Below are positions 1 to 64,000 of a stretch of 64,000 bases of DNA, piece after piece. The DNA lies in the NCBI GenBank assembly GCA_964106915.2, contig OZ066914.1; one strand, 5' to 3'. Positions within the stretch are counted from its first letter, which is position 1. Every line of letters starts with the position of its first letter. Made by a program: the position numbers and the translations under genes. The notes beneath the pieces are model-generated. The model was not told where the DNA came from. It worked only from the letters and a program-made list of their open reading frames with translations, and did not search any database. The stretch comes from Podarcis gaigeae. Its lineage: Eukaryota.

Positions 1-466
1 CCACCCTACGTCCTTATGTGCTGGTGCAACTCCTTGTTTTATCAGACTGTGGGCTTACATTTTAGCATTTGTAAATTATGCAATCACATTTGAGAATTCT
101 GTAGTGTTCTGCTTATGTTTTGCTTGTTAAAGATCCATTCCAACAAGTTTGCTTCATCCCAGCTAATACCACTGTCTGTTTCTGTAAGAAACTAAGGCAG
201 GTGAAAATCTATTTCACGATTCTAAGAAGTACTAGCAGTTCAAATCTATTCAGAAGTAAGCCCCATTGCCTTCAATGGGACTTACTCCCAGATAAATATG
301 TGTAGGATTGCAGACTAAAAGGATTTTTTAAAAATGTGTATTGTCTAATGTTAATCATTGTTGTGCAGAAGTAGGTCCACTTAACTCAGTGTGGCCTTCC
401 TAGTATGTGTGTTGAGGATTGCAACCTCAATAAATATATATATATATATATTAACTTTTTCTACAG

Positions 467-547
467 CCCTAAAATCTCCTAAGCCTCCCGCAGAACCCAA
501 ACCTGAAGCAGCTCCTTTAACAACGCCAGTGGTTGGAAAGAAAGCAG
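467..547 (+). CDS. TTN: e1, PEVK exon (81 nt)
   Basis: cag|..[26 protein letters not shown]..|gtatga, phase 1-1. Confidence 0.9.
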
Positions 548-3500
548 GTATGACTATTACTTCAGTAATATATTCAAGGGCGGGACTGTATTATTATTCT
601 GTAATATATTCAAGAGCAGGGTTGTATCACAATTCTATGAACTTTTGTATGAGTAGTCATGAGCACAACAATCATGAGAGAGTTTAAATGTTCTTACTCA
701 CAAAAATATTTACAATACACAACTCACTCAAGAACCTTTAGGGATCACATCTTGTTGTGCTATCAGTGTTCTTCAACGTCGAGTCTTCAGATGTGGTTGG
801 ACTACAACTCCCAGCCTCCTTAATCAATGGTGAAGGGAGATGTAGTGCAACAACATTTTGGGCCCAAACCTTGAATGGACACTGTCCTAAATAACATGCA
901 CATGTATAACCCCAATACAGTCTCTGCCACACATCTTTCACCCAGGACTCAATGATAGCAGATGGGGAAATGGGTACACTTAGCGGGAGGGCTTGAGGGT
1001 CCAAGAAGATGACACGACCATTACCACGAGGGAGGGAAATGAGGCTGAATTAAACCATTCATTCATTCATTCATTCATTCATTCATTCATTCATTTGAAT
1101 ATGCACAACTTCTCAGAAGTAATATGAATGCAAGAAGAAGCAACNNNNNNNNNNNNNNNNNNNNNNNNNNNNNNNNNNNNNNNNNNNNNNNNNNNNNNNN
1201 NNNNNNNNNNNNNNNNNNNNNNNNNNNNNNNNNNNNNNNNNNNNNNNNNNNNNNNNNNNNNNNNNNNNNNNNNNNNNNNNNNNNNNNNNNNNNNNNNNNN
1301 NNNNNNNNNNNNNNNNNNNNNNNNNNNNNNNNNNNNNNNNNNNNNNNNNNNNNNNNNNNNNNNNNNNNNNNNNNTTATCTAATACTGCTGTTGCTGTTTT
1401 ATGTCAGAGCCTAAAACTACACCAAAGGAAGAAGCTGGCAAGGCTAAACTTCCTATTAAAGGTAAGAGAGATTAAAAAATGGAAAACTGCCCACCCCCAG
1501 CCTCTTTAAATATATAGTAATTGTGATCAAGAGTCCCAGTATTTATGCTATGAACTACCAAATAACTGACTATCTAGAATAAACCTGTGAGTCATTTGAC
1601 AAATGAATGGCAAAGACACTCACATACCCTTTGTAGTCAACATTTTTACAATGAGTAGTGTCTCTTCTTTCAGAGAACCTAGGTGGCAGTAAGCTAAATT
1701 TTACTCAAAGTAGAGACCTATTGAAATTAATGCAGTCAAACCTCGGTTGTTGAACATAATCCGATCCAGAAGACCATTTGACTTGCAAAACGTTCAGCAA
1801 CTGAATACTGAAAGCGGAAACCTAAATACAATATGGAAACTCAAAACAGAAGCCGCATACCATGTTCGGATTCTGAAAATCATTTGAAAACCAGAACAAC
1901 TATTTCCAGGTTTTCGGCGTTCAGGAGCCGAAACATTCCAAAACGGAGGTGTTTGGGAACTGAGGTTTGACTGTAGACCTAACTTAGTCATGTCCATTAA
2001 TTTTACTGGGTCTATGCAGAGAAAAAGGTAGCTGAACGCCACCCTCTGTTTTCATGTAACCATTTTCCCAAAGTGCAAATGGTACTTTAAATAAAGAGAT
2101 TGGCTTTAGCATGCCTAAATTAACAGGATCACATAAAAATCTAGAATAATTGTATCTGTTTTTTATGTAATATTCCTGGACTTCAATAAGTAGACAGGAG
2201 TAGCATTATTTGCAATCAAATTAAAGAAAGGAGGTATGAAGTGTTTTGTTCTTTGGACAGAAGAATACTTTATCTGTAGGAACCACAAAGGACCAAGATA
2301 GGCTTCTACATGCCACAGCCATGCCTTACATTTTGTGTCTTGGTCATGCTAGAATGGGATTGGAATGTCAAAAGAACAGAACTGACCGGCTTGTATATAG
2401 AATAGATTTAAATGTTCTAGGGATAAACAAATTGCCACTTGAACAGAAAGAACTGCATGCTTTTCCTGCTGTGTTTAAGACTTGTCATCTTTCATCACAC
2501 CTCTGCTGACTTTAACTGTGAGATTCATACAAATATCCCTTTTAAATATATTACTTGTAGCCAAAAAGACACCTTCACCAGCAGATGCCGAGAGGAGGAA
2601 ATTAAGACCAGGAAGTGGTGGCGAGAAACCTCCAGATGAGCCTCCTTTCACATACCAGCTGAAAGCTGTGCCCCTCAAGTTTGTTACAGAAATTAAAGAC
2701 ATAGTGCTGACAGAAGCAGAGTCGGTAGGCTCTTCCGCCATCTTTGAGTGCCTCATCTCTCCCTCCACTGCCATTACCTCTTGGATGAAAGATGGCAGCA
2801 ACATCCGCGAGAGTCCTAAGCACAGGTTCCTCTCTGATGGGAAAGACAGAAAGCTCCACATTATTGATGTCCAGCTTTCAGACGCTGGGGAATACACTTG
2901 TGTACTGAAACTGGGAAATAAAGAAAAGACCTCTACAGCGAAACTTATTGTTGAAGGTATTTTATGGCATCTCCAATTGGGCTTGAGTTGCTTATGCACA
3001 TGTTATTTATGCCCCAAAGTTACATTTTATTTGCATTAGAGTTGATACATTGTTAATTAATGCCATCCATAGCACAATATTTTACAAAACACAATGGAAC
3101 AGGTCCCTGGTCCCAAGTGTGTTACAATCAATATTTTAACATAGGGAGACAACAGAAGTAGCTAAGGAGTGTGTGTTTACTTCATTACACAAGCTTAGTT
3201 TTAGTGATAGCAAGGCATGGGGTCTTCCTTTATAAATTAAATTATACATACATGCCCCTAATTCAACAATTTATTCTGGGCATATGTACTCTGATGCGTG
3301 TACAGAATTTCCTGGCCGAGAAGAATATTGCTTTATTCATACATGTCGCACCCCTATAATGAATGGGATCCACCTCAAATCCAAGAGATAAGCATGTCTG
3401 TATGAGCACATGTTGATCTCTGAAGTTAGGTGATCATTCTAATGCGACAGCTTAAATTTCTATACTGTAGTTTATGGCAATGGTTCCCATTTGGCTAAGT

Positions 3501-4687
3501 CCTGTGGACTTCCTGTACTTCAAAAACCAAGCCACAACCCCCCTGCTTTTTTGGGGGGAGGGAATCTCTCTATGGTAGTTTTTATTACGTGAATGGTGCC
3601 ATGGACCCCCTGTGCAGGTTACGCCAAGTGTAGATTGCTCAGAGCATGAGAGCATGAGACTCTTAATCTCAGGGTTGTGGGTTTGAGTCCCTGCATAGCA
3701 GGGAGTTGGATTAGAAGACCTTTGTGGCCCCTTCCATTGCTATAATTCTATGATTCTGTGACCCCCTTGGAGTCCGCGGACAACCAATTGGGAACCACTG
3801 GTTTGTGGGAGCGGGGAAAAGATGCAAATAATATTTCTTCTGTTCCCTAGAATTACCAGTGCGCTTCGTGAAGACTCTGGAGGAGGAGCTTACTGTCATC
3901 AAAGGGCAACCTTTTTATCTAAGTTGTGAGCTGAACAAAGAGAGAGATGTGGTCTGGAGAAAAGATGGAAAAATCATTAAAGACAAATCTGGAAAATTTG
4001 CTCTGGGTATTATTGGTTTGCAGCGCGCCATTACAATCATGGATGCCGATGACACTGATGGAGGTGTATACACTGTGACTGTGGATAATACTGACCTCAT
4101 CTGTCAGTCAACTGTGAAAGTGGTTGGTAAGTTAAATTTCGAAACTGTGAAGTGTGTGCTTGGGATAAAATTGGGATATGAAGAAATTCTATTGAGTAAT
4201 ATTAAGCATTGTGCATTATTTTTGCTCTTATATGCTAGTCCTTTTACATTACTCTATCTTCACTGATCTATTTAAGAAGATTGGTTTTCACTTAAGTTGA
4301 TTGTGTAATTAGTACTGAAATCATCTGAAGGTGTTTAGTGAAGAGCTGGTTTGACTAGAGCTGGAACTCAGTATTTAATTGCCAGCTAGAAAATGATTCT
4401 GTCACAATATCACACATTGCTGTACTCCCAAAAGCTTCAGGTAGAAATATATCAACCTGTGCAAAGTTTATAAAATTGCCTCTGTAGAAGTGCTAACAAC
4501 TATACCAATTCAGTTCACAAGACTGAAGATCTGTGGTCATCCATGACTCACTTTGGGCAATCTTATTTGAGGGCAGGGAGAGGAATATTTAGCAATAACA
4601 TCAAATTCCAGCAGTTCTGAGCAAAATGAGGGCATCCAAAAAAAAGAAGGAAGTAAAATGAGGCCATCAAAAATATGTTTGCATTTC

Positions 4688-4730
<43 letters not shown>

Positions 4731-7700
4731 GGGCGTTTCCAAGTAACCAAAATAATAATTAAAATAAAAATAAATTCTACTTTTCAATTTTAATAATATA
4801 TTCAAAGCAGATAGACTGCAACACTTTTGTTGTATATTTTTAATTAATAACATATGTGGCAATGCCCAGGCATTTTATTCTGTGTTATCCAGGTTTTCAT
4901 GGCACTTTGGCTATGTGGTAGCCATTTAATGCAATTAGAAAGAAGAGACGGGCAACCTTTCTCTCTCTCTCATGGCGCAAAGGACCCTTGTCATTCATCT
5001 CTACATGTATTATGCTAATTCTAATGGTTATTATTTTTGGTCATTTGTTATGCAGAAGTGATAAAAGACTGGCTAGTGAAGCCTATTAGAGACCAGCATG
5101 TGAAACCAAAGGGTACTGCTACCTTTTCTTGTGATGTCGTGAAGGATACACCAAATATTAAATGGTACAAAGGTGACGAGGAGATTCCTCTTGAACCCAA
5201 TGACAAAACAGAAATTGTGAAAGATGGACCTCATCTCTTCCTCAAAATTAAGAACTGCATGCCAGAAGATCTCGGAGAATATGCCGTGGAAGTTGAAGGG
5301 AAGAGATACCCAGCTAAACTGACCCTGGGTGGTAAGCATCTTTTGAGTTTGATGCAATACATTTGCCAGGGGGGGTTACTTAATACAGTAAGACTAAAGA
5401 TGGGATGGAAGTAAGAAAAAAGATGAAAGCCCGCAAGACCGTTGAAGTACTGTATTGATTGCATATATGTTATTAATTTGTTCATTTCTGAATGCCAGAA
5501 CGTGAAGTTGATCTTCTTAAGCCCATTGAAGATGTTACTATTTATGAAAAAGAAACAGCCAACTTTGATTGTGAGATTTCTGAAGACGATGTCCCCGGTG
5601 AATGGAAACTGAAAGGAGAAACACTCAGACCCTCACCTGTAAGAATCTGTATTTAAGACCTCGTGAATTTGAATATAGTATAATTATGTTGGTCAATTGT
5701 GGCCCTGCAGAATACTTTAAAGAAGGATTAAGAACTGTTTGGGCTTATAGTTAATGTTAGTGTGGTTTTCAAAGAGGCACATTTTAATTATGAAACTTAA
5801 AATCTCAAAAGCATGGTATCTCCATACAACATAAACAACTGATCCTAGCTCACTGTATAGCTCACTGTCAGAATTTTACTTGCGACCCTAGGAAAGCTTT
5901 TGTAACCACATATGCAAGGAATTTTAGGGTGATTATTATTGAGTGCTATGGACAACCCCAAGTTTTGTTTAGCTCAGAGGAGGATGGAAGCCCATGGGAA
6001 TATCTTGGCCCTGGATCACTTCAATTACATAGAGGACTTCGCCATCACATTTACGAGCTGTTGCTTTAAAATCAACACAACATGCTTTGATTAGGATTTT
6101 CTTTTGTCACCGTGAACTTTTTAACTTTTTCATCTTTTCCCTCCAGACTTGTGAGATCAGAGCCGAAGGAGGAAAACGCTTCTTAACCTTACACAAAGTC
6201 AAAATAGACCAGGCTGGTGAGGTTCTTTACCAGGCATTGAATGCAGTGACTTCGGCTATTTTGACAGTGAAAGGTAAGGTGTTTCACTAAAAATGTGTCT
6301 CCAATTAGCCTGTCGTTTCTGCCATCGTAGTATGTGGGGGGAATATTCAATATTCTCTTTATTTGCAGAAATCGAGCTGGACTTTGCTGTGCCTTTGAAA
6401 GATGTGACCGTGCCAGAGAAACGGCAGGCGAGGTTTGAATGTGTGCTCACCAGGGAAGCCAATGTGATATGGACTAAAGGCACTGACATAATCAAAGTTG
6501 GAGATAAATTTGACATAATTGCAGATGGAACAAAACACATTCTGGTCATCAATGATTCTCAGTTTGATGATGAAGGAGAGTACACTGCTGTAGTCGAAGG
6601 GAAGGAAAGCACTGCAAAATTGTTTGTGGAAGGCAAGTTCATTACTGTCAAGAATTACACTGTAAAAGTCACAACAAGAATCAGTCACTGGTTATGACCA
6701 GTTGGCATTAATTGTCTTTCCCTCTATTTCAGGTGTCCGGCTGAAATTTATCTCCCCACTCAAAGATCAGACAGTGAAGGAAGGAGAAACAGCCCACTTT
6801 GATTTTGAACTTTCTCATGAAGATATGCCAGTAACCTGGTACAAAAATGATAAGAAAATCCACAATAGCAGAACAGTTCTCATTTCTGTAGAAGGGAAGA
6901 AACACAAATTAGAAATTAGAGAAGTGACACTTGATGACATCTCCGAAATCAAGGCTGAAGTGAAGGCATTGCACACTAAGGCAAACCTGAAGGTTTTAGG
7001 TAATTTATGTTGTCACATTTTGTTACTGGTTCGATCTGTATCTATTTTATGTATGTATAAAATACATATCTTTATGTATTTTAGTATTTATGTTTTTCAT
7101 GTACTAATTCACTCTGATTACTAACCTCTTCAAAAAAATACACCACTTCATACCTGACCCATATCTTGTAGAGGCCGACCCATATTTCGTTGTGAAATTG
7201 CAAGATTATACCGCTGTTGAGAAAGATGATATCATTCTGGAGTGTGAACTTAGCAAAGATGTGCCAGTGAAATGGTATAAAGATGGCGAGGAACTTGTAG
7301 CTTCCAAGCGAATCTCCTTTAAGACTGATGGCAAGCGCCGGATATTAAAAATTAAAAAAGCAACCGATGCTGATAAGGGAAATTATGAATGTAACTGTGG
7401 AACTGACAAGACAAATTCTGAAGTTAAGATTGAGGGTAAGTGATTGTCCTCCTTCAGTAGAAACTCTTCGAAACATTGTACACCTTACTGGCCAAGGCAG
7501 GAAATCTGAGATATATACATATTTGCTTTCAGCTCGTATGATAAAAATAGAGCGTCCTCTTTATGGAGTGGAAGTATTTGTTGGTGAAACAGCACGATTT
7601 GAGGTCGAAATCTCTGAGCCTGATGTTCATGCCATTTGGAAGTTAAAGGGAGAAACTTTAACAGCTTCACCTGTAAGTCTGTTTCAAAAAAAAACAAGCA

Positions 7701-10700
7701 AACAACAGCACAAGTGTTGTTGTTTTTTTAGAGAAACACACAAAAACAATTCCTAGAAAGTTTTAGAGAACACATGAGTGATTAGGACAAATCTGTTTTT
7801 TTTTCCACCCTCATTAAAAAAAAAAAAATCAGGATTGTGAAATGATTGAAGATGGCAAGAAACATGTCTTGATTCTTTACAACTGCAAACTGGATATGAC
7901 AGGAGAAGTGTCCTTCCAAGCTGCAAACGCTAAAAGCGCTGCAAATCTGAAAGTGAAAGGTAGGCTTCAGAAGGCATCAACTCCCAACCCATCTTGCAGG
8001 GTTTTCTTAATGCCCAGCAACATCAACAAAATCCATTTCTGGAGCAGTTTATAAACAAACAAACATGTGTCTAACACTCTTAATAACCCGGTTTGATTTC
8101 AGAGCTGCCTCTCATCTTCATAACTCCTCTCAGTGACATTAAAGTCTTTGAGAAGGATCCTGCGAAGTTTGAATGTGAAGTATCAAGGGAACCAAAGACT
8201 TTCCGTTGGTTGAAAGGAACCCAAGAGCTTGAAGGGGATGATAAATTTGAAATTATAACAGAAGGCACAAAGCACGCACTTGCCATTAAGAGTGTGGCTT
8301 TTGAGGATGAGGCTAAATATATGTTTGAGGCCGAAGACAAACGGACAAGTGCAAAGCTGATCATTGAAGGTTTGTTTGTAGCTCTGGTTCTCCTGACGGT
8401 GTGTTTGGCTTTCATATTTATGTCATTTGATTCGTCACAGTTTAACTTTAACGAGATGCTTTTGTGGTTTAGGCATTCGCCTTCAATTCATTACCCCTCT
8501 CAAGGATGTAACTGCAAAGGAGCGCGAGACTGCAGAATTTACTGTTGAGCTTTCCCATGATAATATCCCTGTTATCTGGTATAAGAATGACCAACGGCTC
8601 CATACCACCAAGGTTGTTTCAATGAAGGACGATGGCAAATTCCATACGCTCACATTCAAAGATCTCAATATTGATGACACCTCTCAGATAAAAGTGGAAG
8701 CTATGGGCAAATCGTGTGAAGCTAAACTTACTGTCCTTGGTATGTGTGGTCTGAGTTTGATTTACATTATGGCTCTTCTTTGATAGAACATCAACTAGAA
8801 CCATAACCATGGGCTTCCCCTTCCTCAGAGTAGTTCTTTAAATCTTATGGGGAGATCCCATTCCAGATTCTTATGTTACAGCTAGATTTGCCTCCATGTT
8901 AGGGCTTCCTTGGCAGCAGACCTCATACTTTTGAACATGCTTTCAAGAAGAGGTTCATATGAGCTCCTTTTTGGGGGGCCATCTATCCTCTTTCAGAAAG
9001 CTTCTGACAATTAACTGCCACTAGTTGATGTGTTCTGTTATACTGCCATGCTACCCTATTAGCAATCCTTTTGTGATTTATTTGTCCTTCGGTTCATTGT
9101 TTCGTTGTAGTTGTTGCTTTGAATTTGCACCCTTTTCTAAAACATTGCATCCATTGGCTGCCTGTTTCTTTCCGGGAACACAATACAAAGTACTAGTCCT
9201 GACCTATAAAGGCCTAAGTGGTCTGGGACCAGCATATCTAAAAGAACATCCTTTTCACATACAAGTCTACTCATCATTTAAGAATATTTTGGTGGCAAAG
9301 CACATGCCTTGCACACAAAAACTCCCAGGTTAAATCCCTTGCTTCTCCAGGTAATATTGGAAAAGACTCCTGTCTGAAACCTTGCATGGCTACAACCAAC
9401 CATTGTAGACAGTAGTACTAAGTTAGATGGAGCCTATGGTCTGACTGAGTGAAAGACAGTTTCCTATGTTTTTTTCTGTTGGGACCTTTTTCCAAACTCC
9501 CATGCTTGTTATTGTCATTCAGGCATTACTTTGAAACTGTCCTATTTTCCTGTTTTTTTAATTATCAGCAATAGCTTTCAATGTCTTTATATGGCTCTGC
9601 TGTAAGTTTTTGTGCTGCCATTTTATTTTTGTTTTAGTCTTGTTTTGGGGAAAACGTCATCCCTCCTACAAATTTTTGGATGTCGTATTGTCTAAGTTTG
9701 TTTTGAATTTGTTGTAAGCCGCCTTGTGGATCCAGATCTCTGGAAGGCGGGGTATAAATCTCTTTTAAATAATCAAAATAATGAAGAAATAAGAAATCAC
9801 TTTGTGGTGTACCACAGAAACACGTTTCTTTCGGGTCCGTGTAAATGGGGAAAAAATGAAAAGCAGAATCAGCTACTTTTACCTAATAACAATAATTTGC
9901 TCTATTAAAGTTTATTAAAAACTTGCTTTTAGAAAACTTTATCCCACATAGAAAATCGTTAAAAAGCACTCTTACCTGAAAGGAGAACTGTCTTGCATAA
10001 GTTGGTACAATTTTGAATGTATGAATAATCTTAGAATGTCACATATTCACCTTGACTTGCAGAGGGGGACCCTTATTTTACTGGGAAGCTTCAAGATTAC
10101 ACTGCTGTGGAGAAAGACGAAGTGATTTTGCAATGTGAAATTAGCAAAGCAAATGCTCCCGTAAAATGGTTTAAAGACGGGCAAGAACTAACTCCGTCTA
10201 AGAATGTTATTATCAAGGCCGATGGCAAAAAGAGAATACTCATCCTCAAGAAAGCCTTGAAGAAAGACATTGGTCAATATACCTGTGATTGTGGCACTGA
10301 TCAGACTTCTGCTAAGCTGAACATTGAAGGCAAGTTCACCCTTACTGGTGTATTATTATATTCTATTTTAAACCGCCCTGAGGATCATTCATTCGAAAGA
10401 CAAGATATAAATCTTCTTAATAAACACATAAATAAAATCTTCCTGATCCTTCTGTTATAGAACCCTACTCATCAACATTGTCATGAAAGCTAATAATATT
10501 GGTGTGGTTTTTTTTCCTTCACAGATCGTGATATTAAGATTGTACGTCCCTTATATAGCGTGGAAATATTTGAGACAGAGACTGCACGTTTTGATACAGA
10601 AATCTCTGAGGAAGATATTCATGCTAACTGGAAACTGAAAGGGGAGCCCTTGACACAGACGCCTGTAAGCTTTTAAATATTTCCCCACTTCTAAATGAGA

Positions 10701-13700
10701 CTTATATTGCCTAAAATATGCAGATGGACGAACATAAACTTTTGGAAAATCTTTGGAAGATCTGAGAAAGCACTGTAGGGGTGCTGAGAAAATAATTTCT
10801 ATATCAACACAGTTTAAATGGCTGGAATTGTAAATTGTGCAGTTAAGCAAAATATATAGAATGTAGTCATCCATGTTTCATATTTAAACAACAGAAAATA
10901 TATATTTCACGGAGAACAGTTTTAACGTTAGAAATCTGTAGATTGCTTTTGTAATGAAAAGCAATTGTAAGTAATGTGTAAATAATACAGTATTTGATAA
11001 AAATATGTTGGTTGCAATTGTTAAAGCAATGTACCAGGTGCCTTTGGAGGTTAATAACTGCAATCAATTGGTTCATTGTAGCCATATATAAGGGAGGGGG
11101 TAATGTTCCCATGTAAACAATTCAGAAAATCAATGTGCATGTTTAGCACATTAACATCTCATTGATCTGGACAATGCGTGGTTCAAGGCCTGAGGTAAAA
11201 GTTTTGCAAGAGTTCAGTAGTTCGTAGTCATTGGTTGTGTGAGCAGATGGAAGGGTTGCGCACAGTGCTCTGACCAACTTTAACTCTTCAGCAGCTGGCT
11301 GCAACACAGCCAACACTGTTCAGGAGGGCCTCTGACCCTCCAAAGAGGCTTTTCATGAGGCTCAGTGGGCTGCAGTGGGGAGGGGAAAGATTGGTTGCAC
11401 AAGCTCCCTTCTGCTCACACAGTCATTAGATACAGAACAATGGGGTCCAAGTACAGTGGTACCTCGGGTTACATACGCTTCAGGTTACAGACTCTGCTAA
11501 CCCAGAAATATTACCTGGGGTTAAGAACTTTGCTTCAGGATGAGAACAGAAATCGTGCAGCAGCGGCGCAGCGGTGGCGGGAGGCCCCATTAGCTAAAGT
11601 GGTGCTTCAGGTTAAGAACAGTTTCAGGTTAAGAACAGACCTCCAGAACAAATTAAGTTCTTAACCCGAGGTACCACTGTATTGTCAATGTACATGCCAG
11701 AGAATGTGTTGTTCTGGTATTTGTACTCCAAGACAGGATGTTGAGAATCATGGTTGCAAAACAGCAGCAGCCAGTACAATGTTTTGTCCCCAAAGGGGAA
11801 TAAAAGGTTGCTACCATTTTGAATATCCAAATACCAGAAATATGGACCTGATAAAAGGAAGTGAAAGCTATTAAGCGTTGTACAAACCTTTGCATTTGTT
11901 TGCTCTTGGAAGGACTGTGAAATTAAGGAGGAAGGCAAAAGGCACTGTCTTACCCTCTACAACGTGCGCTTGGACCAGGCCGGTAGCGTAGACTTCCAAG
12001 CAGCCAATGCCAAATCAACTGCCAATCTTCGAGTAAAACGTAAGTGTCTTGCAAGTGTATCTGTAAGATCACTTGTCTTTTACATCAGTAACTGAGCTAA
12101 ACTGAAACAAGTTGAGAGTCAGAATGGGGCACTGACACGGGGACAAACAGAAGAAGACACCTTCACCCCGGTATGGCTCCCCTTTATCACATACACAGCC
12201 CAACAGGACAATGACAATAATCCACCAACAGCATACAAATCAATATGGCTAACTTGATCCAAAACACCCACCCACCTCACTCACACACGAAAACAAAGAT
12301 CACCACAGCCAATCACAAACAAACAATCACATCCTAGGCCAACCCCAACCTCTCTCACCACCAAAGGAACACAAGTGAACAACACAAGCACGCTGACACC
12401 AAACTACATACATTAAGCATAATAGAAACACCGCTACCCGACCCCACCCCCATCCATCTCCCCTCCCTCCACCCTCCTTTCTTTCTTTCTTTTTTTTTCT
12501 TTTCTTTTTTCTTCTCCCCCTAATGCCTCAACAAATGAAATGGATTTGTAAAAATGTTACACGGGGGGAAAAAATACGAGGCATTACACTTACACTGTAA
12601 AACAAGAAAACCCTTAATAAAATATTTATATATATATAAAAAAAGAATGGGGCATGTGATCTGTTGTTAATGGAACAGTAAATGAGAAGGAGAGACAGTT
12701 GGGTGAGCTTAAGTTGAGGAGTAGTTATTTGATATAGTTGTGTCACTTATTATTTCATTATAAAAACTTTTTATAAGTTAATGCTGATACTTTTAATTTA
12801 GTTTGTTTGTTTGTTTGTTTTTAGATCGTGCGATAGGTATTATATAAAGAATTTCAATTAGTTAATAAGAACAGGTTGTTAGACCACTGGAATTGCCCCT
12901 CCTTATTCCAGGATGATTGGCAAGGTAGCATAACGAGTTGTTACGAAATCTAAAATATTACAAACAGACTCTCTGCTGTGCTTGGCATTTGGGGTATAAG
13001 ATCTGAGAGATAACACCATGCTGACATTTGTGGAAAGTGCCATTAGCTTGATGGACAGGAACACCCTACACAGTTGGTGACCACTTGTCTCTCTATCCAA
13101 TTGTAGACCTTCCTATTTTGGAAGGCGCATGCCTTATCTAGCAAGAGGCATGCAGGGCTTGGCAAAGGAGACAGATGCAACGTAGCTTTCTTGCTGATCT
13201 TTTCATTTAAAAGGAACAGGCTCCGCAAATAGGGAATCTCCAGTGACCAGCCCTCCCCCTGAAAACCCCAAGGGCCCAGATCTAGCCAGGGAATTTAAAT
13301 AGCCTCTGTACATCATACTCCCTCTCTCTTGGGGAAAGGCACTATGGCAGTTAGTAAAAGGTCCAGGTGGCTAATCTGAAGATGTTTTCTTCATTCCGTC
13401 AAGCACGTGTAATTGGCCTGCTGAGGCCTCTGAAGGATGTAACTGTAACAGCTGGTGAAACGGCAAACTTTGAATGCGAACTCTCCTATGAGGGAATTGT
13501 AGTGGACTGGTTCTTGAAAGGACAGAAATTGGAGCCCAGTGACAAGGTATAGAAGACATTCTTTCTCTTCTCCCCTTTTTCCGTGTCAAACCCTATTTCT
13601 TTCCCTCTTTCTCTCCTACCCCTCCCTTTTGTGAAACTGACAGTGCAATCCTATACATACTTACCTGGAAGTAAGCCACTTTGAGCTCAATGGGGCTTGC

Positions 13701-16700
13701 TTCCGAGTAGAGATCCATAGGATTGCACTGTAAGGCGCTATTCTAAAATATCATTCAGAAAAATCAGTTCCTTCCACATGGTGGAAGATAAAAGTTTCCA
13801 AGGGAGAGGTGAAAGGGGTTGGGGAGGTTTTGTATCAGTGCTAACATAAAGGGATATGTAATATTTTGATATTAGTGAGGAAGTTTATGAATGTTTGCAT
13901 CTCCTGATTCTTTCCCTTCTCTGAATGTAGAGCTGGCATCTAGTTTCTGCATATAAGGGGATTAAGGAGATTGAAATTCCATTTCAGGCATTTGAGCAGG
14001 CTTCCAGATAACTTTCTCGGTAGATCTGCTCGCAGAGCATTTCTCACCAGCTATTTTTAACCCTTCATCAAGTGTGCTGTTAGCGCTGAGATGTGAACAG
14101 CCTGGAATGCAGTTCATTCAATATTTAAAATGTTTTAGCAGCAAGCCATATAGTAGTATAAGTAATCACATGCAGAAGTTGCATTCAGTGAAATATTATT
14201 TGGTGCATGCTTTTTTAGCTCCTCTGTTTAAGTCGTTAGAGTGTCTGTTAATGATAGGCTTACGCAGAGAATATTTGCAAAGGAAAACAGAAATATGCCT
14301 GCTAAAATAAGGCCTAGTTAGTGCAAGTTTGAAATTACCATAGCCAATTCAGCCTAATCAAAACATTAAATTTAAACTAGCATAGTGAGATTTAACTAAA
14401 TGGATAGATTAATACTTACTGTTCCCATGAAAAATATTTTAATGGTGAAGCATTAATAGATGCATCATAAATATTTCAACTTTTATTTCATATTAATAGT
14501 TAGCAAGATTTTATGTTTTGCTTCTGATTAACCCATCTACATCAGTTTAAATGGGCCTATGATAACACAAACAATGGTGTTTAGGGCACTCCTACCCCAG
14601 TCCAGTAAGGGACTATAATCCATGCAGAACCAGGTCTCTCCTGACTTCTCCCCAGCTGGACAGGGAAGCTATGATGAAAAGCTTCTTATACTAGTACTGT
14701 AGCTCCCCGTTTTGATTGATTTGGATTATATCAACCCTTTGAAGAAGTTTACAGTTCCAGCAATCAGCTGGTGGATTCAGTCTGCCGACTCCCACAAAAC
14801 TCTAGAGGCCTTTGGGGCTTGGCGGCTGATTCAGTACGAAGAGCCGAAATTGTAACAAGAAATCAGAGAGGCCCCAATGCATGCCCAGAGGTGCATGGGT
14901 GTATAACTGGGAGTCTTTGTTTACCAGCCTATTTAGACAGACATGTGCTAACACAAATGTTTGATATAAGGTTGCAACATGTTTTCTTACCAAATCTATT
15001 CTCCTGAACATTCTTTTTTTAAAAGATCGTGCCCCGTGCTGAAGGCAGAGTTCACACCCTTGTTCTAAGAGATGTGAAACTAACAGATGCTGGAGAAGTC
15101 AAACTGACTGCAAAGGATTTCAGAACTCAAGCAAATCTTTTTGTAAAAGGTAGGCTTCCTAAAGTAACAATTTATTCCATTAGCGGTATGCTAGAGGCTA
15201 CTGATCTGTGTTAGGCAAAGTGCATGATTGGGCCAATCTTTTTCTGCAGTACTTTTTACACATAAAATGCTGAAAAGAATTCTGGCCATAACTCAGTCTT
15301 TTAAAAAGATCAGAATGATAGCGAGCTTTTCAAACTCTTGGGAGGAAAAAATGATGCATGTAGCACCAACATGATTTGTGGGGGTTTCCCCCTCCCTGTC
15401 CTCAGAACCACCTGTTGAGTTTACTAAGCCTCTTGAGGACCAGACTGTAGAGGAGGAAGCTACTGCAGTTCTGGAGTGTGAAGTATCCAGAGAAAACGCA
15501 CCAGTGAAATGGTTCAAGAATGGCCAAGAAATCCACAAGACAAAGAAATATGATATAATTGCTGATGGCAGAGTCAGAAAACTTATCATTCACGGCTGCA
15601 CACTGGACGATGCTAAAACGTACACATGCGATTCTAAAGATTTCAAGACGTCTTGTTTCTTGAATGTTGAACGTAAGTTTTTCTCATAATTTCCTTATAA
15701 AGACATAAATACGTATTTGCATGATTCCAAAGGTCGGCATGTTGCAAATATATGGGTGGGTCAATCTCATGGTGCTGTAAAACAAGCAGACCTTTGACTT
15801 AAGTGGGTTGGGCTTTTTCTTTCATCCACAAAAGTGGGAACCTCTACTTTATCATAACTCTATTAGAATAAATTATTATAACTAAGGCCATTGCTACGAA
15901 TTGAGATTCACGGATAAGAAAAAAAGAGATCGTTTTCAAACTAGAAATTTTTTCTTCCTTATAGCACCTCATGTTGAGTTCACAAAGCCCCTTACGGATA
16001 TTGAAGTTAAAGAAAAAGAAGTTGCTCGGTTTGAATGTGAAATTTCCCGACCAAATGTTCAGGTCTGTAATGTTTGTGTCTCTTCATATTTGCCCTTGTC
16101 AATAGCTTTTGCACAGAATCTCACAGCATTTATTGCAGCCACCAGGAAACATTTTCTATTTTTCTAGTCACTAGGGCAGCCCAAAGCATTTAGAAGGTGG
16201 AAATTGTGTCTACTAATAGCTCAAACCAAAAGATGATCTAGGTTGTCTGCATCATTCAGTCCCACCTTCACTAGCTCCTTACTATAAATCTCCAGTTGCC
16301 AACATGGTGCCTGAACAGCTTCATCTTTTTCACCTCTAAAGATTTCCTTAGGTGCCCTCAAAGCCTCTGAGCACCCTTCCCACCCATCTGCTTTTCAAGG
16401 ATCAGATTGGCACCTGAGCAGCTTTCTTAGGGCTGCCACAACATGGAAATATGGATCTGAGGCATGGGTCCTTAAGGATTCTCATAGCCTGATTGTTCCC
16501 TCACGCCCACCCCCAGGGAACCCAACCCTTCATACCAGCCTGCCATTGGCCAATTCCGCAGGCTGACACTGAACATGATTTCAAGTTGTGAGTGTGAGCC
16601 GAAGCTCTCGCTCCGGCTGGGATCAGCCCACCACACCCTGTCCTGCATCGTTGACAGGTAGGGGGGGGGGGAGTGCTGGTTGTCCCACAAAGCTGCTGCC

Positions 16701-19700
16701 CTCCTAAAAGGGGCAGCAGACTTCCAGGACCTTAATAACAAAAACCAGTACTGACAATGAAAATAAAATACACCTATCTGAATGTACATTCTGTCTACAT
16801 ATATTACTTTGGTTATAGAGCCAAATAATATGCCCTTTCCAATAGGTGACTGGCACCATCGTCAATTTTTCTAATTCATCTCCACATGTGCAGCTTCCAA
16901 ATTGGAACAAACAATGGACCCAATACTCTCATGCTTACAGCTGATTTCTGGGTTTAGATGAAAAATAATTGCAATAAAATGTGCACCATTTGATATGTTC
17001 ATAGGGAATGCATCTATATTAACTGTGGAATATTGGTTTATGGTTTAGCTTAAAATGTCATCCAGGCATGCTTTAATCTAATACAGTCAGTAATTATATA
17101 TTTCAATTTCTCAGTTACTGCTTCAGTTGATATTGCAGTATCTCTTCTTTGCATTCTGTTCAACTTGGTTTTTATCACTATTTTAAATATAGGCACGGTG
17201 GTTTAGGGATGGTGTTGAAATCAGAAAAGGCAAGAAGTTTGACATCATTGCTAAAGGTGCCCAGAGAATACTTGTTATCAACAAATGTCTGCTTGATGAT
17301 GAGGCAGAATACGCCTGTGAAGCAAAAGGAGCCAGAACCTCTGGCATGCTGACAGTGATAGGTAAAGCTAAAATCAAGTTTGTTGCATTTACATGAAAGA
17401 GCAATGGCTTGGTCACTGTTGTGATCAAATGCAACTATTTTCTTCTTTTTTCTTTTTACAGAAGAGGAAGCTGTCTTTACCAAAAAACTTCCCAATGTGG
17501 AAGCAAGTGAAACAGACACTGTCAAATTGATTTGTGAAGTTTCCAAGCCCGATGCAGAAGTAACTTGGTTCAAAGGCGATGAGGAGTTGCCTGAAGGTGG
17601 TAGATATGAACAGATTGCTGATGGCCGGAAGAGAATTTTGGTCATCCACAATGCTAGTCTTGACGATGCAGCAGCATACACCTGCAAACTTCCTAGCAGT
17701 CAGACAACTGGCAAGCTGAAAGTTCATGGTAAGAAAACTACTTTGGAATTTTTCACAAGTGTTGCCAGGTGACATGTAGGGCTGGGCGCTATATTGATAT
17801 ATCACCCCAAACCGGTTTCTAGACGTCGTGATAACCATTTCAAAATAAATGACCCAGCAATATATCAAATCTGTGTGTGTGTGTGTGTGTGTGTGCTATG
17901 CAAAAATTCACAATACAGCCATACCTTGGAAGTCGAACGGAATCCGTTCTGGAAGTCCATTCGACTTCCAAAACGTTTGGAAACCAAAGTGTGGCTTCAG
18001 ATTGGCTGCGGAAGCCCGGCGGACGTTCAACTTCCAAAAATATTTGCAAACTGGAACACTCACTTCTGGGTTTGCAGCATTCGGAAGCCAAAACGTTTTA
18101 GAACTAAGCTGTTCAAAAACCAAGGTACGACTATATTTGAAAAACCAGAAAGTCAACCGGTGCTTCTGTGTCTCCTTGAGGTGAATGAACAGGCGCTCCT
18201 TCCTTCCTTCCTTCCTTCCTTCCTTCCTTCCTTCCTTCCTTCCTTCCTTCCTCCCTTCTGTGTGTTTGTGTGCGCATGTGCGCCTCAGCTGAGCAGTTTA
18301 AGGAAGCTCACTCCACATCCACCCCTCCAGCTTGAGCTGGAGCAGAATGGGAGCTTGCTCAGTTGTAGCGCTGGATGATGCATCTCAGCTGCTTCTTCAT
18401 CTTATTTACTCCTCCCTCCTTATTTCAGATATTGCGATATATCAGCATATTGTGGTATTTAGCTGGTGATACATCACAATGTTGAAAACCACATATCACC
18501 CAGCCCTAGTGACATGTGTGCAGCTGAGTAGGGTTGTTGACCCACTTCTTATTGACCGAATATGCACGGTTGTGTCCTCTATGCTAGGACATGGCCATGT
18601 CAAGTCAGTCTGAGACTTCTTTTGCTGACTGAAAATATTTTCGGTTATCAATTAGATGGGGGGGGGTGATCGATCTACTTATCCCCATATCAAAAACTAA
18701 AAAACAATATGCCCAACATCTTTTTCAGAACTTGCAGCAGAATTTATAACGAGGCCACAGAACGTTGAAGTACTTGAAGGAGAAAAAGCAGAATTTGTCT
18801 GCTCAGTATCCAAAGAAGCCTTTGATGTACAGTGGATAAGGGATGATACTGTTCTTGAAGCCAATGATAAGTATGACATAATTTCTGACGGCAAAAAGAG
18901 AGTCCTGGTCATTAAAGAGTCTGTTCTGGATGACGATGGAACTTATTCTGTCATGGTCGGTGCAGCCAAAGCAACAGCCCGCTTGACAGTGATCGGTAAG
19001 CTTTATGGGGCTTTCTCATACATTTGTGGGCATGCTTTTATTTCCTTTGTGAGGATGTAATTCACATCATCATCATAATATGCAAATTCAAATTGCAGAA
19101 AAACTCAGGATTGTCATCCCACTGAAGGACCAACAAGTAAGAGAGGGAGAAGAACTTGTATTTAACTGTGAGGTTAATACAGAAGGTGCCAAGGCGAAGT
19201 GGTACAAAGATGAAGAAGCAATATTCGACAGCGCAAAATACATCATGGTCCATAAGGATTTAGTTTACACTCTAAGAATTAGAGACGCCCATTTGAATGA
19301 CCAAGCAACCTACAACATAGTTCTGGCAAACAAGAGAGGAGAACAAGTAAAGAGCTCTGCTACTTTGACTGTGCTTGGTAAGTGTTTCCCCAGGGGTATT
19401 ATTCTAGAAAAAGAGTTTCCATGAATGCCTCCCTTGTTCTCTTATAATGGCAATGGTACCCACTTGAGAGGTGTGCCATTCCAGAGGGGAATGGCAGACT
19501 AAGATGTTGGGCAATGCCGAAATGGCAAAACTGACCGGAAAGCTTAGGAACCAAGAAGACCAAAAATTTCAATAAACAATGGGGGAAATTTATAATTTAT
19601 TTGGGAGACCCAAATAAAACATTAGCAGGACTGCAACAACACTTGTAAGGTAGCAAATATTATGGATAAAATGGAGAGACATAAAATATGGACTATGAGA

Positions 19701-22700
19701 TAATATGCAGTTGAAAAGGATAACAATAGGACCCATGGAAGGGATGGTGGGAGAGGGAGAGAGAGGTGCTGGAACTGATTTCTGGCTGGAAAAAAAGTCC
19801 TGGTGTTTTCTTATTCTAAGTGGCACAGGCTTTCACTCTTGCCAAATTACTGTTTGGATGAGGATGTAAATTAACAACACTTTTCAAACCACTTCTCTCT
19901 TAAACAGAGGAAGACCTCAGAATTATTGAGCCTCTTCAAGACATTGAAACCATGGAGAAGAAGTCTGTCACATTCTGGTGTAAGGTTAACCGCCTCAACG
20001 TAACCCTTCAGTGGACAAAGAATGGTGAAGAAGTCACCTTCGACCGCCGCATTTTGTACAAAGTGGATAAATACAAGCATTCACTTATCATTAAAAACTG
20101 TGGATTTATAGATGAAGGGGAGTACGTTGTTACTGCTGGCCAAGACAAGTCGGCTGCAGAGCTTATTATCACGGAGGCACCTGCAGATTTCATTGAGCAC
20201 TTGCAGGACCAGACAGTCACTGAATTTGATGATGCAGTCTTCAGTTGCCAGCTTTCCAAAGAGAAAGCAATGGTGAAGTGGTACAGAAACGGACGAGAAA
20301 TTAAAGAGGGCAAAAAGTAGGCGCAAGTGCTTTTAACTGGTTGGTGGTATACTATGGTTGCTGTCTGGATTCTTGCCTCTGAATTTAACACATAATCCTT
20401 TTTTTCTGTCTGCAATAAAGGTATCAGTTTGAAAAGGATGGAAATTTACACAGGTTAATCATAAAAGACTGCAGGCCAGAGGATGAATGCGAGTATTCCT
20501 GTGGTGTGGATGACAGGAGATCCAGAGCAAGACTTTTTGTGGAGGGTATGTTTACAATTTCTATTTCTCTTTCACCTTTCAATATTTTTTTTGTAAAAAA
20601 AAAAAGTATGTCAATGCAATCTAAATTTTATTCTTATTTTGACCAGAAATTCCTGTGGAGATTATCCGACCACCGCAAGATATTTATGAAGCCCCTGGCT
20701 CTGATGTCCTTTTCTTTGCTGAACTGAATAAAGATAAGGTGGAAGTCAAATGGTTGAGAAATAACATGATAATAGTCCAGGGAGATAAACACCAAATGAT
20801 GAGTGAAGGAAAAGTTCATAGGCTGCAAGTCTGTGAGATTAGGCCTCGCGATCAAGGAGAATATAGATTTATTGCCAAAGATAAAGAAGCTCGAGCTAAG
20901 CTAGAACTGGCAGGTAAGCCTCTGAATTTTTTTAACAATAAAATAATATTTATATGAGTAATGCAACATTTTAAATACTTTTTCTGGGTGTTAATTTCAG
21001 TGATTAACACACTACTAGTGGTAATAAAAAAGCTCTGTAACTGAGAACCTACAATCACGTTGAATGATTCTCACGTGTTTCTGTAGCCTTTATTATGCAG
21101 CTTTCTAATGTAGCTTCTGTGCATTTAGAAGTCAAAATGACCCAGCACAGATTAATTATCTTTGTATGTTGGAGGCAACAATAGTGCCCCAACTGACCAG
21201 AATGGAACAAAATGGTGTCTATACAACATTACTAATGGTTATGATTTTGGTTCTCCCTTCGCACCAAAGTTGCTTAAAAATCACAAAACAGCTCACTGCG
21301 CTGTTGTTTTCTGTTTCAGATTTTCTGTAACATATTTCATTGATATTTTTTTTTACTAGCTGCTCCAAGAATAAAGATAGCTGATCAGAACCTTGTGGTA
21401 GATGTTGGGCAGCCATTGACTATGGTGGTTCCATATGATGCCTACCCACGAGCAGAAGCTGAGTGGCTGAAGGGAGAAGAAGCCTTGCCCACTCTTACTG
21501 TTGATACAACACCTGAGAGTACCACCTTCAGAATTCACGAAGCAAAGACAACTGACAGAGGAAGTTACAAAATCATCCTTAAAAATAAGCATGGCCAAGC
21601 TGAAGCACACATCAATGTTCAAGTTATTGGTAAGCTCATCATTTCCTATGGCTAAGGGTTGTTGCTTTTCTGATGTAGAAGATGAAAGCATTGGTATATA
21701 ATGATGAGAGAAATAAGAAACTGCATCCACGAACCTCACTAAGTTGTTATTGTTTTATGAAACCCAAAGCAAATCCCAAATTCTTTTAAGTAAACATACT
21801 TTTGCTTTATTCCCAGATGTCCCTGGCCCAGTTAGAAACCTGGAAGTAACTGAGACATTTGATGGTGAAGTTAGCCTTGCCTGGGAGGAACCAGAAAGTG
21901 ATGGTGGTAGTAAAATCACTGGGTATGTTGTTGAAAGGCGTGATGTCAAACGAAAGACCTGGATTTTGGCAACAGATCGTGCCGACAGTTGTGAATACAC
22001 AGTGACTGGCCTTCAAAGGGGAGGCGTGGAGTACCTCTTCCGCGTGAGCGCGAGAAACAGAGTGGGCACCGGTGAGCCAGTCGAAACCGACAAACCTGTG
22101 GAAGCCAAGAGTAGATTTGGTAAGAAAATTGTTATTTGGAGACTAGAATTTGTTGAAGTTCTGTTGAATAGGAAAATAACTTTTTTTAAAAAAAAATCTT
22201 TTATGACCTTGCAGATGTCCCAGGACCTCCTCTCAATGTACAAGTTGTTGATGTGAACAGATTTGGTGCGTCTCTTACTTGGGAACCCCCAGATTATGAT
22301 GGAGGGTCTCCGATTACGGGCTATATCATTGAATTACGTGACAGAGCTTCGATCAAGTGGGAACCAGCCATGACCACAGGAGCACATGACTTAGCTGGAA
22401 CCTTAACTGATGTGGTGGAAAACAAAGAATACTTTTTCAGAGTCAGAGCTCAAAACCAGGTTGGAATTGGCAAACCTAGTGCTTCTACACATGCGGTGAA
22501 GATAATGGATCCAATTGGTTAGTATGCAGGCGATAAGAAAATATTTCTAGATAGTTATAATATCATTTGCTTATAAAATATGAAAACAGGAAAGACTTGA
22601 GTGAATCACTTGATATATCTCAAACAAAAGTCTAGTGTTTATTATTCAGTTTCATAGAAACCATTATATATGTTGTTTTGAGAAACAGAAAATGTGTCAG

Positions 22701-25700
22701 AAAATGAAAATAATAGAAGCTCCACATAAGCTCTAAAGCAAGGACCACTGTTAATGTTCAGTGAGGAAGGATTTATGGAAATAATACTGTAATCTATTTA
22801 GTAGAAGACTATGACAAGAATCTAGCAAGCTATTTTTGGCATACTCTAAGGCTTGTACATATGCACTAATGCATGGGTAGGCAAACTAAGGCCCAGGAGC
22901 CGGATCTGGCCCAATCGTCTTCTAAATCTGGCCCGTGGACGGTCCGGAAATCAGCGTGTTTTTACATGAGTAGAATGTGCCCTTTTATTTAAAATGCATC
23001 TCTGGGTTATTTGTGGGGCATAGGAATTCATTCATTATTTTTTTTCAAACTATAGTCCGTCCCCCCACAAGGTCTGAGGGACAGTGGACCGGCCCCCAGC
23101 TGAAAAAGTTTGCTGACCCCTGCGCTAATGCCTATTGTTTCTATACACAACATGCCCCTATGTCACATCACATGTACTTTGGACATTCCTGCTAGTTTCA
23201 AAACAGCAGTTTGGCATGGGCTTTAAGATACTGTTGTATGAGGAACTCAAGAGTAGCCCTTCTAGACTTGTGGGATTAGTTACATAGTTCTTCTGATTCT
23301 GGCCATCTGTTATATTGTGCAAATCATTGTGTTTTGCAGAAAAACCAAGTCCTCCCATTAACCTCGACCATTCTGACCAAACTATGTCATCTGTGAAACT
23401 TACATGGGAACCTCCTTTGAAAGATGGAGGCAGCCCAGTACTGGGCTACATTATTGAAAGGCGCGAAGAGGACACAGACAACTGGATCCGTTGCAACGCA
23501 AAACTTGTGCCTAGTCTTAATTATAAGGTAGTATATTCTTTTCCGAAGTAAAATGCCTATTAAGGTTTTTTTAAAAAAAATAGTGATTATTAATTATGAC
23601 ATTTTCCTCTGTCTTCATAGGTAACTGGGTTGAAACCTCTAGCCAGGTATTATTATAGAGTATCTGCAGAAAATGCTGCTGGTGTGTCAGATCCTGCTGA
23701 AGCTATTGGACCACTGACTGCTGATGATCCTCATAGTAAGTTGAATTCTAGTTTCTTGCCATAGTCAACAGCTTTAAAGGAAAGGTTGTGTTCATCTGAG
23801 ACTATTCATGCTTGTTCATAAAAGCAATACTTTAATATTGCTCTCATACGTTGGATACCAAAACCAGCCCCCCTCTCAGCAGTAAAAGTCTAAAACAGGA
23901 GTGGGGAGACCATGTGGCCCTCTTGATGTTGTTGGACCCCAGTTCCAGCCAGTATGGCCAAAGGCCAGGGATTATTAGAGTTGAAGTCAAACAACTTCTA
24001 GAGGGCCACAGGGTCTCTAGGCCTCATCTAAGCTATACTAAAATGGAGGGAAACCCTTAACATTCACTAGGTAGCACTGTTTTACATTTACAATTTGTCC
24101 TCTAAGGCTGCATTGCTAAACAAGTCAGAATTTTTTAATTTTTAAAAATTGTATTAAATTGAACATTTAGGTGTCTTTAAATTGGAGCAAGCTTATATAT
24201 CGCCTTTCTATATTGCTAATTTAATCAGATTATGAAACAGTTTTATGATGTGTTCTCAATAGATATAACGCCACGTGAAGGCATCTATAATAATGCTTTC
24301 CATTCAAACAGATTCCAAAGGCAATTGCCCTTTAATGGTGTTGTGGAGGAAAAAAGAAAGTTTATAACTTTAATCGGCATAATTTGTGTTTGTATTTCAG
24401 CTGGACCTACAATGGACTTAAGCGGATTTAAAGATGGACTGGAGGTTATTGTTCCAGATCCCGTCAAAATACGTGTTCCTATTACTGGCTATCCAGTCCC
24501 AACTGCCACATGGTCTGTCGGCGACAAAGTTTTAGAACAGGGTGACCGGGTGAAAATTGACACGTCTGCAGCCTTTGCAGAGCTTGTTATTACCCCAAGT
24601 GAACGGCCAGACAAAGGCATCTATACCTTGAAATTAGAAAACCCTGTGTCATCTGTATCAGGAGAAATCAATGTTAATGTCATTGGTGAGAAATCCAGTA
24701 TATATTCTGAAGAATTGTATATAACCTGTTTTGTAAATAACCATGTGTGTAAAATCCAAAAGTTTCAACAAGCCAAATTTGTTATTAATAGCACCATAGG
24801 AGCCAACTCCTAGGGCTCAAGGTCTCTGCATCCCACCCCCCAAAAAAAAAATCTGAGGGGGATGGTCCTTCCCAAAGTTGATGGACATGTGTTCGATTGT
24901 GTGGGGCAGGGCTTATCTGGGCCTCCCCAATATTTTATTCAAGTTGGCACCCCTGAATAGTACTAAACAACAGCAGCATGTTTACTTATTAAATTTATGT
25001 GCTGCTTTTCCTCCCAAGAGAACCTAGGTTGGCAACTTCTATTGTACCATTTTGTTATGAAACCCTATAATACAACGGAGATCATAAACTTAGCTATTAA
25101 CAGTTAACAGTCTGTCCTAAGAATGCTTACTCAGAAGTAAGAATCCTTCTTTCTTTTTTTAAAAAATGAAGCATGAATTAAAATCTAGTAGGTGTAACCA
25201 AACAGCCAAAGTCTTCCATCAAAGAAAGAATAAGTAATATATATATATAATAATTGGTTTATAATATGATGGGTATTTATTTTTAGCTCGCCCAAGCGCA
25301 CCAAGAGAACTACAAATTGGAGAGATAACTAGGAACTCAGTCCAATTAAATTGGGAAGCTCCTGAAGATGATGGAGGAAGCCCATTGACTGGCTATCTTA
25401 TTGAAAAGCGTGAAGTGAGCCGCAAAACATGGGTCAAGGTACGCAATTTCTTTAAAAAACCAAAACACCTATATTTCTAATACGTATTGCTGAAGATGGT
25501 ATGAAATATTCTGGTGCTTGCTATGGGGAAAAAAAAGTTCTGTAATTACTTGGAACCTCTCTTGTTTTTAGGTGATCGACAACGTCCTTGACCAAGAGTT
25601 CACTGTACCAGATCTGGTTCAAGGAAAAGAATATTTGTTCAGGGTCTCAGCATGTAACAAATGTGGACCAGGAGAGCCTGCTTACATTGATGAGCCTGTC

Positions 25701-28700
25701 AACATGTCAGCACCTGCTAGTGAGTTTTCTTAATTAACTATTCCTATTGATTTTGTATATCTGCATTTTACATAGTAACTTGTTCTATGCAACATAAGTA
25801 TTGAAAGAAAGCAAGGAGTAGCGTTTGAATCAATAAGGGTTTGGTATGACTTACCTGTTGTATTAGAAAAACTGAGGCTTGGATCCAAAGATGCATAATT
25901 GGAACTATGTGCAAAAAAAATCCACACACACCCTGTTCTGCACTGCAGCCCTCTGTACCCACTGAAGAGCTGCTACTTAGTATTAAAATAAAAAGTAAAG
26001 GGACCCCTGACCATTAGGTCCAGTCGTGACTGACTCTGGGGTTGTGGCGCTCATCTTGCTTTATTGGCAGAGGGAGCCAGTGTACAGCTTCTGGGTTATG
26101 TAGCCAGCATGACAAAGCTGCTTCTGGCGAACCAGAGCAGCACACAGAAACGCCGTTTACCTTCCTGCTGGAGCGGTACCTATTTATCTACTTGCACTTT
26201 GACATGCTTTCGAACTGCTAGGTTGGCAGGAGCAGGGACTGAGCAACGGGAGCTCACCCCGTCGCGGGGATTCGGACCGCCGACCTTCTGATCGGCAAGT
26301 CCTAGGCTCTGTGGTTTAACCCACAGCGCCACCCGCGTCCCTTGCTTAGTATTAGTGGACCCTCAATTGACAGAAATCAGGGAGCCACCTTGCACAAATG
26401 GGTCTTTCCTGTTGTGCAGGGTACTTGTTGGATACTAGCCAATGTGAGAAGAGCACCCCAGAGACAGTAAAGCATTAAAAAAGCTAAGACACACTATAAG
26501 GCACACACTATATGCAAGACAATTATACATGTTCTTTCCTCCCCACTCCTTGCAGCGGTGCCCGATCCACCAGAGAATGTGAAATGGAGGGATCCAACAT
26601 CTAAGTCCATTTTCCTCACATGGGATCCACCTAAGTATGATGGCGGTTCTCGTATCAAAGGCTACCTGGTTGAAAAATGCCAGCGTGGCACTGACAAATG
26701 GGAGCCCTGTGGCGAGCCAGTCATTGAGACAAAGTAAGAGCTTGCAGTATGAAGAAAAATGTTTCACAAATATGGATGGTTACGTTTAAACACGCAGTAC
26801 GCTGAACTTGTTTTCTGATTAACAGAATGGAAGTGACAAAACTTAAGGAAGGAGAATGGTATGCTTATCGCGTGAAGGCTCTGAACAGGCAAGGAGCAAG
26901 TAAACCAAGCAAACCAACGGATGAAATCCAGGCTGTGGATGCAATGGGTAATTTTTGATTTCCCACTCATACTTAATCCATACTCTTGAAAACACTGGTG
27001 AATGTGTTTCTGCTGTTGACGCTTCTGTGTGTGGTTGCCTGTTCTTTTTTAACAATATGTCGATTCTTCTCTCAAATCAGAGGCCCCTGAGATTTTCCTA
27101 GATGTGAAACTGCTTGCTGGAATCACTGTCAAAGCTGGAACTAAGATAGAGCTGCCGGCAAGGGTGAATGGAAAGCCCGAGCCACGGATTAGCTGGGCAA
27201 AAGCTGAACAGACCCTGAGACCCGATAAAAGAATAACCATTGAATCCAAACCTAACCATTCCACAGTCATAATAACAGAGAGCATGAGAAGTGACAGCGG
27301 CACCTATATTATTGAAGCCGTAAATGCCAGCGGTCGGGCAACAGCTACAGTTGAAGTTAATGTCCTAGGTATGTTTTGTTTCCATAGAAATAACTTTCAA
27401 TGTTTTCCTAACAAAATATTTGAGTAGAAGAGGTTCAAACTACTGTTATGCTTCCACAGATAAGCCTGGCCCACCAGCTGCATTTGATATCTCCGACATT
27501 ACAAACGTATCTTGTGCTTTGACTTGGAATCCTCCTAGAGACGACGGCGGCTCCAGAATCACAAACTACGTTCTGGAACAAAGAGCTGCAGACAGTGAAG
27601 TGTGGCACAAACTATCATCCACTATCAAAGAAACAAAATTCAAAGTAACAAACCTAACACCACTTAAGGAGTACATCTTCAGAGTCAGCGCAGAAAACAT
27701 GTACGGAGTTGGAGAACCAGCTCAGTCCGTTCCTATCGTTGCTAAATATCCATTTGGTAAGTCTATTCGCTTGACAGAAAGGGCTGTTTGTCACAAGATG
27801 GCTGCCAAGGGAGCCTGCTAAAAACTATAATGTGGTAGCCACTCCACATGGCATGGCATTGATAGGTACCACTTCTCCATGTGGGTCGGTCCCCACCATA
27901 ATGTTTGTCTCCACACTATCATTGGTGACATGGAGATAAGCCTGTGGGTAAGGGTCAGTATTTATGGCAAGCTGGTACACATAAACTGCTTGTCAGGTGG
28001 AACCGGCAGCAGCCACAAAGAAACAGTTTCAAGCAGCTTCTACATGGCAACTGTACGTTTCCAAGCACAATTCAAAGTGTTGGTGCTGACCTTTAAAGCC
28101 CTAAACGGCCTCGGTCCAGTATATCTGAAGGAGCATCTCCACCCCCATCATTCTACCCGGACACTGAGGTCCAGCACCAAGGGCCTTCTGGCGGTTCCCT
28201 CACTGTGAGAAGCCAAGTTACAGGGAACCAGGCAGAGGGCCTTCTCGGTAGTGGCGCCCACCCTGTGGAACGCCCTCCCACCAGATGTCAAAGAGAACAA
28301 CAACTACCAGACTTTTAGAAGACATCTGAAGGCAGCCCTGTTTAGGGAAGCTTTTAGTGTTTGGTGTATTGCAGTATTTTAATTTTTTTGGGAAGCCGCC
28401 CAGAGTGGCTAGGGAAGCCCAGCCAGATGGGCGGGGTATAAATAATAAATTATTATTATTAATTTGATGAAATGGCATTTATTGCTACAGGTGCTTCCTA
28501 TTACATTTGCATACAAGGAATTGCAAGTATGTCAATGTTCCCCTTTCTACTTCTTTGTACAGATCCGCCAGGTCCTCCGACACGAGTTCAGCCTGTTGAG
28601 ATCACTAAAGATTCTGTAACCTTGACTTGGGTAGAACCAGATGAAGATGGTGGCAGCCCTATCACTGGTTATTGGGTTGAACGGTTGGACCCTGATCAAG

Positions 28701-30691
28701 ATAAATGGGTCCGTTGCAATAAAATCCCAGTTAAAGATACGACATTCAAGTAAGATCATTATATGTTTCGTTTTAAAAAATATATAGCTAGGTAACTGAG
28801 AAGATTGCTATTTGTTTTTAGGTAAACAGCTGACTTTTATATACTCTTGAACTTGACTCCTTGTCATGCATTAGAATAAAATATTAACTGGTGCTCTGTA
28901 ATAGCATCGAATAATTGTATTGCTGTCTATTCTTTGGGTCTACAATAACCATTGAAAATATCCTTACCTAAATCATGTTCCTAACCATCCACCAGTGCCA
29001 CTGAAACGGACAACTGTACTATGGGTGTTATCAGTAGCACCAATTTCTGCTATGGAAACAGTAGTGTGATTGTGACTTCTGATGTGATTCTACATCACTG
29101 CAGCTGCTCATAAGATTAGTGCTGATATCAGAACTTCTTAGAGATGAATATAGTTTTCTGCTTTTTGAACTCCCAGTACCTTGGAAGTCAAACGGAATCC
29201 ATTCCGGAAGTCTGTTCAACTTCCAAAACTTTCAGAAACCAACATGCAGCTTCTGATTGGCTTCAGGAAGCTCCTGCAGCCAATTGGAAGCCACGGAAGC
29301 CCTGTCAGACGTTCAGGTTCCAAAAAATGTCCTCAAACCAGAACACTCACTTCCGGGTTTGTGGCGTACCAAGGCATTCAAGATCCAAGGTACAACTGTA
29401 ATATGAATTTCTAATACAAGCTAGGGATATTTATTACACCCAAGCATTATTCATCCTTAGAGTTTTAAGTAGTACCAATATATATCATCTACTAATGAAT
29501 AGTACAGAAATGCAGATTATATTACATCTGACCAGTGTCTGAGACTTTCTAGTGATACAGTAATAGGAAGGTCCTTCCTCCATGTACACAGGGAGTCTCT
29601 GGTTTGGGGTGATAGTATATATTTGCTCTGAACAGAGTCAAAGGTATTGATTTTTTTAATGCACGAGGTACACTTGTGATGATACAGAGTATTTAATTAT
29701 AGCGTTAACTAGTAATAAGTATTACAAATTTTACATTTGGAGCATTATCATCATTACTATTAGGGTTAAAGGTCTCACGTTCCATAAGAAGTACAAGTTC
29801 CGTGTCGTGGCAGAGAATCTTGCTGGGCCAGGAAAGCCAAGCAGAGCAACAGAGCCAGTCTTAGTGAAGGATCCTATTGGTATGAAAGCATTTTTCTTAG
29901 ATGAATTTTATAACTTACTCCAAGTCATAATGCTGGGTTTTCTAAACCAAGTTATCAACTCATGTCTAGATCCCCCATGGCCACCCGGCAAGCCAATTGT
30001 CAAAGACGTTGCCAAGACCTCCTGTTTCTTGAACTGGACGAAGCCAGAACACGACGGCGGTGCCAAGATTGAATCGTATGTCATTGAATTGTTAAAGACT
30101 GGCACAGACGAGTGGGTGAGAGTGGCTGAAGGCATCCCCACACCAGAACACTTCCTCAAAGGGCTTATGGAGAAACAAGAATATTCCTTCCGAGTCAGAG
30201 CTGTGAACAAAGCTGGAGAGAGTGAGCCTAGTGAGCCCAGCGATCCCGTGCTATGCAAGGAGAGACTGAGTAAGTTGGCCATTGCATTCTGCAGGAGAGC
30301 TTCTCCTGAGAGCCAGTGTGGTATAGTGGTTAAGAGCGGTAGACTCGTAATCTGGTGAACCGGGTTCGTGTCTCCGCCCCTTCACATGCAGCTGCTGGGT
30401 GACCTTGGGCCAGTCACACTTCTCTGAAGTCTCTCAGCCCCATTCACCTCACAGAGTGTTTGTTGTGGGGGAGGAAGGGAAAGGAGAATGTTAGCCTCTT
30501 TGAGACTCCTTCGGGTTGTGATAAAGCAGGATATCAAATCCAAACTCTTCTTCTTCTTCAAGTCCCAAAAGTATCAGAAGCCTGCTCCACAGTAACTTGG
30601 AGTGGGGCTTTCAGCGGGGCTGCCACTGTCTGTACTTGCAAAAGACAACTGAATATATTTTCATTTCATCCTCAGTTATTCTTTGTATTGT

Positions 30692-30733
<42 letters not shown>

Positions 30734-33700
30734 TATTATACCCCGCCCATCTGGCCGGGTGTCACTAGCCACTCTGGGTGGCTCCCAACAGAATATTAAA
30801 AACATGATAAAACATCAAATATTAAAAAACCTCCCTAAAAGGGCTGCCTTCAGATGTCTTCTAAAAGTCAGATAGTTGTTTATTTCCTTGACATCTGAAG
30901 GGAGGGCGTTCCACAGGGCGGGCGCCGCTACCAAGAAGGCCCTCTGTCTGGTTCCCTGTAACCTCACTTCTTGCAGTGAGGGAACCGCCAGAAGGCCCTC
31001 GGCACTGGACCTCAGTGTCCAGGCTGAATGATGGGGGTGGAGATTCTCCTTCAGGTATACTGTTTTTAGCTGCTTTTGTGATGTGATTGTAAACTGATAT
31101 GTTACACATGTAAAAGATGATACATCAATTAATACATCATCACTATTTCATTAGAACTATGGTTTGTGTTAAGGGTGCAATGGAAACGTTAAAACATATT
31201 CAAATTAATAATATTTTGCTTTAATATTGTTACAGATCCTCCTTCACCACCTCGATGGCTTGAGGTCATTAATATCACTAAAAACACTGCAGACCTTAAA
31301 TGGACAGTACCAGAACGCGACGGAGGTTCTCCTATTACAAATTACATCGTTGAAAAGAGAGATGTACGACGGAAAGGCTGGCAGACTGTTGATACTACGG
31401 TTAAGGACACCAAATATACAGTGACACCACTAACAGAAGGCTCTCTGTATGTATTCCGTGTGGCTGCAGAAAATGCAGTGGGGCAGAGTGACTACTGTGA
31501 AATTGAGGACTCTGTTCTTGCAAAAGACACCTTCAGTAAGTTTTCAAGTGCACACTCAGAATTCAGCTTCAGCAAACTATGTCATTGTTTTTAAATTTCT
31601 GTTTTCCTAACTATCAATATTATTTAATTTAGCTACCCCTGGAGCACCATATGCACTTACACCAGTCGAAGTGACAAAGAGACATGTCGACCTAAAATGG
31701 GAACCCCCTAAGAATGATGGTGGCAGACCAATTCTACGGTAAAAGAGAATTGTTTTTATATTTATTTTTTGTAAACCACTTAGAGGTTCAGTTTACAATC
31801 AAGNNNNNNNNNNNNNNNNNNNNNNNNNNNNNNNNNNNNNNNNNNNNNNNNNNNNNNNNNNNNNNNNNNNNNNNNNNNNNNNNNNNNNNNNNNNNNNNNN
31901 NNNNNNNNNNNNNNNNNNNNNNNNNNNNNNNNNNNNNNNNNNNNNNNNNNNNNNNNNNNNNNNNNATATTGGGAAAGAGTATAAAATCTGGGGCAGGGAG
32001 AGATGATTAATAGAGAAAATTTATTTTTAAAGGTTCCAAAGTTTATTGTGTTCATTATACACATCTATTAGATGAGCAATGTTTCAAATCTAAATGAACG
32101 ATTCGTTCTTGATTAAATCTTTCTACTTGGCCTGATCTTTTATTCCCCTTCCTTCCCTCCCCCTCCCCTTTTTATGAAGATTACCCGCTCTGGATCCCAC
32201 AGCTAATTCTCCCCTGGCCTCCTCACTGGCCCAAATAGGACTAATTTAGCCAGCTAGCCCTGGTGATCATCTAATGTTTATTGGATGGATTTCCCCCCTA
32301 AATTGATTTTTGAATTCTGAATTTATTGTTATTCACGTTTTATACTGTATTTTATGCTGTTTTCTGTTGCATCAATGAAGTGTTTTAAATTTGTTGTTAG
32401 CCACCCTGAGCCCAGTTTTCTGCACTGGGAAGGGTGGGGTATAAATAAAAAATTATTGTTGTTGTTGTTGTTTGAATTGTATGGATTCATGCACCTTATA
32501 AACATCTGTTCTTCACACAGATACGTTATTGAAAAGAAAGAGAAGCTTGGCACGCGCTGGGTGAAAGCTGGCAGAACATCAGGCCCTGACTGCAATTTCA
32601 GAGTAACAGATGTCATAGAAGGTACAGAGGTGCAGTTCCAAGTCCGTGCCGAAAATGAAGCTGGGTGTGGTCACCCTAGTGAACCGACTGACATCCTGGC
32701 AATTGAAGATCCAACAAGTGAGTTACGGACATTGGAAATTATAATCAGTGAAATATGTGTTATGCCAAATAGAACGGCAGAAAATAGCATTACTTATGTA
32801 TTCCTGCAGGCCCTCCTTCACCTCCTCTGGACTTACACGTGACAGACGCAGGAAGAAAACACATTTCGATTGCGTGGAAACCCCCAGAGAAAAATGGCGG
32901 CAGTCCTATAATCGGATACAATATAGAACTCTGTGAAGCAGGAACTGAAAAATGGATGAGAATAAATTCTCGACCAGTCAAAGATTTGAAATACAAAGCA
33001 GAAGAAGGCGTTGTCCCTGACAAGGAATATATTCTCAGGGTCAGAGCTGTCAACGCTATAGGGGCTAGTGAGCCATCAGACATATCAGAAAACGTTGTCG
33101 CCAAAGATCCAGACTGTGAGTATAGTTGTTTTCGAAACAGTCATGAAATAAATTATAAATTGTGAAATTGCTTTGGCACACTAATTGATATTATTTTTCT
33201 GTGTGTTTTCTTTTAAAAAAACACAACAGGTAATCCAACTGTTGATATAAAGACTACAGACCTCGTTGTGGTTGAAGGTGAAAAGTTAAGTATCCCTGTG
33301 CCCTTCAGAGCTGTTCCAACTCCAACTATTGCTTGGCATAAGAGTGGGAAGGAGTTGAAAGCCGGTGACCGAACAACAATGAAGAGCGACCACATCTCTG
33401 CCTTGCTGGAAGTAACAAATGCAGTCCATGCTGATGCTGGCGTTTACACTATTACCTTGGAGAATAAATTGGGTTCAACAACCGGTACAATCAATGTCAA
33501 AGTAATAGGTAATTTATTTTTCTTATACCGGCAATTATGTGAATTAGACTCATAATGGTGAATGGGTGACAAGATGCTCAGCTCTTAGTGTCAGGGACTG
33601 TGCTGAGGAGGGCTGCACTGAGGGAAAAGGTTGGGAGCCTCCCCATCCCCCTCCTCTGCATCCGGATCCTGAATCTTCCCAGGAGCAGGAGGAAAGTATA

Positions 33701-36700
33701 GATTTGGAACAGTGGTTTGCAGAGGGGCACAGTTCAGAAGGCAGAACCTGGGAAATACTGGATGAGGAACAGCTAGGAGAAGAAACACTGGAAGAGAGAG
33801 AGTTAACAGATTCACAGTCGTTGGACAGCATTCCCCCACCGCCCTCTCCAAGGTTGAGAAGAGTTCAGAAAGCGGCAGCACAGAAAGCACACAAAGCGCA
33901 GAGAGTACAAACTCAGATTACAAGACATAGAAGTGACATAGATTAATAGGGACATAAGGGGGTGGGATCCTTAATTGGGAGCACCGCCATTCCTAGGAGA
34001 TGGGTTCTTTGTTCTATCACTGTGGTTGTTAGTTTCTAACTGGTAAGACAACTCCTTTTCCTTTGTTTTGCTTATCTACTGCCACGAGGGAAGAAGCTGA
34101 TTCCCTGAAGCCTGACACTTAGCTGCTTAATTGATACATGTAACGTGAGCCAAAGCTGATATCTCCATGTGTCTAAATAGGGAGATAGGTCAACCTGAGG
34201 AATTGTAAATAATATATATAAATGTTTATCATCCATATGATTAGTGCGCACGAGTATATATATTCTTTTAATACAGTTTTCAAACCAATTTACTTAAATG
34301 CTACATGTGTACCTATTGTTCTTCAATTAGGTGTGCCTGGACCATGCAATAGTATTAAGGCAAGTGAAGTAACTAAAAATTCATGTAAAGTGACCTGGGA
34401 ACCTCCAGAATTTGATGGCAACACTCCAATTTTACATTATGTGCTGGAGCGAAGAGAAGCTGGTAGGAGAACATACATACCAGTGATGTCTGGTGAGAAC
34501 AAATTGGCATGGAATGTAAAGGATCTCATACAAAATGGTGAATACTACTTCCGCGTTAAAGCTGTTAATAAAATCGGAGGAGGTGAATACATTGAACTGA
34601 GAAATCCAGTGATTGCAGAAGATCCAAAGCGTAAGTTTTTTTTTTATGATCATCAGGACTGAAAAAGGAAAATGGTTTCTCTTTGCCTTCTATTTATCCA
34701 TTTTCTTTTAAATTTTCAATATGCAGAGCGTCCAGATCCACCTATTGACCTTGAGGTTCACAATCCAACATCGAAGTCAGTAACACTCACATGGAAACCA
34801 CCATTGTATGATGGAGGAACCAAGATTATGGGCTACGTTTTGGAAAAGTTAGTTAAAGGAGGAGAGAAGTGGGAAAGATGCAATGACTTTTTGGTTCCTC
34901 TTTTGACTTCTCCTGTGAAAGGTCTTGAGGAAGGCAAAGAATATCAGTTCCGTGTCCGTGCAGAGAATGCTGCGGGTGTCAGCGGACCTTCTAATGTCAC
35001 TCCTCTAGTGAAAGCAGTGGATCCCGTTGGTATGTTTTGCAAACTACCTATTCATTTTTAGCAAGTATTCAAATTCTGCTGTATGCTACAGTATCAAATA
35101 TAAACTAAAACAATGTTTTTATGGTTACAGAGGCTCCAAAGGTTTTCCTCGGTGCGAATCTGCAGGCTGGCCTTGAGGTGAAGCAAGGTTCTGAGATTGC
35201 ACTTGAAGCCCACATTTCAGGGTCACCTTACCCAACTATTGATTGGTTATGGAATGATGAAGTTGTTAAGCCAACAGAAATTAAGAAGAGAGTTACCAAG
35301 GTTACTAGGAAGAAGAAAGGTGAAGTTGAAGAAGATGAGCCTTTCCACTTGTCCCTGCCCGAGCGTTTGAGCATTGACAACCACAGACAAGGAGATTCTG
35401 TACTGGTCGTTCGGGATTCAATCAGACCAGATCATGGCACATATACTATTCGAGTTGAAAACGATCACGGGGTTGCAAAAGCTTCATGTGAAGTCAATGT
35501 GTTAGGTATGCCCTTATACATAATGGTGTGTGATACATTTTCTTCAGAATGTTTGAAGTGATATGTGCAAAGTCGTGCTCATTATCTTTGTTTTCAAAAC
35601 AGATACACCTGGACCACCGGTCAACTTTGTTTTTGAGGAGGTTCGTAAAAATAGCATCACTTGCAAGTGGGAGCCTCCTCTTGATGATGGCGGAAGTGAA
35701 ATATTGAACTACGTCCTTGAAAAGAAAGACAACACAAAATCCGACATTGGCTGGGTTACCGTTACTTCAACGCTTAGGCATTGCAAATATAATGTGCCTA
35801 AACTTATTGAAGGAAAGGAGTACATATTCCGTGTGAAAGCTGAGAACAGAGTAGGAGCTGGACCTCCATGTCTTTCAAAACCTGTTGTAGCTCAAGATCC
35901 ATTCAGTAAGTCTTGTACTCTATCTAAATATGTGCTTCATTCATTTTTCCCAAAAGGCACTGCCATCATCATCACCTTACACTCATATTGTACTTTAACA
36001 TTAAAACTTTAATTCTATAATGACCCAGCAGAAAAACCTTGCAGAAGGAAATGGCTAAATTACATTTGCTGATCATTGCATCTGAGTGCAACATCCTAAA
36101 AAGAAAAAGAAACAGCTAGGACAATCCATTCTAGTTGATTGTAAAACTTGCCATACCAGCCTTTTCTATTCTGTTCTTTCCTTGTGTCTTAAAGTGTGTG
36201 AAGTGGGTGGTAATTACAAATAATAAATCCTTGAGATATATGGGTACACGGAGCTGGTAAGATCATCATTGACAAAAGCAAATGCTTTAATAATCCACCA
36301 GTAAAATAAATTGCAGATGAATTCGTACATACAAAGCAGAAAAAAAGAACTGTGAAAAACATACATTTTCTTTAAGTCTTTCCATATACACAAAGCCCAC
36401 CCGCACTCTCTACAAGTTTCAAGCATGCACATCTACACGTTTAGGGTATAACACAGAGATAATAATTACATATCATGAAGGCAGTTTCGTTTTATTGGGA
36501 TGTGGCTTTCCAGGGACCAAGCTAAACTTTACTACTCACAAGGGGTTCTGAATTCACTTAAAGGCATGCTGGGAGAACCAAGCTAACTGCCCCTGCCCCC
36601 ATTTTTCATCCCAGTTTGCCCCCTTTGTGTAGTAAAGAAAAATACTTGTAACAGCTAATTTAGTAGCTCTCAGGCTGCAATCCTAGACACATTTACCTGG

Positions 36701-39700
36701 GAGTAAGTACAGCTGACATCACGGGACTTCATTTCAAGTAACTGTGAATAAGATCAGGCTGCATATTGCAACTGAAGCCTCCAAGTAAAGATATGATGTA
36801 GGAGAAAATTAGAGGCATTAAACAAATTAAATTTCTGTATGATTTGGTAAGCTCCACTAACATTTGTATATCCTCTTTTTTTAGGTCCTCCTGATGCACC
36901 TGATAAACCTCTAGTAGAGGATCCAACCAGCAGTAGTCTGTTGGTTAAGTGGAATGAGCCTAAAGACAATGGTAGCCCCATTTTGGGATACTGGATTGAA
37001 AAGCGTGAAATCAATGGAACCCACTGGGCCCGTGTGAACAAAGAGCGTGTGAATGCCCTGGAAACTAGAGTTGAAGGACTTTTAGAAGGTCTAACTTACG
37101 TTTTTAGAGTTTGTGCTGAAAATGCAGCTGGCCTTGGCAAATTCAGTCCCCCTTCAGATCCTAAAACTGCACAAGACCCAATATGTAAGTTGTTAGATAG
37201 ATAATATTATCCCTTAGTTTGAAAAGGGAAGTTTTCAGTCTATTCATCTCTCTTTATATATATATATATATATATTTCTTTTAGTGCCTCCTGGCCCACC
37301 AGTTCCAAGAATTGTTGATACAAGCTCAACATCTATTGACGTTGAATGGGACGCTCCGCTATACAATGGGGGTAGTGAAATCACTGGCTACCATGTTTAC
37401 AAGAATTTTGTTGGCTCAAATGAATGGTCTCGCTGCACAGAAAGACCTATTAAGGTTCGGAGCTATATAGTTAAAGGTATTAGAGAAGGTGCAGATTACA
37501 AACTTCGTATTACCGCTCTTAATGTTGCTGGGGAAGGACCTCCTGGAGAAACAGAGCCTGTAACAGTTGCAGAGCCTCAAGGTACTGTGATTATGTAATT
37601 TAAAATGAAATATAATGTGAAATAGTTTGTAGGATTGCAAATTAATTAATTCTCTCTCTCTCTCTCCTTATACAGAGCCTCCCACTGTTGAATTTGATAT
37701 TTCTGTCAGGGCAGGAGTTCAGATATTGGCAGGTCAAGCACTTAAACTCCCTGCTATTGTTACTGGACGACCTACCCCTACAATTGTATGGACTTTAGAG
37801 GATGCAGATGTTGACAAAGAGCGAGTTGTGATTGAAAATGTTGGCACTTCATCTGAGCTGTTTATCAAAAATGCACTCAGAAAAGACCACGGAAGATACG
37901 TGATTACTGCCACCAATGAAAGTGGTTCTAAATTTGCTGCAACCAGAGCTGAAATATTTGGTAAGATATGCTACATAGAGTGAAACGATGAATATATTAA
38001 GTATTTGGCGTTCTTGAATTACATCTCATGTCTTCTTTTCCAGATGTTCCTGGACCAGTTACTGACTTGCATCCTGTGGTGGTAAATAGAAAGATGTGTC
38101 TACTTAACTGGGATGATCCCAAAGATGATGGAGGAAGTGAGATCATAGGTTTCCTTGTAGAGAGGAAAGATGCCAAAATGCATACATGGAGACTAGCCGT
38201 AGATACAGACAGATCTAAGTGTGATATAACAGGCCTTGTTGAAGGACAAGAATATAAGTTCCGTGTATTCGCCAAGAACAAGTTTGGCTGTGGACCACCT
38301 GTTGAACTGGGACCTCTCCTTGCTGTTGACCCCAAAGGTAAAACTTCTTGTATTGATAAAAACCATCAGAACACTTTGGAACAGAGGATCCCCCTCCCGT
38401 AATTACAACTTTTTTAACACCATTCAAAATATATATTTATATCCTTTATAATCACAACACTCCTTTGTGTGTGTGTGCACAAGCGCGCGCACGTGCGCAT
38501 TCTTGCAGTTGAACCCAGAACATGTCAGTTTCTTGAAAGAGAACTTTTCTAGAGTTAGGAAACTGAAAACCTAGTGCTTCCCATGTTCGTTTCTGTGTGG
38601 AAATACTTTTTTTTAAAAAAAAAAGAAAACAATCCTACAAGGGCAAAATGTTGCATGCAAAGATGCTCTGATGTAAAACTTTTCTGTAGCTGCTCTACAA
38701 AATCCAATTTCTCCACACACCTCTTTCCCACTTCCAGCAATTCACCGGAGTCGCACCAATGCATTTTGGAGTTAGTATAACATTGTCCCATTTAATTTAG
38801 TATTTAATGACAGTTTTAAACTGAGGATGGAGAGGTGGGTTTCAGTATACATCTGCAGAGCTTCCCTCCTCTTTAAATAACATGTTGCATGTCCCTAGCC
38901 TTGGAGGCAGGGGAATATAAACCAAAATAAATAAAATGATGTATTTTTACCTTGAAACTGCTGCGCAGTAAACATGACATGAAAAAACAAGGGTTTATTT
39001 TTCAAATTTAACTTATCATTTTTCATTCTTGCCACAACAGGTCCTCCAACTGCTCCTGAGAGGTTCATGTACACAGAAAGAACAAAAAATTCTGTTACAC
39101 TTGACTGGAAGCCTCCCCGTAATGATGGTGGCAGCCCCATCATCGGCTACATTGTTGACAAAAGAAGACATGACTCAAATGAATTCGAAAGAGTCAATAA
39201 GAGACTCTGTCCAACTACATCCCTTCTTGTGGACAATCTTGCTGAGCTGCATATGTATGAGTTCCGAGTCAAGGCTGTCAACGAGATTGGAGAAAGTGAA
39301 CCATCACTGCCCCTTAATGTAGTCGTACAGGATGATGAAGGTGAGGCTCTTTAATATAAATGTGTACACTTCACCTATAGATGTGAACATTTGGTGTCTG
39401 CTAGAGGCCTCACTATATTTTTGAGAATTACATGGTTAATCGCTTCTGCATTAATTTTCTTTTTTCAGAACCTCCCACAGTGACGTTGCGTCTATCTGTT
39501 AGAGGAGATACTATCAAGGTTATGGCAGGGCAACCAGTCAACATTCCAGCAGACGTGACAGGTCTTCCAATGCCAAAGATTGAATGGTCTAAAGATGACG
39601 TTGTGATTGATAAAACATCAGATGCCCTTAAGATCACCAAAAAGGAAACAAGTAGAACAGAGGCGAAAACTGAACTCAGCATGCCTGCAGCAGTTAGGAA

Positions 39701-42700
39701 TGATAAAGGCACTTACACAGTTTCAGCTTCTAATCGTCTTGGCACCGCATACCGCAATGTTCACGTTGAAGTATTTGGTATGTATCTAGCTTCTTGCTTA
39801 AACGGCCAAAGTTTTCTTACTTTATTTCTACCATAACACAATACTAAATTGGTTTTATTTAGATCGTCCTTCTCCACCGAGAAATCTCACCGTATCGGAT
39901 ATTAAAGCTGAATCTTGCTGTTTGACTTGGGATGCCCCACTCGATAATGGTGGCAGTGAGATTACGCACTACATTATTGAGAAGCGTGATGCGAGCAAAA
40001 AGAAATCTGACTGGGAGGAAGTATCCAGCACTGTTGTGGATAGACGATTTGGGGTAATGCTTCAATCTTGATTTCATAGGTGAAAGGAATAGTCTTTAAA
40101 TGAAAAATGACCATTTATAAAATTGTTGAGCTGAATGTTAACACTGTTCACCTTCTGGATTTCCTATTTTTACGTCTGCCTTCCATTTAATGCCAAAATA
40201 GGTATTTCTATACTCTTATTGAATGGTACTTCGCTCCCTTCAGAGTCGGGTTAGTAGCAGTTGGTGCAGATATGCCAATGATGTATAGAGTTGTTAAGCA
40301 TCAGAGCAACAAGCAGGTGGTTTTTTTCAAGAACTGTTTTAAGATGTCCACATGATGGCATCTAACTGCATGGAAAATATCCAAAATACACTAAAACCAG
40401 TTCTGAGAATTGGTTTTACACATATCATAGGATCAAACAGTTGGATGGGTCCTTTTTGAGTTTGAGGGGTCTGCCTAGTCAAAACCCTTGCTCAGTGCAG
40501 GAAAATGAGAACCTGGGCACTCCCCACAGATGGCTGTTAAATTCTGCCTAAGACCTCCAGTGAAGAAGAACCCAATGTTCATTGACTCCATTGTCAAACT
40601 TTTAAGAGGTTTCTCCTAATGTTCAACTGAAAAGTGCCCTCCTTTAGCTTATGAGCTCTAGATGTTTATGCCCTCTGTATGACATCTCCTCAGGTATTTG
40701 TAATATGTTGACATGCCCCCCTTCAGACATCTCCCCACCAAGTTAAACAAACCCAATTACTTCATCCTTTCTTTTTAAGTCTTGTTTTCCATACCACTGA
40801 CTACCTTTGTTGCCCTCCTTTGTGAGGTGACCTTTGGCTATTCTTTGTTTAAAGTCCTGGAAACAACACAGGGAATTGATATGAAACTGATTTTTAAAAA
40901 TAATAATGTATCATGTTTCTTTTACTTTTCAGGTCTATAAACTGGCAACAAATGGACAATATCAATTTAGAGTGAGGGCCGTTAACAGGTTTGGGACAAG
41001 TGACGAATGCCTTTCCGAAAAGGTAGTTATTAAGGATCCTTATGGTCTTCCTGGACCCCCTGGAAAACCAAAGGTTACAGAACACACCAGGTCATCAATG
41101 CTGGTAACATGGACACCTCCACTAGACAATGGTGGAGCTCCAATTACTGGCTATTGGCTGGAAAAGAAAGAAGAAGGAGGTGTCTACTGGTCGCGTGTCA
41201 ACAGAGCTCCAGTGACAAAACCAGCAGTGAAGGGACTGGAATACAATGTACTGCGTTTGATTGAAGGTGTGAAATACCAGTTCCGAGCTATGGCTGTGAA
41301 TATTGCTGGAATTGGCCCTCCCAGTGAGCCATCAGATCTTTATGAAGCTGCAGATCCAATCTGTAAGTATAAAGACAAGGAAGCAATAAGTAACACAAAA
41401 TGCCAACTTTGTAATTTTTGTTCAATTTGTCCTGAACCTGATTTGACAGAGGTTCTGTGATTTCAGTGCAAGAGCTCTGCATTTGAAGTCAGATATTTAA
41501 TGAGTTAGGCTTCATTTTATAAGTGCCTATTATCATGATAAATAGCAAATGTTCCTACTTTTGTGCAATGGAATACTGTATAGTTGATAGACTTTCCATT
41601 CACTTCATTGAAGGAGTGTTGTGCAATGGAACAAGGGAGGCATAGTCCTCATGGCAGTACATTTTGCATTTGCTCAATAGATCCTCCTGGAGCACCTTCA
41701 TGCCCAGATGTCAAAGACAGAACCAACTCAACTATATCTCTTGCATGGAAACCTCCACAAAAAGATGGTGGCAGTCCTATTAAAGGATATATCGTCGAAA
41801 TGCAAGAAGAAGGTAGTTTAGATTGGAAGAGTGTGAACGAACCGGACAAGCTGTTCCCTACCTGCGATTGTGTTGTACCCAATCTGAAAGAGCTCAGAAA
41901 GTACAGATTCAGAGTAAAGGCTGTAAATGCTGCAGGGGAATCTGAGCCAAGCCTTTGCACTGCAGAAATACCATGCAAGGAAGTTCAAGGTAAGGATTGT
42001 TGGAAATAATTCTTTCCACTCAAACATGAGACATAGAAAAATCAAAGGATTTGAAAAGTGAAATGCAGGAATGGCTGTCCAGCACATTAGAGTTTTCAAG
42101 AGTAAAGCAAACTTACTGGGGGGTGCTATGGGTACAAGGGAAATCCCAACATCAATCTGATAGCAATAGAAGCTGGAGCTAGATTATTCTGCATACATTT
42201 GAGAAATAACTCTTCTCAAAGTGTCCCTGCCATATGAGTTAAGGCAGATAGTGATCAAAGAGAGATTCTTCTCAGTGGTGGCACCATTTCCGAGAATTCT
42301 GTCCTTGGGAAGCCCACCTGACACCAACATTGTTATGGATTTTGGGCCAGCAAAGGTTTTGTTTTTGTTTTTGTTTTTTTACTAGGCTGTTTCATGCATT
42401 GTTCTAATTTATTATATTTTTGTTTTATGTGTTATCATGTTTTTCTAAAGCTTTGCTAAATGGCAGTATATATTTCAAATAAGTATATATCTTGATATAT
42501 TGGTTTATCATCAAGAAAATAATACTTAACTGAGGCTGCAAGCCTACCCATTTACCCGGAAGAAAGACCCATCAATGTCTGCAGGACTTACTACTGAGTA
42601 TACTGTACATGCATAAGTTTACCCTATTAGAGAACTTATGTGACAGGTAGATGAATTTTGACAATATTATTTATATGATATATTACTTGTATTTTGCAGA

Positions 42701-42894
42701 GGAGCCAGAAATATTTATTGATGTTGGAGCACAAGACCTACTCTCTTGCCGTACCGGTACAACAATCAGAATTCCAGCAGTTATTAAGGGCCGTCCTGTT
42801 CCCAAAGTAACTTGGGAATTTGAAGGAGATGCAAAGAAAGCTGTAAAGGTCAGTGGCAAAACAAAGTAAACTGTTAAAAACTTCAAGCTAAAGT

Positions 42895-42929
<35 letters not shown>

Positions 42930-45900
42930 TTACTATTTCTTCTTTATTTAAAGGATGGACATAACATACCTGAAGATGCTACGGTAAAAAATAGCTTATA
43001 TTTGAATTCGCTTATTTTGCTTCTAATATTTGCATTTTTCAAGTCCTTTTTTAATTATTATTGCTAAGTAAGTTTGTTTTGGTTTGTGCAGGTGGAATCA
43101 ACTGATACCACATCAGTGATTAATATCCCTACATGTAACAGAGGTCATTCTGGAAAATACAGTATTACAGCAAAGAATAAAGCAGGACAGAAAACTGTAA
43201 ATGTCAGGGTGAATGTCCTAGGTAAGACTAATCAATCTTAATATTGCACCATTTCACTAATTTTGTGATACAAAAGTTCATATACTGTAAAACCCCATAT
43301 AATGATTTTTCCAATCTGTTTTCATGATGAAATAGATGTTCCAGGGCCACCAAAAGACCTGAAAGTAAGTGACATAACAAGATGCAGCTGTAAACTTTCA
43401 TGGAAAATGCCGGACAATGATGGTGGAGACAGAATCAGAAACTATATTATTGAGAAAAGAACTGTTGAAGGGAAAGCCTGGACAAAAGTTAATCCCAACT
43501 GTGCTGGCACATCATTGGTTATTCCTGATCTCATAGCTGGGCAACAATACTTCTTCAGAGTACGTGCAGAAAACCGCTTTGGTGTTGGACCCCCAGCAGA
43601 TACAATTCAAAGGACCACAGCGAGGGATCCAATCCGTAAGTTAAATCAAAATGGGACATTCATTAATGCATTCATTCAGCCTTTATTGGCAAAATTTAGA
43701 CAAGAAAATCATAAAAGAGTAAGAAAACCTTCCATAAAACATTGGCAATCCGGACATATTAAACACATAAAACATATGAAAGACTCGGTAGCCACCGTTA
43801 AGAAAATTAAATAGTTTTAAATTTGACTTTTAAAATCTCAGCTAAATATCCTGAAACAATCTCAGTAGTTTGGGGAGTATCATCCCTCAGCAGATATTGG
43901 ATTGCAGGTTCTTTGAAAATAAATACGTAAATACTTTAAGGGTGTGGCAAAGTGGGACATTTGTTTTTACTAATGATACTTTATTGTAGGGCAGGACTTA
44001 CATTTTACTTTGCTCCTTTTTAAAAAAAAACAACACACAGATCCTCCTGACCCACCTATCAAGCTCAAGATTGGTCTTATAACAAAGAACACAGTAAACT
44101 TGACATGGAAACCTCCAAAGAATGACGGCGGTGCTCCCGTAACACATTATAATGTGGAGTGCCTTCGCTGGGACCGTACCGGTGAAGGGAAGGAAGCCTG
44201 GCGACAGTGCAATAGACGGGATGTGGAAGAAACAAAGTTTACTGTTGAAGACCTTAAAGAAGGCGACGAATATGAATTCAGAGTGAAAGCAGTGAATGAA
44301 GCAGGTCCAAGCAGACCGTCAGCTACTGTTGGGCCAGTCGTCGTCAAAGATCAGACATGTAAGTGCTGCAAAGCATTAGTAGTTATTGCACTTCAAATAT
44401 CCGCTCACCTGGGGCTCCGGGGGAGCAGTGTTTTTGTTACACAGCGCAGCCGTGGGCCAGTCCCAGGAGATCTGCTATCTTCCCACACAGCCAGGCAAAG
44501 GGATGGTCACATGGCAATGCCCTCCTCATATTGGGCTGAATCCTACATTGAACAGGTACCCCGCTAAAGGAGTCCAGGAGGGGTGACTCTGTCTGAGAGC
44601 CCACATGATAGGCCAATATGCCTCTTGCTATAATGCCCTGTCATGGCACCCAGTCCATGTTGGGGGCAACTCCCCAGCACAGGGTCATCCCCCATTGGGT
44701 CTCTTATCAGCCAGCACGTAGGTTGACTGATGATGGATACATGCCCATTGCCTTAGCCAAACCTACTCATATCTGTATTGAAGGAAGTTGTGGCCTAATT
44801 CAACCCAATATCAATCTCTTGTGTTCATTTCCACGGTCTACCCCGCACAGAGCTGCAAACATCATGTGCCTGCAATGCAAAGCATTTTGACTTCTGCATT
44901 CATAGTGGCTCAATAATTTTTGCTTGCTTTTGTTTGTAGGCCCTCCGTCTATTGAACTCAAAGAATTTATGGAGGCAGAAGAAGGGACAGATATCAAGAT
45001 TGTAGCCAAAATAAAGGGCGTCCCCTTCCCGACATTGACTTGGGTCAAAGCTCATCCAAAGAAACCTGATGACAAATTGCCAGTGCTATATGACCAACAT
45101 GTCAACAAGATTGTGGATGAAAATTCCTGTACTTTGCTGATACAGCAATCTCGCAGAAAAGACACGGGCTTGTACACTATAACTGCTGTCAATAACTTTG
45201 GAACAGATTCAAAGGAGATGAGGCTGAATGTGCTAGGTAAATATCAATGTATTTTGGCATTGGCAACCTAATTTACTGTTTGTTATATAATGTTCAAAAC
45301 ATGTCTCTCCTGTTATCAGTCCCTGCAGCCACAGCAGGCGCCATAACTCTCCAATAGTTTGGCTTCATCCCTGAAGGCAAACTCTTCCATTTCCTCCCGA
45401 GATAGCTGGATGCCAACCACAACAATATAACACTCAACTTTGACAACAATTAATGCTTTATAAAATGTATTTTTCAGGTCGCCCTGGACCACCAGAAGGA
45501 CCCATTAAATTTGAATCTATTTCCGCCGATCAGATGACAATTTCTTGGCTTCCTCCTAAAGATGATGGTGGATCTAAGATAACTAACTATGTTATTGAAA
45601 AAAGGGAAGCAAACAGAAGGACCTGGGTCCATGTTACCAATGAACCTAAAGAATGCATCTTCACAGTACCCAAACTACTAGAAGGGCATGAATACATCTT
45701 CCGCATCATGGCACAGAATAAATATGGCGTTGGGGAACCTCTTGATAGTGAACCTGAAACTGCCAGAAATCTATTCAGTAAGCATACAGTTATCTAAAAT
45801 ATCACCTGCACTTATATTTATTGGCAAAGCAGAACATAAGTAATCTGATTAGATAGTATGAGAGCCCCAAGTTAAAATTGTTATTTTTTAAATCTTCTGT

Positions 45901-48900
45901 ATGGCTAAAATGTCTATAATAGTTTTTAAAGGCTTTTCAGAAATAGATCTTTTATGGCTATTTTTTCTGTTTCATCTTACAACTATACCTGTTTTAAATG
46001 TTAAATATTGAATCTGTACTTATAACATTTTAGATTGTATTTAGCACAGTATACGTATCTTTGCCTTTCTTCACCATAAAATAATAAAACGTACAATTAC
46101 CAGTGCGATCTTGTGCTCTGCTGGACACAATGAAGCACAGTGCTGTGGCAAAGGAACCCTTCATCAGCTCCGCTATTCCAAGAAATACAAAATGCTGGCA
46201 TTTGGTGCAGAGCTACTGTAAAAAGGGCTTTTCAGGGTGAAGATGCTCAGCCATGGCTCTAGCACAGGATTCTAGGACTTGACAGTTACGTATAACAAAG
46301 AAAAAGGAGGACTTTGTATAGCCCTGCCCTACTTACTTCACAAAGGTTGTCTCTGTAGGGGCTAATGAAAGACTGGGAAAGGAAACTTCAGATGAAGGCT
46401 ATAGCATAAATACCATATATAAGGGGTCTATGTGGCCCCCGGAGCTTTGCTTTACTCTTGGTGTACTTTATTCCCTAGCTGTTCCTGGAATTTGTGACAA
46501 ACCAACAGTCAGCAGTGTCACACATGACTCAATGACCGTCAACTGGGAGGAGCCAGAATATGATGGAGGCTCCCCTGTGACGGGTTATTGGCTGGAGCGT
46601 AAAGAGACCACTGGAAAGAGATGGACACGGGTTAACCGTGATCCTATTAAACCTATGACATTGGGAGTTTCTTACAAAGTACCTGGCCTTATTGAAGGTT
46701 CAGATTACCAGTTCCGTGTCTATGCTATTAATGCCGCTGGTGTTGGACCGCCAAGCATGCCATCTGATCCAATAACTGCAAGAGACCCAATCTGTAAGTA
46801 ATCAAGTTCTATTTATTTATTTATTTGGTGTGAAAGGGGGAAATATACTAAAAGATGGTATAGATGGTATATGTTTGAGAAATAATAAATACACAGTCTT
46901 GTGACAGAATGATGCAATAATTTTTTCCCCAGCTCCACCTGGTCCTCCATTTCCAAAAGTTACTGATTGGACAAAATCTTCCGTTGACCTTGAATGGACT
47001 CCTCCATTAAAAGATGGTGGTTCTAAAGTCACTGGTTACCTTGTTGAATTTAAAGAAGAAGGGAAAGAAGAATGGGAAAAGGTAGGTGAAATTCTGCCAT
47101 TGAAAATTTATTTGAAACATTATGTCGATTCCATAATTGAACATACTGAGGAACATACTGACTCACTGAAAGGGCTACCACCTCATCTGTGTGGCCTAGA
47201 AGCAGCAAAAACCCATTGTTCCCCTTCCTCGTAGGTGGCTTTTAATGGTATCATGAGTGAAAGATAAGGGAGGGAGGGAGGTAAGTGATGTGGTGTGGGG
47301 AGAGGCATGAAGTAAGGAGGTTCAGGAGGAAGGAATGAAAGGACTCAGGTACACAGCTGCAAATAAAACGTTTTGTGTTGTAAAGTGCAATATACAAGTG
47401 TGACACTAGATGGTGCCAGTGAGCTATGCAAAATCCCATGTATTTTTTTGAAACTTTTTTTAGAAAAGCATTTCCACAGCGTCTTTAACATGTGTGTAGA
47501 TTCCACCAAAGACACAAAATTTCTTTTTGTTTTCAGGCAAAAGATAAAGAAATAAGAGGGACCAAGTTTGTTTTGGCAGGATTGAAAGAAGGAGGTTTCT
47601 ACAGATTTAGAGTCAGAGCAATAAATGCTGCTGGTATTGGAGAGCCTGGAGATGTCACTGAAGTCATTGAAATAAAAGACAGAATAGGTATGTCTTAGGA
47701 TAAAAACAGCCTCTCTTTGTTCTTGTGTGGGTAAAAGAATAGAAACTAAATATAAAATATATTGTTTGTTTCTACAGTTGCTCCTGATCTCATGCTTGAT
47801 GCTCATGTGAAGGACAGAATCGTTGTCCATGCTGGTGGAGTGATCCGCATTATAGCTTATGTCTCGGGAAAGCCACCTCCAACAATTACCTGGAAGAGGG
47901 ATGAGAGAGCTCTCCCAGAGGAGGCTAAAATCGAGGAAACTGCAATTAGTTCCTCTATGGTCATAAAGAACTGCAAGAGAAGCCATCAGGGCTTATACAC
48001 TCTTCTCGCTAAAAATGCCGGTGGAGAAAGAAAGAAGACTATTATTGTTGATGTGCTAGGTAAGCACTGAAAGCTGACTTGCTGATGGCTAGACTGCTGA
48101 TGAGGGCAGATGGCTGATGGATGAATGGCAGAAAGTCACACTTTTGTTGATGCATTTGCACTAGCTACCCATATGTTACTGGATCAGGATGAAAGTTCAT
48201 GTACAAAGCCCGGAACAAATTGAGTCCAAGATACCACAAGAAGTGTCTGCTCCCTTCTGTCCCATTTTGATGACTTAGATCATCTGAAGGAGGGCTGTTA
48301 GTTGTTCCCAATGTCTCAGAACCCTTAGTGTGTCATCAGTCCCATACTGCAGAAAACTCTTCCAACAGAGAATCAGTGGACATCCTCCCTGTTAACCTTC
48401 AGACGTCTCTTGGAAGATGTTCTTATGCCTATTCAGTTGTTTAATTTCCTTTATTTAGACAAGGCAGTCATTCTTGTGATTACTTTGTATTGTTTTATAA
48501 TATTTTCTTTTGTGCACTGCCTTGGTATATTATATGAGTGGGTGGGGTTATAGAAATATATAAATATGTTTTTATAAAAATGTTATTGCATCTATGTTAT
48601 TATTTGGGTTCCAATTAAAGAAATGTTAAATGTTCGTCTTAAAACCATTCTACTGTATTTCTTTCATTCACAGATGTTCCAGGTCCAGTTGGCATTCCAT
48701 TCCTTACTGAGAACCTAACCAACGACTCATGCAAACTTACGTGGTTTTCTCCTGAAGATGATGGTGGCTCAGCTATCACCAACTACGTAATTGAAAAACG
48801 TGAAGCAGACCACAGGGCTTGGACCCCAGTGACATATACGGTCACCAGGCAGAATGCAACAGTTCAGGGGCTGATTGAGGGCAAAGCATACTTCTTCCGA

Positions 48901-51900
48901 ATTGCACCTGAGAATATTATTGGCATGGGCCCATTTGTGGAGACAACAAAAGAGATTTTAATCAGAGACCCAATAAGTAAGACTTTATTGTCTTTTTTTT
49001 TTCCAGTACTGATGAGGAGAATTTGCCTTGGAAAAAGTATCTAACATGTTGCATGTGTTTATTTCTAGCTGTGCCAGAAAGGCCTGAGGATCTGGAAGTC
49101 AAAGCAGTAACGAAGAATTCTGTTACACTGACCTGGAACCCACCTAAGTACAACGGTGGCTCTGATATAACCATGTATGTTTTGGAAAGCCGCCTTATTG
49201 GGAAGGAGAAATTTACCAGAGTTACGAAAGAGAAAATGCTTGACAGAAAATACACAGTTGAAGATTTGAAAGAAGGTGACACTTACGAGTATCGTGTGAG
49301 CGCTTGCAATATTGTGGGACAAGGCAAACCATCATTTGTTACGAAACCCATCACATGCAAAGATGAAATTGGTAAGTTTCCATTCTGGAGCAAACCAACC
49401 AACCAAATGTGCATTGGGTGATCTGTGAGTTTTTATAGATATCACTGATTCTTCTTTTTTTTAACAATACTTGTAGCTCCTCCACAACTTGAACTTGATA
49501 TCCGAGAGAAGCTCACTGTCCGTGTAGGAGAAGCTTTCAGTCTGACCGGCCGTTACTCAGGCAAACCAGCACCAAAGATTACCTGGCTCAAAGATGAAAT
49601 TTCTGTGAAAGAAGACAAACGGACAAAGATCCAGACTACGCCAGCTACTCTTTGTTTGGGGATATTAAAATCTGTCCGTGAAGATTCAGGCAAATATTGT
49701 GTCATTGTAGAAAACAGTTCAGGAACAAGAAAAGGTTTCTGTCAAGTTACTGTAGTTGGTAAGTATTGCTATAGTGCTAAAATAGGTTATTTCCACATGT
49801 GGTATGAATTAGAACTGATCAAATGAGGGTGGGATAGCATATCACGTGATAACATTTAACCTAATGCACATTGTGAAGAACTTTTTTGATAACAGATAAG
49901 TTTATTTATGAAAACGTCAATCAAGAAAAATGAAGGTGATTTCCCCAGATTAGGCCCCAGTTCATGACTGTATTCTTACTCAGAACAACACCTCCATCTC
50001 ATGGGGAAATATATTCATGTTTTAATTGAAATATGTGCTGATGGGGTGTCCTAACCATGTCTTTACAAGTCCTTAGCATCCAAAATGTTGGGTGAAAGAG
50101 CAATGATTTGGTTCCAAAAGGTTCCTTATTGTAAGCAGAAGGTATTTCCGCTTTTAGAAGGTGTCTCACCCATTTATGCCAATTGACACATCCCAATGAG
50201 TCCCTTTGCCACATGCCGCACCATTATTGACGTCTCCCCACCCTCAGAAGTAGCTTGAGGAAGGCAAGGAGATGCAGCAGGAAGGAGGGAGTGGGAAAGC
50301 CCTGTTGCAGTTATGGAACTCCCCTTACACTTCTCTGAGCCCGAACCACTTAATTATATCATTAAGTTCAATCCATTTATTGTTCGAATGAGACGATTAA
50401 CCACTGTAGCCTGCAGAAACCATCAGGACAGCATCATTGTTAGACTAATAATCCAATCTTGATGCTCTAGCACAGGCTTCCTCAAACTCAGGACTCCATA
50501 TGCTTTTGGCCTACAACTCCCATGATCCCTAGCAAGCAGGACCAGTGGTCAGGGATTATGGGAATTGTAGTCTCAAAACATCTGGAGGGCCAGGTTTGAG
50601 GAAGCCTGCTCTAGCAGCAACATTATAAATGAAATATTATTCTGGCACTGCAGGATGTCTCTCTAGACCAGTGGTCCCCAAAGGTAAAGGTAAAGGACCC
50701 CTGGATGCTTAAGCCCAGTCAAAGGCGACTATGGGGTGCAGTGCTCATCTCGCTTTCAGGCCAAGGGAACTGGCATTTGTCCACAGACAGCTTTCTGGGT
50801 CATGTGGCCAGCATGACTAAATTGCTACTGGGGCAAAGAGGACCGTGACAAGTGCCAGAGCACACAGAAACATCGTTTACCTTCCTGCCACAGTGGTACC
50901 TATTTATTTACTTGCACTGGTGTGCTTTCGAACTGCTAAGTTGGCAGAAGCTGGGACAGAGCAACAGGAGCTCACCCTGTTGTGCAGATTCGAACTGCCA
51001 ACCTTCCAATTGACAGGCCCAAGAATCTCAGTGGTTTAGACCACAGTGCCACCTGTGTCCCAGTTCCCAAAATGCCCTCTCCCAAAAATACTGCTTGGAA
51101 ACTACTGGTGGTGTTCGTCAACAACTTAATGATTCTTCTCCCTGTTGTAGTGATTGTAATGTGCTGTTTTAGTTTCTGTATGAGTTTTAATTCTACTGCT
51201 TCTTTTATTTCTCACATTATATTTTATTGCAGGACAATTTGCTCTCCTTAGAATTCCAAACTTCAGTACAATGTAAGAAATGAAAAAGCAATTAAAAATC
51301 AATGTGCATATTTAATGCAGACTTCTCGTAGAGTACATTTCTACATACCACACCACTTTATCACCTTTTGTGGCTATTCTGTGTCTTAACCATTTCGCCC
51401 TATTTATTTTTCTTCACTTGCTAGGGATGTTTGATCTGTGCATTAGTGTTTGATCCATAAATATATTTCTTTTACTTTTAAACAGACCGTCCTCAACCAC
51501 CAGTGGGCCCAGTTATTTTTGATGAAGTTACTAAAGATCATTTTGTTATCTCCTGGAAACCTCCCTTGGATGATGGTGGAAGTCCAATTACAAATTACAT
51601 TATTGAGAAGAGAGATGCAAACAGAGACCTCTGGATGCCAGTCACGTCAGCCAATGTCAAGACAACGTGCAAAGTCCCTAAATTACTTGAGGGAAGAGAT
51701 TATGTTGTCCGAATCTATGCTGAAAACTTGTATGGCATGAGTGATCCTTTAATATCTGATGAAATGAAGGCCAAGGATCGTTTCAGTATGTTGTTTATTT
51801 GCCAATTCATTTTACTTAAGTCTCCGCCATATTTCTACTTCACTTATATTTTCATATTATTTTTTTGTATGAAATGGATTTAAAACTTGAAAACATTATT

Positions 51901-54900
51901 TCTTCAGGTGTTCCTGCTGCACCAGAGCAACCTATCATTAAAGGCGTCACCAAAAATTCTGCTTTAGTTACCTGGAAGAAGCCATATGATGGAGGAAAAC
52001 CAATAACCAATTACATACTTGAAAAGAAGGAAACTATGTCTACTCGATGGGGAAGAGCCACCAAAGATCATATTTACCCAGATACTCAGTTCAGGGTAAC
52101 AGATCTTCTTGAAGGCTGTGAATATGAATTCCGAGTTTCAGCAGAAAATGAAATTGGCGTTGGTGATCCTAGCCCACCCTCAAAACCATTCTTCGCTAAG
52201 GATCCAATAGGTATATTATAAAACATTTTCTCATGTATTATATTTGTGATATTACTTGGTACCAATTAATCTCTTTTTCAGATTCATGATTCCAATGTAA
52301 TGGGGTGTTGTTGTTTTTTCATTTTTACAGTAAAACCAAGTCCACCCATTAATCCTGAAGCAGTGGATAAAACTAAAAGTTCAGTGCAATTGTCCTGGCA
52401 ACCACCACGTCATGATGGAGGAGGCAAGATCATAGGCTATCTCATTGAGTACCAAAAGGATGGCGATGAGGAGTGGAAAAAAGCCAACCATACAGCAGAT
52501 TCTTGCCCTGAGACAAAATACAATGTCACCGGCCTCACTGAGGGTACCAAATATAGATTCAGAGTCTTTGCAGTCAATGGGGCAGGAGAATCCGAGCCAG
52601 CTAATGTTCGTGATCCAGTTGAAGTCAAGGACAGACTTGGTAAGCAGAACATGATGTTTTAATTTGTTTTAAAGGACCAAAGTGGATATATTTTCTGAAC
52701 ACAAAGTCCCTTTTTTTTACAGAGGCTCCTGATTTAATCCTGGATGCTAATATGACACGAGAACAACATGTAAAAGTTGGAGATACATTGAGGCTAAGTG
52801 CTGTAATTAAAGGAATTCCATTCCCAAAAGTGACTTGGAAGAAAGAAGATAAGGAAGTCCCTACAAAGGCAGATATTGAGGTTACAGGAGTTGGCAGTAA
52901 GCTTGAAATTCGACACGCAGTCCATGAAGACGGAGGGAATTATTCTCTGACCGTGGAGAATCCGGTTGGATCAAAGACTGTTTCAGTAAAAGTTCTTGTT
53001 CTAGGTAATGAATGAAATGATGTTAACACTTCTACTGGGAGATAAAACATGACAGAGGTGAATGATAGGAACATACCTATGTACAACAGAAAAGCAGGAA
53101 TGAAAAATTATATTTTTCATCATCTGTTAGCAACCTTGTTCCCCAACTTTGGAAGGGAATTTTCTAAATGTTATGAAGCATTATCAGAATCCTTGTGGTG
53201 TTAAAATACACACACACCAAATATGGGTGGGTGCAGCCATAGTCTGTGGAAAATATTAATTGTTCTCTGAGGTTCATAGTCACTGAAATTAATAATACTA
53301 ATAATTTTACTATTTGTACCCTGCCCATCTGATTGGGTTGCCCCAGCCACAACACAAACATACATACAGCGAAGCTACTGTAAATTTGTTGAAGAAATCG
53401 GGGTGAGGGGCGTTGTACACAAACTAGTTTGATTTTACACACTGTACTTTGTGTCAGGTTTAATTATCCAGGTTCGGATGAAAAATGTTTAGAAATTAAA
53501 AATGGTCAGAGGCTGTCCGTCCTCATTTTCTACAAATAAGAAGTATACAATCATAAGGAAAAGACTCTTCCTTGCAAATAATATACAGTGGTACCTCGGT
53601 TTAAGAACTTAATCCGTTCCAGAAGTCCATTCTTAAACCGAAACCGTTCTTAAACCGAGGCACGCTTTCCCTAATGAGTCCTACTGCCACCGGTGCCCTT
53701 CCACCGTTTGGCTTCCATTCGTAGACCAAGGTAAAGTTTGCAAACTGGGACACTACTTCCAGTCTTGCGGAGTTCTTAAACCGAATCGTTCATAAACAGG
53801 ACTGTTCTTAAACCGAGGTACCGCTGTATTTAACACAATATTTTTATACATAGACTACATTGAACATTTATTTCATTTTTTGTTTTGTTTTTCCAGATAA
53901 GCCTGGGCCTCCCAGGAATCTACAGGTCAGTGAAGTGAGAAGAGATTCTTGCTATCTGACTTGGAAGGAACCTGAGGACAATGGTGGCTCTGTCATTACA
54001 AATTACATCGTGGAAAGGAAAGATGTTGCTGCTGCTCAATGGCTACCAATATCATCATCTTCTAAGAAACACAGTATGTTGGCTAAATACCTCATGGAAG
54101 GCACTCAATATCTCTTCCGTGTTGCTGCTGAGAACCAGTATGGAAGAGGTCCTTATGTTGAAACCCACAAGCCAATTAAGGCTATAGATCCACTTCGTAA
54201 GTACAGTTCACTTACTATTTTGTGTTCTTTTTTTTTAATTAAAAAAAACAACCTTTGTCAACTGTGTTGATCTATACAATGTGTATCAGCATTTGGAAAT
54301 GTTTGTGTATAAAAATAGAAATGCTAATCCTGTTTTCATCTCATTTTAAAAGATCCTCCTGGCCCACCAAAGAACTTGCATCATGTAGATGTTGACAGGA
54401 CACAAGTGTCTCTTGTTTGGAATTGGCCTGATCGGGATGGTGGTGCTGAAATAACTGGATTTTTGGTGGAGTACCAAGAAGAAGGGAAAGAAGACTGGAC
54501 AAAATTCAAAACAGTCCCTGTGCCAGAATGTGTTGTTACTGGTCTACAACAAGGGAAGATTTACAAATTCCGTGTAAAAGCCCAAAATATTGTGGGTCTT
54601 AGTCTTCCAGATACAACCATACCAATAGAGTGCCAAGAAAAAATAGGTAACCACTGAATTTGTATGACTGTTCACAGATTTCATATTCACTGCTGAAATG
54701 TAACTCTTGTAATGGGGAAATACCTATAATATAATCTGCATGTTGTTGTTGTTTTTATTTCAGTGCCACCATCAGTTGATCTAGATGTGAAATTAATAGA
54801 AGGCCTTGTTGTTAAAGCTGGCAGCACAGTGCGGTTCCCTGCAATCATGAGAGGCGTACCTGTTCCCACTGCAAAATGGGTCACTGATAATGTTGAAATC

Positions 54901-57900
54901 AAATCAGAAGGCAATTACAAGATTGATACTGATAATTACTCTACAGTTCTCACTATTCAAAGCTGCACAAGAAAAGACACTGGAGAATATCTGCTCACAG
55001 TATCCAATATAGCTGGAAGCAGAACTGTTCCTGTTCATCTAACAGTTTTGGATGTTCCTGGTCCTCCAACTGGCCCAATTGATATTCTGGAAGTCACTCC
55101 CGATCATATGGTTATTGCTTGGCGACCTCCTAAAGATGATGGTGGAAGCGCTGTAATTAATTACATTGTTGAGAAACGAGAGACAAGGAAAGAAACCTGG
55201 GGAGTGGTCTCTTCAGGGACTAATCAAACTAGAATTAAAATTCCACGTCTACAGAAGGGCTGTGAATATATTTTCCGAGTTTGTGCAGAGAATAAGATAG
55301 GCGTTGGTCCACCTCTTGATTCAAAACCAACAGTTGCCAAGGCTCTGCATGATCCACCATCTCCACCTGGTAAACCAGTAGTTAATGATATTACAGAAAA
55401 TGGTGCAACTGTATGTTGGACTGTGCCAAAATCTGATGGTGGAAGTCCAATAACTGGATACATACTTGAACGCCGTGAAATCTCAGGGAAATGGATACGT
55501 GTCAACAAATCTCCAGTGCTTGATCTGAAATTTAGAGCTACAGGCCTCTTTGAAGGCAGCACATATGAATTCCGTGTTTTTGCAGAAAACAGTGCTGGCA
55601 TAAGCAAGCCATCTCCACCTTCTGATCCAATCAAAGCATCACGCCCTATGACACCTCCTGGACCTCCCATTAATCCAAAACTCAAGGATAAGACCAGGGA
55701 AACAGCTGAGCTAGTATGGACTAAGCCACTCAAAGATGGTGGTAGCCCCATCCTGGGATATGTTGTGGAATGCCAGAAAAGCGGAACTACTCAGTGGAAT
55801 AGAATTAACAAAGATGAACTCATCAGACAATGTGCCTTTACAGTACCTGGGTTAATTGAAGGAAATGAATATAGATTCCGCATTAAAGCTGCTAATATTG
55901 TAGGAGAGGGAGAACCCAGAGAATTGCCAGAAACAGTTCTTGCCAAAGACATTCTCATGCCTCCAGAGGTAGAACTGGATTTGACCTGCCGAGATGTAAT
56001 TACTGTCAGAGTAGGCCAAACAATAAGGATTATAGGCAAAGTGAGGGGCAGACCAGATCCTGACATAACATGGTCTAGAGATGGCAAAAATATAACGAAA
56101 GATAAGCGTACTGACATAATTAATGAATTCCCTCATATAGAGCTGCAAATAAAACCTGCTGTAAGAGCAGACCATGGAAAATACCTAATTACAGCTAAGA
56201 ATAGCAGCGGACATGCCCAAGCATCAGCTATTGTTAATGTGCTTGATAGGCCAGGACCTTGCCAGAACCTGAAAGTAACCTATGTCACCAAAGATTCTTG
56301 CATGGTCTCTTGGGAGAATCCTGAAGATAACGGTGGCTCAGAAATTACAAACTATATAGTAGAGTATCGTCAACCAAACCAGAGAGGCTGGTCAATAGTT
56401 TCTTCTGATCTTACTAAGAGGATAGTGAAAGCACATCTCGTTGAAAATCACGAATACTTCTTCCGTGTTTGTGCAGAAAACAAAGTAGGTCCAGGTCCAG
56501 TTGTCGAGACCAAAACTCCAATCCTTGCTATTAACCCTATTGACAGGCCAGGTGAGCCTGAAAACCTTCACATTGCAGAAACAGGAAAGACATTTGTATA
56601 TCTGAAATGGAGGAGACCAGACTACGATGGTGGCAGCCCCAACTTAACATACCATGTTGAAAGAAAACTGAAGGATTCCGATGAGTGGGAAAGAGTGCAC
56701 AAAGGTAGCATTAAGGAAACACACTATATGGTTGACAAATGCGTTGAAAATAAAATTTATCAGTTCAGAGTTCAGACAAAGAATGAAGGTGGGGAAAGTG
56801 ACTGGGTGAAGACAAGTGAAGTTGTTGTTAAAGAAGAAATTCTGAAACCTGTACTTGATCTGAAGCTGTCTGGAGTACTGACTGTGAAAGCTGGTGAACC
56901 AATAAAAATTGTAGCAGGACTTAGAGGCAAGCCCCAACCAGAAGTATCTTGGGCAAAGGATTCTGCCGATCTATCCCAATCTCCACGGGCCAAAATTGAA
57001 ACAACTTCAGACTCATCTAAGTTCCTTCTCTCCAAAGCAAGGCGCACAGATGGTGGTAAATACATTATTACTGCCACTAATCCAGCTGGTAGCTTTGTAG
57101 CATATGCTACTGTAAATGTTTTGGACAAACCAGGACCTGTCAGAAATTTGAAGGTGGCTGATGTTTCAAATGACCGATGCACAGTCAGCTGGGATGTACC
57201 TGAAGATGATGGTGGTTGTGAAATTCAGAACTACATTGTAGAGAAATGTGAAAGCAGACGAATGGTTTGGACTACGTATTCCTCCTCTGTGCTAATGACC
57301 CATATACACGTAACACATCTCATTGAAGGCAATGAATATATATTCAGGGTCCGTGCAGAGAATAAAATGGGCACTGGTCCCCCAACAGAGACAAAGCCAA
57401 TTATAGCAAAAACAAAGTATAATAGACCTGGTCGTCCAGATCCTCCAGAAGTCACAAAGGTCAGCAAAGAAGAGATGACTGTAGTTTGGAATCCACCAGA
57501 ATATGATGGTGGTAAATCAATCACAGGATATATATTAGAGAAGAAAGAAAAAAGGTCATTAAGGTGGGTTCCTGTTACCAAAAGTGCAATTCCAGAGAGA
57601 CGCAAGAAAGTTACAAATCTCATTCCAGGATATGAATATCAGTTCCGTGTCAGGGCAGAAAATGAAATTGGAATTGGTGAACCAAGCTACCCATCAAAAC
57701 CAACAATAGCGAAGGATCCAATAGGTACTGATCTTTCCAATATTTTTTTGTTAGTAATACTTCAATTTAAATTATCTTTCTCTGATTCACTGATATGCTT
57801 ACTTCTGTACTTTTCTGTCATCTTACAGAACCACCTGGTCCTCCCATTAATCTTAAGGTTGTTGATAGCACGAAGACCTCTATTACTCTTGGATGGGGAA

Positions 57901-60900
57901 AGCCAGTCTATGATGGTGGTGCTCCTATTATTGGCTATGTGGTAGAAATGAGACCCAAAACTGAAAAAGCAGGTCCTGAGGAAGGATGGAAAAGATGCAA
58001 TGTTGCTACACAAGTTATTCATACAGAATTTACAGTGACAAGCTTGGAGGAGAAAGAACTATATGAGTTCCGGGTTTCTGCCCAAAATCAAGTAGGCATT
58101 GGCCGGCCTGCTGATTTGAAAGAAGCTGTTTCTCCCAAAGAAATTCTTGGTAATTTTGCCAACAGGCCATTAAATTATTTGCTATCTTAAAAATTGCTTT
58201 CAAAATCTAAACTTTTAATGTTCCTTTTCAGAACCTCCTGAAATTGATTTGGATGCAAGTCTGAGAAAGTTAGTCATAGTCAGAGCAGGATGCCCCATAA
58301 GACTTTTTGCCATTATTCGAGGGCGACCAGCACCTAAAGTTACCTGGAGGAAGGTGGGAATTGACAATGTGATCAGAAGAGGCCAGGTTGACCTGGTTGA
58401 CACAATGGCCTTCTGCGTCATCCCCGATTCTACACGGGATGATTCAGGCAAATACACTTTGACAGTTGTTAATCCTGCTGGAGAAAAGGCAGTCTTTGTG
58501 AATGTCCGTGTCCTTGGTAAGTAATGTCAATAATTTTAACATCTATTAATTGTTGTTCTGTGATTTATGAATGTGTTATTCATTGCAGTTTCTTTTCCAT
58601 GGGACTCTGCCCACTTACTTTGAATAATTGTGGCCTAATATTGGTTGTTTATTGTTTCCTTTCTGCCAATAGATACTCCTGGACCTGTAGCAGAGCTTAG
58701 TGTCAAGGATGTCACAAAAACGTCCTGTCAGGTTTCATGGACTCCACCTGAAAATGACGGTGGTAGTCCTGTCACACATTACATCGTGGAAAAACGTGAG
58801 GCTGAGAGAAAGACCTGGGCAAAACTTACCGATGATGTAAAGAAGACTAGTTTCAAGGTTTCTAATCTTATGCCAGGAACTGAGTATTTCTTCAGAGTCA
58901 TTGCTGTCAATGAATATGGCCCTGGTGTTCCAAGGGACACACCCAAACCAATCCTGGCAACAGATCCGCTAAGTAAGTATTTGTTGATGTAGCTTCTGTA
59001 TTATTTCATTCAGGAGATTCAGATTTTGTATGATAGTTCAGATAGTCAAAATCAGTTGTCACTGCGCTTAATAAATAAAAATAATAATAAATAAATAAAT
59101 TCATTATTTATACCCTGCCCATCTGGCTGGGTTGCCCCGGCCACTCTGGGCAGCTTCCAACAAATACAAAAACACAATAAAACATCAAACACTAAAAAAT
59201 TCCTGATACAACACTGCCTTCAGATGCCTTTAATTTCAGGTTGGGGTAACGCAGGCATTAACACTCAGAAATATCCCTGTGGCTTGGGGGTATTTTGAGG
59301 TGAGTGCTTTGACAATGTGTCTTGAGGTACATATTCGACTCACAAACCCAGGACTCACCTGACAAGGAAGGAAATTTATCCCAATCCTTGACTGGGGAGC
59401 AACAAAATGTAGACAGACACATGCCCAAGGAACAAGAGGAATGCTTCCCTCATATTTATGAGATAACTTGACCTCCCTGCACTTATTTAATTGACTTGTT
59501 GTTTGACAGATCTTCTATTTGCTATATTTCAAAGAATATAACCTGTCCACAAATACATTGCCAGCTGAGTCTTCTTCCAGGGTGTGGAGGCAATGTGTGG
59601 ATCACAAAAACAATCAAACCAGAATAGAAGTACCGTATTGGCCTGAATATAAGCCTCACTTTTTCTCCCAAATTCTGACTGTGAAAAGTTAAAGTGCGGC
59701 TTAAATTTGCGACCTTACAAAAATTGGCTTTTACGATATTGCTGCTAAAGCAGATATACGGTAAAAAGGAAAGGGTGTGAGTGCCTGTGGAATTTTAAGG
59801 GAGCAGCTTATATTCGGGTATTCTTTTTCTCTTTCCCCCTTGAATTTTAAAGGTGCGGCTTATAGTTGGGTACGGCTTATATTCAGGCCAATACGGTACT
59901 ACAAAGTTCAGAGAAACCACTGGTCTCATGACTTATGTATTCAAATGAAAAAATAAAATTGTACAATATATTCTGTGTCCCGTCCCCCCACTAATAAATC
60001 ATGAGAAGATGTAATGATCTTAGAAATTATGTAAACTAAGCATTTGCCTGCCTGTTTTATTTTTAAGGTGAACCTGATCCTCCAAGGAAACTTGAAGTGA
60101 CTGAAATCACAAAGAACAGTGCTACTTTAGGGTGGCTGCCACCGTTGCGTGACGGTGGTTCCAAAATTGATGGCTACATCATTGCATATCAAGAAGAGGG
60201 TCATGCTGAGGATCACTGGACACAGTACTCCGTCGTCAAAGATCTTCATATTGTTGTTGCTGGCCTAAAGGAGGGAAAGAAATACAAATTTAGAGTGGCT
60301 GCAAGGAATGCTGTAGGAGTAAGCCAGCCAAAACAAACCGAAGGCATCTATGAAGTTAAAGAGCAACTGAGTAAGTAGCTAACTATGACCACTTGTACAA
60401 TTGAAATATATTTTAAATTCAATTATTTTGATTTTGTATCTAAATTTGGATGTTACCTCTTAAAGATATTTAAAATTAGGTCCTGTCACATAATCTGATT
60501 CTTTAGTGACATTCCTTTTTTAATGGGTTTATCGGGGTTTTCCCAAAACAGCAACATACAAAGACATTCAAAAGGGTCTACAAAAAAACTTCACAAATAG
60601 GCTCGTTGGCTCTGAGATCTTCTATAGCAAAGTATTAGGTGTTAATTCTGGCCTGAAGAGTACTGAATGTGGGTCCCAGGCCCAGAAGGCAGTTTCTTAA
60701 TAGTTTGCTTCATTTATGCAGACGTTTACCTTAAAAATTTGTGCATCTCCCCATTATAAGATGTTGTGAAGCTTTCTGCATCTGAAGAATAGGACAGCTA
60801 TACAGTTAATTAAATAAAATAGCACACTGCTCAGACCTTAGAATAAACCTACAAAAGAAGCTAGGAGGAAATGAAGCAGGGATATTATATTTCAAGGAAA

Positions 60901-63900
60901 TTAGGGGGGAATACAAGTTATCGGGGCTAGTTCCTTGGTGACTATTTGAAAACAAACAGTTTTTGGTTGGTTTGGGGACATAATATCAGAATATTCTTCA
61001 GAATATAGATCAGAAGTGGCTAGTCTGTGGCGTAGCCACACCTCCAGACACTGTTGGACTGCAACTCTCATTTGCTGCAGCCAGCATGGCCAGTGGCTAT
61101 GGGTGTTGGAAGCTGCGGTCCAGCAACATTTGGAGAGTTGCAGGCTACCCCCAGACAAGAGCATGAAAGCTGTCAAGAGACTAACTTTTGTTTTCGGGGG
61201 GGAAATGCATGGTAGTTTCAAGTAAGAATGATATCAGCTAAAGATTGTGAGAACTAATTCAAAATACATACACATAAGTTATTAATTTTTGTGTGTGACC
61301 TACGTGTCTGTTTCCTATCGTTTGATTTTTAATTTCAGTGCCGCCTAAGATTCTGATGCCGGATCATGTCAATATAAAGGCTGGGCAGAAACTCAGGATT
61401 GAAGCACATGTTTATGGGAAACCCCACCCGACTTGTAAATGGATGAAAGGAGACAAAGATGTGGCAATATCCAGCCGCCTGGCTGTGCATAAAGCAGACA
61501 GCACTTCAGTTCTCATCATTAAAGATGTCATTAGGAAAGACAGTGATTATTACAGTCTAACAGCGGAAAACAGCTCGGGAGTAGCTACTCAGAAAATCAA
61601 AGTGGTCGTCATGGGTACATTGAATCTTCTCTTCCATGCTTACTTCTCAACATTCTTAACATGATTCATCAATGAGCATGACCTTATTTATACCTGTATG
61701 TTTATCTCTTTCTGTAGATGTCCCTGGTCCACCACAGCCACCATTCGAAATTTCTGACATAGATGCTGATGCTTGCTCTTTGTCGTGGCATACTCCTCTT
61801 GAAGACGGTGGTAGCAACATCACCAACTATGTGGTTGAGAAGTGTGATACCAGTCGAGGAGACTGGATAACAGTGGTAGCTTCTGTTACAAAGACGAATT
61901 GCAGAGTTGGAAAACTCACCCCTGGAGAAGAATACATGTTCCGTGTTCGTGCTGAAAACCGATTTGGAATTTCTGAACCGCTTCCGTCCGATAAGATGAT
62001 TGCAAGGTTTCCATTTGGTATGTCCACCTCAGACAGTGGTGCAGTCTTTATTAGAATACTTCTAAGGGTGATTTTTTTAAAAAAATAACTCATCTCTTTC
62101 TCTACAGATGTTCCTAGTGAACCAAAGAACGCACGTGTTACCAAGGTGAACAAGGACTGCGTTTTTGTGGCATGGGACAGGCCAGACAGTGATGGAGGCA
62201 GCCCAATAACTGGTTATCTCATTGAACGTAAAGAAAGGAACAGTTTGCTTTGGGTGAAGGCCAATGATACACTTGTGCGATCCACAGAATACCCATGTGC
62301 AAATTTAATTGAAGGCCTTGAGTACACATTTAGAATCTATGCTCTGAATAAAGCTGGGGCAAGCAAGCCCAGCAAACCAACAGATTTTATTACAGCAAGA
62401 ACACCAGTTGGTAAGCAAAATATTTGCATACATTGCATTATGTATAACTATTATTGTTAATACTGAGCCAACTTAAGTACCGTAACATTAGGAGAATATG
62501 GGCAAGACTAAACTTTCTTAAACTGCACTGATTTCAACAAATAAAGTAAGCATTTGCTTATTGAATTCCAATGAAAAGCCTTGATTTTGGCTAGATTGTG
62601 CCCAAAGTTTAATTTCTCTGGATTTAAAAAGAAAGAAAGAAATATACCATGTTTGTTCAGTGATATGCATCCTTTGTGTTGTGACATTTTCTATCAAATG
62701 CCGTAGAATAAACCTGACCTCATTTGTTTTTAGATCCCCCTGGCAAACCCGAGGTTATTGATGTCACTAAGAGTACTGTGTCTCTTGTCTGGGCAAGACC
62801 AAAACATGATGGTGGTAGCAAGATACTTGGCTACTTTGTTGAATCCTGTAAACTGCCTGGAGAAAGATGGGTACGATGCAATACCACTCCCCATCAAATA
62901 CCCCTGGAAGAGTACACTGCAACTGGTCTGGAAGAAGGTGCACAGTATCAATTTAGAGCCATAGCAAAAACAGCAGTGAACATTAGCTGGCCTTCTGAAC
63001 CTTCTGATCCAATAACCGTTCAGTCAGAAAATGGTAAGGAACGCATTTGAGTACCATTAGAATTGAGCCATACTTTTATCCTTCTCATGGTTATGTGCTC
63101 ATTGGAATGTATTCCCCCCCCCCTTCTACATTTTTTTTTACACTGCAGTACCACCAAAAATAGAACTCGGTGTAGCTATGAAATCCTTGCTTGTAGTAAA
63201 AGCTGGAACCAATGTTTGTCTTGAGGCTAATGTGTTCGGCAAGCCTATGCCAACTATTAGTTGGAAGAAAGAAGGGGAGATCCTGAAACCAGTTGAAGGA
63301 GTCAAGATAACCACCAAGAGAAATTTATCTACTGTGGAGCTCTTCAGCGTAAATAGAAAGCAAACAGGAGATTATACGATCACAGCTGAAAATGCAAGTG
63401 GTTCCAAATCAGCAACTATTAAACTTAAAGTACTAGGTAGGCTAAAAGTTCATTTGAATCAGTGTATTTAAACTTCAGGAAATGTAGCAGTTGGAAGACT
63501 TCACTCACCGCCTAATTTTTCTTTCCCAGACAAGCCTGGTCCTCCAGCTTCAGTTAAGATTGTAAACATGTACACAGACCGAGCAATGCTTTCTTGGGAA
63601 CCTCCTCTTGAAGACGGAGGCTCAGACATTACTAATTACATTGTCGACAAACGGGAAACAAGCAGACCCAACTGGGCTCAAGTCACCGCCAATGTCCCCA
63701 TCACTAGCTGCAGCGTTGAGAAACTAATTGAAGGACATGAGTACCAATTCCGCATTTGTGCTGAAAACAAATATGGAGTGGGTGACCCCATTTTGACTGA
63801 CTCAGCAGTGGCTAAGAATCCATATGGTAAGCTTCTCTCACTGGAGTTTTCTACCCATTTAGTGTCAATCTATGTTTTAACATTTGCTTAAGAACATTTC

Positions 63901-64000
63901 AAATTATTATTTATAGATGTGCCTGGACCATGTGAACCACCGATAATTAGTAACATAACAAAAGATTTCATGTCAGTAAGCTGGAAAGCACCTGCTGATG
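467..64000 (+). CDS. TTN: Titin (TTN), partial multi-exon gene: end of PEVK, distal I-band Ig tandem, I/A junction, D-zone and start of C-zone; 93 exons in window
   Basis: Spliced translation gives titin signatures ([29 protein letters not shown]91-like [12 protein letters not shown], Ig-Fn-Fn-Ig-Fn-Fn-Fn repeats); all exon phases join without frameshift; gene extends beyond both window ends. Confidence 0.99.
764..884. mobile_element. Degenerate hairpin hAT-type MITE
   Basis: Imperfect TIRs CAGTGTTCTTCAA / TTGAATGGACACTG; internal CTACAACTCCC...GGGAGATGTAG stem shared with the 50473-50608 element; no TSD seen. Confidence 0.55.
1056..1095. repeat. (CATT)n microsatellite
   Basis: 10 tandem CATT units. 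Confidence 0.95.
1145..1374. other. Assembly gap (N run)
   Basis: N characters. Confidence 1.
1408..1461 (+). CDS. TTN: e2, last small PEVK exon (54 nt)
   Basis: cag|[18 protein letters not shown]|gtaaga; missed by ORF track. Confidence 0.9.
1733..1973. mobile_element. Tc1/mariner (pogo/Tigger-like) MITE
   Basis: TIR CAGTCAAACCTC...GAGGTTTGACTG followed by TA; left flank is TG (probably mutated TA). Confidence 0.75.
2561..2956 (+). CDS. TTN: e3, PEVK end + Ig I84 (396 nt)
   Basis: tag|[14 protein letters not shown]...TAKLIVE|gtattt. Confidence 0.9.
3478..3800. mobile_element. hAT-type MITE interrupted by a SINE
   Basis: TIR CAATGGTTCCCA / TGGGAACCACTG; 8-bp TSD GTTTATGG / GTTTGTGG (7 of 8). 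Confidence 0.7.
3627..3760 (+). mobile_element. tRNA-headed SINE with CR1-type 3' tail
   Basis: GAGACTCTTAATCTCAGGGTTGTGGGTTTGAGTCCC tRNA-like head; tail ..TTGGATTAGAAGACC..CCCTTCCA..ATTCTATGATTCT. Confidence 0.7.
3851..4126 (+). CDS. TTN: e4, Ig I85
   Basis: [13 protein letters not shown]...VKVV; AG/GT, 276 nt. Confidence 0.95.
4691..4728. repeat. (AT)n microsatellite
   Basis: 19 AT units. Confidence 0.95.
5056..5331 (+). CDS. TTN: e5, Ig I86
   Basis: [10 protein letters not shown]...AKLTLG; AG/GT, 276 nt. Confidence 0.95.
5499..5638 (+). CDS. TTN: e6, Ig I87 N-half
   Basis: [13 protein letters not shown]...LRPSP; 140 nt, phase 1-0. Confidence 0.93.
6147..6273 (+). CDS. TTN: e7, Ig I87 C-half
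   Basis: [11 protein letters not shown]...LTVK; 127 nt. Confidence 0.95.
6369..6632 (+). CDS. TTN: e8, Ig I88 (ends at GC donor)
   Basis: [12 protein letters not shown]...KLFVE|gcaagt; 264 nt. Confidence 0.92.
6733..6999 (+). CDS. TTN: e9, Ig I89
   Basis: [12 protein letters not shown]...LKVL; 267 nt. Confidence 0.95.
7172..7435 (+). CDS. TTN: e10, Ig I90
   Basis: [12 protein letters not shown]...VKIE; 264 nt. Confidence 0.95.
7533..7672 (+). CDS. TTN: e11, Ig I91 (I27) N-half
   Basis: [45 protein letters not shown]; 140 nt. Confidence 0.96.
7833..7959 (+). CDS. TTN: e12, Ig I91 (I27) C-half
   Basis: [42 protein letters not shown]; 127 nt. Confidence 0.96.
8103..8369 (+). CDS. TTN: e13, Ig I92
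   Basis: [12 protein letters not shown]...KLIIE; 267 nt. Confidence 0.95.
8473..8739 (+). CDS. TTN: e14, Ig I93
   Basis: [12 protein letters not shown]...KLTVL; 267 nt. Confidence 0.95.
9143..9780 (+). mobile_element. Old L2-clade LINE 3' fragment with a decayed SINE inside (about 9290-9470)
   Basis: Translates to [21 protein letters not shown] (L2 ORF2 C-terminal motif); tail TGTAAGCCGCC..GGCGGGGTATAAAT near 9715-9760. Confidence 0.55.
10063..10329 (+). CDS. TTN: e15, Ig I94 (ends at GC donor)
   Basis: [12 protein letters not shown]...KLNIE|gcaagt; 267 nt. Confidence 0.92.
10525..10664 (+). CDS. TTN: e16, Ig I95 N-half
   Basis: [14 protein letters not shown]...LTQTP; 140 nt. Confidence 0.93.
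11454..11679. mobile_element. Tigger/pogo-like MITE
   Basis: Perfect 18-bp TIR CAGTGGTACCTCGGGTTA / TAACCCGAGGTACCACTG; TA on both sides. Confidence 0.9.
11913..12039 (+). CDS. TTN: e17, Ig I95 C-half
   Basis: aag|[18 protein letters not shown]...LRVK|gtaagt; 127 nt. Confidence 0.93.
12132..12643 (+). mobile_element. 5'-truncated L1-like LINE 3' end with poly(A) signal and 11-bp TSD
   Basis: TSD AGAATGGGGCA at 12121-12131 and 12644-12654; residual ORF2-like end ..[11 protein letters not shown]..; AATAAA 12616; A-rich tail. Confidence 0.8.
12950..13403 (+). promoter_or_regulatory. Putative internal (Cronos-type) titin promoter and 5' extension with in-frame ATG at 13382
   Basis: AGATAA 13008 overlapping TAACACC 13011; CAGTTG 13071; CACTTG 13082; CArG CCTATTTTGG 13112-13121; TTATCT 13134; TTTAAATAG 13294; ATG 13382 (A at -3) in frame with e18. 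Confidence 0.65.
13404..13546 (+). CDS. TTN: e18, Ig I96 N-half
   Basis: aag|[12 protein letters not shown]...EPSDK|gtatag; 143 nt. Confidence 0.93.
13641..13730. repeat. About 90-bp palindromic interspersed element (related copies near 235-314, 36672-36770, 42533-42625)
   Basis: CAGTGCAATCCTAT...ATAGGATTGCACTG with inner GAAGTAAGCC..GGCTTGCTTC stem. Confidence 0.75.
13970..14320. promoter_or_regulatory. Putative muscle enhancer (MEF2 + M-CAT + GATA)
   Basis: Perfect MEF2 consensus CTATTTTTAA 14051-14060; GGAATG (M-CAT/TEAD) 14104-14109; AGATAA 14006-14011; MEF2-like CTAAAATAA 14302. Confidence 0.45.
15026..15149 (+). CDS. TTN: e19, Ig I96 C-half
   Basis: aag|[10 protein letters not shown]...NLFVK; 124 nt. 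Confidence 0.93.
15406..15672 (+). CDS. TTN: e20, Ig I97
   Basis: [12 protein letters not shown]...LNVE; 267 nt, phase 1-1. Confidence 0.95.
15965..16062 (+). CDS. TTN: e21, Ig I98 N-part
   Basis: [12 protein letters not shown]...RPNVQ; 98 nt. Confidence 0.92.
17193..17361 (+). CDS. TTN: e22, Ig I98 C-part
   Basis: [15 protein letters not shown]...LTVI; 169 nt (98+169=267). Confidence 0.92.
17462..17728 (+). CDS. TTN: e23, Ig I99
   Basis: [11 protein letters not shown]...LKVH; 267 nt. Confidence 0.95.
17777..18508. mobile_element. Non-autonomous hAT transposon
   Basis: TIR TAGGGCTGGGCG / CACCCAGCCCTA; perfect 8-bp TSD GTGACATG (17769-17776, 18509-18516); contains (TG)n and (CCTT)n. Confidence 0.88.
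17916..18133. mobile_element. Tigger/pogo-like MITE nested in the hAT element
   Basis: TA-CAGCCATACCTTGG...CCAAGGTACGACTA-TA; same family as 29176-29398. Confidence 0.8.
18729..18995 (+). CDS. TTN: e24, Ig I100
   Basis: [11 protein letters not shown]...LTVI; 267 nt; missed on + by ORF track. Confidence 0.93.
19099..19377 (+). CDS. TTN: e25, Ig I101
   Basis: [11 protein letters not shown]...LTVL; 279 nt. Confidence 0.95.
19908..20316 (+). CDS. TTN: e26, Ig I102 + I103 N-part
   Basis: [12 protein letters not shown]...EIKEGK; 409 nt, phase 1-2. Confidence 0.94.
20421..20545 (+). CDS. TTN: e27, Ig I103 C-part
   Basis: KYQFEKDG...RLFVE; 125 nt. Confidence 0.93.
20647..20913 (+). CDS. TTN: e28, Ig I104
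   Basis: [12 protein letters not shown]...KLELA; 267 nt. Confidence 0.95.
21360..21629 (+). CDS. TTN: e29, Ig I105
   Basis: [10 protein letters not shown]...NVQVI; 270 nt. Confidence 0.95.
21817..22119 (+). CDS. TTN: e30, first FN3 (I106)
   Basis: [11 protein letters not shown]...AKSRF; 303 nt. Confidence 0.95.
22215..22517 (+). CDS. TTN: e31, FN3 I107
   Basis: [11 protein letters not shown]...MDPI; 303 nt. Confidence 0.95.
22872..23122. mobile_element. hAT-Charlie-type MITE
   Basis: TIR CATGGGTAGGCAAAC / GTTTGCTGACCCCTG; TSD CACTAATG / CGCTAATG (7 of 8). Confidence 0.85.
23340..23527 (+). CDS. TTN: e32, FN3 I108 N-part
   Basis: EKPSPPINL...LNYK; 188 nt. Confidence 0.94.
23621..23735 (+). 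CDS. TTN: e33, FN3 I108 C-part
   Basis: [18 protein letters not shown]...DDPH; 115 nt. Confidence 0.93.
24401..24685 (+). CDS. TTN: e34, Ig I109
   Basis: [12 protein letters not shown]...NVNVI; 285 nt. Confidence 0.95.
25287..25438 (+). CDS. TTN: e35, FN3 I110 N-part
   Basis: ARPSAPREL...KTWVK; 152 nt. Confidence 0.93.
25572..25719 (+). CDS. TTN: e36, FN3 I110 C-part
   Basis: [10 protein letters not shown]...MSAPA; 148 nt. Confidence 0.93.
25986..26341 (-). mobile_element. Sauria SINE, near full length
   Basis: Reverse strand begins GGGACGCGGGTGGCGCTGTGGGTTAAACC (tRNA-derived head); TSD CTTAGTATTA at 25976-25985 and 26345-26354; family identity from recall. Confidence 0.88.
26556..26733 (+). 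CDS. TTN: e37, FN3 I111 N-part
   Basis: [10 protein letters not shown]...VIET; 178 nt. Confidence 0.93.
26826..26947 (+). CDS. TTN: e38, FN3 I111 C-part
   Basis: [16 protein letters not shown]...VDAM; 122 nt. Confidence 0.93.
27081..27368 (+). CDS. TTN: e39, Ig I112
   Basis: [14 protein letters not shown]...EVNVL; 288 nt. Confidence 0.95.
27460..27756 (+). CDS. TTN: e40, FN3 I113
   Basis: [10 protein letters not shown]...AKYPF; 297 nt. Confidence 0.95.
28050..28461 (+). mobile_element. L2-clade LINE 3' end
   Basis: Encodes [26 protein letters not shown]; ends CCAGATGGGCGGGGTATAAATAATAAATTATTATTATT. Confidence 0.85.
28563..28749 (+). CDS. TTN: e41, FN3 I114 N-part
   Basis: DPPGPPTRV...DTTF; 187 nt. 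Confidence 0.94.
29176..29398. mobile_element. Tigger/pogo-like MITE (left TIR eroded)
   Basis: Colinear with 17916-18133; right end CCAAGGTACAACTG-TA. Confidence 0.75.
29764..29879 (+). CDS. TTN: e42, FN3 I114 C-part
   Basis: [14 protein letters not shown]...KDPI; 116 nt. Confidence 0.93.
29970..30269 (+). CDS. TTN: e43, FN3 I115
   Basis: DPPWPPGKP...CKERL; 300 nt. Confidence 0.95.
30308..30559 (+). mobile_element. tRNA-derived SINE (Squam3-like)
   Basis: A box TGGTATAGTGGTTAAG, B box GGTTCGTGTC, (CTT)n tail; family name from recall. Confidence 0.82.
30694..31060 (-). mobile_element. L2-clade LINE 3' end, antisense, with (AAT)n tail
   Basis: Reverse complement of the 28160-28461 part of the + copy. 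Confidence 0.85.
31236..31535 (+). CDS. TTN: e44, FN3 I116
   Basis: [10 protein letters not shown]...AKDTF; 300 nt. Confidence 0.94.
31633..31738 (+). CDS. TTN: e45, FN3 I117 N-part
   Basis: TPGAPYAL...GRPIL; 106 nt. Confidence 0.93.
31804..31965. other. Assembly gap (N run)
   Basis: N characters. Confidence 1.
31966..32472 (+). mobile_element. LINE (L2-like) 3' UTR and tail next to the gap
   Basis: Ends GTTAGCCACCCTGAG..GGGGTATAAATAAAAAATTATT(GTT)n, same tail type as the other L2 copies. Confidence 0.55.
32521..32717 (+). CDS. TTN: e46, FN3 I117 C-part
   Basis: [13 protein letters not shown]...EDPT; 197 nt. Confidence 0.94.
32810..33115 (+). CDS. TTN: e47, FN3 I118
   Basis: [10 protein letters not shown]...KDPD; 306 nt. 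Confidence 0.95.
33230..33508 (+). CDS. TTN: e48, Ig A1 (start of D-zone)
   Basis: CNPTVDIKT...NVKVI; 279 nt. Confidence 0.93.
33589..34117. mobile_element. Solo LTR (Gypsy-like), 529 bp
   Basis: Starts TGTCAGG, ends CCTGACA; perfect 5-bp TSD CTTAG (33584-33588, 34118-34122). Confidence 0.82.
34331..34630 (+). CDS. TTN: e49, FN3 A2
   Basis: GVPGPCNSI...EDPK; 300 nt. Confidence 0.95.
34727..35029 (+). CDS. TTN: e50, FN3 A3
   Basis: RPDPPIDLE...VDPV; 303 nt. Confidence 0.95.
35131..35505 (+). CDS. TTN: e51, Ig A4 with long charged loop insertion
   Basis: EAPKVFLG...EVNVL; 375 nt. Confidence 0.95.
35603..35905 (+). CDS. TTN: e52, FN3 A5
   Basis: DTPGPPVNF...QDPF; 303 nt. Confidence 0.95.
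36885..37184 (+). CDS. TTN: e53, FN3 A6
   Basis: PPDAPDKP...QDPI; 300 nt. Confidence 0.95.
37285..37581 (+). CDS. TTN: e54, FN3 A7
   Basis: PPGPPVPRI...AEPQ; 297 nt. Confidence 0.95.
37676..37960 (+). CDS. TTN: e55, Ig A8
   Basis: EPPTVEFD...AEIF; 285 nt. Confidence 0.95.
38044..38337 (+). CDS. TTN: e56, FN3 A9
   Basis: DVPGPVTDL...VDPK; 294 nt. Confidence 0.95.
39041..39340 (+). CDS. TTN: e57, FN3 A10
   Basis: GPPTAPERF...QDDE; 300 nt. Confidence 0.95.
39469..39777 (+). CDS. TTN: e58, Ig A11
   Basis: EPPTVTLRL...VEVF; 309 nt. Confidence 0.95.
39863..40053 (+). CDS. TTN: e59, FN3 A12 N-part
   Basis: DRPSPPRNL...DRRFG; 191 nt. Confidence 0.93.
40424..40822 (-). mobile_element. Old CR1 LINE 3' fragment
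   Basis: ATCATAGGATCAAACAGTTGGATGGGTCC resembles the reversed CR1 tail; decayed CR1-like sequence follows. Confidence 0.5.
40933..41362 (+). CDS. TTN: e60, FN3 A12 C-part + A13
   Basis: [10 protein letters not shown]...ADPI; 430 nt. Confidence 0.95.
41681..41989 (+). CDS. TTN: e61, FN3 A14
   Basis: PPGAPSCP...KEVQ; 309 nt. Confidence 0.95.
42700..42848 (+). CDS. TTN: e62, Ig A15 N-part
   Basis: [10 protein letters not shown]...KKAVK; 149 nt. Confidence 0.94.
42897..42926. repeat. (TG)15 microsatellite upstream of the microexon acceptor
   Basis: Direct read. Confidence 0.95.
42954..42983 (+). CDS. TTN: e63, 30-nt microexon inside Ig A15 ([10 protein letters not shown])
   Basis: tttaaag|GATGGACATAACATACCTGAAGATGCTACG|gtaaaa, phase 0-0; resembles recalled human segment DGVHDIPEDAQ. 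Confidence 0.88.
43092..43221 (+). CDS. TTN: e64, Ig A15 C-part
   Basis: [10 protein letters not shown]...VNVL; 130 nt. Confidence 0.93.
43336..43635 (+). CDS. TTN: e65, FN3 A16
   Basis: DVPGPPKDL...RDPI; 300 nt. Confidence 0.95.
44041..44358 (+). CDS. TTN: e66, FN3 A17
   Basis: PPDPPIKLK...KDQT; 318 nt. Confidence 0.94.
44940..45236 (+). CDS. TTN: e67, Ig A18
   Basis: PPSIELKEF...LNVL; 297 nt. Confidence 0.95.
45478..45777 (+). CDS. TTN: e68, FN3 A19
   Basis: GRPGPPEGP...RNLF; 300 nt. Confidence 0.95.
46479..46793 (+). CDS. TTN: e69, FN3 A20
   Basis: VPGICDKP...RDPI; 315 nt. Confidence 0.95.
46933..47081 (+). CDS. TTN: e70, FN3 A21 N-part
   Basis: PPGPPFPKV...EEWEK; 149 nt. Confidence 0.93.
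47537..47687 (+). CDS. TTN: e71, FN3 A21 C-part
   Basis: [10 protein letters not shown]...KDRI; 151 nt. Confidence 0.94.
47778..48059 (+). CDS. TTN: e72, Ig A22
   Basis: VAPDLMLDA...VDVL; 282 nt. Confidence 0.95.
48674..48976 (+). CDS. TTN: e73, FN3 A23
   Basis: DVPGPVGIP...RDPI; 303 nt. Confidence 0.95.
49069..49371 (+). CDS. TTN: e74, FN3 A24
   Basis: VPERPEDL...KDEI; 303 nt. Confidence 0.95.
49477..49758 (+). CDS. TTN: e75, Ig A25
   Basis: APPQLELD...VTVV; 282 nt. Confidence 0.95.
50473..50608. mobile_element. 136-bp hairpin hAT MITE
   Basis: Perfect 15-bp TIR CAGGCTTCCTCAAAC; perfect 8-bp TSD CTCTAGCA. Confidence 0.9.
50681..51061 (-). mobile_element. Sauria SINE, second subfamily
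   Basis: (AAAGGT)n tail on + strand; colinear with 25986-26341. Confidence 0.85.
51486..51785 (+). CDS. TTN: e76, FN3 A26
   Basis: DRPQPPVGP...KDRF; 300 nt. Confidence 0.95.
51908..52210 (+). CDS. TTN: e77, FN3 A27
   Basis: VPAAPEQP...KDPI; 303 nt. Confidence 0.95.
52331..52639 (+). CDS. TTN: e78, FN3 A28
   Basis: VKPSPPINP...KDRL; 309 nt. Confidence 0.95.
52723..53004 (+). CDS. TTN: e79, Ig A29
   Basis: EAPDLILDA...KVLVL; 282 nt. Confidence 0.95.
53586..53826. mobile_element. Tigger/pogo-like MITE
   Basis: 23-bp TIR CAGTGGTACCTCGGTTTAAGAAC (1 mismatch); TA on both sides. Confidence 0.9.
53897..54196 (+). CDS. TTN: e80, FN3 A30
   Basis: DKPGPPRNL...IDPL; 300 nt. Confidence 0.95.
54353..54646 (+). 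CDS. TTN: e81, FN3 A31
   Basis: PPGPPKNLH...QEKI; 294 nt. Confidence 0.95.
54764..57724 (+). CDS. TTN: e82, large 2961-nt exon, ten domains A32-A41
   Basis: [10 protein letters not shown]...AKDPI|gtactg; Ig-Fn-Fn-Fn-Ig-Fn-Fn-Ig-Fn-Fn; ORF track reads on into the intron. Confidence 0.96.
57829..58149 (+). CDS. TTN: e83, FN3 A42 (end of D-zone)
   Basis: EPPGPPINL...KEIL; 321 nt. Confidence 0.95.
58232..58516 (+). CDS. TTN: e84, Ig A43 (start of C-zone)
   Basis: [13 protein letters not shown]...VRVL; 285 nt. Confidence 0.95.
58673..58972 (+). CDS. TTN: e85, FN3 A44
   Basis: DTPGPVAEL...TDPL; 300 nt. Confidence 0.95.
59068..59230 (-). mobile_element. L2-clade LINE 3' tail fragment
   Basis: TTTATACCCTGCCCATCTGGCTGGG..CCACTCTGGGCAGCTTCC matches the reversed tail of the 28050-28461 copy. 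Confidence 0.75.
59633..59896. mobile_element. Tc1/mariner Tc2-type MITE
   Basis: Perfect 23-bp TIR CCGTATTGGCCTGAATATAAGCC; TA on both sides. Confidence 0.9.
60068..60370 (+). CDS. TTN: e86, FN3 A45
   Basis: EPDPPRKLE...KEQL; 303 nt. Confidence 0.95.
61339..61614 (+). CDS. TTN: e87, Ig A46
   Basis: PPKILMPD...KVVVM; 276 nt. Confidence 0.95.
61718..62017 (+). CDS. TTN: e88, FN3 A47
   Basis: DVPGPPQPP...RFPF; 300 nt. Confidence 0.95.
62108..62410 (+). CDS. TTN: e89, FN3 A48
   Basis: DVPSEPKNA...RTPV; 303 nt. Confidence 0.95.
62734..63033 (+). CDS. TTN: e90, FN3 A49
   Basis: DPPGKPEV...QSEN; 300 nt. Confidence 0.95.
63149..63436 (+). CDS. TTN: e91, Ig A50
   Basis: VPPKIELG...LKVL; 288 nt. 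Confidence 0.95.
63530..63826 (+). CDS. TTN: e92, FN3 A51
   Basis: DKPGPPASV...KNPY; 297 nt. Confidence 0.95.
63917..64000 (+). CDS. TTN: e93, FN3 A52 (truncated by window end)
   Basis: tag|[28 protein letters not shown]... Confidence 0.92.

Follow-up and report, generated by a model that had tools for sequence, protein, structure and literature searches.

The window analysed here, a 64,000-nt stretch of Podarcis gaigeae DNA (contig OZ066914.1), covers TTN, the gene for titin, from the end of the PEVK region into the A-band. PEVK-type sequence near its start is followed by Ig exons, by a first FN3 domain at about 21810 and then by the Ig/FN3 pattern of the A-band. Across 9950-15900, RNA contigs revealed GT..AG joints at 10664>11913, 12039>13404, 13546>15026 and 15149>15406. 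Of the four RNA-type runs, each from a different related organism, every one supports 12039>13404 and three support 13546>15026. These joints delimit two exons, e18 and e19 (Table 1), which together encode one 89-residue Ig domain and are spliced to each other in the same way in an elephant-shark UniRef model (P0093). The reading frame stays open from e18 through e19 and on through the exons that follow in the window.

To place e18 within titin, we counted domains from the orthologue of I27/I91, which lies from 7559 onward and whose aligned part is close to PDB entry 1TIT. Exon e18 opens the fifth domain past this orthologue, 14 Ig domains lie between I27 and the first FN3, and the e18 domain is the tenth-from-last Ig domain of the I-band. 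Since 14 matches the I28-I41 count of human cardiac titin, the e18 domain would be I96, the identity proposed in the first-pass annotation, provided that domains correspond one-to-one with human. A PDB search with the e18 domain returned paralogues only, and a solved structure of the domain itself was not found.

Zou et al. (2015, eLife, PMC4720518) described an internal titin promoter that produces the Cronos isoform, in zebrafish as well as in mouse and human. In zebrafish, transcription starts 110 bp 5' of ttna exon 116 and the Met lies 7 aa before the exon; in mouse and human, the start sites lie 257 and 256 bp 5' of exons 223 and 240, respectively, and the Met lies 12 aa before the exon (PMC4720518). 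We compared the window with loci of other vertebrates (L001-L012), whose labels as sauropsid, fish-type or mammal were read from their sequences, and the exon order e15-e20 was maintained in L003, L006, L008 and L010. When the e18 ORF was used alone as a query, 124 short ORFs from other vertebrates matched, and the ORFs fetched from these matches carried three types of extension: fish/shark, mammal and sauropsid. ORFs of the fish/shark type have their Met at -7, with MSSPQSK followed by ARVIGLL, and P0093 starts with MFSPTSK and is then spliced to the next exon. ORFs of the mammal type have their Met at -12 (e.g. MSDPEMFSSSRK, then ARVIGLL), and the same intronic extension recurred in further short vertebrate ORFs sampled among the 124 matches.

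Published qPCR primers that distinguish human Cronos from full-length titin (PMC11827849) provided a further comparison. Their shared reverse primer translates to CELSYE, a peptide found identically in e18, and the full-length forward primer translates to LHNCRL, whose lizard counterpart in e17 is LYNVRL. The Cronos-specific forward primer translates to AKLFLP, which is the mammalian extension; the N-terminal peptide of the mammal locus L010 (from P0020) differs from that of this published human primer. Judged by exon order, Met distances, primer peptides and domain count, which all agree, e18 is the orthologue of human exon 240, mouse exon 223 and zebrafish exon 116, i.e. the first coding exon of Cronos, as had been proposed from exon sizes. 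Among protein representatives, most matches to the 55-aa Cronos start were very large multi-Ig proteins whose scores came from many paralogous domains; ORFs read through in genomic DNA also appeared, and no spliced Cronos-type transcript model other than P0093 came to light.

Table 1 Features of the titin intron-exon region around e18 (positions in the window)
Feature	Position	Strand	Remarks
Core of conserved promoter-type block	13041..13215	+	most conserved part of the intron before e18
PBX/MEIS-like site TGATGGACAG	13049..13058	+	one mismatch to TGATTGACAG
CACTTG, NKX-like or E-box-like	13082..13087	+	in 4/5 sauropsids at -320 to -340
CCAAT box	13097..13101	+	invariant in six species
CArG box CCTATTTTGG	13112..13121	+	inside CCTTCC/GGAAGG arms
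TTATCT (AGATAA on minus strand)	13134..13139	-	GATA site or -30 TATA-like element
Putative TSS, by homology	13165..13169	+	~237 nt before e18
E-box CAGATG	13172..13177	+	
TATA-like TTTAAATAG	13294..13302	+	possible proximal TSS driver
Short uORF	13344..13379	+	11 codons + stop, ends 2 nt before ATG 13382
Probable branch point CTAAT	13371..13375	+	e17>e18 splicing
Cronos-specific extension	13382..13403	+	ATG + six codons (MFSSFRQ), then first base of Ala codon
Exon e18	13404..13546	+	first half of Ig domain; RNA joints; I-set match
Exon e19	15026..15149	+	second half of e18's Ig domain; joints on both sides
Conserved element, candidate muscle enhancer	13920..14130	+	aligns in L001, L002, L003 and mammal L010
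GATA site AGATAAC	14006-14012	+	consensus
MEF2 site CTATTTTTAA	14051-14060	+	perfect consensus
MCAT site GGAATG	14104-14109	+	common to amniotes

A conserved block in the intron before e18

We aligned window positions 10000-16000 with the other loci by blastn. All four other sauropsid loci aligned from 12905-13045 through e18, the intron is conserved over 13041-13403 in each of them, and window 13025-13201 aligned with the mammal locus L010 at 70% identity (E 4e-16). One downstream element aside, the remaining intron DNA gave no alignment even in the closest lizard locus, and for the upstream block no alignment with the fish-type loci was found. Across six species (five sauropsids and the mammal), the proportion of invariant columns was 39% in 13041-13125 and peaked at 56% in 13126-13215, compared with 16-20% in neighbouring blocks. 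An Rfam search with both conserved blocks and the repeat at 11343-11740 found nothing near threshold, and we therefore rejected a conserved intronic RNA gene as the explanation for the conserved blocks.

Several elements are invariant across the six species or deviate in one species only, namely TGATGGACA at 13049, CCAAT at 13097, TATTTTGGA at 13113, CCTTAT.TAGCA.GAGG at 13131, AGATGCA at 13172, a TTTC..CTGA.CTT stretch and the upstream ATG at 13344. The sites discussed here are predicted, and the factors they are named after were assigned by consensus matching. The element at 13049, which we take to be of PBX/MEIS type, has its TGAT and ACA invariant and the rest near-invariant, and a perfect TGATTGACAG occurs at -375 in the fish-type locus L006. 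At the CACTTG site, L002 reads CACTTC and the mammal CCCTTG. Two of the conserved sites, the CCAAT box and the E-box CAGATG, had been missed by the first-pass annotation; around the latter, AGATGCA occurs in five of the six species and GATGC is invariant, the L001 version ending in G and L002 having TAGATG.

All motifs named in the first-pass annotation are present in the window, including AGATAACACC at 13008-13017 and CAGTTG at 13071-13076, as is the ATG. Their proposed roles fared differently in the alignment. Neither the GATA/T-box sequence at 13008 nor the E-box CAGTTG at 13071 is conserved. The CArG box does lie within a palindrome (13108-13125), but the perfect box is private to the window and the palindrome arms are not conserved: CC(A/T)6GG was not retained among the orthologues (four other sauropsids and the mammal), which have in common the core TATTTTGG, within the conserved TATTTTGGA. 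The counterparts read NCTATTTTGG in the other sauropsids, where the first base is G or A, and TTATTTTGG in the mammal, matching the CArG consensus at 9 and 8 of the 10 positions, respectively. SRF binding to such CArG-like boxes is possible. Conservation in other squamates and amniotes had been put forward as one check on this site, and it was borne out for the in-frame ATG and not for the perfect CArG box.

The second GATA site, at 13134, has a similarly mixed record. Its surroundings, CCTTATCTAGCA.GAGG, do not vary among the five sauropsids, whereas the mammal sequence reads CCTTATGTAG, with TTATGT and no GATA. By position, TTATCT may serve equally well as a TATA-like element at -30 or as a GATA site. 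Of the dual assignment of TTTAAATAG as TATA/MEF2-like, the TATA-like half stands and the MEF2 half does not: the MEF2 consensus YTA(A/T)4TAR has no match within 600 nt 5' of e18 in the window, and the perfect, invariant MEF2 site of this region is the one at 14051-14060, in the intron after e18.

Start codon, uORF and downstream element

The ATG at 13382 has an A at -3, lies 22 nt 5' of e18 and reads MFSSFRQ, then continues across the acceptor AG with ARVIGLLRP. Given the in-frame stop at 13355-13357, no other ATG upstream of the acceptor could open this frame. A true ATG stands at -22 in seven of nine vertebrate loci (the window, L001, L002, L003, L006, L008 and L012); the other two have it at -19 (L009, where 3 nt are deleted) and at -37 (the mammal L010). 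Several called ORFs begin with an apparent "M" that is actually GTG. In the sauropsid loci, including the lizard, GTG (Val) occupies the position of the mammalian -12 Met, leaving only the -7 ATG usable. The -22 position has been held although the surrounding intron cannot be aligned between fish-type and amniote loci. These comparisons support ATG 13382 as the conserved Cronos initiator, at the presumably ancestral -7 codon position found in zebrafish, and they uphold its earlier proposal as the Cronos start.

Taken singly, such features are common. In the window, a heuristic acceptor search found an in-frame ATG 5' of the acceptor in ~20 of 80 exon-like open segments (~25%), and perfect CArG boxes numbered 12 against 6.6 +/- 2.9 expected. 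Since the CArG count and the base rate of in-frame ATGs are both at chance level, our argument relies on orthology together with conservation, and in these alignments it is cross-species conservation that lifts the site far above chance.

Immediately upstream of ATG 13382 lies a short uORF. Its start (the ATG column at 13344) is invariant across the six amniote loci, and each of the nine loci has a uORF of 5-13 codons no more than ~100 nt 5' of the main ATG. The same stretch contains signals for splicing: the probable branch point, CTAAT or CTAAC, is kept in sauropsid and fish-type loci ~30 nt 5' of the acceptor. Conservation immediately 5' of e18 is partly owed to splicing signals.

The one other intronic segment that aligned lies downstream of e18 and contains GATA, MEF2 and MCAT sites (Table 1). 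Seven loci, from fish-type ones through to the mammal, share GATAAC and TATTTTTAAC without variation, and the distance between the starts of the GATA and MEF2 sites, taken in four loci, is 41-45 nt. By its sequence, this element is the best candidate for a muscle enhancer of the Cronos unit.

Transcription start and competing explanations

A Cronos promoter would be expected to show promoter chromatin (H3K4me3, DNase/ATAC) over the exon in muscle and to yield a protein of ~2.2-2.3 MDa without the N-terminal part of titin. We consider it very probable that the locus described here is the lizard orthologue of the titin Cronos unit, with an internal promoter at the 3' end (last ~360 nt) of the intron that precedes the equivalent of human exon 240.

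The position of the start site can be approached by homology. When the mammalian distance of 257 bp is measured on L010, it falls on position 1281, which aligns with window position 13167; this mapping holds if L010 follows the mouse or human pattern. On that basis, the most likely transcription start would be near 13167. Relative to 13167, TTATCT would span -33 to -28, and the CArG-like core, CCAAT and CACTTG would lie at about -50, -68 and -85, a predicted spacing that is normal for a proximal promoter.

To look for transcripts from this intron, we used Logan contigs from the same four RNA-type runs over 9950-15900 (5951 nt). One contig, X1, covers 13099-13433 and is continuous into e18, at a depth of 2.7 versus 68-81 for the spliced path (~4%), and a second, X2, runs from 13108 back to 12904 at a depth of 5.9 versus 187; neither contig shows a 5' end or a strand. 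Apart from these two contigs, directly 5' of e18, the 5951 nt yielded no intronic contig outside repeats, and the introns at 10746-11143 and 13930-14924 had zero depth in all four runs. Contigs break 30 nt into e18, where spliced and unspliced paths merge, so the 5' end cannot be linked to later exons. X1 starts 68 nt upstream of 13167, and the lizard start may therefore be more distal or dispersed. The two contigs fit an internal start, but a retained intron, a more distal or dispersed start site or upstream antisense transcription would suit them as well, and promoter activity in the lizard is only weakly suggested.

The first-pass annotation had built the promoter differently, with TTTAAATAG at 13294 as the TATA box and a start site at 13310-13340. 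The 5' UTR would then be short, as in zebrafish, and the CArG/GATA sites would be upstream activators at about -200. This arrangement agrees with the zebrafish in one respect: TTTAAATAG lies at -110, the zebrafish start-site distance (PMC4720518). It is also kept in four of the five sauropsid loci, and two start sites could coexist. We nevertheless regard the arrangement as unlikely. TTTAAATAG is deleted in L002 and is not conserved in the mammal, conservation peaks at 13126-13215 and not near 13294, X1 already extends 5' of 13310-13340, and the mammalian distance maps to about 13167 instead.

A second alternative is that the block serves full-length titin as an intronic enhancer or splicing regulator, that the lizard has no promoter here, and that the ATG is incidental and the contigs are pre-mRNA. 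The low depth of the contigs, which cannot reveal a start, would suit this explanation, as would the constraint that the branch point and pyrimidine tract place on the last 40 nt in any case and the frequency of in-frame ATGs 5' of acceptors given above. Against these points stand the exact position of the ATG from fish-type to sauropsid loci in an otherwise unalignable intron, the experimentally mapped start at the orthologous position of zebrafish, mouse and human titin (PMC4720518), and the fact that the other introns of the 6-kb stretch yielded no non-repeat RNA contig. Together, they make an enhancer or splicing function without a promoter quite improbable. That short motifs and an ATG merely cluster by chance in neutral intron can be dismissed almost outright, since each motif singly does occur at chance frequency but the block is conserved as far as the mammal while the neighbouring intron cannot be aligned even between lizards.

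The proposed Cronos unit and related systems

In the Cronos unit that we propose, the internal promoter would comprise the proximal block 13041-13215, with its PBX/MEIS-like site, CACTTG, CCAAT, the CArG-like TATTTTGG, TTATCT and CAGATG. Transcripts beginning in the intron upstream of e18 would have no upstream donor and would therefore run straight across the acceptor into 13404-13546. After the uORF, translation from ATG 13382 would add MFSSFRQ in frame to the Ig domain, and the frame would continue toward the A-band and M-line, giving a titin without its Z-disc and spring parts. The full-length transcript would treat the same DNA as intron, using the branch point CTAAT at 13371 and the AG acceptor at 13402-13403, and the pyrimidine tract of this acceptor would double as the FSSF codons. 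The GATA+MEF2(+MCAT) element, ~0.5 kb downstream, would probably act as the muscle enhancer of the Cronos promoter.

This organization resembles that of the published Cronos units (PMC4720518) in that an intronic start codon, a few codons before the acceptor, is read into the exon, in its position some ten Ig domains before the A-band and in an upstream block shared with the mammal. The lizard agrees with the zebrafish in its Met at codon -7 and differs from mammals, which use a -12 Met where sauropsids have GTG; the lizard case is known from sequence and contigs. The perfect CArG box is specific to this species. Among muscle promoters and enhancers, modules that combine MEF2, GATA, TEAD/MCAT, SRF/CArG and E-box sites are the nearest parallel. 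The downstream element matches them with its GATA, MEF2 and MCAT consensus sites, and the upstream block with its CCAAT, CArG-like core and E-box; unlike in such modules, the CArG of the upstream block is imperfect in the other species, and its upstream "GATA" is no GATA site in the mammal. Novex-3 is likewise a shorter titin isoform of the same gene, but it owes its form to an alternative terminal exon and has a Z-disc anchor, whereas Cronos arises from an alternative promoter and represents the C-terminal part.

Cronos has been linked with how severely titin truncations act in human cardiomyopathy and with the assembly of sarcomeres; to our knowledge, its regulation is poorly understood. Our literature searches found no paper linking Cronos with lizards or reptiles, in agreement with the earlier remark that it is undescribed in reptiles, nor any linking it with a uORF or with a downstream GATA+MEF2 enhancer. 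Given the published conservation of Cronos between zebrafish and human, its presence in a lizard is what one would expect, and the element is of a known kind; what most merits further work is the uORF, along with the GATA+MEF2 element downstream. The comparison narrows the DNA of interest across amniotes and vertebrates to a short list, on which stand the block 13041-13215, the uORF and, downstream of e18, the GATA+MEF2 pair.

A broader reading, to which we tentatively give slightly less than an even chance, is that Cronos is a fixed "gene within a gene" cassette of jawed vertebrates, made up of the ATG at -22, the uORF and a GATA+MEF2 pair spaced by ~43 nt, with the lizard preserving the ancestral state. 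If so, the ATG at -22 would predate the split between fish-type and tetrapod lineages and mammals would have moved secondarily to -37. A uORF directly 5' of the ATG in every lineage would, in turn, place Cronos output under translational control. The squamate site carries the ancestral -7 Met, and the predicted intron-specific 5' end of the lizard transcript offers a defined probe for asking whether Cronos rises during tail-muscle regeneration.

Conserved element in the intron after e18

The intron 3' of e18, the first coding exon of Cronos, contains a conserved non-coding element at 13920-14130 of the window (Table). Two of its sites are invariant from fish-type to mammalian loci, and the distance between the starts of the GATA and MEF2 sites was 41-45 nt in the four loci measured. 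The element is a candidate muscle enhancer.

Table. Sites within the conserved intronic element
Site	Position in window	Conservation
GATA	14006-14012	invariant across seven loci, fish-type to mammal
MEF2, perfect	14051-14060	invariant across seven loci, fish-type to mammal
GAAATTCCATTTCAGGCA	13973-13990	common to amniotes
MCAT GGAATG	14104-14109	common to amniotes

Codons and upstream ORF before the Cronos ATG

In all nine loci examined, the main ATG is preceded, within roughly 100 nt, by a short uORF of 5-13 codons. In the window it spans 13344-13379 (11 codons), with its stop 2 nt 5' of the Cronos ATG, and its uATG column shows no variation among six amniote loci. Sauropsid loci carry V-x-N-L-K in frame 5' of the ATG (13358-13381 in the window; also L001, L003 and L009). 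Mammalian Cronos has its Met codon at -12, 12 residues upstream of the exon, whereas sauropsid loci have GTG at the same codon. Because ORF-calling programs show this GTG as M, comparisons of predicted N-termini can be misled.

Repeats and a hairpin in the neighboring introns

Shortly 3' of the e18 donor lies a hairpin in perfect register (13637-13734), consisting of two 49-nt arms, 78% complementary, without a loop. RNA contigs from all four runs cover this region. Against Rfam it scored weakly as mir-1677-like, well short of the threshold, and it is probably an interspersed repeat. The e17-e18 intron includes a low-complexity CT-rich repeat region (12139-12735) that is unrelated to the promoter block; in three of the four runs, RNA contigs cover it with many mismatches. 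The e16-e17 intron harbors an interspersed repeat (11343-11740) for which an Rfam search gave no match. In each of the four runs it drew thousands of RNA contigs with 85-95% identity, whose depths add up to tens of thousands. Many transcripts probably contain this repeat, which is likely to be a SINE-type element.
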